Positions 1 through 64,000 of a DNA stretch of 64,000 nucleotides are shown here, in pieces (positions within the stretch are counted from its first letter, which is position 1; the number at the start of each line of letters is the position of its first letter). A program made the position numbers and the translations under genes. This DNA is from Callorhinchus milii (taxonomy: Eukaryota), in contig NW_024704742.1 of the NCBI RefSeq assembly GCF_018977255.1, positions 45,696,001 to 45,760,000 of the forward strand, given 5' to 3'. The notes beneath the pieces are model-generated. The model was not told the DNA's origin and searched no databases. It worked only from the letters and a program-made list of their open reading frames with translations.

Positions 1-772
1 CTAAGTCATTTAATGTGCCTTTTTATCCCTTCGGGAAACAATGATTGCCCTAAAGTGATAAGAAATTCTATACCTCGCAGGTTATGGAAGACAGAGGGTG
101 GGTTTCTTCTTCAGAGCCATGGGGTCAGTCACGTTGGGCACAAAGCTGTGTCTAACCACACACCCAGAAAAAGCCGCAGGGTCAGCTGGAACCAGATCAT
201 GTTTCTTTCATACAATTTAAGTGATTTTGATCTGGAACAAATTCACCACAGAATATTGCAGCAGTTAGGCTCCTGGTGGAACAGTGACGATCATGATTCA
301 TTCTCTATTTGTAATGGTTGCAGTGTGAAGAAAGTGTGAAGAAAGTTGTACTTTTTTTAAAATTCTAAAAACATAAATGCAGTCCTGCTCACACTGCCTC
401 GGAATTCATACTGCTCTGTATTTCAGAGTGCCAATGGGGGCAGGTTTGCTGCGATAAGGTTAGGTACAAGATTGCCTTTTACACCACAATTAAATTAATC
501 TTTAAAAAAATTGTTGACGAGAAAACAGACTTTTTATTTTGGGAATTAGCCAATGGGGCAGGAGCTATGGGGGTGGGGGGTGGAAGGTAGGAAGTAACAC
601 TTGCTCTTTGTTAATGTCAGTGAACTGATAACAGGATATCTCTTAATAAATGTGGAAGGAAATAAAGTGCCTTCGCACCCCCTCTGCTCCCACCTCCCAG
701 CCTGAGCTCAGGGGCCCATTCAGCACTATGAATAGCCTCCTGGGAAGGGGAGGTTTGGGGGGAGGAGGTAAG

Positions 773-1075
773 CCAAGGTGATGTGGTTGGCAATGGAATG
801 TTGGAATTGAGTCTGCCCTCTGTGGTGGTCTCTGTAGTTTAGTGCTGTAATACAGGTCCATATTACCCCAAGGTACTATTGATGGCAACCAGCCAGCCAG
901 GCTCAACAGCATGCCCTGGAGGGTGGTTTTGAGCAGCAGGGATTCTTCCCACTCACCTGTTTCTAAGCTGTACTGTCTATTAATCTATGAATATCTGTTA
1001 ACTCTGCAAATCGAAAACTTAACAAGTAGAGTGATCCTAACTATAGACATAGCAAGAAGCTTGCCAGCAGTATCT
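773..1075 (+). repeat. Fragment of unclassified multi-hairpin repeat family (family X)
   Basis: ccaaggtgatgtggttggcaatggaatgttggaattgagtctgccctctgtggtggtctctgt aligns with 35744-35810. Similarity continues through ctgttaac...gaagcttgccagcagtat (about 35915-35995). Confidence 0.8.
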
Positions 1076-1115
1076 CGTAGCATACTCTGACGTCTCCGAG
1101 TGTTACACAGAATAA

Positions 1116-1440
1116 ATGCAGATGCCCATTTCCCGCAGCAATGTCCCACAATCAGCCGTGAAACAAATATCCTATTTTACTTGGGGGATTGTTGGCCAGG
1201 ACACAGAGAAAAACTCCCTTCACTTTTTGAATGGTGTCATGGGATATTTTACATCCACCTGAACAGGCAGACAGGACCTTGGTTCAACATTTCATTCGAC
1301 CAACAGCACATCTGACAATCCGGCACCCCAAAAATTGCATTGATGTTTCAACCTGGACTCCGTGAATTCAAAGTCCCGACGTGAAGCTTGAACCCACAAC
1401 TTTCTGACTCAGAGGCAAAAGTTTATCAGCTGAGTTAGAT
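1116..1440 (-). mobile_element. Older tRNA-headed Deu-domain SINE (SacSINE/AmnSINE-like)
   Basis: Reverse complement has a head ...ctctgagtcagaaagttgtgggttcaagc, the motif gtctgcctgttcaggtggatgtaaa and the Deu core tgtgggacattgctg. Confidence 0.8.
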
Positions 1441-1489
1441 GGAATGTCTAGAACAGATGAAAAACTCCATTCCCTTTCCAAATAATTTG

Positions 1490-1610
1490 GTAAATTGTTT
1501 AACATCCACCTAAACAGGCAGATGAGATCTCATTTTAATGTCATAATGAAAGGACAACACCTCCTAAAATGGACTGACGGGTCTGTCTAGACTATGAGCT
1601 TGAAGTACCA
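1490..1610 (-). mobile_element. Deu-SINE internal fragment
   Basis: aacatccacctaaacaggcaga matches the motif in the 1116-1440 copy. Confidence 0.65.
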
Positions 1611-2814
1611 GACTGATTATTATTGAACTCTAGTAGGATCTCTGGTTTATCGGGAAACTCAGTAATATGAGCAATGAAAACGTCTAAGGCAGACAGTAAA
1701 TTGACCACATAACTATGAAAATAAACAGATCAGTTTGCTTTAGCGACCTTGACTAAGATGAAAACGTTTCAGCTAAATATTATGCTCCAGTAAAAGAGAT
1801 GCAATGACCTTCTTGACTGCTCCAAATAAAAATACATTCCTGAAAATATCCCACTGCTGCTCTGATGCTTCAGGAAGCGATAGATTGAGGTGCAAAAGTT
1901 TAACTTTCACATTTGTACAGTTTAGCATTTAAATCTGATGTAGCAGACTTAATCCATTCAGGATTGTTCTGCTCAGATCCTGAAATTGACCTAATGCCAG
2001 TTAAAGTGGAGGAAGCTTTTCTCTGCCAAATCTAAAACAAGGAGATGTCAGATTTTTATCTCTAATGTTCATGTCAAGTGACTTGGAACTTTGTAAAGGA
2101 GATCTCACTAACCAAGTTCAGCAGACATTTAGAACAGAGCTCAGTTACCACTGGTATTACCGCAGAGCTGGAATTATTAATCATACAGAAACTGGGAGAT
2201 GTTACATTTTTGATGGCATTTCCAGTAAGAAACAGGTGGGAGAATTTGCCCACTGAGGAAACCATAACTCTCAGCCTGTTAAAGGGAAGCTAAGGTGACA
2301 AGAGTGTCACCAAAACTAAGGAAGGTCAATATTATCATCTATATTAGTTCAATGAAATACCACTCATAAACTTATCATTCATCAAACATACATGGGAAGG
2401 CTTATATCACCCAGAAAGGAGCAAAATCTGCCAAAACTGGGGAATGATCAGAGATAACATTTATATCATTCTTAGCAGAAGGAATGGAAGGTAACAGAAT
2501 AGAGGAGATCAGTATTACATGTATTTGCCTATAGAGATCAAGCTTAAATGATCCAGATACGTATCATCTATTTTTCATATCGGGGACCAAACTGCTTAAC
2601 TCCACTTTGATCTTGCAATTTACTGTATCAGTTGAATATCTTGACACTGCTTTGTAATGCACTTCCAGCTATCTATCATGCAGCTTGCAAGGTATGCAAT
2701 GCTTTTATACCATGATGACAAAGGAAATTCAGCATAACTATTCAACTATGTGGAATGGTTGGGAAGGGGGTGATAATCTGTGGATGTAATGGTTGTGCCA
2801 TTATATGTCAGGAC

Positions 2815-3030
2815 GACCTCACAAAGGCTTCACAGGATTTACAGTAAAGTGTAATCACTTTGTATTTTTAGGCAAGTAAAGCAGCCAATTTTACACACCA
2901 ATGTCCCACAAAGAGCCAGAAGATAAATAACCAATTTAATTGCAGGATTTGTTAGCCAGGTTGCATATTCACTTTTCATATAGTTTCATGGGATCTTTAA
3001 CATCCACATGAACAGCCAGACAAGACTTAA
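2815..3030 (-). mobile_element. Deu-SINE 3' half
   Basis: Contains gcagccaatttt...aatgtcccacaaa (Deu core) and catgggatctttaacatccac. Confidence 0.7.
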
Positions 3031-3239
3031 CTATCTAACCCAACACTGGTGCTCAAAAACTGAGTTATCCAGGAGGATTTTATAAGATTTAAAAGCCTGT
3101 GGATTTTACAAGGAAGAGAAGACTTGGGGGTGGTGGTGGTGGAGAGAACCATTGCAGTCTGGAGGTCCCGGGAGTTAGAAAAGGAGATGATGTGATGTGT
3201 TTTCATTTCAATATGGAGAGGATGCAGACAGGAGAAAGA

Positions 3240-3735
3240 ATACAATACAAAATTACATTTGTATAGCACCTTTCATGTTGGGGGGATGTCAGCAGGTGCT
3301 GGACAGTCAGGGATTTGGACCTGAGCTGGGGGGTGGGGGTTGTTGGGGTGAGGGAGGGTGGATGGCAAGGAGGGTAGTAAGGTGGCTGAATGCAAAGTTG
3401 AAGAAGTGGGTCTTGATTTGTGCCTTGAAGGAGGTAAGTAAGGGAGGCTGAAAGTACAACCGCCAATGACAAACCGGGCAGGGGACGTGGAGCAGGCCGG
3501 AGCCTGCTGAGCGGAGGGAGTGGACAGGCTAATAAGGGGTTAGTAGGTCACTGAAGTAGGAATGGACAAGGCCATGGAAGGCCTTGAAGGCGAGGACAAG
3601 GATTTTGAACTCTATCCTTTGAGGGATGTGGAGCCAGTGGAGCCAGGCAAGGGTGGGAGTAATTGGGTTACGGAATCTGGTGCGGGAGAGGAAATGATCT
3701 GCAGAGTTCTGAATGAATGTAGGATGGTGCATTTG
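3240..3735 (-). mobile_element. L2 LINE 3' fragment
   Basis: The minus-strand peptide NPITPTLAWLHWLHIPQRIEFKILVLAFKAFHG is the typical L2 ORF2 C-terminus, followed by the L2 tail (rc gaaaggtgctatacaaatgtaatttt). Confidence 0.9.
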
Positions 3736-4239
3736 GACCTTGAGAGAAAAAAATCAAATCCCTATTCACATACAAATAATTAAAGAGTACAATGACTAGT
3801 ATATAACTGAACACTTAATTTAATTTTTCTGGCAATGTTTATAACTTGCTATTGATTTGGATTATTTACAATATGCATTGATATTACTTTGCACAGCCTC
3901 ATCGTATATTTCTGCCAATACTATGAATCAGTACTTAGCTTTAAGTACAGCCAAGATGGCAAGAAACTGCTTGAACATATTGAAAACTCATTTAGTATCA
4001 ACATGATGGAAATAATGATCAAAATATGCTGATAACAGTGATTAATGATAATAAAACAAAATTTCTGAGACAGGTAATTACACAAATAGCTTTTATTTTA
4101 AAATTCATACCTGAAAAGTTGCATGCGGTTATTAGATAAAAGGACAGTAAAGTCAATTAGGACATCACATTTTCAAGAGTTTAATCCTCTTACCCCTAAG
4201 AGTGATCAGTGGCTGTTCTTCAACTGGAAGAGGCTAATT

Positions 4240-5757
4240 TCAGAGTTGAGAAGGGATCTGGCCCAGGCGGATTAGAAACAAAGATTGATGGGTAAAACGG
4301 TAAAAGAACAATGGGAGGCCTTCAAGGAGGAGATATTTAGGGTACAGACCAAAAACATTCCCATGAGGAGGAAACGTAGGGCATTCAAATCTAGAGCTCC
4401 CTAGATGACTAATGGCATTGGGATTAAAATGAAACAAAAACAGAAAAAGGAGACAAAGATAATTTTCACTTAGAAAGACAAGGCAAATCAAACTTAATTG
4501 AGTTCTTTGATGAAATAACGGAGAAGTTTAATGAAGGTAGTGCAGTTATGTAATGTATATGGACTTTCAGAAGGCATTTGATCAGATGCCGCATAATAGA
4601 CTAGTAAGCAAAATTGAACCCAATGGGGTAAAAGGGATAGTAGCAGCATGGATGCGAAATTGGCTGGGAGACAAAATACAGAGGGTAGTGGTGAATGGTT
4701 GTTTTTCAGACTGGAGGGAAGTATACAGTGGGTCTCCCAGGTGTTAATATTAGGTCCACTGCTCTTTTTGATATACGTAAATGGACTTGGGTATACAGAG
4801 CAAATATTTAAACTTTGCAGATGACACACAACTTGGGAATGTAGTAAACAATGAGGAGGACATAGACAGACTGGTGAAATGGACAGACACATGGTAGCTG
4901 AAGTTTAATGTAGACAAAGTGTAATGCATTTTGAGAGGAAGAATGAGGAGAGGAAATGCACAATAAATGGTACAATTTTAAAGGGGGTTCAGAAGCAGAG
5001 AGACCTGGGGGTTCACATACGCAGGTCTTTGAATGTGGCAGGACAGGTTGCCTATGAAACCTATGAAAAAAGCATATGGGATCCTTGGTTTTATATATAG
5101 ATGCATAGAAAAGCAAGAACTTTCTGCTAAACCTTTATAAGTACTGGTTAAGCCTCAGCTGGAATATTGTGTCCATTTCTGGGCACCACGCTGTAGGAAG
5201 CATATCAACATCAACTACAACTTGCATTTATACAGCACCCTTCACATGGGGCAACGTCCCGGAATGCTATCAATGCCTGGAGAGAGTGTAGAGGAGATTT
5301 ACCAGAATGGTACTAGGGATGAGGGACTTTAGTTACGTGGAGAGTCTAGATTGTTCTCCTTAGACAGAGAAAGTTAAGGGGAGATTTAATAGAGGTGTTA
5401 AAAATTATGAGGGGCTTTGATAAGAGCAGAAAGGGATAAACTGTTTCCATTGGCAGTTGGGTTAGTAACCAGGGCACATAGATTTAAGATAATTGGCAAA
5501 AGAACCAGAGGGGAGATGGGATACATTTTTTTATACAGTGACTTGTTACAGTCTGGAATGCACTGCCTGAAAGGGTGGTAGAAACAGATTCAATAACAAC
5601 TTTCAAAAGGGAATTAGATAGGTACTTGAAGAGGAAAAATATGCAAGGATATGGGGAAAGAGCGGAGAGCGGGACAAATTGGGTAGAGCTAGCACAGACA
5701 TGATGGGCCAAATGGCTTCCTTTGTGCTGTAATATTCTATAATTCTAGGATTCTATG
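4240..5757 (+). mobile_element. CR1 LINE, 5'-truncated, frameshifted, internally deleted ORF2 plus 3' UTR
   Basis: Peptides YMDFQKAFD, QRVVVNGCFSDWREV and FADDT, and cctcagctggaatattgtgtcc (PQLEYCV). 3' end gatgggccaaatggcttcct...attctat repeats. Confidence 0.93.
5209..5267 (-). mobile_element. Short L2 3'-tail insertion inside the CR1
   Basis: L2 tail (rc gggacgttgccccatgtgaagggtgctgtataaatgcaagttgtagttg) flanked by direct TATCAA at 5203-5208 and 5268-5273. Confidence 0.75.
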
Positions 5758-6149
5758 AAATGTATTATTCTCCAAAACTGAGTATTCAGTGCCCGTTTCA
5801 GAGCTCCATTCCTCAGCCCACCCCTTGTGGGAGGTTGCAAATTGTTTAGGGTTTTGAACTCTGCAGATTCACAAATGCCGATCTCAGTGCTTTCTGCCTC
5901 CAGGGCAAAATATTCTCCAATTCATAAATTGAATACATGAGGAAGAATAATTAAGAGCAAACTGCAATTATGAGGGAGATCTTGTGGGAGCGAGCCGTAA
6001 TGTATAATGTAGTCCTCAGATTTCATTCCAGAGATTGCAAGATTAGATTTAAACCTTTTTATCAGGCTAGATTAAAACATTTGTTTATAAGAAAATGTTT
6101 TTTGTCATCTAGGTCAGACTGTTTTATTCATAAAATAAAATAATCTTTA

Positions 6150-6320
6150 CAGTTTAGATAACACTTTCACATCAGAAAGTCATCTCAATGTATTCACTGT
6201 AATGTGTAGTGACTGTGTATTTTGTAGACTTATTTGGTAGCCAATTTATGCACAGCAATGTCCATAAACAACTGTGAAGCGTGTGACCAATTTTATTTGG
6301 GGATTGTTGGCCAGTTTTGG
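6150..6320 (-). mobile_element. Deu-SINE 3' part
   Basis: ggtagccaatttatgcacagcaatgtcc core plus acactttcacatcag tail. Confidence 0.65.
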
Positions 6321-8174
6321 GTGGCTTTTTCTCCCTTTGTGAAAATTAACAGACTTGATATGTGTGCTTGTGGAATTTATTTGTAAGAGCACACCCCAGC
6401 ATTGGAAAAACTACCTCCTTCCCACATATTTTTCAAACACAGAGGGAATTTCTCTTCATCCCTCCACAATCTGGCTTTCTGGCCAATGCACATTTCAAAA
6501 GGAAAGATTTATCTGAATTTTCTTTATTTTAAGGTGTGTGTACAATTCCCATCGGCTGTCCGTTCGGTTTTCAATAAACTATATCTGCATCTTTATATGT
6601 AAACAACGTTTCTTGATCTGCAAAATAGTTTAATTGTTACAGTGTATGCAATATCAAAATTCTTAACCAAATCCTGATAGCTGCTTGTTTGGTCCAAACA
6701 GCAGACCAAGTGTGAAGTTCACAATAGTGCCACACATTTCTGTCAATGGCATGATCACACAGATTGGCTGCAGTGCAGGACCTGTCACTGACACTTTGTG
6801 GGTGCAGCCAGCACAAAATCACTGAAATGTATGAGAGTAAGTCAGAAAGAAATAACAATTAATTCATTAGATTATTGAGCATGCCTCCTCTGCTTATGCT
6901 TCAGTAAAAATCAAGGTGCCAAGAACAACACTAAGTGTCCTTGTAACTAAAAGGTGACAAGGACATTAGTGAACACTGTAAGGGAGTACTAAGATTTTTA
7001 TCATATTGTCTTTGTTCAGTTTTAACAACCACGTCAGCTGGTGGGAAAATCCTAAGGATATACTAGGAGGCGACGGTAAGTTGAACTGTAGGGAAAGAAC
7101 TGAGGCTTTTAGAAGGAAATTCTGGAGTTTGCAAGGAAATTTGAAAAAAGTTAATCTCAAATGCAGAACACAGTGTGTGAATACTAAAAAGCAGAATGCA
7201 TGCAAATCACAGCTGGTTGAGGTTACTTTGCACAGATGGAATTTAGATAGTATAAATTGAAAACGTTCTGCAATAAGTTTAAATTCACTGGGACTCAAAA
7301 ATCCAGCGGAAATAAATTGACTGCAGAAATTATAATACTTACCATTTCTGGTACACTCAATGATCTCAGGAGAAAAATTCATGTTTGGAACATAGGGATA
7401 ATCTGAATATTATCTCGATATTTTCTATATTCTCCCTGATATGGACATTTTTTTGGCATTGCTCGCTTACTCTAACTGGGGTTAATAATTTCTTTTTAAT
7501 CCACCTGCTTAGTTGTAAAGCATTACAATAATAATCCTTGCATTTGCATTTGCTCTCAAAGACCTCTAAAAGTGTTAACAAGCAAACTGACCTAAACATA
7601 AAGGAACTGCCTGTTCAGCATGATTATGTAATATGCTAGCATGGGTTTGCACTCAAATTGTTGTTAAAATTAGCAACAAGAGAAACGTTCAGGCAAAATT
7701 CCAAGCAGCTACCCTGTACATAATCTATTGTAATGAGAAAAAGAATGTTACTGGTTTCATGGTCAATAAAAGTGCCTTTCTCCAGAACTTATTCTGTTCA
7801 AATTGATAAAAGTAAAAATATTCCAAATATCGAAAAGAAAATGGCAAGAACAGTAATTTTCTTTGACAAATGCTTCAGTAGTGATTGATATATGTGACAG
7901 ATTAATAATAATCCTTACATTTCATATTGCACCTTTCATGTCAAGAGGACAATTCAAAGTGTTACACAGGATATACTGTAAAGTGTAGTGACTGGGTATT
8001 TCGTAGCCAATTTATATTAATGGGGATGAAAAGAACTTAGAGAACAGCCTTGCTTGGAGTTTCTTACTAAAGTGCAGGGAGAAGGAAGTTCATGTGGTAA
8101 AAATCATGATATTGTGATGTTTTCATCAGATCCAGGATAGACTTTGCCAACTCTCTGCTCATCAGACTTCTTTA

Positions 8175-8645
8175 CTCTTGCCTTCACATGTTGCGAATCA
8201 TCTAGCTTGTGTCCTCTCCCCAGGCTCCACGAGCCTATCACCCTCACCCTTGCCCAGCTACATTGGCTCTCATATACCCCACAGGATTGAGCTCAAGATC
8301 CTTGTCCTCACTTTTAAAGCCATACAAGATATTGCTCCATTCTACCTCTCTGACCTTCTAAAACTTTACCAACATGCCCGCTCCCTCCGCTTGGCAGCAC
8401 CGGTTTGTTCCGTGTCTCACCATGGACAGTCAGATCTTTCAGCTTTTCAGCACCCTCTATCTGGGATTCCATCACGGAGTCCCTTCGCCTCGCCCCTCTC
8501 CTCTCGTTCTTCAAGATCCATCTCAAGACCTTCCTCTTTGATCTTTGTGCATCTTTCACCCCCACCCCTGTTGGCCTCTACCCCTAACAAATCCAACTCC
8601 CAACCCTCCACCATCTAGCGCTTTGGGTGTTGTCCTGACATGAAA
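8175..8645 (+). mobile_element. L2 LINE 3' fragment
   Basis: Peptides HRIELKILVLTFKA and FSFSAPSIWDS...FKIHLKTFLFD. The tail stem agcgctttggg...tgaaa is interrupted by a SINE. Confidence 0.9.
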
Positions 8646-8944
8646 GTCCTGTAGCTCAGTGGTTAGAGCACTCGCTTTGCAAGCGAGAGACCTGAGTTCA
8701 ATTCCAGGCAGGGCGAAATCTTGGGCAAGTTTCCTTACTCCACACGCCTAATAATAATCCCTCCAAAAACAATAATAAATTGGTCATTTTCAATCTACGA
8801 CTGTTTGTGGGACATTGCTGTGCGCAATTGGCTGCCGCGTTCGCCCACAAATATACAGTCAATTCACTTTACAGTGTGTTCTGTGAAGCGCTTTGGGACG
8901 TCCTCCTGACGTGAAAAGCGCTATATCAAATGCAAGGATTATTA
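8646..8944 (+). mobile_element. Young full-length tRNA-Deu-L2 SINE with a tRNA-Ala(TGC)-like head (SINE2-1_CM-like, from memory)
   Basis: A box tagctcagtgg, B box gagttcaattcc, Deu core tgtgggacattgctgtgcgcaattggctgccgcgtt, L2-type stem-loop and TTA tail. Near-identical to 50771-51100. Confidence 0.93.
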
Positions 8945-8967
8945 AAGGTGCTGTTTAAATCCTGTGT

Positions 8968-9285
8968 GGTCAGCCTGGCGCAGTGGTAGCACTCTTGCCT
9001 CCGAATCAGAAGGTTGTGGGTTCAAGCCACACAACGTTAAACTGATCTGCCTGTTCAGGTGGATGCTAAAGATCCCATGGCACTGTTTCAAAAAGAGGTT
9101 ACAATACAATTGGTCACTCACTCCATGGCTGTTTGATGGATATTGCTGTGTGCAACTGGCTACCACATTTCGTCCACAAAATACAGTCAATTCACTTTAC
9201 ATATACCTTGTAAAGTGCTTTGAGACATCTCAATGACATAGTAAGGCGCTATATCAAATCCAAGAATTATTATTGTTATTATAAT
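8968..9285 (+). mobile_element. Older tRNA-headed Deu-SINE
   Basis: Head gcgcagtggtagcactcttgcctccgaatcagaaggttgtgggttcaagcc, then ctgttcaggtggatg, the Deu core and an L2-like tail. Confidence 0.85.
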
Positions 9286-11114
9286 TTGTTGTTATCGTTT
9301 TAATTGATCTGAGTTAGGCTGGTGTACTGGTACTGAAACATATTCATAGCTGGCAACAACTGGGCCAGTGTCTGAAAGCTTCAACCGACTTCAGAAGGTA
9401 CTTCAAACCTGAAACCAGCCAATAGTTAAACACTGAAGAATTTCTCAAATACTAGCTTGTGTGTGAGAATATGTTTGTGTGTGTGGATGGGGGGAGTGGA
9501 GGGGCGTGGGGGCGCGGCATCAATAAAAAGCACTTGTAACCTGCTAAAACTAAACTGCTATCCTCAAAGCACAAAAGTGTCTGAACAATTTTGGATAGAG
9601 ACTTTAGAGCAAACCAAGACTATATCAAAGTCAGAGGAAGTACTGACACGTGGAATGCTGCCATTTCTCAACAGATTCAATGTTGTGAATACATTGAATG
9701 TATTATAAAACATTGCATTTTTCACCCCATTATACGATATGGAAAGAAGGCAGGGAAGTGGGATTAAGGGAGTGTATAGTGGCATGAAATGATGTGCATC
9801 ATAGTGTGTTTGGTTGGCTGAATTACATTCTCCTGTTTGTGAGTTCCCGTAACTTATGCAAAAATAACTTATTTTCAGATGTTATGTTATTTGGAGGGAG
9901 AGAGAGGGCGGGGTCAATATGCAATACACTATGTGATAGCGCTTACTTCATATTTCATTATATTTATCAGTTATTCAGCATTCAGTGCAGATAATGTTAA
10001 GAAAATGAGTATTATTATTCTTAATAAGCACTTGCCAAGTATAACACAGTGATTCAATCTTTTTGTGGCATTTGTGGTTTTGTGGCTGTTCATAAATGAC
10101 TTGAGCATGGCTTTCATAGTTTAGAACATCAGATTAAATAAATTGAATTACCCTCTTTATAATTCACTGCTGGATGAGGTGCCTATATATGATTTACATA
10201 ATCAGAGACTAGCTCAAATAAATAGACATCTGATCAGAGCCTGGCATTTCCATATAGAATCTAATTTACTTCCATTTTGTAAATTCAGGATCAAATCTGA
10301 TCTCAATTTAGGAATAACATTTATTGCATACAATTTCTATCAGCTTTAAATTCTACTCCACCTTTATCGTAGCACTGCCTGGAAAACAAAATCTTTTGCT
10401 TGCGTTTATCAACAGCACGCAACAAAGCTGTGTATGGATTATTTTGAAATTCAAATTGCTAAGAGGTGTCATTGTATATACACTCGTTTAGAATTCAAAG
10501 CTGTTGCAAAGGGCTTTAGTCAACTGCAGCAACAGCAGTAATGAATCTAATGATTAATTCCAAAAGTACATCTGATACATCTTATCGAGGACTGTGCTAT
10601 TAAATCAGATCTGACACAAACACAAAGGAAAACAGAAGAATGCTATGGTACAATGTAAATGAAAGTAAATTGACTATCGGAGTGCTAAGTCATTCATTAC
10701 TAAATCATACAACACACGAAAACATAATGGTTCGCTTATTTGCGGAAGCACACTCAAGGGAAAAGGCCCTTCCTGCATCTGTGATTTCATTCTAATGTAA
10801 GAGGTACAAATAATTGCCAGCAGAATTGGAATGGCAGATTGACAAGAGAGAGGTGAGAGTACAGTAGTTATTATCAGGATTAGCGTCAGGATTATAGTGG
10901 TTTGTGAACATAGTTGGAGAGGATGTTGTATTGTAGAACAAATGGGGAACTCTTGGTAACCTGAAATAGGTGTCTCAAAGACCCGCCAGAATACTGCACC
11001 AACATGATTTACTTCCAGACTGGTGTTCTTCCCAAGTCAATGGGTATTCCAGCATAATTTCTCATTAAGGAATATAAAATATGGCAACTAGACCACCACC
11101 GCCTCTCCCTCATT

Positions 11115-11262
11115 GTATCAGCCTGGCTCAGTTAGTAGGTAGAATTCTTGCCTCTGAAATTACAATTTGTGGGCTCAAGCTCCATGTCAGGACTTTAGTT
11201 CATCGTCTAGGCTGACACTCCAGTGCAGTGTTGGGGGGAAGAGTTGCATTGTTGCATTGTGC
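11115..11262 (+). mobile_element. Older Deu-SINE 5' part
   Basis: tcagcctggctcagt...tcttgcctctga...gtgggctcaagc...ctaggctgacactccagtgcag. Confidence 0.7.
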
Positions 11263-11267
11263 AAGAG

Positions 11268-11362
11268 ATGCATCTCTTCAGGGAGAGAGGGTACATCCCA
11301 TTTCAGACACAAGGAAATTTCCAAATGGAAATGGCATACATATGTGAAACTCTCAGTCTGTT
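11268..11362 (+). repeat. Family X fragment
   Basis: gcatctcttcagggagagagggtacatcccatttcagaca resembles both 35673-35710 and 36125-36160. gaaactctcagtctg resembles 36203-36217 and 44657-44671. Confidence 0.6.
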
Positions 11363-11389
11363 GTTTGATGCTCTTGAGGATGTGTTGCT

Positions 11390-12008
11390 CTTTCTTCCAC
11401 CAACGATGCATCGCCCGCCTCCACCAATACCTCACTCCAAAAGCCGCTGAAACCCTGGTCCATGCCTTTGTCACCTCTCGGTTGAACTAATCAAATGCCC
11501 TCCTTGCCAGTCTCGCCTCCACTACCATCCATAAAATCCACGTCATCCAAAACTCTGCTGCCTGCATTCTCACCCACACCAAACTCCGCTCCCTGATTAG
11601 CCCAGTCCTTGCAAAACTGCACTGGCTCTCTGTCCCAGAGAGGATCGACTTCAAGATCCTCACATGTGTCTTCAAATCCCTCCACTCCTGTGCATGCCTC
11701 TACCTCCCTGACGTCCTCTCTCCTCACAACAGTGCCTGTTGCCTCCACCTTGTCTCACGAGTTCTCTGCTCCATCATCGGCAGCCGTGCCTTCAGCTTCT
11801 ACGCTCCGAGGGTCTGGAATTCCCTTCCTCACTCCCTTCGCCTCATCCCCTCTCTTCCCACTTTCAGGTCTCGGCTGAAGATCTTTCTTTTCGACCGCGC
11901 CTTTGGTCACCTTCCTCCCCCTCCTCCTGGCTCGGCCCCGGGTTCCGTTACTGTGAAGCACTCTGAGACACCGTCCGACATGGAGGGCGCTATACGAGAT
12001 AGTATTTT
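11390..12008 (+). mobile_element. L2 LINE 3' fragment
   Basis: Peptide RLHQYLTPKAAETLVHAFVTSRL, atccaaaactctgctgcc (IQNSAA), LHWL...RIDFKIL, and the L2 tail. Confidence 0.92.
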
Positions 12009-12009
12009 T

Positions 12010-12210
12010 AATAATAACAATAACCCTTTTTATTTGATATAGCGTCTTCACATCATCAAAATGTCTCAAAACACTTCATAGGAGTTTACTGTAAAGTATA
12101 GTGACTGTGTAAATAAGGGCAAATTGAGCATTGTCCCTCAAACAGACATGAAAAAACAGATCAATTTTATCTGGTGGATTATTGGCCAGAACACCGGGAG
12201 AAACTTCATT
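12010..12210 (-). mobile_element. Deu-SINE 3' part
   Basis: aataataacaataaccc...atttgatatagcgtcttcac tail and ttggccagaacaccgggagaaac. Confidence 0.7.
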
Positions 12211-13882
12211 TTTTACATCATTATAGCAGTGGTGAGAAAAAATAACCTTTTACTGAAGGGATCTTTGTCAGATTTAGACCATTGTGCTTAAAGCATCATT
12301 ATTGCTTTTAAGAGTTTGTAGAAGTCTCCACATGGACTTAATTTGCATTAGAAGCTTAATTTTTCTACATACTGGATTCTGCATGTAAATAATTGGTTAA
12401 TTGTTGTGTTTAAGGTTAATAATCATGAGAATGAAATTGAACCAAGAGCTGAATACAATTACACACAATTATACAAGTTAGATATATACACCAGCACTTT
12501 TCAGATCAAGGGTAAATTTCAAAGCACTTCAGTGGCACAGATGATGAGGCACCAGAAGCTGGGGGAGCTGAAGAAATTGGGATTGGTTGTATTTGCGTGG
12601 GTGCTGGAGGAGATCATTCTAAAGTTTCTGTGGTCAGCCTCCAGGGGGTCTTTAAGAACTGGTTCACTCTGTTATGAGAAAAGTTTCTGCATTGTTCAGT
12701 TGATTAATTGTTTCCACATTCAATTGATTTATTAAGAATAAAATCATTTAATATCCATAAGAATTAAGGTACTAGCTAGATGCCAATGGCACTACTTTTA
12801 TTAGATAAAATAGAAAAGCAGTGAACTGTCAGCCCAAATGCGAGAAAACATTTTGCATTCCATCTTAGGTGACAGCTTTTCTGATGATGATGACAAGTTG
12901 AAAAGAAATAGAAATTTATTTTAATTAGTAACTTACCAATGTATAACTCTTATCCTTGTAGATGTGCACTGCAAAATAATAAAACTGGGTCTTAGCAGCA
13001 ACGAGGCTTGGAAATGATTTAATGAATTATTCAACATCCCAGGAAGACTGTGGAGCACAGAAGTCTACGATTAGGTGTCAGTCTTGGCCACTCACCACTT
13101 GAGACTTATGTTTCCATGTAGGCTATAGATTGGAGAGAAATAATAACCACCTATTGATAATTTGTCAGGGTCATTAAGATAAATGAGTTCATGCTCACAG
13201 ACCAAAGCTGTCTGAAAAATTCCTCTCGCCACTAAGAGTTGTGACTTTGAAATTGTGCACTTTATTATAATGGAAAAATTCAGGCTTTGGTAATGAGGGC
13301 ATCTAATTTCAATCCTTGTATAAATGTACACTGACAAAGGTCTGTAAATTTATTATCAGGCAGAGAGCAACCTTTCCCACCCCATTTTTTTTTAGCAGTC
13401 TTGAGCTTTCAGGGTAGTTGCCTGGATTTCTCTACTTCCCATTGCCTCCTTCATGATATGGCCTGTGACAATATTGAACAAAGTGAGTGACAAGCATCAC
13501 TCCTGTCTTCACTCTAGACTATTCTGACATTTTTTCCTCCAACATTCGCACAAGACTCTGTTTCTTTGTAATCTAGTTCAGAAGACTATCTTGTATGGCT
13601 TAAATCAATCTGAATTTGCCAGAGTCACGTTTTTCCTTCAGAATGACAAAACAAGACATTAACTTACTACTTTACAGCACTGTGTAAATATTTTTGAATA
13701 TAAAATAGTCGACTTCAGAAGTAATTGAATGTGAGTACTTGGAAAGTCTTGAGCACTATTCCGAATCAGAAAAGTAGGTTATACTCTAAAGTGACCTAAA
13801 TCAGAAACAAAAAACACATCTTGCAATTGTTATAAAGTGGCATTGAATTGGGATTTAGATTTTCATCTTCTTTGCAACAATT

Positions 13883-14128
13883 GAACATGTGCAGATATGC
13901 CGTGAATAGATCAAGATTTTAAGTTGCATCTTTTGAGCATAATCTCTGGGGAAAGAGTTATGGCATCTTGGAGAACGTTTTGACAGAAAATCATCCATCA
14001 ATCCCTTTCTGTACTACAGATACTGACTGGAAGCAGACAATAGCTCACTCGCCTTCTGAATTTCCAGCTCACTCACCTACTGAATTTGTTCCAATCCCAA
14101 ACGATTGACAACTTTCTAGAAATGCTCT
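13883..14128 (+). repeat. Copy 1 of a ~240-bp local direct duplication
   Basis: Aligns colinearly with 15157-15390 (gatcaagattttaagt...tgacagaa...tcatccatcaat...acagatactgact.gaagcagacaatagct...tttctagaaat). Confidence 0.9.
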
Positions 14129-14659
14129 GGTGAAGAATAGTTTTGCAAGAATAACTTTTGCTAAATCTATCTTAGGTATTTGTTCCAGATATTATTATTA
14201 AGATTTGAATTTGTTCAATACAAATGCAAAGTTTGTGTCAAATATTCTTTTATGCACCTTTGTTGGTTTGACAAATTGCAACCTAATGAATTTAACAAAT
14301 ACTGTAGTTGTATCAGCGCTTATAAATAGTAATAAATCATATAAGTATATATTAGGCTGCATGCACAAGTCCTTTGGACCAGATTGTATCTGAGGAAACA
14401 AAAAAAAGGGAGGTGGAAATAAATTGTTTCTTATAGGATGATATAAATTTCCACATTGACACAGTATTCTTATATCACCTCAATGGAATAAAAAAGATAA
14501 TTTGTGGTTGCTGCATCTTTAAATAATCAAAAATAGAGACATCACCAAACACAATAAAATTGCTTATTTTATGTCTTTTAACAAGATCATATCCGCAAAT
14601 ATATACAATCTTCTAAAACAAACATTCAATAAAAATTAATTGACAAGATTTATGGATGT

Positions 14660-15010
14660 TTCCCATCCTTTGAATGAGATGGTAAACTGAGGTCCATTCT
14701 TCCTGTTCAGGTGGATATTAAAGATCCCATGGAACTATCGGTAAGAAGAAGAGTTTCTCCCGGTGATTTGGCCAGCAATCCCACAGATACAATTGATCAT
14801 TCACTTCATAGCTGTTTGTGGACATTTGCTGTGTACAAATTGGTTGCTGCGTTCATTGACAAAATACACAGTCTTATCAAGTTACAAATATCTCAAAGCT
14901 GTTCACAGGATTTTTACAGTAAAATGTAGTAAGTATGCATTTGCAGGCCAATGTGACAGTTAATTTGAGCATAGTGATGTCTCTCAAACAGTCATGAAGT
15001 GAATGACCGA
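14660..15010. mobile_element. Two tail-to-tail degenerate Deu-SINE fragments (+ at about 14660-14875, - at about 14885-15010)
   Basis: cctgttcaggtggatattaaagatcccatgg and the Deu core on +; SINE 3' motifs on -. Confidence 0.7.
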
Positions 15011-15156
15011 ATTGCATGTGCAAGTTATGTGATAGTTGTGTGGAAACCAAAGCCTTCTTCTAACTATTAGATCAGAGCCCAAGACATTCATTTAGACCAT
15101 GGGTAAATTCTCTATATATGAGGATAATCATATATCTTTTCATAAAAGGTTGATGG

Positions 15157-15390
15157 AAATGGGCAGCTACAACATGAATGGATCAAGATTTTAAGTCCCA
15201 TCTATTGAACATAAGCTCTGGGGAAGGAGTTGTGGCAGCTTTGAGAGCTTTTTGACAGAATCATCCATCAATTCCTTTCTGAACCACAGATACTGACTAG
15301 AAGCAGACAATAGCTGATGCACCTTTCTAGCTCATTTCCCTACTGGATTTGTTCCGATCCTGAACTACTAACAGCTTTCTAGAAATTTCC
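15157..15390 (+). repeat. Copy 2 of the ~240-bp local direct duplication
   Basis: Roughly 80 percent identical by eye to 13883-14128. Confidence 0.9.
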
Positions 15391-15739
15391 TCTAAACTGG
15401 TGCTGCCTTAAAACACGTTAAAATATATTAATGTTTTTACTGTAAAATATCCTTATCGAAGACTAGTTGTCACAGAATATTAATTCAGCATCAGGCAAGC
15501 CACAGAGGTAAGGTGGGGCAAGAGCAAGGAGAGATTTAAAGTTGAGAACAAGGATCTTGAACTATATCCGCTGGGGTAATAGGGAGCCACTGGAGCCACA
15601 TGGGATGATAATCACTAGAGAATCTCAGTGATTCACTAGTTGTTTCAGAAGCATAAAGAAATTATACTGTGATAGTAATTCCAAATTATATTCTCACTAA
15701 TATCTTAAGTGCATTTCTATTAAGCATATATTTTACAAT

Positions 15740-16150
15740 ACCCTCTTTTGCTGAATTTCAGACTGTTACATTTCTCTGTATTAAACTTCACCTGCTTCCT
15801 ATAGACCCACATAACCAGATCCCTCTGATTTGTGGACATTGATTCTCACCATTTAACGGATCCTAAAATTTTGGGTCATCTGCAAATTTAGGGATTTTTA
15901 GATTCCAGTCTCCAAATGAAAAAATTAAAATGATTAATACAGGCCTCAATTCTGACCATTGTGGCATTACTTACAACTGGCTTCCAGGCTGATATTCTTC
16001 ATGCATCTCTTGTTTGTTTTCTGCCAAATAGCCATTTGCTCATCCAGTTTAATGCATTGCCATCTATCCCATAGCCTAGCCCTTTTACAGTTGTCCATCA
16101 TGTGGGACAGTATCAAATGCCTTTTTAAAAACAGACAATTTTACATTCAC
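15740..16150 (-). mobile_element. Highly degenerate CR1 RT relic
   Basis: gggtcatctgcaaattt (rc KFADDP) and tatcaaatgcctttt (rc KAFD). Confidence 0.65.
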
Positions 16151-17619
16151 AATTTTATTTCTTTGTCAAGGGTTTTGCAATATTATTTTACTTGAAGTGC
16201 ACTATGTAAATTAAAATTGTTATTGTTGAAGCGTTACTATGTAGATTATCTTCAACATCAGAATATCAACTGTAACTTCTAAATTCCACCTACATCAGCT
16301 ATCAAAAATATCTAGTATGAACATAAACAACACAGCACAAATGCATCAGAATATATCAGTCATATCATAGTAACACACAATCCAATTTATCTCCACGCAC
16401 TCATAAAACATTTGCGTATCAAATGTGAGAAAATATTATTTAATAACTTTTTTTATCATTACTGAACTTCAAAGCTAAACGAAAAGATGAATGTAAAGAT
16501 CTATATCTTGGAGAGTACTTCAATGCTTGAGAGAAACCCACACCAGCTGAAACTGTAAACAAACTGAATTTGCTACCTTAACAAGTTCAATTTGAAACAA
16601 CATTTTAAGGGCTTAATTAATTCAGTGCGAAAATGACTAATGGAATTTTTGTGAAAGCTACTGATAGTAGAAGTTGCTTAAAATCTCCGTCACTATTACC
16701 TTTTCATTCCAGTCAAAGGGATCTATAAAATATTTGAAACTGTTTACCAGCAATGCTTTCACACCTTAAAATGAGCAATATTGACTGTAAGATGTACAAG
16801 AAAACAAATCCAACAATTAAACACAGTAAGGACCTGAGACTAGACAGAAAACAAGTTTTTAAACATTAGAAATCAAGCCTTCAACTCAAACACGTGGATC
16901 ATTGGTTTCTAATCTTAATAAATGTAGAGTGTATTTTGTGATATTGGAAACAACACCAGGAGTTGGGAATACAGAGACTGCCTGTTTGCAGATGTGTTTA
17001 TAAAGTACGAACATGATCACGATAGACTTTTATGAGCTGGGATGGTCACAGAATACTTTGGTCACTGGACCAGATTGCTGTTAAAATATTCATCTTCACA
17101 CTTCTGGGATTAAAATCCCTAACCTATATTGTGGCTATATTTGGAACAAGCAATTCAAAGGATGACATCTTCCCTAGGTTAGTTAGCCTGTGGGCGTCCA
17201 ATACTATATTGTCAATTGTGTAGGGGAGCACCCATCCTAAAACTACTTATCTTGGCATTATTAGCAGAATGATTCAAAAGAAGCATCTACATATGTGAAG
17301 GGAATAAAAGCTAGCCATTTGCAGCATAGAAGGAGGCCATTCACCCCACGTTGCTAGTGCTGATGCTTTGAAAGCGAATAGTAATTTATCTAACATATTT
17401 TTAGAACTAGGTTATATAATTGTATGTGGTAAATGAACTATGAGACTTTTGTGGTTAACATTGTATTGCCCTATTCCCATAAGTTTTCTCTTTACTTCAG
17501 AGCTGAATTTATGGCAACTTGTAACAGATGCGGATAACTTTTGTTCTGCTGCTATCTCCCAGAGGAGTGTATTTTGTGTTACATAGACTTGTGACGAAAC
17601 ATTTCTCTTAAACAGCCAT

Positions 17620-18960
17620 TACAAAAACAACAACTTATATAGAGCCTTTTATGCGGGGTAGCATCCCGGAGTACTTCACACTAGTGGAGTCTGATCCCGA
17701 GCCAGGTCAAGAGGAAATGGGGAGGGGAGCGTATGCACAATCACAAAGGAAGGTCTTTAGGCAGGATTAGATAGTGGGGAGGGAGGAGGCAAGGTGGAGG
17801 GATTGACGGAGAAATTTCCAGAGTTTCGTGGGATAGTGACAGAAGTCACGGCCACTGATGGTGGAGCGGAGGGCACGAGGGACAAACCAGAGGCTGGAGC
17901 CAGCTGAGCGGAGGCAGCGGGTGGTGGAGCCTAGCAAGGACTGGTGTGAGGTTAGTACAGAGTTTTGTGCGGTTGAGTGTCCGGGCGGAGGAGTTTTGAA
18001 TTAATTGAATTTTGTGTATGGTGGAGCTGGGAAGACCAGCGAGGAGGGCATGGGAATGGCGCCCCTTGGAAGTGACAAAGGGAAGGGTCGAGGGTTCCGG
18101 CTGCTTTGTTTGTGAGGTACGGACAGAGGTGGGCAATGTGTCAGAGGTAGAAAAAGCAGTCCCAGTCACAAAATGGATGTGGGGTAGAAAGGAAAGCTAA
18201 GGATTGAACCTGACGTCAAAGTTGAGCACGGATTCTGTGAGTCTGAGGGAGAGCTTGGGGAGGTTGAGGAATTCAGGCCCGCAGGAGAGAAGACATTAAT
18301 GGGAGCAAAAGAGTATATGGCTTCCATCTTGCTGACATTCAGCTGCAGGAAATTTGCGCGCATCCAGGTGCTGACGTCTGTCAAACATGTTGATAGAACA
18401 TTGGCTTGCTGGGTGGGAGTTGCAGCTGGAGGAGAAGTAGATTTGGGTGTCATCCACATACATGTGGAAGTTGACCCCATATCTGTGGATGACATTGCCA
18501 AAAGAGAACATGTAGATGAAGAAAAAGAGGGGCCAAGGATGGAGCCTTGGGGTTCTACACAGGTGAGGGAGGAAAAAAACATTTGCCGAGATATATTGTT
18601 GGTGGTTTGTTAAGTAGGACTCAAAATATGTGAGTGCGGTCCCATTACTGTGGATGAGGGAGGAGAAGGCGGTGGATGAGGATAGTGTGATTGATTGTGT
18701 CAAATGCAGCAGAGAGGTCCAGGAGAATGAGGAGGCAGAAGGTGCCCTGGTTACAGAGAAAGAGAACATAATTTGTAACTTTGACGAATGCTGTCTCTGT
18801 GCTGTGGGCAGGGTGAAAACCGGACTGGAGCAGTTCAAGTAGGGAATGTAGGAAGAGGTGTGAGCTAAGTTGGTTTGCAGTGCCACATTCCAAAATTTTG
18901 GCCAGGAAGGGTTTGAGATGGGTCTGAAGTTTGTGAGGTTGGAGGGCTCGAGGGTAGGTT
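17620..18960 (-). mobile_element. L2 LINE, RT C-terminal half to 3' tail, frameshifted
   Basis: Peptides LQSGFHPAHSTETAFVKVTN, LLDLSAAFDTINH, PQGSILGP, FHMYVDDTQIY, WMRANFLQLN and IQNSSAR. Confidence 0.95.
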
Positions 18961-19959
18961 ACAGCCTATGTGGTTGCACTGCAGTACACAAATTGCAAGA
19001 TTCTTAAAACGATTTGGAAAAGTGAATGTGACAAGTATCAGGATGTACCTCAGACCAATCTACTGGAACTCCGCTTGGATGCCAAACTTCACTACAAGCC
19101 TACCTTCATCACATTAGAAATTCTTAATACCCATTGAATCTAATTAACAAATTCATCGGTTTTCTCATCCTAAACACACCAGGAACTTCAGTTGCAATGC
19201 AATCCTATCTGTGCACAATCTTTTCTTTAGAATTGCTCACCTGATGGAAACACAACATGCTATAATCTTTACACTGAGTTAATTGAAGATGCAAAATTCT
19301 TCACCTCAGAAGACTAGCCAATAATGTTGGGGATTATAGCATTCATTTAAGGTATAGTTCAGACAACACTTAGAAAAAAAAAGATAACCATGTTGTCCTT
19401 AGTTGAACACAAAGAAAGAATAAAGACCACAGTGCTCTGATGGAAAATATTGTTTAAGCCAAGCACGCTTTCGTTTGGGACTGTGCCAAATCAATCACTA
19501 CAGTACAGGATTAGAATGAGAAAATAGTAATGGAAACAACTGGAGTGAACTCAGATGAGAGATAAAGTTATAAACTGGAAATATGTTAAAATGGTTGCAT
19601 TTGGCCTAAAATATTTATAAAATGTGAAATAAATAACACTGACTTTTAGAAGTCCATTTTCACTTCATAACCGTCATGGAAGTTTGATCTTTGAGTTCTG
19701 AACTTCAAAGAAATTGCCTGGCTAGAGATATTAGTGGTGGTCGATTTAAGTTATTACGTCTTCTTTAATTTGTATTTGGGGCTAATAGATATCCGGGAGG
19801 TCATTCTAAGGCTCTAAACATATCAAGGAAATCAGATGATGTCATAAATCATGAAACTAAAGTTTAAGCAGTGTAACTGTATTTTAAACCTTATGATGTG
19901 ATATTAAAGCTTGAAAGTACTTTTCGGTATAATTCAGTATAGTTTAAAATATGACACAG

Positions 19960-20040
19960 AAACAGGACTACCAAGACTGCCATTTTCGATAGTTTTGTGT
20001 CAGGCACCTAACCTTGGAGCCAGCTCAAACTAAAGAGACA
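19960..20040 (-). repeat. Family X fragment
   Basis: Reverse complement reads ctggctccaaggttaggtgcctgac versus ctggctccaaggtgacatgcctggc at 35738-35762 (13-nt exact seed). Confidence 0.6.
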
Positions 20041-22314
20041 TTGGGTTTGCCTATAACTTACACAGTCACTACACTTTATAGTAAATCATTTGAAGCATTG
20101 AGATATCCTCCTAATGTGAAAGGCACTATATCAAATGCAAGGCTTATTAATATAGGCAAATTAGATTTGTATCTAGATTGGGAAAGATATTGGAGTAATT
20201 CATAAAGGAAAAGATTCAATCACATTTTACATGAGCACAGGCAATGCTTCCAAATCAACATAGTCTCCTACATTTATTAAAATCTTTTTGAAATACAATA
20301 GAGGTCCTACCTGATATTAATTCATTGTGTTACAATATAAGGCAATGATATTTAAGCATATGGAGAAAAGACAATGAAATGTGATTAAACTATTGATAAA
20401 AAAATCTATTCATGGTGGTATTCAGCTGCTCCTTTGATACCTCTGAGTATAAGGAGCAAAGACCAAATATCTTTGTGATTTTGAAGATTTTATCGATAGT
20501 GTTTCCATTCAAGTTATTACTCTCTTTCCTGCAGTAGGAGTCTCATGCTGAGTGTTCCATTTTGCCTACACTTCTTAAGAAGCTGCAACTTTATGTTTTG
20601 CAATGAATCTCTTTCAATGCCACTGTATTTCCTTCCTCTGCCATTTCACTTGCTGCCTGTGAAGCATATTCAAATATGGGTCTGTGTATCATTTGCATCT
20701 GATTAGCAATGCAGTCACCTGCAATTTGCATGAGAGCAGATAGTTCTACTTGGAAACAAATTGATTTAGTCGGAGAGGGAAAAATTGTGCTTTAAGTTGA
20801 ATTCTTCCTATTAAGTAAGTCACAGGGGGAAAAAGAAACATCCACCAATTACTGGTTAAATATAATGACATTTATGCTGCATCTGCATCATTTCGTAGGA
20901 AATGTATCTTCAAACAGGAAGAAATGCAAAGAACTTCAGTCTGTTAATAACTGATAAAATAACTTTTCCAAAATAACTATGATCCTTGCCTTGTCATAAT
21001 TTTAAACATGATTCATAAATGTCAAACTGGAACTAAAAAATACATATGGTAACTAAAAATGTAAGTGTTAGCTTTTACCATAATTATCCCCTGACATTTC
21101 ACATTGACAGGAAGCATTATAATGTCACAGGATAGATGTTTTAGTGTGATTTCAGTAAAGCAGTTCTGACACATTTTGTAAACATAATCCAGTGGAATTC
21201 TATGTTTGGCATTTCTAAAGTGATGAATTATTTAAACACTGTTCCTTGCCCAGAGAGTGCTGTGTGAATCCCTTTCAGAAAACCAGAATAAATAATGGAT
21301 AGATAGGAAGGAAGAAGTTACAATTCAGCTAACACAGCCGAGGGGATGATGTAAGCATCTGTGAGTTAAATTTGAGCAGTTTATTCACTTCAGTTAGCAT
21401 TAAAGTCCATGTTAACTTTTATTCCTGAATATGCTTCGCCGTATTTTGGGGAAGGAATAAGGGAAACAAGCATGTCAGCACCTGTCTGGCCTTTTGCACC
21501 CCTCCTCTTGTTAACTGTTCACAAAGGTAGCTGCAAAGTTGAAGAAAGCAATGTCGTAATAGGAAGGATCGACATACACATGAAAATACGCATGGTTTTT
21601 TCTCATTGTTGCCTTTCCCGTTACAGGCATATAATTCATTTTCAGAGTAGCTATGGGCTTTTGAGAACCACATTAACAGAAACATGAACCAGCTTAAGTT
21701 TCCAATTGCAGAAAACTGCTCTGATTGAATTTGAATATTAAATTAATTCCCAATGTATACGTCCACTGTGGTTACCTGACACTTGCTTTTCCTGTTCAAA
21801 TGTCCACCATGTGGCATTTTAGCACAAATAATTCTTATTAGAAGGATTAGGTAAAAAAGGTATTAATGAAAACTTGTTAATGATATGAGCAAAGACACCA
21901 AGGATATAAAACATAGCTTCCAAGCAGACTAATTTCAGACACAAAAAGGTATCAGGTGTTTCATTATGGCAGTCTCTTGGTTTGAGAAGTTTAAATCCTC
22001 TCAAATCCAGAAACTGTTGTTCATTAGTTTGCGGACAAACTTTTGGCCAATATTTCCGTAACTCTCGAGGTCTGTCTGCATGTAAAACTGGTTGGTATCA
22101 TTCATTCAATTAAAACGTTGCAACAATGAGACGTGACATTTAGGATTTTGTGGATAACTATCATCAATAGTAAACTGCTTGATGTTGTTTTGTAAGATAT
22201 TTTCGTGTTTTTTTTCCAATTTCTTTTTTGAATTTTCTCCCCATTGGCACATGGCTCTCTATCTCCTCTCTGCTTATTGTAATACAGTCTATAGGAACTG
22301 ATTGCCCTCCAATA

Positions 22315-22800
22315 CATAGGAATAAGGGAAAACAGGAAGAAGAGGAGCCTATTCAGAACTTCAATCGTGTTTGAATCTCAGCATTCCGACCTTTTGCCAT
22401 ACGCCTTCACACCTCTATTATCCAAGTATTGTCTATCACTCTTTTAAACATCCCTGTTCATATCACCTTACATGGCATGAGAAGAAAACATCTGTTAAAC
22501 TCTCCTTTTACTCATACAGTATATCCATATCCTCTAGTCAATTGGCTACCCCTATTGATAGAAATAGCATATTCTATTTACCCTGTCAAAATTCCTCATA
22601 ATTTTGCATACTTCTATTTGGTCCCCTCACCATCTTCTTTGCTCTCGTAAAACAGACCCAACAGACCCAATTTATCCAGTCTTTCCTCATAACTATAACC
22701 TCTCATCCCTGGTATCACTCTTGGAACCCATCAACACCTTGACATCTTCCTGAAGTGAGGTGCACAAAACTGAATGCAGTACTTCAATTGCACCTAACCA
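22315..22800 (-). mobile_element. Degenerate CR1 3' end
   Basis: gaggtgcacaaaactgaatgcagtacttca (rc LKYCIQFCAPHF) and a CR1-type 3' terminus. Confidence 0.75.
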
Positions 22801-24709
22801 ATACTCCTTTAGTTACTTGACTGAATGTGTAAGAAGTTCTGCTTTCCCAAGTCTTTCTAGCTTCACAACTATGGGAATGGGAAGTTCAATTGTAGCCCGA
22901 AGCTCACAGCACTGCTAAAATTAAGTCAGTGTCGTGGAATAAACACAATATACAGTCCAATGCTTAGCATTAATTGTGCCTGTCACATATTGTGTTACTT
23001 GTGGCCATTTTAAAATCCTTTAGTATAAAATTACAGCCATTTTACAGGTAGGTTTGGCAGTCAGGGGTTAATATCCCTGCCAGTGGGAGACTGACTGCTT
23101 TCTTTTAAAAGTAAAGTCGTAACTTTCATATTTTAATTAATACTGAAGAGTGAATAGCTTTCTTATCAAGCAACTGTATGAAGTTTGACAGTCTCATTTT
23201 CTGGATTCCCATAGTAATGTAGGTGGTATTTTAATAATCTTTAGTTACATTCAGCTTGTTTAATTAGGTTATTGTTCATTATAATATCAGACATACAGAC
23301 TTTTCATGGAAAGTCCCTTAAAGGACTATCTGACAAAGATCTTGAAAGAAGACACAGAGATCAAAGAGTTATCTCGCTTAAATAGATGACTTGGGAGAAA
23401 GTTTTCTAACATGTAGATTGGATATAGAACTCCATTTGAATTCATTCACATTTTTACATTACAAGATGAGGTGATTATTTTATGAAGCAAATTGATGAGA
23501 TCTTGATTAACTTAATGCAGGTTAAATCTATACTGATCAAATGCACTATCACCTCCTGAATACACGTCTAAAGCAGAATATCTGCACTAAAAATAACCAA
23601 GATTGTTACCTGCTGTGATTGTTAGAAACTTGTTCTTACTTAAATTACCTGTAAATATTACTTTGTACTTATTTAATTAACATCAGGACAGTTTATGTGA
23701 TGGAGCACAGCGATGAATCTTCTACCAAAATGATATGCATTGATACCCATATGAGTAATAATTTCCAATGTGGGACATTGCTGTGTGCAAATTGGTTAAT
23801 GCATTCATCAACAAAATGTAGCATCATTACATTTTACAGCATATCCTATGAAGTGCTTTGGGTCATCTTTCTGGCATAAAAAGGAGTATTTCAAATGTAA
23901 AGATTATTATAATCTTTAAATCTACAGGTTCTTCTTTCATGTTCATTCACTTTTACTTGGTTGGAATCTATAAACGTATATCACTGATATAAATGACCCA
24001 TGACTTGCTTGTGAATACTAAAGCAACTTCCAAGTAATGTTAAAGCAAAGGTGCCAGTCAAGCAGTAATATAATTTGTTCTACAAGTTTCTACCAAACAC
24101 TAAACTACAACTAGCTGATAGTTATTTTCACTGGAATTATAATAATTAAATCTTATTAATAAATGCTTAAGAGTTTGGACCAGCAGTCACTTACCTTTAG
24201 TACATGCTGCATGTTTTATTTAAATACTGTTTGAATTCAATGATTCAGTGAACGTGCAGATTACCTGGTGTGATACTGACATAAGAAGGGGGGAGTATTG
24301 TTGATATACTAGTGATTGTTGTTCAGAGCGTTTGTTGAATTTGCTGTACTATATAAAGCTGTAATAAACAAATATAAATATTAAAGTGTATCTTATTAAA
24401 GTTGCAGCATAGCGCACATTTTTCTAAACAGCGTTAGCATTGCCCATTCCCAGACCAGACATAGAAGAAGTCTAACTCAAAGAGAATTATTTTCTACAGT
24501 CTGCTTGAAACCAAGTTCAGTCAAACAGTTCCTACACCAGCAATTTAACATTTCCACCTCCCAAACTCTCCTGCTTGCAGCATTCTAAGTGACATAGCCA
24601 ATTTGCTGCCAATTAGTGAAGAATTATGAGCAGTCTTGTCCTGATGTTTTGGAGCTGCGAGGAATGTCCCATCTCATCAAGCTTTGAACACTGGTGTTGT
24701 CATATTCAA

Positions 24710-24950
24710 AGAACTGGTCCATGTGCTGCATTAGAAGCACTGAGGGTCTAATTTGTAGCGATTTTTCATGTAATTCCTCAAGGAATGCCTTTGGAATTCA
24801 TTAGAATCTCTATTGACTCGTGAAAACTTCAGAAGCAGATCAGATAGAAGAGGAGTTCCCGTGAGTCAGCGTGACACACTTCTTAAAGAATTCAATTGAG
24901 AAATACTACAAATTAGACTCCAGTGTCACCTCACACATGCAGACTGGATC
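24710..24950. repeat. Long imperfect palindrome (MITE or ancient hairpin element-like)
   Basis: Nested arms: cactgagggtctaatttgtag / ctacaaattagactccagtg; aattcctcaaggaatg / cacttcttaaagaatt; tgactcgtgaaaacttc / ggagttcccgtgagtca. Confidence 0.8.
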
Positions 24951-26094
24951 ATATCACCAAACAAAGTGACAGCATGTTCCTATAGAAGCCTGGCGCATCA
25001 CAAACCACGTTCTGGTCCCAACACATAGCAGTGATTCACTGCAGGTTGCAGTTTGATTTGGAGTCCAGTGCCATGTTGTTGCAGGTTTAGTGGCAAATTT
25101 ACAACCAATACTGATGGTTTCCAGTGCCAAATTCAAAGAATATGAACAGTAATGCAGTCAGAAGACATCCAGTCTGGATATAAAACCACTTGAGACTCGA
25201 GCAGACGGTTTTACTTTTCCTTGCGCTACCTGGTTCCAAGGAAGAGAAAAAATGTGCTTTGAGGCAAAATATGAAAATATAAAATTCCAACAAATATTTC
25301 ATAGAGAACCACATTAAAATATTGTTACAATAACTGGGACACCTCACAAAAAAAGTTTTTTTTGAAGAAAATTGTTTCCTTGAGAGGTCCAAATTCTGTA
25401 ATAATGTTCAAAAGCATTTTGTTTTATTGAGATTGTTGATGCTATTTATTTTGCTTTGATCAAACATATGGAACATTTGGTCCCTTGATACCATGTCCAT
25501 CTGGAGCCTGAAGATGTGTCAGTGTGATGGATAAGAAGACTAATGCTGAATGATTTCATAGAGATGTGTTATGCTCCAAGTTCATTTGAACAGGTGAATT
25601 CATTGAAGTCATAATTTTCGAAAGACATGCAAAACATCATTACAACAACAACAAATTACATTTGTATAGCGCCTTTCATGTTGGGAAGATGTCTCAAGGT
25701 GCTGAACAGTCAAGGATCATTAGTTTGAGCAGCACGTTCCTCAGTTTTCTTTGAAGCACATACTTGCTGTGCTTATCGACATTTAACATCTTCAGTTTCC
25801 ATATTAAGTACATTGAGATGTCCTCCCAAACTGAAAGGCTATATAGGTGTAAATTATATTTTACATGCCAACTCCTAAAGCCAGAATGACAATTTTTTAT
25901 CAGGTTTTTATGCCTTTCTCTTTGTCCCCCCTGAAGACCATAACTCATGCCGAGGTACAATTCCAAGTTTCACGTGTGCTGTCAGCCCTCTCCTTAACTT
26001 ATTCCAAATGACCATTGCTCAGTTAGTATCGGCCACTCTGCATTCACTGCTAGTTGGCCTTCCCAACAACTCCTTCCACAGGCTGCAGATCATC

Positions 26095-27138
26095 CGGAGA
26101 GTGCACGAGCTGCAGTTTTGAATGATCTGCAGTTTGTGAAGGGAAGAGTTGGAAAGGCCGATGAGGAGGGATTTTCCGTAATTGAGCCTTCATGTGACGA
26201 ATGTGTGGGTGAGGGTTTCGGCAGCCTGAGGGGTGAGGCAGTGGCGGAGTCTGGCAATGTTGAGGAGGTGGTGGTAGGCAGTGCCGGACATGGTGCTGAT
26301 GTGGGGGAGAAAGGAGAGTTCAGGGTCAAACAAGACACCCAGTTTCCTAACTGGCTTAGTGAGGTTGAGTGTGCAGCTGTGGAGGCTGACGCTGTCAGTG
26401 CCCGAGGTGCGGATGCACTGGCATTAGCCAATCAGGAGGGCCTCAGTCTTGCTGACGTTGAGTTGGAGAAACTTGTCTCTCATCCAGGACTGGATGCTGG
26501 ACAGGCAGTCGGTCAGGACGCTAGTTGTCCTGGAGTTGAGGGTGAAGTTGGGTGTCATCCCCATACATGTGGAAATTTATCCCATGTCTGCAGATGATGT
26601 CACCAAGGGGGATGCATGTAGAGGGTGAAGAGGAGGGGACCGAGGACTGAGCCCTGCGGAACACCGCACAAGATTGGAGAAGAAGCGATTTGCTGCGACG
26701 AATTGGAGGCGGTATGAAAGGTAGGCCCTGAACCAGTCAAGGACAGAACCATAAAGGTCGAGTTGGGCGGAGATGCATTGGAGGAGGATTGAATGGTCCA
26801 CGGTGCCGAAGGCTGCGGAGAGGTCGAGGAGCACGAGGAGGCAGAGGGAGCCCTGGTCGCAAATGGTCAAGATGTCATTTGTGACCTTGACCAGAGCACT
26901 GTCCGTGCTGTGGGCAGCATGGAAACACGATTGGAGGGGTTCATGGAGGAAGTGGGAGAAGAGGAAAGAGCGAAGCTTGGAGTCAACGGCTCTCTCAAGG
27001 ACCTTGGATAGGAAAGGGAGCTTTGAGATGGGCCGGTAGCTGAATATCTGCGATGGGTCAAGGGAAGGTTTCTTCAAGGTGGGGGTGATAATGACGGTTT
27101 TGAGGGGGGAAGGAACAGTGCCAGATGACAGGGAGAGG
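26095..27138 (-). mobile_element. L2 LINE RT region, frameshifted
   Basis: Peptide KKPSLDPSQIFSYRPISKLPFLSKVLER...HSTDSALVKVTNDIL...LLDLSAAF. Confidence 0.95.
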
Positions 27139-28639
27139 TGTCATCTGGCACTGTACAGAAAGGTACACCACGGCAATCAGCACCCAAAAGCGAAACAAGC
27201 AAAGATTTCAAATCAAACTTTTATCAGGCTTTGAATTCTGCATTTAAGTATGCCTATTATGGTCTGAAATGCTCTTCCAGTTGAAGGAAAATTCTAATGA
27301 AAACAATCCAATACGCCATCTAATAGATGTCAATAAAGATTACTTTCTGTTTCCCCCATCTACACCTGCTGGGCTTGCTACCATTCTGACAATGCACTCA
27401 ATTCTGCAGTCCCGGATATTAATATTCTTAATGAATCTTTGTTGGATCACAAAGATGCTTTTATCTTGAGGGTTAATTGGCTGTTTGTTGAATTATCACA
27501 CCTCAATTGGCCTAAATTGGTGTTGATCAGAGCAGTGATACATCATTTGGCACAGAAAGGCTAGCTGCTGTGCCAACTCAGTTTGTTACAAATGCAGTGG
27601 TGAACAAATACGTGTGGGTCTCTATAGCCATTTACTGAGTTCTTCTTGTTTTCTAGTCTAGATGACAGATATTCAAATATTTAGGGACACATACAGCTGG
27701 TAGTTCTACATTCATGAATTTAGCATTACAATCACAGAAAATGATTTACAGTGCAATTGTGTTCATTCTTGAATATGCAGCTTGAGGCAATTTTGTCTGC
27801 AGTGATACCCTCACCTAGGAATGAATTAAACAGTGAGTCAAAAAAAGCTAATCAATCTAAATTTGTTGGGTTGGTCAGATTGATAATCCTGCATCTACAC
27901 TGGGGTTTAAAGAGTTGTAGAGTATTTACAACTGGATTTCATAAATATTAAATCTTGCTAGTACCTGGCTGTGTAGCACAACAGCAATAATAACAACGAC
28001 TTGCACTTATATAGCAACTTTCACATAGCAAAATGTCTCAAGACTTTTACAGAGACAGAGTGGGAATCCTGGGTGGGTTGGAGATGTGGGAGATATAAGA
28101 GGGATGGGGGAATGTGTACTCAAGGTGATATTGTTTTTTCAATGGGAATTGCAAGCAGAGAAAGAGGTTGTAAGGCTGAGGGATTCAGAGACAGAGTTCT
28201 ACACAGTGGGGGGAAATAATTGAAAACTTGCTCACTATTGGTGGAGTGGAGAAGGAGGGGATCTCAAGCAATTCTGAGTTGGCACAGCAGATAAAGTAGG
28301 TCCACAGAAGTTCAGAGAGGGAAGGTTGGGCAGCAAGGCATTTGATAAGGATTTCCCACCGGTTCATGGGAAGTCCAGTCCAATACAATAATCTTGCAAG
28401 TGTGCTGTTCCCATGAATGGGCCTTAATGCATATCTAGTTATTCTCAGGGTTCGATATTTATAAATCATTTACATGAAACTGTTTAATTTTAAATATTCA
28501 AGAAAGGTGCAGGACCATATGTGTCAACTACATTTATTTGCATTGAACTTTATTTTCTTATCTTCAGCTGTTAGCCTTACATAGCAATTGGAAAACTGAG
28601 AGATCTTGATTTCAAGCCAGACAGTGGAAAATATTTATT

Positions 28640-28725
28640 TACCCAGAGGGTAATTAATGACTGGCAAAGATTAACATGAACGGTGGTTGAGGTCAGGATG
28701 CTGGATTCACTTTAAAAACAAGCTT
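28640..28725 (+). mobile_element. Old CR1 3' fragment, left part of the interrupted target (continues at about 31551-31630)
   Basis: acccagagggtaattaatgactgg...gtggttgagg...ttaaaaacaagctt continues as gatattgtgatggg after the insert. Confidence 0.7.
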
Positions 28726-31543
28726 AACATAAATTAACATAACATGTAGGAGCAGGAGCAGGCCATTCAGCCCTTCGAGCCTGCCCCACCATTCAATCAT
28801 GGCTGATCTTCTAAACTAACTCCAGCTAATAACCTGACCCTGCCTTATCCCCATATCCCTTAATCCCTTTTGCAATAAGAAATCTATCTATCTCAGTCTT
28901 GAATATGTTCAAGGACTGAGCGTCAACAGCCCTTTGGGGTAGTGAGTTACATACATTCACCACCCTTTGAGTGAAGAAGTTTTTCCTCAACTCAGTGCGA
29001 AAGGGCTGGCCTCTGATTTTAAGGTTGTGACCCCTGGTTTTAGTTTCTTCAACCTCCCACTATCTACTCTATCATGCCCTTTGATGATCTCATAGGTTTC
29101 TATAAGATCCCCTCTAATTCTTCTATATTCCAGAGAATATAGGTCCAAATTGGTCAGCCTATCCTCGTAACTCAACCCTTTCATCCCTGGTACTAACCTA
29201 GTAAATCTACGCTGCACCCCCTCCAAGGCAAGTACATCCTTTCTTAAATGAGGAGACCAAAACTGGACACAGTATTCCAAGTGTGGTCTCACCAGGGCCC
29301 TATACAGCTACAGCAAGACTTCCCTACTCTTATACTCTAATCCTTTCATAATGAATGCTAACATACTGTTCGCCTTCCCAATTGCTGCTGCATCTGCAGA
29401 CTAACTTTCTGTGATTGGTGTACAAGGACACCCAAGTCCCTCTGGACGCTAACACATTCCAATCTTTCCCCGTCTAAAAAATAACCCGCTCTACTGTTTT
29501 TGCTACCTAGGTGGATGACTTCGCACTTCCCTACATTATACTTCATCTGCCACCTACCTGCCCAATCACCTAACCTATCTATGTCGCGCTGCATTTTTTT
29601 AATGTCGTCCTCTGTGTTGACACTTCCTCCTAGTTTTGTGTCATCCGCAAATTTAGATATAATTACTTCGATGTCCTCATCTAGATCGTTGATGTAGATG
29701 GTAAATAGCTGAGGCCCAAGGACTGATCCTTGTGGCACTCCACTAGTCACATCCCACCAATCTGAAAAGGACTTCTTTATTCCTATTCTTTGTTTCCTAC
29801 CCGTTAACCATTCCCCAATCCACGTTAATATGCTCCCCCAATTCCATGGGCCCTTATCTTTTGGACTAACCTTTTATGCGGCACCTTATCGAATGCCTTC
29901 TGGAAGTCCAAATAGACCACATCCACTGATTCACCCTTATCTAGTTTACTGGAAATATCCTCAAAAAACTCTATGAGATTTGTCAAACATGACTTCCCTT
30001 TTGTAAAGCCATGTTGACTTGGCCTAATTATATTGTGCTCCTCTAAATACCGCACTACCACATCCTTAATCAATGATTCTAAAATTTTTCCTATCACTGA
30101 TGTGAGACTAACTGGCCTATAGTTCCCCATCTTTTCCTTTCCACCTTTTTTAAATAGTGGTGTGACATTTGTGATCTTCCAATCCATGGGGACTGTTCCA
30201 GAATCCAAGGAATTTTGGAAGATCAGACATAAGGCCTCCACTATCTCATAAGCTACCTCTTTTAAAACCCTGGGATGCAAGCCATCCGGACCAGGGGATT
30301 TGTCACTTTTTAGTGCTAATAATTTCCCTAGCACCAATTCTCTACTAATGAAAATTTCCCTAAGTTGCTCCCTGTCCTTATCCCCTTGGTGCATCTCTAT
30401 TGCTGGCAGACTTGTTGCGTCTTCTAGGGTGAAGAAGGATGCAATGTACCCACTTTGGGACTCTGCCATGTCCTTGTCCCCCACTACAACTTCTCCCGTC
30501 TCTGACTGAAGTGGACCTACATTTACCCTCACTAGCCTATTCCTCTTAATATATTTGTAAAACCTTTTACAATCAGACTTAATGTTCCTAGCTAGCTTAC
30601 CCTCATACTCCTTTTTCTCGCTCTTATTGATTTTTTTATTTTTTTATTTTGCTGGTTTCTAAAACTCTCCCAATCTTCAGATTTGCTGCTTTTTTTGGCA
30701 GTTTTATAAGCCTTTTCTTTTAATTTGATGCTTTTCCTAACTGCTCTAGTTGGCCACGGATGAATTGCTTTCCCTGTGGTACTCTTATTCCGCAAGGGAA
30801 TATGCGATTTAACTATATCCCTCTCTAACTTAATGCAGAATTCATTGTGATCACTCTGCCCTAGAGGAGTCTTAATACCTACACTGCCAACTTGCCCTGT
30901 TTCGTTACACAAAACAAGGTCTAGGATGGCCTGCCCCTAGTTGGTTCCTTGGCATGCTGCTCTAGAAAGTTATCTCTCATACATTCAATGAACTCTTCTT
31001 CTAATCTACTTTTGACGACTTGGTTTTCCCAATCTATGTTGAGATTGAAATCACTCTATTATCGCTTTACCTTTCCTACATGCGCCACTGATTTCCTGAT
31101 TAATACCTTGTGCTATATTGTGATCACTGTTTAGGGGTCTATAAACCACTCCCATTAATATTTTCTGCCCTTTATTATTTTTTATTTCCACCCATATTGT
31201 CTCGACCTCCTGGTCATCAGATTTCAGATCCTTCCTCTCCACTGCTTTTATTTCATCCCTAATTAACAGGGCTAACCCCCACCTCTTTTCCCAAAGTGCC
31301 TATCTTTCCTGTAAACTGAGAACCCTGGAATATTTAACTCCCATCCTAGATCTCCTTGTAACCGTGTTTCAGTGATGGCTACTGGATCATACCCATATTT
31401 GTCTATTGTGCTTTTAATTCATCAGTTATGTTCCGAATGCTTCACACATTCAGATGTAGCATTTCCTCTCCTCTCTGATTCCTTATCTACTTTGCCAAGC
31501 TTCTTACCCCCAGTTAACATATTCCTATTATCTGGCAGCTATT
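28726..31543 (-). mobile_element. CR1 LINE, ~2.8 kb, 5'-truncated ORF2 (APE endonuclease part plus RT) with frameshifts and an internal deletion
   Basis: Peptides VETIWVEI...GVVYRP, PLGQSDHN, KSPGPDGLHPRVLKE, NYRPVSLTS, QHGF, YLDFQKAFDKVPH, SGVPQGSVLGP, KFADDTKL and [15 protein letters not shown]1 3' UTR present. TSD CAAGCTT. Confidence 0.97.
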
Positions 31544-33215
31544 CAAGCTTGATATTGTGATGGGAGGACAGTAGGTTGGTGTTCTGGAAGGATGAGATCA
31601 AATGGCTTTCTTCATCCACACCAATCTTGTCTTATTGAGTGATACCACTGTGATTAAATCAAAATGTTATGCACCATTTGCTAAAGTTCGCTCACTCTTT
31701 CCTAGGAGCTCAGTATAACTCTTTAGTCCTCTCAGTCTTCTGATCCTCATACTATCTACAAGCATTGGTTTGCTGAAGTTTAGCCACTTCTGGTTTCTCT
31801 GCTGCTCTTTTCAAACTTAGCAGTCATGCTTCATTTTGGGGCAAAGTCTTTTACCTGAATCTCAGTTAAATTGGTTATTGCGTTCACCCACACAACACAC
31901 AGTCACTCCATTTTACAATATGTCCTATGAAGCGCTTTAGGACATCTCCTGAATGTGAAAGGTGCTATGCCAATTTATGTATACATAATAATAATCCTTG
32001 CATTTGATATAGCACCTTATCACGTCTTCAAGACACCTCAAAGCGCTTCACATAATATATTGTAAAGTGGATTGATTGTGTATTTTGTGGGCGAAATGCA
32101 GCAACCAATTGCTCACGGATATATTGGAAAACATTGATCACAGTTTTTCCTTTAAAAAGGCAAATAAAGACATTGGGATTTTGTCTGTGTACCAATTTTG
32201 GGAAAGCCTGGAGCAAGAAGAATTTATAAAATAAAAGCCACGGGGAAGCTACTCCTAGATCCTATGTTATTGCATCTAATAAAGGCTAATCCTTCTAACC
32301 TTCTGGAGGAATATTAAGCCCATTAGAGAAGGAGACCTGTTTCAACATTAATGATAATAATAATAATAATAATAATAATAATCCTTGCATTTGATATAGC
32401 GCTTTTCACATCAGCTCAGTAAATCTCATTTGGTCTGCCCCAACCATCTTCCTAACTACATTACCAGAATTCTATGCTCCCCTCCTTGTAGAGGTGACTT
32501 CTTTCCTATTCCTTTGTGTTGCCCCATAATCTTCCGGAAAGAAAGTTCTGTTTTCCGCATAAATCAAAAGGCTAGACTCAAAACCATCAGTAATCCCAGA
32601 TATTATTGGAACTGATGTTGCTGGAACCATACTGCTTTGCATGTAATAAAAAAAGGTAATTATTAAAATAAACTTGAAATTAAAGATCTAACAAAAGAAA
32701 TAGTTTAAATCACCTACATTGAGACCATTTATCATATATACCTGTTAAGTTTCTTTAATATACAAGTTATTCAATAATACTGCAGGCAGATCAATTAAGA
32801 AAGCTGATAATTATTTTAAAGCTCCTTTTTAAAATTGATAAATTTTAATTGATAAATTAGAATAGTCAATGGGGAATTTCTACTGAATGCTAGAATTTAC
32901 TCGTTGATGATGACAGGGGAGAGGGCTTCGAATTCGCTCTTCTAGCATTTAATATGAATGGTTTGTTAATCTCTTACTCTTATCCCTGTGTCTTGCATTT
33001 CACCTTAAATTCTAGCTCATCTTTAATTAAGATTAATTTAAACAGGCAGGTAGTAAAAAGCCAGATAAGCAGTTCCGCATTCACAAGGTTTGATTTTGTT
33101 TATTTATAACAAAAATTGAATGACTGAACATAAACATGATTGAATACTGGTAAGGGCCTTGTGCCCACATTGCTCTGTTATGATGATACCAGACTGAGAC
33201 TAAGAAACGTTGACT

Positions 33216-33273
33216 CCATCAATCATTCAGTGAATCCTCAATTCAGCAAGATAGCACATGCTTATATCTGTCA
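33216..33273. promoter_or_regulatory. Candidate Pbx-Hox plus Meis enhancer module
   Basis: ccatcaatca (rc TGATTGATGG) at 33216-33225 and ctgtca (rc TGACAG) at 33268-33273, in unique TAAT-rich sequence. Motif evidence only. Confidence 0.3.
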
Positions 33274-35654
33274 GTAAACAATTAAGAACACTCTCTTCAT
33301 AATGTATGATTGGTATAATCTTTAGTTGATTCAATTAAAATTTAATTAATTCATTTATAACTTTTTTCTACAATTACCTTCAATGTAGTGAAACATGTTT
33401 ATTAACTGCTATATTTTGGCTTCACAGTATTTGCTCTACAGTCAGCTTATTTTTCAAGGGTTGGAAACATTGTGCCATGCAGAATATAGCTAACAAAGTA
33501 TTTGGGATTGATATCAATGCCAGTTTGATGTAGGTTTAAATGCAAACCTAACAGGAATCTAAAACAAGGAATGGAGCCGGGTACAAGGCAACCCTTTTCT
33601 CAAGCTTCTCGTGAGAACGCTTAGATGTAGGTATTTTGTGAACTTGTGGTTAAGGGAAAATGTGGTGGTGCAGTGTGGTGCAGTGTGGTCAGCTCTGTGC
33701 ACAGCATAGTTGGGTGATACAGCATGAAAACTGGGAATAACTTCAGCAATGGTCTGATGACCTTGAAGTCATTTTGAGACATGCCTTAAAAATGGGGAGG
33801 GAGGAAAGGAATTGGTGGGAACCTGGGATTGAATTCTGGAGAGCGAGGGCAGAATGTCTGAAAACTGAACCACTGTTGGTAAGGAGAATAAACTGTGGGA
33901 ATTGAAGCAGGCCGCTGACTGAGTGAAGGCAGCAGTTGGTTAATACAGTTTGAGGAGGGTCAGAAGGAGAGTTAATAATCCTTGCATTTGATATAGCGCC
34001 TTATCATGTCTTCAAGATATCTCAAAGAGCTTCACAGAATATACTGTAAAGTGAATTATCTGTATATTTGGAGGGCAAAACCATGAATGGATTGAAAGGT
34101 AAAAACAAAGATCTTCAACTTGATCTGCTAAGGGATGGAGAGCCACTCGAGCTGAGTGAGGAAGACTCACAGAGGCTGTTGCAGTGGAGGGATTTCTGGA
34201 TAATCTGCAGCTTGTGTAGGCAGGCCCTGGGATACAATATTTAATGGTCTATAGGGGTTCCCCATTTACAATTCACTGTGCTGAAGTTCATGGACTTTGA
34301 TTGCTGGTTAGCAGTAGCAATTTTAAGCAAATACCTGAGAAGTCTGTACATCGCTCACCAGCACTTGAAGGAGTTATGTGGGCATGGCACACTACCATTG
34401 AGAACAGCTTTAGGGGAATGGGGGCTTGACTAGTTGATTTGATAAATATTATTTGGACTGCAATTTGACTGCAATATCTGATATAATTTGTAAGCTAAAA
34501 TGAACACATAAAGACATGTGTGGAGGAAACATGCTGAGGGACTGATGGATTGCATGATGCAACCTGTACAATGAAGTTCTTTATATGTAATGAATGGTGT
34601 TTTATTAGCACATTATTTTGAGTGGACACATCTGAAATAGATGCGAGTCGAATTCACATAGAAGTAAAATCTGCTCTTTTGCAGCTTTTCTAAGGCAAAG
34701 TATTCTGCACATGTATTAACAACAGGAAAACTCACAAACTGAATATATATACTGGTTTGTTGTGTCCCTTTAATTAGAGCCTTTTTTTGTTTCCTTAGTG
34801 CTTTCTAGCCAAAGAGAAACACTGCTTACCTTCCTCTCAAAAGATAGTGATGTGTTCTTGAGCCTCGTGCCTGTCGACTCCAAGATGGTTATTGCTTTAA
34901 AACTAGCTAACAACAATAATAATAATAACAATAATACATGCATACAAATATAATCTGTAACAAACCACATCATATAAATACACTGGATTGCACCTGCAGT
35001 ATCATTAATGTGGGCATTCCAAGTGATAATGCATATAAAATAAGGAATTAGAGAAAACCAGGAAGCAGGTAGACTTACAAATTGAATGCGGATTCATGAG
35101 GCAGTACAAGATAAGCATAGTTCCTATAATCATTGTTACAACGGGCCTGTTAATAAGACAATTCCGAAATGGCTTGAAAAGATATTTGATGCACAAAATA
35201 TCAATCTGCTGCAATTTTAAGAAGTTAACATGGCAGTGTTTTTGGTCTGTCTGACCCATCACTAAAAATACTTAGAAACTACAGACTAATTTAAACTATA
35301 ATAACATGATAATAGTCATCTTTATTCTTGATATAGCACCTTTCACATTAGGAGGATGTTCTAAAGTGCTTCATACGATATACTGTAAAGTACAGCGACT
35401 TCGTGTTTTGTGGCTGCATGTGGCAGCCAATTTTAGAATTACCAGAAATGGATAAAGACAAATATTCTGTGAAGACGTAAAATATTTTGCTAAGAATTAC
35501 TTTGGATTATGTCTGCACTGCAAAAGCCCAATTACCCCAGCAAATTCCAACATACAGAAAATAATATGATAATACAAAATTCTGTTCATGGAAACAGACC
35601 CAACTTTTCAAATCTTTCCTCATAACCTATAATACTTGATTCCTGGCACGAGGG

Positions 35655-36285
35655 TTGCCAGGGTACACAGGTGCATCTGTCTGGGGAGAGTGTGCAGTCC
35701 ATTTCAGACAGATAAGCGGGGTCTCCTTGGAGCTAAACTGGCTCCAAGGTGACATGCCTGGCAATGGAATGTCGGAATTGAGTCAGCCCTCTGCGGTGGT
35801 CTCTGTGGTCCAGTTTCTGAGCCAGGTGGGTCCACTGTATTCCAGGCTGGCTCATCGGCAGGACCTGGAAGGCCAGACCGGTCACTGGGGGCAAAGACTC
35901 ATACCACTCAGCTACTGTTAACCCGACAACCCAAAGCCTTAATGGGTAGGATGGTCCTAGTTGGACAAGCAGCAGGAAAGCTTGCAAGACAGTATTATCA
36001 ATGACAAACTATGCAGTTTTAGTTGGTTAGACTCCAGCAGTACCCCAACACACACTCTGTGGTACCCAAGACTTGGCTCTTGCCAACCTGAGCCTAATAC
36101 TTTCCAGAATTAGATAAGCAGGAGGTGTCCCTCCAGAGGGAGAGGGCGCATTCCATTCCAACAATCTACCTCTGGGATTTCCATGTGTAGGTAGGATGCA
36201 TGGAAATCTCAGCTTGGCTTGGAGACTCTTAGACATGGTGATGTATTTCTGCATGTGTCAGAGACCCAGCTGACAAAATAAAATT
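35655..36285 (+). repeat. Longest copy of unclassified multi-hairpin repeat family X
   Basis: Matches six other loci in the window and contains successive inverted repeats (see findings). No credible ORF. Confidence 0.85.
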
Positions 36286-37400
36286 CCAGGCACATGAAAA
36301 TTTCCATGTATATGTGATTTTATAAAGTGTAAATAATAATAATAACAATTCTTACATTTGATATAGCATCTTTAATATCAGGAGGGTGTCTTAAAGCACT
36401 TTACAGAATATATAGTAAAGTACAGCGATAATGTACTTTGTCAGCAAACATCCCTGTAAATAAGAACAAAGTCACTCCAATACAACTCCTTAAAGTGCAT
36501 TTCTTAGTGAGTTAATAATAGAATGGGTTATCTTTCAAACATTGGGTGGATAAATATATGGGTTTGTCCAAAGGATGAAGTGAAGATAAGTTTGTGAAGG
36601 AGACAAGGTAGTATTGTTTTTAACCCTGTCTGTATCATTTTAGGTCCCTGTAATGTCCTGCTATGAAGTCAAACATTGTTTATAATAATAATAACAATAA
36701 TTATAATAATAATAATACTTATTGGTAAGCAGGATGTATCCATGCAGGGATGCATCCTGCTTACGTTTGATATAGCACCTTTCACATCGAATGGAAGTCT
36801 CTAAGCGTTTAATAAGATTTTATTGTAAAATGTTGTGACTGTGTACCTTGAAGGTGAACATTTCTAGATTAAGACTGCGCAAATAAATTATTTTTTAAGG
36901 CAGGCGGGTGTTGCTCTGTCAAATTGTGGGCTATGGGTCACTTAGAAGAAGTTGCGTTCCTCTATTTATTTCATGCCAGTCACGAAGAGAAAAAATAAAT
37001 CACTAAACTAAATGTTTTTTAGTTCCAGCATTTGGGATTTGAGCAGTGGACTGATAATCAGAAGATCTTCAGTTCTCTCTTCAATCACTTATAGGCTGTT
37101 CCGTTCTAAAAAGATGTAAGTGATTTTTCCATAGATATTTACACATTTTATGGCACAAATGGGATTAGATATTTGACTGATATCAAATATATTTGTTTTT
37201 TAAGTTTCTTTTTGCATGAGTTGCCACAGTGTTATTTTTTTTATCAGCTCTTTCATTTGAAATGTTCAAAACCTCTGTGCCTTCAACCTTGATGTTATCT
37301 TTATAATAAAGTCACATCGCTCCACAGAAGCGAAATTCATAACTACGCATAGTATGTCTTACACCAGTTCATTTCAAATGTTTTTTGACATTGTTCAACT

Positions 37401-38600
37401 AGGGGCACAAATTCCAGCTGGGTCTTGATTTTCGTTATTCATGTTGCATTTTAGAATGGCCAGAATTTGTCACATTCTTAAATACAGCCCGAATTTTGAA
37501 ACTGATTTTCCGTAAATTCTCTTAGGAACTACAGAACAAACGATTCAATGTTAAGACTGAAATCATCAATTTGCCAAATTCTGGAAGTTCTGAAATGCTA
37601 CATAAAGAAAACAACCGTAGACTCTGTTTATTTGATCCTGTTCAACGTATTGTTTTCGGTAATGTGGAATTCGGCCATTTCTGGATCTCATACAGACGTC
37701 ACAGTGAAATTCAACAGCATTTTATAAATGTTGGTGTTAGTATCCATGATGATATCCCTCAAAGTCTGGATGTTTCTTTCTTTTATCTTCGTATTACACA
37801 AAGTTCGTTTTTCTTAATTCAATTAATCTCTACCAGGTCCAATAGATTTCCCTTTGAGCATCTCTTAACCCTTCTGTTTAGAGGACAAAGGTTGCTACTT
37901 AAAATTCTGTGGATGTTCTCAGGAAATGTCATTCATTTGGCATCTCTCCCGAATCACTGCTCAATTTGATCCCTTTGCACAGCCCTGTGCAAAGCTAGGC
38001 TCTGGCATCAGGGAGTTCATTACATGACAGGCATAAATTTACCTAAAGGTAGAAAGCTGCCGGCTTGCAAATTAAGTTTTAAAAGTCGACTGCAAAGCAG
38101 ATTAGACAATATTTTATTTCGATCGTCATTTGTAAAGGAGATCGGAATGAAATATTCTCAAGTTTGCATTAACTTCCAATAAAACCTTTCAGAAAATAAG
38201 GAGAAGAAATTCCACCAAGTCTAGACTTTCCCAGTTTCTTAGCATTTCAGAGCATGTAGCATATGATAAATTCCTAAATTCTGTGTTAATTTTTAAATTA
38301 CATTATTCTAATCCTTCAAAGAACCTACAGAAAAAAAGGCTAAAGAATTAAGATTGCATTTCTTCTGGAACTCTCTTACCAAGTCCCTCTACCTTACCTT
38401 TCCCTTTCAGCTATGAATAGCTATTTAAAAATCGACCTCTTTTACTGTACTGTCAGTCACCTCCCACTCCCCCCTTCAAATCCATTTGGTCTCCATCCTA
38501 GCAAATTTTTGCTGTGTTTAACAATTTGTCAAATTCTGAAAGTTTCTGAAATTCTGTGACATAAGTGTAGTTGATAGTGTAACAGGTGAAATTTCTCCCC
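37401..38600. mobile_element. Degenerate fold-back / long-TIR non-autonomous element; right arm interrupted by an L2 tail (about 38360-38500)
   Basis: 37461-37496 matches the rc of about 38502-38538, and 37506-37600 matches the rc of about 38235-38335. Termini are ggggcacaaattccagctg / caggtgaaatttctcccc. Confidence 0.65.
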
Positions 38601-38939
38601 ATTAATTCCTATTTGCTCCTCCAACTGAGAAGCACACACATTTTTTTCAATACGTTTGGAGTTTTGGGGCATTTATAGGTCTTTGATCTTGGTTTGGATC
38701 ATGTGCTAAGTTTGGTTCAATTTACCCAGGAAACAGAGGTATAGCTGTTTTGCACAACACCAACCCCATTCCCACCCCCCCGCCCCCCCCACAGCCCACC
38801 CCATCAGTTCCCCCCAACACACTTTCCCTATGGCAGCAACATTTCTGTCTGTCACTGTTCCTGTCGTTGGATACCAAATGCAAAGAGTTCTTGCATCGAA
38901 AATAGGCAACAACTGATTGGCTGCTTAATCATCCTCCAC

Positions 38940-40403
38940 ATTCACCCCCAGTCCTCCCCCAATATATTCTATATTCCTCACATCATCTGCTCCTGCTTCT
39001 ACCATTAGCCCACTCTACACTCCTTTGCCCCCATTTCTCTCTCATTCTCACAACCATCATCACATATTTGAAGACAACCACCTGCTACCTTGACACTCTC
39101 CTCACCCAACTCCTGATCACCCAATTCCCCTCCTTTGACTCCTGGTGGTGAACAGCCAGCCTTCTGTCCCTCTCATCGGCAATGTCCCTTTCCTCCTCAA
39201 AACCACTGCTATTTCCCCTTTCAAATAAAATAACTTGATACTTCAAATTTCACAAGCTATCAGTCCATTTTAAACTTGCCCTACATCTCCAAAGTCTTCC
39301 AGAGTCCTGGAACATGCTGCTGCCGAACAACATTGTTTATAGCTTTCCCTCCACTCCCTACTTGAGCCCCTTCAGTCTAGGTACTACCCTGCCCACATCA
39401 TTAAGACAGAGCCCATCAAAGTCACAAAGTATGTCCTCTCTATCTTTGGTCCTCTCCTTTTTCTCATATTCTCTCTCAGTGATGTCATCCACAGACATGG
39501 GGTCAACTTCCATATATATGCAAACAACACACAAATCTACTTTTCCTCCTCCATCTGTGACCCCAGTTTTCCTGATGCTCTGTCTGCTTGCTTATCAAAC
39601 ATCAATGCCAGATGATTGTTAACTTTCTGCAGCTGAATGTTTACAAGATGGAAACCATACCCCCTTCAACATCTTCTCATCTGTGGCTTTAGCTTCCTTA
39701 ACCTCCTTGCCTATCCCTCAGATTTACTGAACCTATGGGCAACCTAAGCATCAGGTTCCATCCCTACATCCATTCCCTGACCAGGGCCACTTTCTTCCAC
39801 CTGCATCACCACCACCAACAACAACTTCCATTTATATAGCACCCCTCACAAAGTTTAGTATCTCAGAGCACTTGCCTCCGATCATCCCTCACATCTAACT
39901 TAGCTGAACGCCTTATCAGTTAATTTGTTATCTCCTGCATTGATTTTTCTAACGGCCTACTTGCCAGACTCCACAGCTCCACCATTTGAATATCCAATTA
40001 ATTCAAAATTCTGCTGCCATATTCTCATGCAAAACAAATTCTGTGCCCCATCACTTCACTGGCTCCCTTTTGCGAAAAGGAACAGTTTCAAGATACTCTC
40101 ACTCCCTTATAAATCACATCATGCCCTGGCACCTTCCTACTTCTCTGACCTGCTTACAACCCATCCTGTATCTGCCCCCTTGTCCTCTCCGCTCCTGTCC
40201 ACCATTGGTTGCTGTGCTTTCAGCCTCAATGCCTTTGCCTTGCCCTCTCCGTGTTGTCTTCAGATCACACCTGAAAACCTTCCTCTTTGACTGTCATCTC
40301 CCATCCTTCCCTGGCTCGATGTCAAGCTCTGCCACTATTAAGCCCTCCAACATGCTCCTCTGTGTGAAAGGTGCTATATAAATGCAAGTTGTGTTTGTTG
40401 TTG
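38940..40403 (+). mobile_element. Old degenerate L2 LINE
   Basis: ttccatatatatgca, ttctgcagctgaat, IQLIQNSAA, LHWLP, HLKTFLFD and the tail gtgaaaggtgctatataaatgcaagttg. Confidence 0.85.
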
Positions 40404-41169
40404 TACAATTCCTATGGTTCTTCTGAAACTGAAACCATTCTGAATCTGAGATATATTGAAGCACGTCCTGAAAAATAAAATAGGATTGCTACCATTATAT
40501 GATATGGGGAACGTATTAATATCAGAGCATCTTCAAACAAGTCATACTTTTCGGCAGTAACATTACTGGTAAAAAATCTAACCTTCTTTTGTTCATTTTG
40601 AGTACAAGGTCTTTCAAATTGATTTCAACAGCATCTAACAAGAAAACACATTTGTAGTGACTTATGAAGAACACACAGTCACTGCCACATGGTGGTAGAT
40701 TGATTCTTTCGTGTCTATTTATAACACTATGGTAGACCTTGCTCTACTCCCTGAGGATAAGCAAAAGGTTTCAAATTGACCTGTTACCTCCAGAAGCATT
40801 AATATCAATAGATTTCATTGATATTTCTCTCTGTATCTGGCTGATTTCCAAATGTTCTTTATGCTGTACTGTGACTTCACAGTCTCCTGAAGTTATCAGG
40901 TAATAGTTAAAAATGCAGAAGAATTTCTCTTTGTGCCCAGATCAGTAGTGAGACTGTTATGCTTTGAGGGATACTTCCAATGTGAAATGCGCTATACAAA
41001 TGTAATTTCTATTGTATTGTAACACAATCTGCTTAATTTCCCATTTTAATGGCAAGCAAACTCTCACACTTGCTCATAAGGACAAATCTGTATATTGATT
41101 GTATCTGTACAAGTATAATTTGTAATAATTGCATCTTCAACTAATAACAATAATGTATTTATTACTAAT

Positions 41170-42290
41170 TCTCTCCTTGTCCACTGGCACCATTTCCACC
41201 CCTTTAAAAACGGCCATCAACACTCTTATCCTTAAAAAACCCTCCCTGGACCCATTCCTGCTTTCAAACTACTGCCCCATCTCCAACATCCCTTTCCTTT
41301 CCAAAGTCCTGGAATGAGTTGTTGCTTTTCAGCTTCGCTCCTTCCTCTCCCGCCACTCCCTTCACGAATCCCTCCAATCGGGTTCCTGTGCCACCGACAG
41401 CACAGAAACAGCTTTGGTCAAAGTGACAAATGACATTCTGTCCATCTATGACCAGGGCTCCCTCTGCCTCCTCGTCCTCCTTGACCTCTCTGCTGCCTTC
41501 AATACCGTTGACCAATTTATCCTCCTCCACTGCCTTTCCTTTCAACTCAACCTTCATAGTTCTTCCTTGAATGGTTCAGATTATACCTCTCACACCACCT
41601 CCACTTCATCTCCACAAATGGTTTCTCCTCTAGCCGCACAACATCTGGTGTGGTGTTCCTCAGGGCTCTGTCTTTGGTCCCCTCCTCTTCAATATCTATA
41701 TGCTCCCTCTTGGTGACATCATCCACAGATATACGCCTTGTCTACACCTGGATCCATAGGCTACAGATCATCCAGAACCCTGCAGCCCATGTCTTCTCCC
41801 GCACCAGGCTCTGTGACGCTATAATCCTCATCCTCGCCCAACTCCACTGGCTTCCCATCATACAAAGGATACAGTTCAAGATCCTGGTCCTCATCTTTAA
41901 AGCCTTTTATGACCTAGCTGCCCCCTACCTCTGCAATCTCTTACCTACCAACCTGCCCGCTCCTTCCGCTCAGTGGTCTCCAGCCTGACTCATGTCTCCC
42001 GCTTTGCCCGCGCCACCATTGGCGGGCGGGCCTTCAGCACTCTGCCTCCACCCTCTAGAACTCTATCTCACAGTCCCTCCCCCTCGCCCGCTCCTTTGCC
42101 TCCATTAAGACTCATCTCAAGACCCTCCTCTTCGACCGTACTTTTGATCACCCTCCTTCTCCCCCCACACTCCACCCTCCCTAATCCCAATCCCCAGCTC
42201 GAGTCTGAAACACTGACTGTCCAGTACCTTGGGACATCCTCCCAATGTGAAAAGTGCTATACAAATGTAATTTTGTTGTCGTTGTTGTAA
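41170..42290 (+). mobile_element. L2 LINE RT-to-tail fragment with an internal deletion
   Basis: Peptides LKKPSLDP...NYCPISNIPFLSKVLE, VKVTNDIL...LLDLSAAF and LHWLPIIQRIQFKIL. The FH.YADD-to-AAETL segment is missing near 41740. TTG-type tail. Confidence 0.93.
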
Positions 42291-42371
42291 TTGTAGTTCT
42301 TACAAACCATACCAAAATCGAAGGGTTTAATATATTCCAATCGCTAAAATAAATGATCTTTATTTGGCTTT

Positions 42372-42675
42372 CTGTCTTTGTAATGGTTTTAAAGCTTATG
42401 AAGTTTTAGTGGAAAAGATCGTGATTAATGATTATTGTAGGCTGGACTCCCAGGGTGAAGATGAGTGAGTTGGTTCACTATCATGTAGAGATGTTCTGAT
42501 AATCGATTACATCTTAAACATTAAACCATTGTAAAGAGACAATGCATTTTCTGAATCAAGTGGCTGCTAATGGCTAGTTATGAGGTGTGAGATGGCTGTC
42601 AGCTCAGGAAGTCGAGGATCCAGGTAGTCCCAGTATGGTAAAGGGACTGTGGATCACTCGGGGCTAGTCATTGCT
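42372..42675 (+). other. Two adjacent long stem-loop structures
   Basis: Arms tctttgtaatggttt/aaaccattgtaaaga and aatggctagtt/ggctagtcatt. The second pair encloses cgaggatcca..agtccc/gggact.tggatc.ctcg. Confidence 0.6.
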
Positions 42676-43134
42676 GGAGGAACCAGGTGAGGTGAAGCAA
42701 CAAGGATTTAATTTGACATAAACCCAGATTTCAGAGGCACTTGTCTTCTTTTATGGGAAAGAATTGAATGAAGCAGATTCCAAGCATCAGCTTATCTACA
42801 CTACGGGAATTTACTTTCATCTAGGAGGAATTTTGACAGTGTTTTCTTTTTCTCTTTCTCTTGTGATATGCCAGTCCCACATGGCTTATTGCCTTTACGA
42901 TCAATAGCTCAGCAAGGAAATGAGGTCAGTCATAAGTGGTATTCTGTGACATTCAGCCAGTTTTACTCTGAATTGTGAGTAGGTAAAGACCATGTGTTAT
43001 GACCTATGTGAATGGACTGTTGTGGTTGAGGTTGATAGCGGACTTCAGAGGAGGACCAGGGTAAATAGGGTTGTGTTTTCCCTCTTCTCCAATGCAGTAC
43101 AGAAGGATGTTCTTATTTTATTTGCACATGGTGA

Positions 43135-43375
43135 CCCGATGCTCTGGAACTCCCTTCCTCACTCCCTTCGCCTCACCCTCTCTCTTCCCACTTTCAGGTC
43201 TCGGCTGAAGACCTTTCTTTTCGACTGCGCCTTTGGTCACCTTCCTCCCCTTTGGCTGATTTTATTTTCTTACACCCTCCCTCTGGCTCGGCCCCGGGAT
43301 CCATTGCTGTGAAGCGCTCTGAGACGCCATCCAGCATTGAGGGTGCTATATAAATCCAAGTTGTTGTTGTTGTTG
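43135..43375 (+). mobile_element. L2 3' end
   Basis: Peptide LWNSLPHSLRL...FRSRLKTFLFD, a tail stem-loop and (TTG)n. Near-identical to 11814-11920. Confidence 0.9.
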
Positions 43376-44611
43376 ACACATAGTTAATCACTACCTTTGC
43401 ATCTCTCTCCATAACATTGCTTGATCATGTTCTTCCATCTTACTCTTTTAGGTTGTAAACAATCTGCCATTTAATTCTAGCCTTTTTGTATTAGTAATTT
43501 GTTTTGTTTTGTCAGAAATAACTTAAACATATTAACCTAAGATTTTGGGAGAAATAACAATTGCAATGTAATGTTTCACAACTTTGTTGCAATGCTTCTT
43601 TGAAAGAGTCAAGGAAAATATTTTACCAACCTATTTATCAATGCATAAGACTATACAATGACATAGGTAACAATGCAATCATTTATTTTGCTTTATCAAC
43701 TTTCTTTGCTTTTAGGTCAATTCACATCAAACCGACAGCATGGCACAGTCAGCTAGCAATGTCGGTTTCTGAAACTTGGATTTGAAAGCGAAGAATGTTT
43801 GACAGCTGTAAAGGTCCAAAATGAGATGAGGTTCAACAGTCTCAATCCGTTCCTAACATGAGTGTGTCCACAACACAAAAGTGTCTACAATTGGGCACAA
43901 TTAATCACTGGATTGGCAGACTCACAGAAAGGTGGCTGGCGTGGGAAATAGAAAGTTTATTTTGATACGATAAAGTGGTGCATCTCTGAGGTCAGAGGTT
44001 AAAACACTGTGTTGAGCCAGACCAGAAGGAGCTTTACTTTGAATCTGATCTGTCTTATTCCTGTCCTGGGCTTTCCCAGTGCTGGCGTTGGATGTTTAAA
44101 ATAGTTACAATGTTTTGCTTTCCAGATTGACGTTCTTAAGAGTACCAGAAACATTCACAAAAACTGCATTGTAATTCCTGTATTTGTATTGCCGCACATT
44201 TATGGCCAGACCATGGAGATTTCCAAATAGCCTGAAACTGGAATTAAGTGAAGCTCGGAAGATGACCACAAGCTCCATATTTAACTAATTTCCGTACTTC
44301 TTTACACACACTCCAATTAAATCAGGTAATTTTCACTGCGAGAATGTTGCTAGTGAGAAGTTCATTCCTGACCCAGGTAAATAAAGCAAGCCAGGGTGTA
44401 ACCTCATGATCATTACCATGTGATGTCCTCCCGACATGAAAGCACTGAATAAATGTAATTTGTTTCTGTTGTTTTAAGTGGTTAAACTCCAACAGTATGC
44501 GATGCATTCCATTATAATACAGTAATAATAATCCTTGCATTTGATATAGTACATTTCATGTCAGGAGTTAGTCTCAAAGTGCTTTATTTGTATTTTGTGG
44601 ACAAATGTGAC

Positions 44612-44672
44612 TCCAGAAACAGGGACATTTCCATGTGTAGGTGATATACATGTGTGAAAAACTCAGTCTGGT
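44612..44672 (+). repeat. Family X fragment
   Basis: atttccatgtgtaggt is shared exactly with 36177-36192, then ...catg...gaaa..ctcag. Confidence 0.65.
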
Positions 44673-44964
44673 CAGGATAATCATAATTTTTTAAAAATTC
44701 CAAATTTGGATAAATTGAGAAAAGTTCTGCCTTTTCTCACTCTGCAAAAAATACAGAATTCTTGATTAGCATTAATTACAAACACAGGGTGAGATTAAGA
44801 GCTGTTTTTTAACACAAAGAATTTTTAGAACATTTTACGACGTGGAATACCCTACTTAGAAACAAGATTGTGGCAAAATCTATATTAGCCTTTAAAAAGG
44901 AATTAGATAAATATCTGAAAAGTAGTACATAAAAGTGGTTGGAAAAAGCAACAGAATGGGATTA

Positions 44965-45357
44965 TAGTAAATAATAAGAGGTTTGGCATTCGATATAATG
45001 CTTTAATACAATGTCAAAGCATTTCAAAACAATGCAGTGACTATGTATTTTGTAGGCAAAAGCAGCAACAAATTTGTACATAGTAATGTCCTACAAGCAG
45101 CCAGGAAATTAATATTCTGGAGGATTGTTGACCAGGAAAGTAGAAGTAGCTTCCTTGTCCGCTTAAATAGCACCAAGGAATCTTTAGTGTCCTTCTGAAA
45201 AGAGGGATGGGGCCCTGGTTTAACGTGTCATCCAGGGGACGTCAATGCAGCTCTCCCCATCACTTTTAAGTGTCAACCTAAGCAATGAGCTACAAGTCCT
45301 GAAGTGGAACTTGAATCCACAACTTTCTGACTCAGAGGTGAGATATCTACCCACTGA
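44965..45357 (-). mobile_element. Older Deu-SINE
   Basis: rc head ...cacctctgagtcagaaagttgtggattcaagttccac and the Deu core. Confidence 0.75.
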
Positions 45358-45361
45358 AGCA

Positions 45362-45636
45362 AGAGTACCCGGGTTTGATTCCCGGGCTGGGCAAAACCTT
45401 AGGCGAGTTTCCTTACTCCACCCGGCTCTGTTTACCTAGCAGTAAGTTAGCTGGGAGTGATAATCGCTTCTGAAAATAATAATTTGGTGGGACACTGCTG
45501 TGCGCAATTGGCTACTGTGTTTTACCTACAAAATATACATTTAATTCACTTGACAGTATATTCTGTGAAGCGCTTTGAGGCGTCTTAAAGACATGATAAG
45601 GTACTATATGAAATGCAAGGATTATTATTATTATTA
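45362..45636 (+). mobile_element. tRNA-Deu-L2 SINE, 5'-truncated
   Basis: gggtttgattcccggg...gtttccttactccac, the Deu core and a TTA tail. Confidence 0.85.
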
Positions 45637-46689
45637 AATGGATAGCATTTCAAGGAGCTAGCTTAGTGAATCAAATGCTACCCTTCTATGCTACAGATTT
45701 ATTTGATTTTATCCATTTACAATGTTCTGCCCCACTTGGTGATTCAGTATTACTTCTTCAGAATTATTTTAGCTGTTTTGCAGCTTTTACATCCTAATTG
45801 CATATCTATGAAACTGCAAAAAATGTGATAGATATACATTTTCAGAGTATGTTTTGCATCAGGATTTTATGTACTTCTGAAGTAAACTATACTATAATTA
45901 CCTTCAATCAGTGCATTCAATGTGATTGCAATATTATCTGTGGCAATACAACTGTCAAAATACTGAAAGGAGATCACTCATGCGAGAAGCACAGAAAAAA
46001 ATGAATGATGTTGATAGCTGCATTGCTTGCTCATGAACATGACATTGGTGTGATTCAACTATGGTGATCCACAATAATCAACCAGTGGACTTCCAATAGA
46101 CTATAGCCAGAAGGTTATCGCAGCACTGACAAATGTAGTTTGGACTTAAAGACTGTGCATGTATCAATTTTTATTGGAAATGCCTCCACTTCTTTTTGCA
46201 GCAGGCAATGTTTCTTTTTAGCCTTTTATAATAATTTTGAAAAACTAAAGCAGAATCCCAAAGCAATCACATTTGAGTTGTTACTAAATAATGTCTAAAG
46301 CACTGTATTATCTGCAGTAAATTATTGTTGAAGGTCATTAATTATTTTCTTGAATGACTGTATTTGTTCATCCATTCTCTGTGTTCAAAGAGTTATGAAT
46401 ACAACAACATAATTACATTTGTAAAGCGCTTTTCACTCTGGAGGACATCCCAAATACAACAGCAAATAGAGTCTTGACAAAATTTCAGCTCTGAACACTA
46501 TTAAAACTGATACCTCAGACTTGGGTACCTCAGAGTGTTCATTTCAAGGCCATCCTCTTTATTGTATCTATAATATCATTAGCATTTCTCCTTCATTACG
46601 CAATAGAATGACACTTGGTTAAATGCAGCACTTGTGTGTGTTTGTTTGTGTATGTGCTTTCTACTTTCTTCTGACAATCTCCAAATGTT

Positions 46690-46975
46690 AAAGGAATGAG
46701 CTATGCGCAACCATTAGACAAGCTAAGGCTCTTTAGTCTTGAGAGAAGATGACTCAGAGGGGATTTCATAGATGTGTATAACATTTTAAATAGGATTATA
46801 AAAGAAAAACCAAGAGCAATACTTTAGGATGCATGTAGACAGCTTAGAGTTGCAAAGGGCAGTTTCAGGACAGATACCAGGATGTTTTTCTTCACCCAGA
46901 GAGTATTCAACGACTGGAAGGATGGGTGAGGCCAGGACACTGGAGACATTTAAAAAGAAGTTTGAAGCTGGAATT
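46690..46975 (+). mobile_element. Old CR1 3' fragment
   Basis: tttagtcttgagagaagatgactcagaggggat (FSLERR.LRGD) and ttcttcacccagagagt. Confidence 0.75.
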
Positions 46976-47014
46976 CGAGGTCAGTACAGTGGGTATTAAT
47001 AACACTTTTGTTCC

Positions 47015-47525
47015 CATCAGTTTGACTCAGTTTGGAGTATTCACCTCTTGATTGTAGTTTCAAGCCCCATCTTGGCACGATGACATTGAGGTCATAGTTC
47101 AGACTGACATTTAGTGCTCATTTCAATGTCAAAAATGGAGGCTCCTCATTTGGCTTTTTAAGTGGACATTAAAGATCCCAAAAGAAAATAGAGTTTCGCC
47201 TGATGTTCTCATGTAAATGATGCTGTAGATAAACTGATCATTCACTTTATGACTTTTTGCAATCTTAACATGTGCAAGATCTCAAGAACGTCTTTGATGA
47301 CAAAGGCTCTTGGGCTCAATTGATCTCATCCTTCCAGAATATCTACCCTACTGTCCCATCATAGTGTGAAACTGTTTCGTAAATGAGTCCAGAAGCCTTT
47401 GGTTTCATCTGAAGGACAGCACCTCTGAAAAAGCAGCATTTCCCATTACAGCACCAAAATGTCAGCCTAAATTATGAGCTCAAAATCTCTGAAGCGAGAC
47501 TTGAACCAACAATCTCCTGATTCAC
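47015..47525. mobile_element. Degenerate Deu-SINE fragments (+ at about 47015-47280, - at about 47395-47525)
   Basis: gtggacattaaagatccca on +; gaaggacagcacctctga...gtcagccta...acttgaacc on -. Confidence 0.6.
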
Positions 47526-49849
47526 CTCATTATTTCTAAAAGTTGTAAATAGGACTTGAAGAAGGTAACATATGATTTCAGAATGATAGTCATTTATACA
47601 CAGAAAGGATTGTAATTATGTGAGCAATTAAAAACTCAAAGAAACAATCATTAACCACACAGAGAAGCATAAAGCCAGGAAATGATTGAGCACCTGGGAG
47701 GTAACCGAATAACGGTAAGTTAAAGTATGAATAAGAGTGTTTGGGGCATGCACGTAATACCAGCAATATCAGGCATCTGAATCATGCTGTAACTTTCACA
47801 TGTGAGGCACAAATAGAGAATAAATAATTACTTTATGTGATAAATGTTGTTGAAATTAAAATCTTGGACTTTGACAGATTACTTAGGGAAGAAATTGAAG
47901 ATTATTAGAACCTTAAATCTGTATTAAGATTACAGTTGCCTAAGTGAAGATTAGTGACTAAAATGTAATAATAAGAAACAGATTTATTTTCAGATCACAG
48001 TGCAACATGATCATGACGCAGAATACATATGTGTGAATATCTAGATTTTGACAAATTATTTATACATAGCCCAAAGACCCCACTAGCAATGAAAAGCATG
48101 AAACAACATCCGAGCATTTATATAGCCACCCCACAGCCTTTCCACACCATAGTATTTCTGATCACTGCTTGTACACCTGGAAATGAAAGCATTCTTTTGT
48201 ATTAATCACCCCACCATCCCCCACCCAATCATTTTTGATATTTTCTGATACCACATGTACTATCTGTTAAAACAATACATTTTTCTTAATATAATGTATT
48301 CAATGTATCATTTATTGTTGTGTACTGTGTTAATCAGAGATGGGATCATTGGTAATGTGATCCATTCGAAAACTGTGATGTTGACATTGTCAGTCTACAT
48401 CTCCAGGTCTTATTGTCCTTATTCGGGGAACTCCATAAGAATACAAGCAGAATGAAGTGTGGCACAAAAGAATGGCAGGGAAGATAAGTAGTCGAGAAAA
48501 TGAAAAACAGGTCAGATTTGAAGCTACCACCTACAGACATAATAAAATCAAAACTGAAGAACAAAATGGCAGAAAGCAATTGGAAAGAAAGCAATTGTCT
48601 GTCTGTGAGTGTGTGGGAGGGAGTTCAGCCCATGCACAGAAGTACTGCAAATTAGTTTCAGCAGTGGCACATTAGACCTGTAAATTACTGCGGCAAACCT
48701 TACATGTTAGTTTAATGTAGAATAAGTAACTTTTAAGTGTAGTAATTGTTGCTCTTCAAAAAAAAGGATTTGACAGGTTTGTTATGCAAGTGGAAATTGA
48801 GGTGTGGAGAGCTCTAGATCAAGATCAAGATGATGATAACCTGGTACAAGTGCAAGATTGGATGGGAACACTGTGAATGTGAATATTTATATGTGAAGCA
48901 TAGGACAGAAATTACTGACTACAGCTTAGATCCAGAGATTTATGATTAGAAATATATGGGTTATAAACATTTAACTGTCTCTAATTTCTGCTCTATAATA
49001 TATGCCACAGGAATACTATATTTTGAAATGAACTCACAGAACATCAAGTCATATCAATCTGCCAGGATGTTTCACAGAAGGAAAGTCTTTTTACTGTAGG
49101 AATAATGATGATTTGCTGATTCTTCATTTTATGTGCTCCATGTTTCACATTCTCATTCTCTCAGTATTCATAACTTCATTGTTAGAACTGTAGTTGCTCT
49201 CTTTAAGGCAGTGCCTTGATTATTTTGAAAGTAAGTCGTCTGATAATGTATTCATACTGGGAAGTTTTTCCCTGTAATCCTGGATACTTCTGGATTACAT
49301 AACAGAATAGTGCTTTAGTATCGCACTATTTATAACAGGACTGAAGTCCTATTCTCACCCTGGCAAATTCAAGAATTGTAATTACTTTCAGTGGAAACCC
49401 ACAGGCCATTTGGGAAGAGATAGATGCATTCACCTTCCTTTTGAGAATAACTGAGTTGGTGGTTAGTTTGACTCAAACTAATTAATTGATGATTTAATTA
49501 CCAGGCCATCAAAGTTCCAGCCTATGTATAAATAATGAAACATCAAGTGCACACATTTATCTTTCTGTTAACATTATAGACAAGATTGAGCTTTAAAGCT
49601 GAAGTCAATGTTATCTTTCCCAGGCTGAATCCATTGGTAACCATTCAGTTTGCAAGACATTACTCACCTTACACCTTAACACTCAAAGGAATGAAACAAA
49701 CAAACAAACATGCTTTTGGAATTTTGGAAACGTGCTTGAAGATGGAAAGAAAATTTGCACTATAATAACTTAAATCAATATACTTTCCTCAAAAAGTCTG
49801 TTCTAAATACTCCTTCATGTTGCCTGTTAAGCATTTTGAGACATCCACT

Positions 49850-50197
49850 TATTTTGGTCAGCCGGCTGTCTGACACGTGTGTAAACCCATCACTATGCTT
49901 AAGAATATCCAAGTCAAGCTGAGAATTGCATGCACCCCAGCTACACATGGACATTTCAGAAATGTTTTTTGGAATGAAAAGTGCACTCTCTCCCTGGAGG
50001 GCCACATCCTGTTTACCTAATTCCAGAAGTTTTATGTGCAGGTTTGCATGAGCCAAGGTTTGGGTACACCAAGGTGTGCTTCGGGGTACTGTTGGAGTCT
50101 AACCAGCTAAAACCGCATAGGTTGCCATTAAGAGCACTGCCTAACAGGCTTTCCCACTGCTTGTCCAGCTAGGACCATCCTACCCTGCAAGTTTCAC
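49850..50197 (-). repeat. Family X, inverted copy of the 3' half
   Basis: Reverse complement aligns colinearly with about 35935-36285 (gggtaggatggtcctag.tggacaagcag; gttttag.tggttagactcca.cagtacccc; ccctccag; tccatgtgtag; ctcagcttg). Confidence 0.88.
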
Positions 50198-50770
50198 ATA
50201 ACTCATACTTTGCATCAGTCATATTAAACCAACTGATATGACATATGTGACGTTTACTGTATAATAATTGCAAGAATATTATATTGTTAATACTGTTTTT
50301 TCATTATTCTGTCTATATTTACATAATACAAATAAAGCACAGAAGTTGTGCAGAATTCAATGTTAGCCCGTAAAATCATAGTTTGTAACCAGTGAATAAG
50401 CTGTATTCCTATACTTCCCAGGAATAAAAGCTTGCGTGGGCATGTGACTTTTACCAACTGGATTCTTCAGGACAAATTATTTCCTCTATCTCATACTATA
50501 GGACAACCCTGCCTCCCTCGCAGAACAGTGTAGTTTTATTTAAAAATATGACTTATCGACTAGTCTAAAATCACTTTAACTGGTGATGGGTTTGAGACTA
50601 ATCCCTCAACCTCCACCCACCAATCTTGGTAGAATGATTTGGTCTGAAGCTATTTCAAAATTGTTTGTCTGTCATCTTAGAATCCAGTTTAGGCTGATGA
50701 ACCCCATACACATTTTATTGATCTTGGAGGAGCATGCGAGTACAGTTTTACAGAATATTAGTTATGTGGA

Positions 50771-51100
50771 GTCCTGTAGCTCAGTGGTTAGAGCACTCGC
50801 TTTGCAAGTGAGAGACCTGAGTTCAATTCCAGGCAGAGGGCGAAACCTTGGGCAAGTTTCCTTACTCCACACAGAGCCTAATAATAATCCCTCCAAAACA
50901 AAACAATAATAAATTGGTCATTTTCAATCTACGACTGTTTGTGGGACATTGCTGTGCGCAATTGGCTGCCGCGTTCGCCCACAAATATACAGTCAATTCA
51001 CTTTACAGTCCATTCTGTGAAGTGCTTTGGGACGTCCTCCCGACGTGAAAAGCGCTATATCAAATGCAAGGATTATTATTATTATTATTATTATTATTAT
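50771..51100 (+). mobile_element. Young full-length tRNA-Deu-L2 SINE with a long (TTA)n tail
   Basis: Near-identical to 8646-8944. Confidence 0.95.
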
Positions 51101-51727
51101 GTTAAGATGGTATCCTATATTTAGCTGCATGAAAAACACCATTCTCCACGACAGTAAACAATAAAGTTCTTTGGCAATTGCAAAAATCCTTCATGTAGTA
51201 CATTAACTCTCCCCTTATGACATGGTGTGATTTTTATAACTGTTATTTTCCCATTTATTACTTTATGTGATACATGAGTCTAAGAATTCTCTATCAGTGC
51301 AGCTTTTACAGATATCAGTTCAACTTTCCTCATATGCAAATTCTGTATGTCCTGTCTTCCTGCAGAACCTTTACCACTGTGCTTTCTTTTAAGTCATGTA
51401 ATTTCTAGCACATCACCTGCTCAGTTGTCCATATGACTCAGACAACTTTGTCCACACTTGGTGCCAGTGACTATAAATGTCATTGTGCCACTCCATGGTC
51501 ACCGGATTTACATTGCCTCATCTGGAAACTGGCCTTTCATTTAGAATTTCTATTTGCAGCTTTTTAAAGACATTAGAGCACTTGATCTAGCACTTAAGTA
51601 GTTGTTCTCTGCATGGGAAGCATGGAATACACATTACTGCAAATGCACCATCATTTACCTGATATGTTTTCATTAGTGGTAACAAACAGCATTTTGAAAT
51701 TTTGATAGCTCATATTCATGCAATTTT

Positions 51728-51950
51728 ATGGATGGCAGTGGATGGGAGATCGGCGAGGAGGGCGTTAGAGTAGTCCAGCTGAGAGGTGATAAAGGCATGG
51801 ACCAGGGTTTCAGGGCATCCTCCCACAACACAGTTCACCCCAGCACAGCATTGGAGTATCAATTTGGAATGTATGCATTCAAAGACCTGATATGGGGCTT
51901 TAACCCACAGTCTTCTGATTCAGTGGCAAGATTGATACCAACTGAGCCAG
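51728..51950 (-). mobile_element. L2 fragment (about 51728-51815) abutting an older SINE head (about 51820-51950)
   Basis: rc gaaaccctggtccatgcctttatcacctctcagctggactactctaacgcc, and rc ggctcagttggtatcaatcttgccactgaatcagaag. Confidence 0.75.
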
Positions 51951-54900
51951 GGTCACACCCTGTATATGAGAAACATATGAAAGAAATGAAAACTAGACCC
52001 AGGCCAGAGAGAACGGTTGAAGAAACTTGAATCCAGAAAGTTTGCAATAATAGCAACAGTCCGATAACTTAAGTTGCTTAACTGGTGAGTGACAGTGTTC
52101 AGTAGTTGTTTTTGACAATATCAACAACAACAAATTACATTTGTATAGCGCCTTTCATGTCAGGAAGACATGCCAAGGCACTGGACAGTCAGGGATCCGC
52201 AAGCGAGCTGGTGGTTGGGATTAGGAGGGGTAAAGGACAGTGAAGGTAGGGAAAGGAGAGTGACCGAAAGCACAGTCGAAGAGGAGGGTCTTTAGACGAG
52301 TCTTGAAGGAGGCAAGGGAGGGGGCATAGGGCCCTGAGAAAAATCCATTTCTAAGATAGACATGTTAAATTATCTGCCAAGTTCAGGCCAGATTGTTCAT
52401 CAGTTTAGAAACTTTCACCAAAATTGCTAAACATGTGCTCTGAATAAAAGGTCTATGACTATTTTAGAAATATATTTAAGATAATCTGAATATATAAGAA
52501 AAAATACATTTTTGTAAGTAATTCCCATAAAATATACTTTACAGTATATTCTAATATTAGACATGCTAAGGTGCTATATCAAATGCAAGGATTATTATTA
52601 TCATATGGTGGTCAAAGTGCAACTTATCATTGCTTATCACTGATCATTCAGTAACAATCACATAAAATATGGAAACAGGAGTAGGAGGAGGGCATTCAAC
52701 ACATTGAGCTGCTCCACCAGTTTCTTGCATCTTGGTAGATAATTTACATCCAATGCACCAGCATTTTGCTATACCCCTAATACCTCTACTACCCATATAT
52801 CAGTTTATTTATTTTTTAAACAATCCAATTTAATGCACAACCTTCTGACTCAAAGGCAAGATTGCTACCAACTGAGCCAGACGGACAGATATGTACAACT
52901 TTCCCACAAGGGGACAGGTTGTGTGGTGTAGATAAAGGGAGGAGGCTTGATGGGCCAAACACCTTATCCCATTTCACATTTATGCTTTGAAGGTTTTATG
53001 TTCATAACTGTGCTGATTGAGGCATAATCCATATTAGCGTCAAAAGGGAACTAGATCAATACCTTAAAAAGGAGTTAACTACAGGGAATGGAGAAAGGGC
53101 AGGTAAATGAGACCAAAAGGAGCGTTCTTAAAAGAACCAGCTCAGACATGATGGGCCGGACTTCTGTACATTTCTATGGTTCTATAACTATACCGGATGC
53201 TGTGAATCAGTAAGTTATGGAAAATAAATCAGCAAGTCTAACACTTGCAACTGAAGGATATGTTGGACACAAATCCACTAATTCATAATTTACTTCCATT
53301 TCAGAGATTGTTTGATTCATATAAAATCTCCTGGTAGGTTATAATTCCAATTTCCAGCCATTATGACAACAAAAGCATTCACTCACCACTGAGTGGGAAT
53401 ATTGCAAACATTAATAGGTTTCACTTAATGGCGGACTTTGTATGTAAAGATAGTCGTAACTGTTAAAATCTCTTCTCTCAGTAAGCTGGAATGGAATGCG
53501 TGTCCCTAATGAATGGTTTTGCCATGCTTATGGTTTTGCCATATATTGGTAGCATAAAAGACACAAAATCTAAACTAAGATTCAATTTTTAAAATAAAAT
53601 TAATCATATCTCACAGAGGCTGAGTCTAACAACCAACCAAAAATAGAAGTCAGTAGTTGTATGGAGAGCTTGACATTACCATTCATATAAGGGAAATTAC
53701 AGTCTATGCTATAATCCACCTCCTCCTTCTCTTCCTCCTCCTCCTCTTCATCATCATCATCTATGCATTTGATAGAACCTTATCATGTTGGGGAATCATC
53801 TCAAAGTGCTTCACAGGAATTTAAAATCTCTTATTTCGGTGAGTTGGAATAGAATACTTGTCCCATGCTAATGAATGTTTTTTGTCATGTTTATCATTTA
53901 ATATATAATGATATAACATACAGGTGCATAGATAATGATGATGTTAGCAATGTCCCACAGACAGCCATGAAATACATGCTCAACCTCATATGTGCAATTG
54001 TATTCAGACATTTACATTTGTTGTGAATGACCTAAACATCAAAATCTGTATGCGTTTGCACATGGTGTATCTACCTGTACAGTAATGTATTTGAGAGCAT
54101 TGCTCTTAATTTTACCTTTGTTAGTTCACTAATGTTAGCATTTAGTTATGTAAAAGTCATGTAAATATTCTTCAGCTACAGTTTAACTACATAAATTATT
54201 CAGTGCATCTCTAGTGAATTTGGGATGTCCTCCTGATGTGAATGGTGCGAAGTAGATCCAGTTTGTTGTTGTTGTATTTTTAGTTTCTCTGCAATCCCAG
54301 TATTTGTATACTCAAATATAATGATTGGAAGAATGGTGGTCATTTTGCACCATTTGCTACATGGAGTGAATCTTTTCATGTTAACTTTTGAATGGAAAAT
54401 CTCATTGCAATGAAAGATTCATACACTTGGTGAATGCAGGAAAATAACTTAAATTTCCTTCAATTTCAATAACTTCACATCTCAAAAAATGATTTATCTT
54501 TATTCAGTTATTTTCTTTATGACCCAGAGGAAGTGACAAGAGGAAACACCACAGCAAATCCTTAGGTAAAGGTTGGAGAAACATGTTAAAATAGGCAGAA
54601 GGGATCTGAGTTCAAAATGTGATGTGGGGGTGCTGGGAAAACCCGTCCATATCTGGAATACAGTCATCCAGTTGAAAGGCCTGCAATAACAGATGAATAC
54701 GGATAGAGTTGATCAAATGCCATGCAAAGCATAATTTCTCCATTGCTGGGACCACAGTGATGCCGTATCAAGGATATATATTGTACGATACAAGGTTAGA
54801 TAGGCACAGTATGTTTTTTTTAAACTTACCCTTAAGTAGAGGGCTGAACTATTCCTGAGAGCCAGGTGAAATAGATTATGTAGAATTCATGTTATGACCA

Positions 54901-55064
54901 TTGTGGAGGGAAAGGGCTTGATACAACATACCTTAGTTTCCTACTTTCATGTGTTCAAATATAAAAAGGAATAATTATCTGCTAGTAAGGAAGTAGCGGA
55001 GAGCTAGAGTATACATACTGATTTAAAAATCATCCCTGCAACAGCTAAATAAGTGTAAATAAAA

Positions 55065-55340
55065 ATAATAATTAATTCTTGCATTTGATATAGCACTTTT
55101 CATGTCAGGAAGACACCTCAAAGTGCTTCACAGGATATAATGTGTAGTGGCTATGCGTTTTGTAGCCAATTTTCACAGAGGAATGTCCCACAAATAGCCA
55201 TGAAGTGAATGAAGGATTTTCTTTTCTGGGGCATTATTGGCTAGGACCCCGGGAGAAACTCCCTTCTCTTTACAAACAGTGTCATGGTGATCTTTCACGT
55301 CCACCTGAACAGACCTCGGTTTAACATCTTATTTGAAGGA
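55065..55340 (-). mobile_element. Deu-SINE 3' two-thirds
   Basis: Tail ttgcatttgatatagcacttttcatgtcagga, Deu core and acgtccacctgaacaga. Confidence 0.8.
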
Positions 55341-56749
55341 CTATAAGGATAGATCATTGCAGTTAAAGCGTCATTGTGGAATAAGTAGTGTTACACTGAT
55401 GGTGGCCTCTTTTCAGCAAGTGCCATTGAATGCATGATCAATTGTTGAAGGAGGTTCCTATTCAATCCCTGAGATTTAAAAGAACCCAGCTGTTGCCCAA
55501 GTGCCACAAACAGTTTATCTCTCTGGTTTGCAGTATTTGATTGGTCAACTGTGCATTTGGAACATTACACCATTTTGACACCCATTGGACCACAGAATAG
55601 AAGCTGGAGTGATCGATGATAGGAACCAAAATGTTCGTCAGTGCTTTTCCTTCTAGAATTCTATGCAGAATTGTTTCAAATGAAAGAGATGTGCTCCCGC
55701 ATAGGTCAAGTGGCAGCTAGTTTCCTAGAGAAACTTTGGCTGTCCAGCAATCCCCTTGAAAGAGCCATGCCACCCCCAGCTCTTTTTTAACCTGTTTACA
55801 GTGGAACAGATAACACGTCAACCAACATTAACATCAACTCCACAGAGCAAATTTCCGTTGCAAGCAATTTTTTTTTAAGTTTAACAACTAATAGTGTGAA
55901 TTGTGCTCTGGAATCTATTTTGTGTTTCATTGCTTCTTTTTGCTTTATTATATTCTGAATGAGATAACCAGATTCGTCACAGTAGCAGAGAAGCATTTAT
56001 GAAACTGTTTCTCGCTGCCAATCTTCACATGGTAAAAGTTACTGAGATACATCTCATTCAGTTTTGACCATATATGAATCAAAACTATTATTTCTCCATC
56101 GGGGTCCATGATTGAAACTGTTCAAGTGGGTTTGAATATATTTGAAGAAAAATTGAGGCAAGTATTACGGGTCTGCAGATAAATTTGTACTACAGTTGAA
56201 TCCTGATAGCCACCTGACCAGTTCTTTGAGAAATATTATGTTTCAATCACCTAAAAAATAGCCAATTTGCAAATCATTGTATGACAGCCAGGTTATTAAT
56301 AGATTCAGGAGTCTAACATGTATAAAAACAGTTGAACTACTTGCTTATGGAAAATTATAATATTTTGGAAAACACAGCTATCTGTGACTATTTTGCATAA
56401 TTTAATCTACATGAATTATTAAAATAATGTGTCAAAATATGTAGGGTATGATTATTTAAAAGAAACACAAAATAGAATAAATTCCCATGATTTGAGGAAA
56501 TAATAATTTAATGTTTTGTTAAATTTATATTGCCTAGCGGTTTTGTTTATCTTTGATAAATTATTCACAGCTATGTTTCTCTATTTTAAATGCTAGAATT
56601 AGACATTAATAAAGTCACATATTATAAGTGATTGACTCCACTCTGCCTGCAGTCTATCCATGGTCCTCAACTTTTCATTATCTAGATGCTTTCCTCTGAG
56701 TGATATCATTTCAAGGTCCATTTCCATAAATACACAGACAACATTTTAC

Positions 56750-57800
56750 TCTACAATTCTGCCTCCACCCTTTTATCCAGGACAACCGTTGTTCTGAGAA
56801 TTTGCCTACCAAATATTAAGTTTCGATGAGCCTTAACTTTCTCGAATTCAACATTGGCAAAATAGCTAGTATACTCAACTGCTATGTGCCTCTTCCCCTA
56901 CATGCTGACCATATTGAATTCCCCGGTTATTCCCTCCAACTCATGGAGCCGATGTGGAACTTCTGTGTTTTGCTCAACTATTAGTTTTCCATTAAAATTT
57001 TCAATCTGATTCTGACCTAATCTGTGTTCCTCCATCTCCCCAACACTGTTTGTCTATCTCACTACTACACTTCAACACAGCATAAAACCTCATCCATACC
57101 ACTGTCACCTCTTTTTCAAGTCTGCTCACTAACCTCCCCAACACCACCTAAGCTCTAGACCATCCAGACCTCGCTGCCTGAATCATTTCCTGCACTAGAC
57201 TTTGTGGTTTTATTTCTGTAACCTTGTTTCACTGGTTCCCTATTCCCCTGATTAATTATCCTGCAGCCTCCTCAACCTCCCCGGCCTATTCCTCAGACTT
57301 CCCGAACCAGCGCGCAACCTTGGCATCAGCTTCAACCCACAGCTGTTCTTTCTTCCCCACATCTGGTACCTGACCAGGATCACCTTCCTCAACCTCTGCC
57401 ACATAGCCAGCCTCCAACCGTACCTTACCCCAGATGCAGCCGAAACATTCGTCCATGCGTTCATTACCTCTCATCTCGACTTCTAAATGCTCTCTTTGTC
57501 GGTCTCACCAGCTCCACCAGGCACAGGATCGAGCTGATCCGAAACTCCATTGCCCGCATACTCGCCGCACTAAACTCCGTACCCCCATCACACCAGTTCT
57601 AGCCAGGCTCCACTGACTCCCTATCGCCGAATGGATCAATTTCAAACTCTGAAACACTATCCCTCCGCCTTGCCCCTTCCTTCCCCGTTTTCAGGTCACA
57701 CCTGAAGACCTTCCTATTGGAATGTGCCTACAGTCACCTCCACCTCCCCCCAGCTCAGCTTCATGCTCTGCCACTGTCAAGTGCTCTGGGACTCTACCCT
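56750..57800 (+). mobile_element. Two overlapping L2 3' fragments (older about 56750-57250, younger about 57255-57800)
   Basis: gcgcaaccttggcatc (RNLGI), gatgcagccgaaacattcgtccatgcgttcattacctctc (DAAETFVHAFITS) and acacctgaagaccttcc. Confidence 0.8.
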
Positions 57801-58740
57801 ACCTTATTCCCCCATACCTCCTATCCCCTTTCCAGCTTGGGCTCCTACTCAGTCTTTGTGATGTGCTTTGAGGCACTTTCTCTAAAGTGAAAGACTTTAA
57901 GTTTTCCTGTTTGAAGTAAAAATGGCGGTAGGTTTACTTTGCTCAGTTTACTAAACTCTGCATAACAGATATGTTTAGAAAATGTAATGCTTGTGGAGTT
58001 AGGTGCCCCATGGTTGAAGAGGAAGGTTTTCAGGCAGGATTTGACAAAGAGGAGAGTGGGGCAAGGCAGAGGGATTGAGGATGAGTAAATAAACATAAAT
58101 AAACACTAGGCAACATTGTGCCTCATGACTTAGGAGCCAGCAACATGCATAATTCAGAATTTGTATAACACATTTCAGTCAGGAGAACATCTCCAAGCAC
58201 TGTTGGCTTGGCACTGCAATTCTGCAATTCATTGTGGAAAATTCACAATTTTTAATTATAAAATAAGTTTTCTTGGCTAAATTGACATTATAAATGCAGT
58301 TACTATGAACATACGACTTGCACGATTATTATTATTTCCAACACACTGATCACATAGCAATTCCTAACACTGTTATGTCTTATCCAACCTGTTCTCAGGT
58401 CCACAAGAGATGTAGAGAAGTGGAAAGAAGTATGAATGATATTACATACTTCATGTTGGAAAAGAGGAATGTGAATGACAACATTATAACCTATTCAAAT
58501 AATGTGTACAATATGAATCCAGAATACAGTGTATTATGTTAAAACATTTAAAAATATTATTTGCAATAGCTTCTCACAGTCTGTTAACTGTGGAAAGAGA
58601 CAACCACTACACTATAGTTTATTTTGTGTACGGTGATATTGAACAGTGTATTTTCTTTTATTTGCAGGTATATTTCAGCTTGGTCTGGTGTCAACCTCTG
58701 AGTCATAATGCTATGAATTCAAGCTCCACAATAGAACTTT

Positions 58741-59000
58741 CGGTTTGATTCCTGGCAGGGCGAAACCTTGGGCAAGTTTCCTTACTCCACACGCCTAATA
58801 ATAATCCATCAAGAAAAAACAATAAAATTGGCCACTTCAATCCACAACTGTTTGTGAGACACTGCTGTGCGCAATTGGCTGCTGCGTTTCGCCCACAAAT
58901 ATACAATAAATTCACTTTACAATATATTCTGTGAAGTATTTTGAAACGACTGGAAGATGTGAAAAGCGCAGTATCAAATACAAGGATTATTTTTATTATG
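58741..59000 (+). mobile_element. tRNA-Deu-L2 SINE, 5'-truncated at the B box
   Basis: ggcagggcgaaaccttgggcaagtttccttactccacacgcc, Deu core and tail. Confidence 0.9.
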
Positions 59001-59019
59001 ATTTGAATTTATATAAACT

Positions 59020-59330
59020 AGGCTGACATTCTAATGCAATGCTGGAAGTGCGCTACATTTTTGGAGGTGCTGTCCATTGGATAACATGTTAAACCAAGAT
59101 TCTATTTACTTTTTCAGGTGGATGTTCAAGATCCCATGACATAATTTGAAAAGAAAAGGGTGTTTCTCCCAGTTTCCTGGCCAACAGTCCCCCAAATAAA
59201 ACAGGTTGCTCATCTCTTGGTTGTTTGTGATACATTACTGTGTGCCAATGGTTGCTGTCTTCACCTATAAAATACACAGTCACAACACTTCATTGCTTTG
59301 AGCCTATTTCAAATGCAAGGAATTATTGTT
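59020..59330 (+). mobile_element. Older Deu-SINE body
   Basis: taggctgacatt...caggtggatgttcaagatcccatg...cctggccaaca. Confidence 0.75.
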
Positions 59331-61210
59331 TTTCACATTTAACATCTTCTGATTAGGAAGCACAATATAGTATCAATTGAACATTCAGAGATCCATCCAA
59401 ATGTCTCTCAGGAATTTGTTAGTTTTAATTTTCAGCTCAGTGGGAGAGATCACACTCATTGCAACAACCAGACTTCCTCAAGCAGCTTGAAGTTTGTGTC
59501 CCATTTAATGAATAAACAAAATGCAGAGCTTAAATATTATTTAATTGATCAGAAGAACTCAATATTTCCATTCAGCAGAAAAATGATGTTTGTCTCAATG
59601 TAAATCCCATACTCTTTTAAAACTGTTTGACTTTTTTTTATAGCTTTTCTCTGTTTCCTTTTATAATGTTTTTATTTTCAGACTTGTTTCACTAGGTACA
59701 ATTATTTCCATGTGCAAATAAATTTCAGGGTGAAGATTGCGATCTGCAATTTGTTAATTATCACTGATGTTAATTATCTTTTGTAAATATATCAATGAGG
59801 TCAGTCGAGAATTTGGGAGTGACTCCCCACTTCCCCAGTTTCTTCCAGACTCTCTCATAATTGTAAAACCTGAATGTGACCTGCAAATCGTAGCAATGGA
59901 TAGAATCACTCAATTTCCAATTGGTATCTTATTAATTAACACTCTAATACTTGGAATGCGTGAGCCATGTGATAGCTTAGGACCACTTGGGCCTAACCGT
60001 TGCACCAGAGTCAGAAGGTAAATAGAGGTTGTTCTAGTAGTTAGTTATCAACTAATCTCATTGATACATGTTCGAATGATGTGATATTTACCACCCAGCT
60101 TTTATCAAAGGCCAGCAACACTTTCATTGCTGGTGTAACATTTGCTTATTAGGGGAGACATATGTGTCTGGGATGCAAGCAAGTGGATGGTGGCAACAGT
60201 CTCGCACATTTCCTGCAGAATTGTGTTGCTCACCAAAAGATTCACAGAGAATTTCTAGTACCTGATATTCACTATCCACCATGTGAGGGCCTTACTCTCC
60301 TCTCAAGGCTTTTCAAACTCAACCCACTGGAAGAGATTGGCACCATTCTTTAACATTAGACTTGTGCCAAAAAATTATAGGAGAGTCAGTTGGTTGTGAA
60401 TTGAAAGTGAAATTCCATTTGTAGACCGACAGCAGGATCCATTTTCTGATTTTAAGATTATCCCTGTATCATTGCCAATTACATTGTCCTTTGGAAAGAG
60501 GAATTATTCGATGGCCTTTAAAACTTCTATTCAATTTGTTGTAAAACATACACTTAGGATTGTCAATGCTGTGACTTATTTCTTCTTTTATTCCTGTGAT
60601 CTACTTTCAGCTAACCACTTTGGTTTTGAAAACCATTTTGTCACACAGTGGGTCTTCTTCTTTGCGCATTGAACATTTGTTGCAATGAAAGTCCTCGCAG
60701 TAAGATGGGCCATTAAAATGGAAGCAATTATTTCTGCTGGGAAGGTAATGACTGCATTAGCATTAACCAATACTAAATCTTAAACGCTGCAGCTGTATTA
60801 AGAACTAGCAAAACTCCTGAGATTGAACCATTGTTTCATCACACTTCTCCCTTCCAGACTTTCTATCATTATAAACGTTATAGGTTACAGCTGCGGCCAT
60901 GATTGCTACCTTTCTGCCTGTTATGAATTATGAAATAGTACTTAAATTCTGATTACCCACTATTGGTGGGTGAACTTTCAGTCATTCTGCTCTGCTTTCT
61001 TCTCCGCCCCCACTTCCCCCAGTTCTCACCAACTCGGGACTGCATATTAAACATACAAACCGATGAGATGCTACAAAACCTGATTTGTGTTGAAATATAT
61101 TTTGTAGAGCAGCATTTCTTTCATTGTGTCTAAAATAACATTTCCGAGATTTGAAAAAAGAAACTAACTAAAAGGTGTGCCGTACACACCAATGACTGAT
61201 AACTTGTGGA

Positions 61211-61556
61211 TTCCTGTAGTTTATTGGTTAGAGCACTCGCTTCACAAGTGAAAGGACCTGGGTTTGATTCCTGGGCAGGGCAAAACTTTAAGCAAGTTTC
61301 CTTACTCACACACCTCTGTTTACCCTGCAGTAAGTAGGAACACAGATATTAGTCAATTGGTGGATCATTTTCCCTTAAAAACATTTAAATAATAATAACT
61401 TGGTCACGCAATTTAGTGTGGGATGCATTTCGCCCATAAAATATACAGTAAATTCGCTTAACAGTATATTCTGTGAATAACTTTAACACGTTTTAAAGTC
61501 TGTAAGGCGCTGTATCAAATGCAAGGATTAATATTATTTTATTATTATTATAATAA
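61211..61556 (+). mobile_element. tRNA-Deu-L2 SINE, diverged subfamily
   Basis: ttcctgtagtttattggttagagcactcgc head. It has an extra ctctgtttacc..gcagtaagt segment shared with the 45362 copy, and a TTA tail. Confidence 0.88.
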
Positions 61557-61678
61557 CTAGACAGGAATGTCTAATTGAAACCACCTGCAATATACTGCAG
61601 AGGTTCTTCCCGCCTTGGGACGTCCTCCTGACGTGAAAGGCGCTCTATAAATGGAATCTTGTTGTTGTTGTTGTTGTT

Positions 61679-61860
61679 CCCATTCGACTCCTGTCAACCC
61701 TGCAAACCATAGCCTACAGAAGTAGGGTGGTCATAGCTGGATAAGCACCGAGAAGATTGCCAGACACAATTCATAATTGTAAGCTATGCAGTTTTAAGTG
61801 GATAAAGTCCAACAGTAACTCCAACATACAGATGTGAGCTCTTGCCAACCTGGACCTAAC
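61679..61860 (+). repeat. Family X fragment
   Basis: ctgtcaaccctgcaa...gtagggtggtcatagctggataagca...ctatgcagtttta...gctcttgccaacctg aligns to about 35905-36095. Confidence 0.8.
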
Positions 61861-64000
61861 ATAATATAAGGTTACCAGCATTCGTATTCCATACAATAAA
61901 ACTAAAGTCTAATGTAAGCCAACCTGAGCCCAACTGAGCGTTTGTGTGATGCTCTGACAGTGTGGCAGTATCAGAGTTTCACTCACATGCACCAGTGACT
62001 TTAGTTATCAACTGGCTGTATTTTGCCACAATGTGCTTAATTGACATATCACACTCTACACTGTTAACTCCTATTTTATTAGCAAACATTTTAACTTCTG
62101 AACCAATATTTATTTTGCTGATAACTATTTCAGAAGTTTCGAGTAGCTGTTGAAATTTGAGAGTCCAGCCACAAATAACTTGTTCAGAGTTTGCTTTCAC
62201 ATGCATAAAGGCATTCGTGAATGAGAATTGTTTACTCCTATTAATTAAAACATGCTTCACTGCCAAACTGTTCTTGTGGTCGAAACACTGTGTAGTCTCG
62301 CTGTGCGGGAAAGTTGTAATGCAGGTTTAAAACCAGGATATTTGTTGAATATTTTCAATTTGTCTTCCTAGGATCACCCTACTTGTTAGGGCTGTGGCTT
62401 AAAGGGTTAACAGAAGTTGAGTGGGAAGAGCCTCTGTTGTATATATTTATGCTGCATATGAGTACGTAAATGATTATGGAGATATATGTGTATATGGATA
62501 CGTATATGTGATGGTGGTTTGAAGATACAGAGAAACAAAGAGAGACCAATGGACAATGGCAGCACATTTTGCTATGAGATAAAAAAACTGTCCTGAAATA
62601 TTGAAGAAGTGGGTTTACTATAAATCTTAGAGATCTATAATGTTTAAGTCTACAGTTTAAAAGTTTTATGGAGATTGAAAAGGCTCTGTTTATGAAGTGC
62701 AATAAGTGTGTCAGTGTTTGGTTAAAATACGGTCATTTATGGCGGTGCAAATGCAAATTTGCAATTCATTAGTATCACTAATGAGAATGATTATATTGCC
62801 AGTATTTTGTTCGAGGCCCACATAATTTCACAATTTGTTTGTGTGAAACTAAACGGGCTGGGAATTTGATTTCAACTTACATTTAATAAAACGGGGGACA
62901 GAGGAACATTTGTACAAAAATAAAGAGATGCGAACTGGAAGTCAAGTCTACTGCACAAGAAAATGGTGGTTATACAATATAATATCCATGGATTTGATAT
63001 AGAGCCTTAACTTGTTGTTGATATGTCTCAAAGTGCTTCACAGGATTTGCTGCAAAATTATAGTGACTGAATTCCGTAGGCCAATATGACATTGAATGTT
63101 GCATTGCTTACCCCATTGTAAATCAAAACGTTTATTTGATCAATAGGCAATGCACTGATGTGAGCAGTGTACCTTTAAGTAGTGGGACTGCAGGTAGACT
63201 TCCATTATTCTGCATGTGGTGAAGCTGATCTGAGACATTAAAGGGAGATATATCCCTGAAGAGGCAAGATAAAAATAGATACCAGGTCAACTTGACTACC
63301 ATTCCCCCCTTGCTTCCTGCTGTCTGTCTGAGACCAGGAATTAAGAACAAATCTTAGAAAAAAGTTAAAGCAAAAAAATCTTTTCCTGAGATCTGGGGTG
63401 TGAAGGGTGATATTTTCTAGCCTTTCTACAAAGTACAAAGTTATCCAAGGGGAAAAAGAATATATTTTTTAATAAAACCTGTTTGTAACAAACCTAAAAA
63501 TGATAAAGTAATATTTGTTTGAAAAACGCTGAGATATAAACAGCCAAAGGAAGTCTTTTTTTTCATCAATTTCATTTCAAAGTCAGTCCACAGCAAGCAA
63601 TTTTATGGAATCTCTATTTTGTGATCAATTCATCACATCCTGTCCAAACTAACCACTGATCTCATTAAATGCCTTTTCATATCAAGTCTCAGATTTCCTG
63701 TTTCGTTCAATTTCTTTTTCTTTTTGTCCCCCACTCCTGGATTCTCTTGTAGGAGGAGAACAATTCACTCACTCAATCTTGATGAATGCCACTTTGTGTG
63801 TTTGATTGATAACATTTTTACCAGTTTACTTCAAACACCATTTTCCAGGATATTTTAGATTTTTTTTCAATGGATCACAACACAATATATTCATTTAGTC
63901 ACTTACTCAGCAGAATTACATTTATATGAAAATATTTTCTTTTCTAGGATGTTTTCAGGGTGAATCTTAGATCTCGAATTGCAATGTTGGAAGTGACATA

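What the first reader, a model, noticed from the sequence alone, without database searches (positions are those of the whole stretch)
35655..36285. Unclassified ~630-bp repeat built from consecutive hairpins, at least 7 copies in 64 kb (family X)
Seen: fragments at 773-1075(+), 11268-11362(+), 19960-20040(-), 35655-36285(+), 44612-44672(+), 49850-50197(-) and 61679-61860(+). The longest copy starts with a three-way junction. The closing stem is ttgccagg (35655-62) / cctggcaa (35757-64), and the arms are atctgtctg (35675-83) / cagacagat (35705-13) and ccttggagc (35725-33) / gctccaagg (35741-49). Further stems follow: tagga-tgg-tccta, ggctc..gagcc, ggagg-tgtc-cctcc and a 14-bp ctgggatttccatg / catggaaatctcag (36172-36212). 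Combining the 61691 and 50181 copies restores another stem, accctgcaa..ttgcagggt. In the stems checked, mismatches are G-U compatible on one strand. No ORF, tRNA head, TIR or LINE tail is visible. Inference: a dispersed element whose RNA or ssDNA structure mattered, for example a structured SINE body, a retroelement 5' UTR or a retrozyme-like unit. From memory, ccaagg..ggcaatgga..ga.tga..t.ccctct..ggtggtc and gaggtgtccctccag loosely resemble the LF-SINE body; this is unverified.
Basis: partly seen in the sequence, partly recalled or inferred. Interest (0 to 1): 0.75.

Follow-up and report, generated by a model that had tools for sequence, protein, structure and literature searches.

The report
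Truncated LINE retrotransposon tails, hairpin-rich 3′ UTR
The "family X" repeat is the roughly 600-base untranslated tail of an abundant LINE retrotransposon whose copies are cut short at the front, so it is ordinary genomic debris, although the ancestral tail RNA does fold unusually well.

Summary
The repeat family is real. It is not an unclassified SINE or retrozyme-like unit. Longer copies elsewhere in the genome run upstream, without a break, through a stop codon. They continue into an ORF ending in a CX2CX10HX4C motif, then a reverse-transcriptase domain (Pfam RVT_1), and then endonuclease-like motifs. All copies end in ...CTGAC(C) plus a short A-rich tail, and their 5′ ends vary. Family X is therefore the ~600-nt 3′ UTR of an endonuclease-type LINE. 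Its closest intact relatives have an L1/Tx1-like domain order, but the clade is not resolved.

The window copy covers about 35714-36283. The "restored" stem is an artefact.

Two hairpins (35721-35753 and 36172-36212) are family features. The consensus 3′ UTR folds far better than shuffles on the sense strand (z -6.85). The antisense strand gives -3.76 and the neighbouring ORF2 stretch -0.44. There is no covariation among copies, as expected for copies decaying neutrally. RT recognition of the 3′ UTR is an inference, not shown.

The parts
35714..36274 (+). Younger copy of the family. It is the 3' UTR body of the LINE, 5'-truncated about 20-30 nt downstream of the ORF2 stop, just 3' of a G-rich tract.
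   Evidence: nhmmer places 35708-36283 on model positions 663-1264, E 4e-182. Contig depth jumps at 35713 and the loose ends there carry the canonical family sequence. Non-CpG divergence from the consensus is 8.5%.
36275..36283 (+). Short A-rich 3' tail (AAAATAAAA) after the conserved ...CAGCTGAC end.
   Evidence: In alignment A1, 25 of the 26 copies that reach the 3' end finish in ...CTGAC(C) plus an A-rich run.
35661..35710 (+). Decayed fragment of an older copy of the same family (model ~1094-1144).
   Evidence: Local alignment score 31 against shuffles of 17.9 +/- 2.2, maximum 28. nhmmer gives E 2e-3 for this flank alone. Depth in DNA-like runs is single-copy up to 35675.
36296..36316 (+). 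Continuation of the older fragment (model ~1157-1174) beyond the younger copy.
   Evidence: Score 24 against shuffles of 15.0 +/- 1.7, maximum 21. Direct repeat D1 links 36177-36192 and 36300-36315. The modelled empty site aligns as one piece to model 1094-1173, E 4e-4. Support is weak to moderate.
35701..35713 (+). Candidate target-site duplication, left copy (ATTTCAGACAGAT). The right copy is 36283-36295 (ATTCCAGGCACAT), with 10 of 13 bases matching.
   Evidence: Read from the sequence and consistent with the nested-insertion model. An alternative pair is 35640-35649 with 36284-36293 (9 of 10). Not settled.
35721..35753 (+). Hairpin H1 at the start of the 3' UTR (CCTTGGAGC / GCTCCAAGG core). 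A family feature.
   Evidence: Present in the consensus. Fold -22.9 kcal/mol, z -4.85 on the sense strand and -5.11 on the antisense strand. Inverted repeat I3.
36172..36212 (+). 17-bp hairpin containing 3 G-U pairs, about 70 nt before the A tail. A family feature, more stable on the sense strand.
   Evidence: Present in the consensus. Sense -22.7 kcal/mol, z -4.31. Antisense -15.8 kcal/mol, z -3.32, with only 10+3 bp formed. Helix 31 is 89.4% paired across copies.
49850..50186 (-). Second copy: the 3' half of the UTR (model 924-1262).
   Evidence: nhmmer E 1.5e-86. Non-CpG divergence 13.8%.
729..1079 (+). Old copy covering the 5' half of the UTR (model 644-1030).
   Evidence: nhmmer E 1.4e-39. 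Non-CpG divergence 27%.
61678..61885 (+). Fragment (model 883-1109).
   Evidence: nhmmer E 3.8e-29.
60119..60290 (+). Fragment of the ORF2 3' coding part (model 444-605).
   Evidence: nhmmer E 1.5e-18.
62359..62436 (-). Fragment (model 873-950).
   Evidence: nhmmer E 3e-13.
11266..11382 (+). Fragment (model 1102-1218).
   Evidence: nhmmer E 2.5e-9.
19953..20039 (-). Fragment (model 676-778).
   Evidence: nhmmer E 1.2e-7.
44624..44686 (+). Fragment (model 1155-1213).
   Evidence: nhmmer E 1.2e-4.

Best explanation
Family X is the ~600-nt 3' untranslated region of a high-copy non-LTR retrotransposon (LINE).

SHOWN
- The layout of the element: endonuclease-like N-terminal part, reverse transcriptase, a CX2CX10HX4C motif about 30 codons before the stop, the 3' UTR, ...CTGAC(C), and a short A-rich tail.
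- Copies arose by reverse transcription starting at the 3' end and are cut short at variable 5' points. Most copies are therefore UTR-only.
- The window copy (about 35714-36283) is cut just 3' of a G-rich tract that follows the stop codon.
- The ancestral UTR RNA is strongly and sense-specifically structured.

PROBABLE
- The window copy is inserted in an older, decayed fragment of the same family. That older fragment supplies the extra stems of the 'three-way junction'.

INFERRED (about 45% likely)
- The structure is the cis signal by which the element's own RT picks its template, as in 'stringent' 3'-end recognition.
- The stable 5' part of the UTR and the G tract also make the RT stop there, giving a cluster of 5' ends.
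For: CONTIGUITY WITH THE LINE
- Walking upstream from the repeat, 23 of 83 profile hits span the ORF2-tail/UTR junction without a break.
- L019:1408-1608 encodes ...CQNCGQEDGDNALTHFMLRYVAHREARRKF... and then a stop.
- Pfam RVT_1 matched 4 of 9 ORF pieces further upstream. Three were above the gathering score, at E 4e-10, 3.9e-9 and 7.5e-9.
- Pieces reading ...ATWNVNSLGGK and ...HILTLQE... and ...SDHWPV lie upstream of the RT. That these are endonuclease motifs is recalled knowledge.
- The closest intact protein, P0002, is 47% identical to an RT piece. It carries Exo_endo_phos, RVT_1 and a weak zf-RVT, and its best solved relative is human L1 ORF2p at 1.7e-27.

TRUNCATION AND TAIL
- 5' ends vary.
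- First-look candidate counts for long probes fall from 12,723 in the UTR to 2,643, 907, 209 and 59 over about 3.5 kb.
- Copies carry an A-rich tail.

STRUCTURE
- Consensus UTR: sense MFE -282.3 against shuffles of -237.4 +/- 6.5 (z -6.85); antisense z -3.76.
- ORF2-tail control of the same length: z -0.44 and -0.69.
- Window copy: z -3.70 sense and -2.82 antisense.

BOUNDARY
- Searches place the 5' boundary of the copy at about 35713.
Against: - The clade is unresolved. Pfam found nothing in 6 endonuclease-region pieces, nor in the piece carrying the SDHWPV motif, which was one of the 9 scanned.
- One RT piece matched solved R2 proteins (9e-10) better than L1 ORF2p (1.5e-4). The CCHC alignment to P0002 is not significant (E 0.93).
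- Target-site duplications were not demonstrated. Only 2 of 22 copies exceed the control 95th percentile (Mann-Whitney p 0.21).
- Equal 141-nt probes gave non-monotonic first-look counts: 2,051 in the ORF2 tail, 4,255 at the UTR start and 2,429 at the UTR 3' end. Those counts are not copy numbers.
- Against a functional role of the structure: there is no covariation among copies (87.4% of cells paired against 87.2% in shuffles; score 0.078 against 0.077, with 152 of 500 shuffles as high).
- The antisense strand also beats shuffles.
- The last 54 nt before the tail are not structured (z -0.04).
- No SINE sharing the tail was found among 8 short fragments.
- No full-length copy was recovered.
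Confidence: 0.88

Rival explanations
1. The hairpins are real in the ancestral sequence but play no part in template recognition. They could be by-products of internal inverted duplications, or serve something else such as RNA stability. On this reading the element is a 'relaxed', poly(A)-dependent LINE like mammalian L1.
For: - Copies end in an A-rich tail.
- There is no covariation among copies.
- The antisense strand is also more stable than shuffles (z -3.76), as DNA-level inverted repeats would give.
- The 3'-terminal 54 nt are unstructured.
- No partner SINE was seen among 8 short fragments.
Against: - The sense strand is clearly better than the antisense strand (z -6.85 against -3.76).
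- The 17-bp hairpin relies on G-U pairs.
- The adjacent coding part shows no excess structure.
- Passages of PMC3747384 state that a poly(A) tail does not exclude stringent recognition, citing SART1.
Confidence: 0.4
2. A distinct non-autonomous retroposon of about 620 nt. It would consist of the LINE's 3' UTR only, begin at the ORF2 stop, and be mobilised in trans through the shared structured tail.
For: - 5' ends cluster at the UTR start: 15 of the 56 profile hits that do not start at model 1-50 begin at model 601-700.
- 5 aligned copies begin within 5 columns at ...GTGACTAT.
- The first-look count doubles across the stop codon (2,051 to 4,255).
Against: - The loci were chosen by similarity to a copy that starts there, so the sample is biased.
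- No shared head or promoter lies upstream.
- 23 of 83 hits run on into ORF2, and starts also occur all along the model.
- A roadblock to the RT at the G tract and first hairpin explains the cluster equally well.
Confidence: 0.08
3. A structured SINE body related to LF-SINE or Deu-type SINEs.
For: The element is dispersed and has no ORF at this locus.
Against: - There is no tRNA, 5S or 7SL head. ARAGORN finds only 2 tRNA-like genes, both elsewhere in the window, and Rfam has 0 matches at 35400-36500.
- The sequence is continuous with ORF2 in 23 of 83 hits.
- The LF-SINE consensus itself could not be compared, because no Dfam or Repbase library is available.
Confidence: 0.03
4. A retrozyme-like or ribozyme-bearing unit that propagates through circular RNA.
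For: It contains many hairpins and has no ORF at this locus.
Against: - Rfam gives 0 matches at E<=1 on both strands, so no hammerhead, HDV-like or other ribozyme was detected.
- No terminal direct or inverted repeats join the two ends of the copy.
- Copies end in an A tail and are 5'-truncated.
Confidence: 0.01

Closest known systems
L1-superfamily LINEs (L1 / Tx1 groups)
   Same: - The domain order is endonuclease, then RT, then a C-terminal Cys/His motif, ending in an A-rich 3' tail with heavy 5' truncation.
- The closest intact relatives carry Exo_endo_phos, RVT_1 and a weak zf-RVT, and match human L1 ORF2p best among solved structures.
- Named database relatives are labelled LINE-1, TX1 or jockey by their sources.
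   Different: - No RT phylogeny was done and no ORF1 or full-length copy was recovered.
- One RT piece scored better against R2 than against L1.
- By recalled knowledge, mammalian L1 3' UTRs are not reported to need a large fold. Here the ~600-nt UTR is strongly structured.
- Site specificity, a Tx1 trait, was not examined.
'Stringent-type' LINE 3' ends recognised by their own RT (UnaL2/L2, R2, SART1)
   Same: A structured 3' UTR lies at the end of the template RNA. SART1 combines a required 3' UTR with a poly(A) tail (passages of PMC3747384 seen).
   Different: - A functional requirement has not been tested.
- The structure here spans about 600 nt, and the last ~54 nt before the tail are not structured.
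- No SINE partner sharing the tail was found (8 fragments only).
LF-SINE / Deu-domain SINEs
   Same: An old, dispersed vertebrate retroposon sequence of a few hundred bases.
   Different: Family X has no pol III head and is the direct continuation of a LINE ORF2. Sequence similarity to LF-SINE was not testable here.

Membership tests
LINE (non-LTR retrotransposon) | Reverse transcriptase ORF upstream of, and continuous with, the repeat | tested here: met
   RVT_1 matched 4 of 9 ORF pieces, 3 of them above the gathering score. 23 of 83 profile hits span the ORF2-tail/UTR junction.
LINE (non-LTR retrotransposon) | Variable 5' truncation with a common 3' end | tested here: met
   5' ends are spread along the 1,265-position model, and 34 of 83 hits reach the 3' end. 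Long-probe first-look counts fall from 12,723 to 59. Equal short probes were not monotonic.
LINE (non-LTR retrotransposon) | 3' tail of A-rich or simple repeats | tested here: met
   An A-rich run follows ...CTGAC(C) in the aligned copies that reach the end.
LINE (non-LTR retrotransposon) | Target-site duplications | tested here: inconclusive
   2 of 22 copies exceed the control 95th percentile (L006 18/21, L005 11/13). Overall p is 0.21. The window copy has candidates at 10/13 or 9/10.
LINE (non-LTR retrotransposon) | Endonuclease domain (APE type) N-terminal to the RT | tested here: inconclusive
   Pfam gave 0 hits on 6 pieces, and the SDHWPV piece also had no hit. Motif-level resemblance only (recalled motifs). 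tblastn aligns P0002 residues 303-383 to L046, E 3e-5. Relatives carry PF03372.
L1 / Tx1 clade | RT phylogeny places the element inside the clade | not tested
   No reference RT set was available. Indirect hints come, and a contrary hint.
SINE (including LF-SINE / Deu SINEs) | Pol III promoter head (tRNA, 5S or 7SL derived) | tested here: not met
   ARAGORN finds none at the locus. Rfam has 0 matches at E<=1 in 35400-36500. No shared head lies upstream of 8 short copies.
SINE (including LF-SINE / Deu SINEs) | Sequence match to the LF-SINE or Deu core consensus | not testable with these tools
   No Dfam or Repbase library is available here, and sequence recalled from memory may not be used.
Retrozyme / ribozyme-bearing retroelement | Self-cleaving ribozyme motif | tested here: not met
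   Rfam release 15 gives 0 matches at E<=1 on both strands.
Stringent-type LINE 3' recognition element | Excess RNA structure in the 3' UTR of the master sequence | tested here: met
   Consensus z is -6.85 on the sense strand and -3.76 on the antisense strand. The ORF2-tail control gives -0.44.
Stringent-type LINE 3' recognition element | Compensatory changes that keep the stems | tested here: not met
   No excess over shuffles among 31 copies. The copies decay neutrally, so this says little about the master element.
Stringent-type LINE 3' recognition element | 3' UTR required for retrotransposition, or a SINE partner with the same tail | not testable with these tools
   The first needs an assay. 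For the second, only 8 short fragments could be examined and none had a shared head.

The most novel reading that the evidence does not exclude
A poly(A)-tailed, L1/Tx1-like vertebrate LINE uses a very large (~600 nt), sense-specific 3' UTR fold as a stringent template-recognition module. The same fold, together with the G tract after the stop codon, blocks its own RT. This would produce thousands of UTR-only copies that may themselves be mobilised in trans as a retroposon without a pol III head.
Probability: 0.15. Interest if true: 0.5.

Novelty: new member of a known kind. Interest (0 to 1): 0.22.

Why it matters
The main result is a correction. A candidate "unclassified structured element" turns out to be the truncated tail of a LINE, so it should be masked and annotated as such rather than pursued as a new RNA class.

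The residual point of interest is for transposon specialists. The ancestral 3′ UTR is far more structured than chance, and more structured than the neighbouring coding sequence, in an element that also carries a poly(A)-type tail. [quoted passage not shown]

Tried and rejected
- **RNAalifold** on the 31-row alignment predicted 0 pairs. Many rows are partial, so I counted pairs on the consensus MFE structure instead.
- **Rfam** gave no match.
- **Pfam** on 6 endonuclease-region pieces gave no hit. Pfam on the CCHC piece gave no hit.
- **Protein Atlas** returned only generic RVT_1 clusters.
- **A second protein search** gave 21 unnamed relatives and did not help place the clade.
- **Solved-structure search** with one RT piece was ambiguous (R2 better than L1). 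A second piece had no hit.
- **Target-site duplication statistics** were not significant.
- **First-look candidate counts** with equal 141-nt probes were not monotonic, so I do not use them as copy numbers.
- **A common head upstream of short 3′ fragments** was not found.
- **Template-jump model** for the first 55 nt, using the TSD pair at 35640/36284: the modelled empty site gave no profile hit. The nested-insertion model gave one contiguous hit, which is weak.
- **RNA evidence:** no RNA holder is listed. The laid runs are contigs of uncertain kind, and I used them only for the boundary of the repeated part.
- **Earlier-findings look-ups** returned nothing.
- **Papers:** the listing and passages of PMC4350176 gave nothing specific to this family. 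I did not establish which organism the window comes from.
- **Technical failures:** two scripts failed on time or returned no answer and were re-run with fewer shuffles.

Full report

The window comes from a 991-Mb assembly of 1,762 contigs. I did not establish the organism.

So does a profile HMM built from 47 genomic copies. In the genome, the interval drew 12,723 first-look candidates, and all 40 scored full-length hits were 78-85% identical. The repeat family is real and abundant.

The coordinates need correcting. Four public runs give an independent check:
- Summed contig depth is about 10 in the flanks (runs X3 and X4).
- It jumps to thousands at 35713 and drops after 36286.
- Contigs from other copies continue before 35713 with ...TTGGGGGGGAGG, the canonical family sequence, not with the window's sequence.

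**2. What is it?**

I walked upstream from longer copies.
- It passes through a stop codon into an ORF whose last part reads ...CQNCGQEDGDNALTHFMLRYVAHREARRKF... (L019:1408-1608). This is a CX2CX10HX4C pattern; in L015 the last position is Cys.
- About 1 kb further up, ORF pieces match Pfam RVT_1 in 4 of 9 pieces scanned. Three are above the gathering score, at E 4e-10, 3.9e-9 and 7.5e-9.
- Still further up are pieces reading ...ATWNVNSLGGK......HILTLQE... and ...SDHWPV.... From recalled knowledge these resemble the first and last motifs of AP-type endonucleases. Pfam did not confirm them: 0 hits on 6 pieces.

Several results show the repeat is part of the longer element.
- 23 of 83 profile hits in my pool of loci plus the window span the ORF2-tail/UTR junction without a break.
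- All copies that reach the 3′ end finish in ...CTGAC(C) plus a short A-rich run.
- First-look candidate counts for long probes fall from 12,723 (UTR) and 10,345 to 2,643, 907, 209 and 59 over about 3.5 kb.
- Three equal 141-nt probes gave 2,051, 4,255 and 2,429, which is not monotonic. These counts are therefore only a coarse guide. The direct evidence is the spread of 5′ ends.

Family X is therefore the ~600-nt 3′ UTR of a LINE, and most copies are 5′-truncated to the UTR.

The clade is not settled.
- The closest intact relative is P0002, 47% identical to an RT piece. It has Exo_endo_phos (115-309), RVT_1 (657-915) and a weak zf-RVT (1137-1182). It matches human L1 ORF2p best among solved structures (1.7e-27, against R2 at 3e-19).
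- The few named relatives are labelled LINE-1, TX1 or jockey.
- Against this, one RT piece of the element itself scored better with R2 (9e-10) than with L1 (1.5e-4).
- No phylogeny could be made.

**3. The window copy and the "three-way junction".**

The copy runs from about 35714 to 36283, with the tail AAAATAAAA at 36275-36283. Its non-CpG divergence from the consensus is 8.5%. Other copies range from 5.5-11.3%, and older ones from 14-27%, so the family was active over a long period.

The 50 bases before the copy (35661-35710) align to a different part of the family, model 1094-1144. The score is 31 against shuffles of 17.9 +/- 2.2, maximum 28. The bases after the tail (36299-36315) align to model 1157-1174, with a score of 24 against 15.0 +/- 1.7, maximum 21.

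If the copy and one copy of a 13-nt duplication are removed, the two flanks align to the profile as one piece. The duplication is 35701-35713 ATTTCAGACAGAT against 36283-36295 ATTCCAGGCACAT, with 10 of 13 matching. The joined flanks align to model 1094-1173 at E 4e-4. The left flank alone gives E 2e-3, and an alternative model using the 9/10 pair at 35640/36284 gives no hit.

The favoured reading, with weak to moderate support, is a younger copy nested in an old decayed fragment of the same family.

Either way, the junction's closing stem and arm 1 use sequence that is not at this position in the family. Their 5′ arms occur in 0 of 31 aligned copies. The junction does fold well in this one copy (z -4.92). 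However, the window contains 46 perfect 9-bp and 251 perfect 8-bp hairpins of that kind.

The "restored" stem is an artefact. TTGCAGGGT exists neither on the window + strand nor in the consensus, and ACCCTGCAA at 50182 sits at the boundary of a minus-strand copy.

**4. Is the RNA structure meaningful?**

- H1 (35721-35753): z -4.85 on the sense strand and -5.11 on the antisense strand.
- The 14-bp stem, which extends to 17 bp with three G-U pairs (36172-36212): sense -22.7 kcal/mol, z -4.31; antisense -15.8 kcal/mol, z -3.32.

| Sequence folded | Sense z | Antisense z |
|---|---|---|
| Consensus of 20 near-complete UTR copies (617 nt) | -6.85 (MFE -282.3; shuffles -237.4 +/- 6.5) | -3.76 |
| Adjacent 617 nt of ORF2, same kind of consensus | -0.44 | -0.69 |
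| Decayed window copy | -3.70 | -2.82 |

Two results point the other way. The last 54 nt before the tail are not structured (z -0.04). Across 31 copies there is also no covariation: 87.4% of cells are paired against 87.2% in shuffles, and the score is 0.078 against 0.077, with 152 of 500 shuffles as high. Copies of a retrotransposon decay neutrally after insertion, so this neither supports nor refutes selection on the master element.

**5. How it most likely works.**

Shown: the repeat is the 3′ UTR of a LINE that is copied from its 3′ end and truncated at variable 5′ points.

Inferred (about 45%): the fold is the cis signal by which the element's RT selects its own RNA. This is the "stringent" mode described for L2/UnaL2, R2 and SART1, the last of which also has a poly(A) tail (PMC3747384, passages seen).

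Also inferred: RT stops at the stable 5′ end of the UTR and at the G tract. 15 of the 56 hits that do not start at model 1-50 begin at model 601-700. The sample is biased, because several loci were chosen by similarity to a copy that starts there.

The main rival for function (about 40%) is that the structure is incidental and the element is poly(A)-dependent like mammalian L1.

**6. Comparison and novelty.**

Ribozyme or retrozyme, SINE and 5′-UTR readings fail defined tests. The LF-SINE resemblance could not be tested without Dfam or Repbase.

This is a new member of a known kind at most. The family may already be catalogued, and I could not check. Interest is low overall. The one modest point of interest is the size and strength of the 3′ UTR fold in a poly(A)-tailed LINE.

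Noticed in passing
window 36325-36400, with matches at 55051, 51021-51089(-), 32365, 9214-9282(-), 44523, 7903, 52568(-), 31985, 45598(-), 8887-8944(-), 12010, 20095-20153(-) and 35328: A second, unrelated high-copy repeat starts about 40 nt after the family X copy. It has at least 13 further matches in the window. Contig depth spikes at 36334-36380 and 35347-35393. Two tRNA-Ala-like sequences lie at 8646-8715 and 50771-50841, within about 170-250 bp of copies of this repeat. It may be a tRNA-derived SINE.
   Followed up: partly
Family alignment A1 columns 16-54 (just upstream of window 35711); model positions 601-700: A G-rich tract of variable length (G5 to more than G12, interrupted) lies 15-20 nt after the ORF2 stop. 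5' ends of copies cluster there: 15 of the 56 hits not starting at model 1-50 begin at model 601-700. This could be a truncation hotspot or a UTR-only lineage. The sample is biased.
   Followed up: partly
window 35710-35720 and 36112-36122: The family has an internal direct repeat, AGATAAGCGGG / AGATAAGCAGG (consensus GGTAAGC[G/A]GG). One copy is at the start of the UTR and the other about 430 nt downstream (D2).
   Followed up: no
L057:6655-6977 (oriented) with L058:7728-8049 and 6913-7228; L003:3283-3560 with L004:2940-3214: Unrelated repeats of about 280-325 bp are shared between distant loci at 95-98% identity. They are much younger than family X, so a recently active element exists in this genome.
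   Followed up: no
window 50182-50190: The minus-strand copy at 49850-50186 is bordered by 10 nt (ACCCTGCAAG on the + strand). These match the family consensus at position 263 in the opposite orientation to the copy. This could be a small 5' inversion or chance.
   Followed up: no
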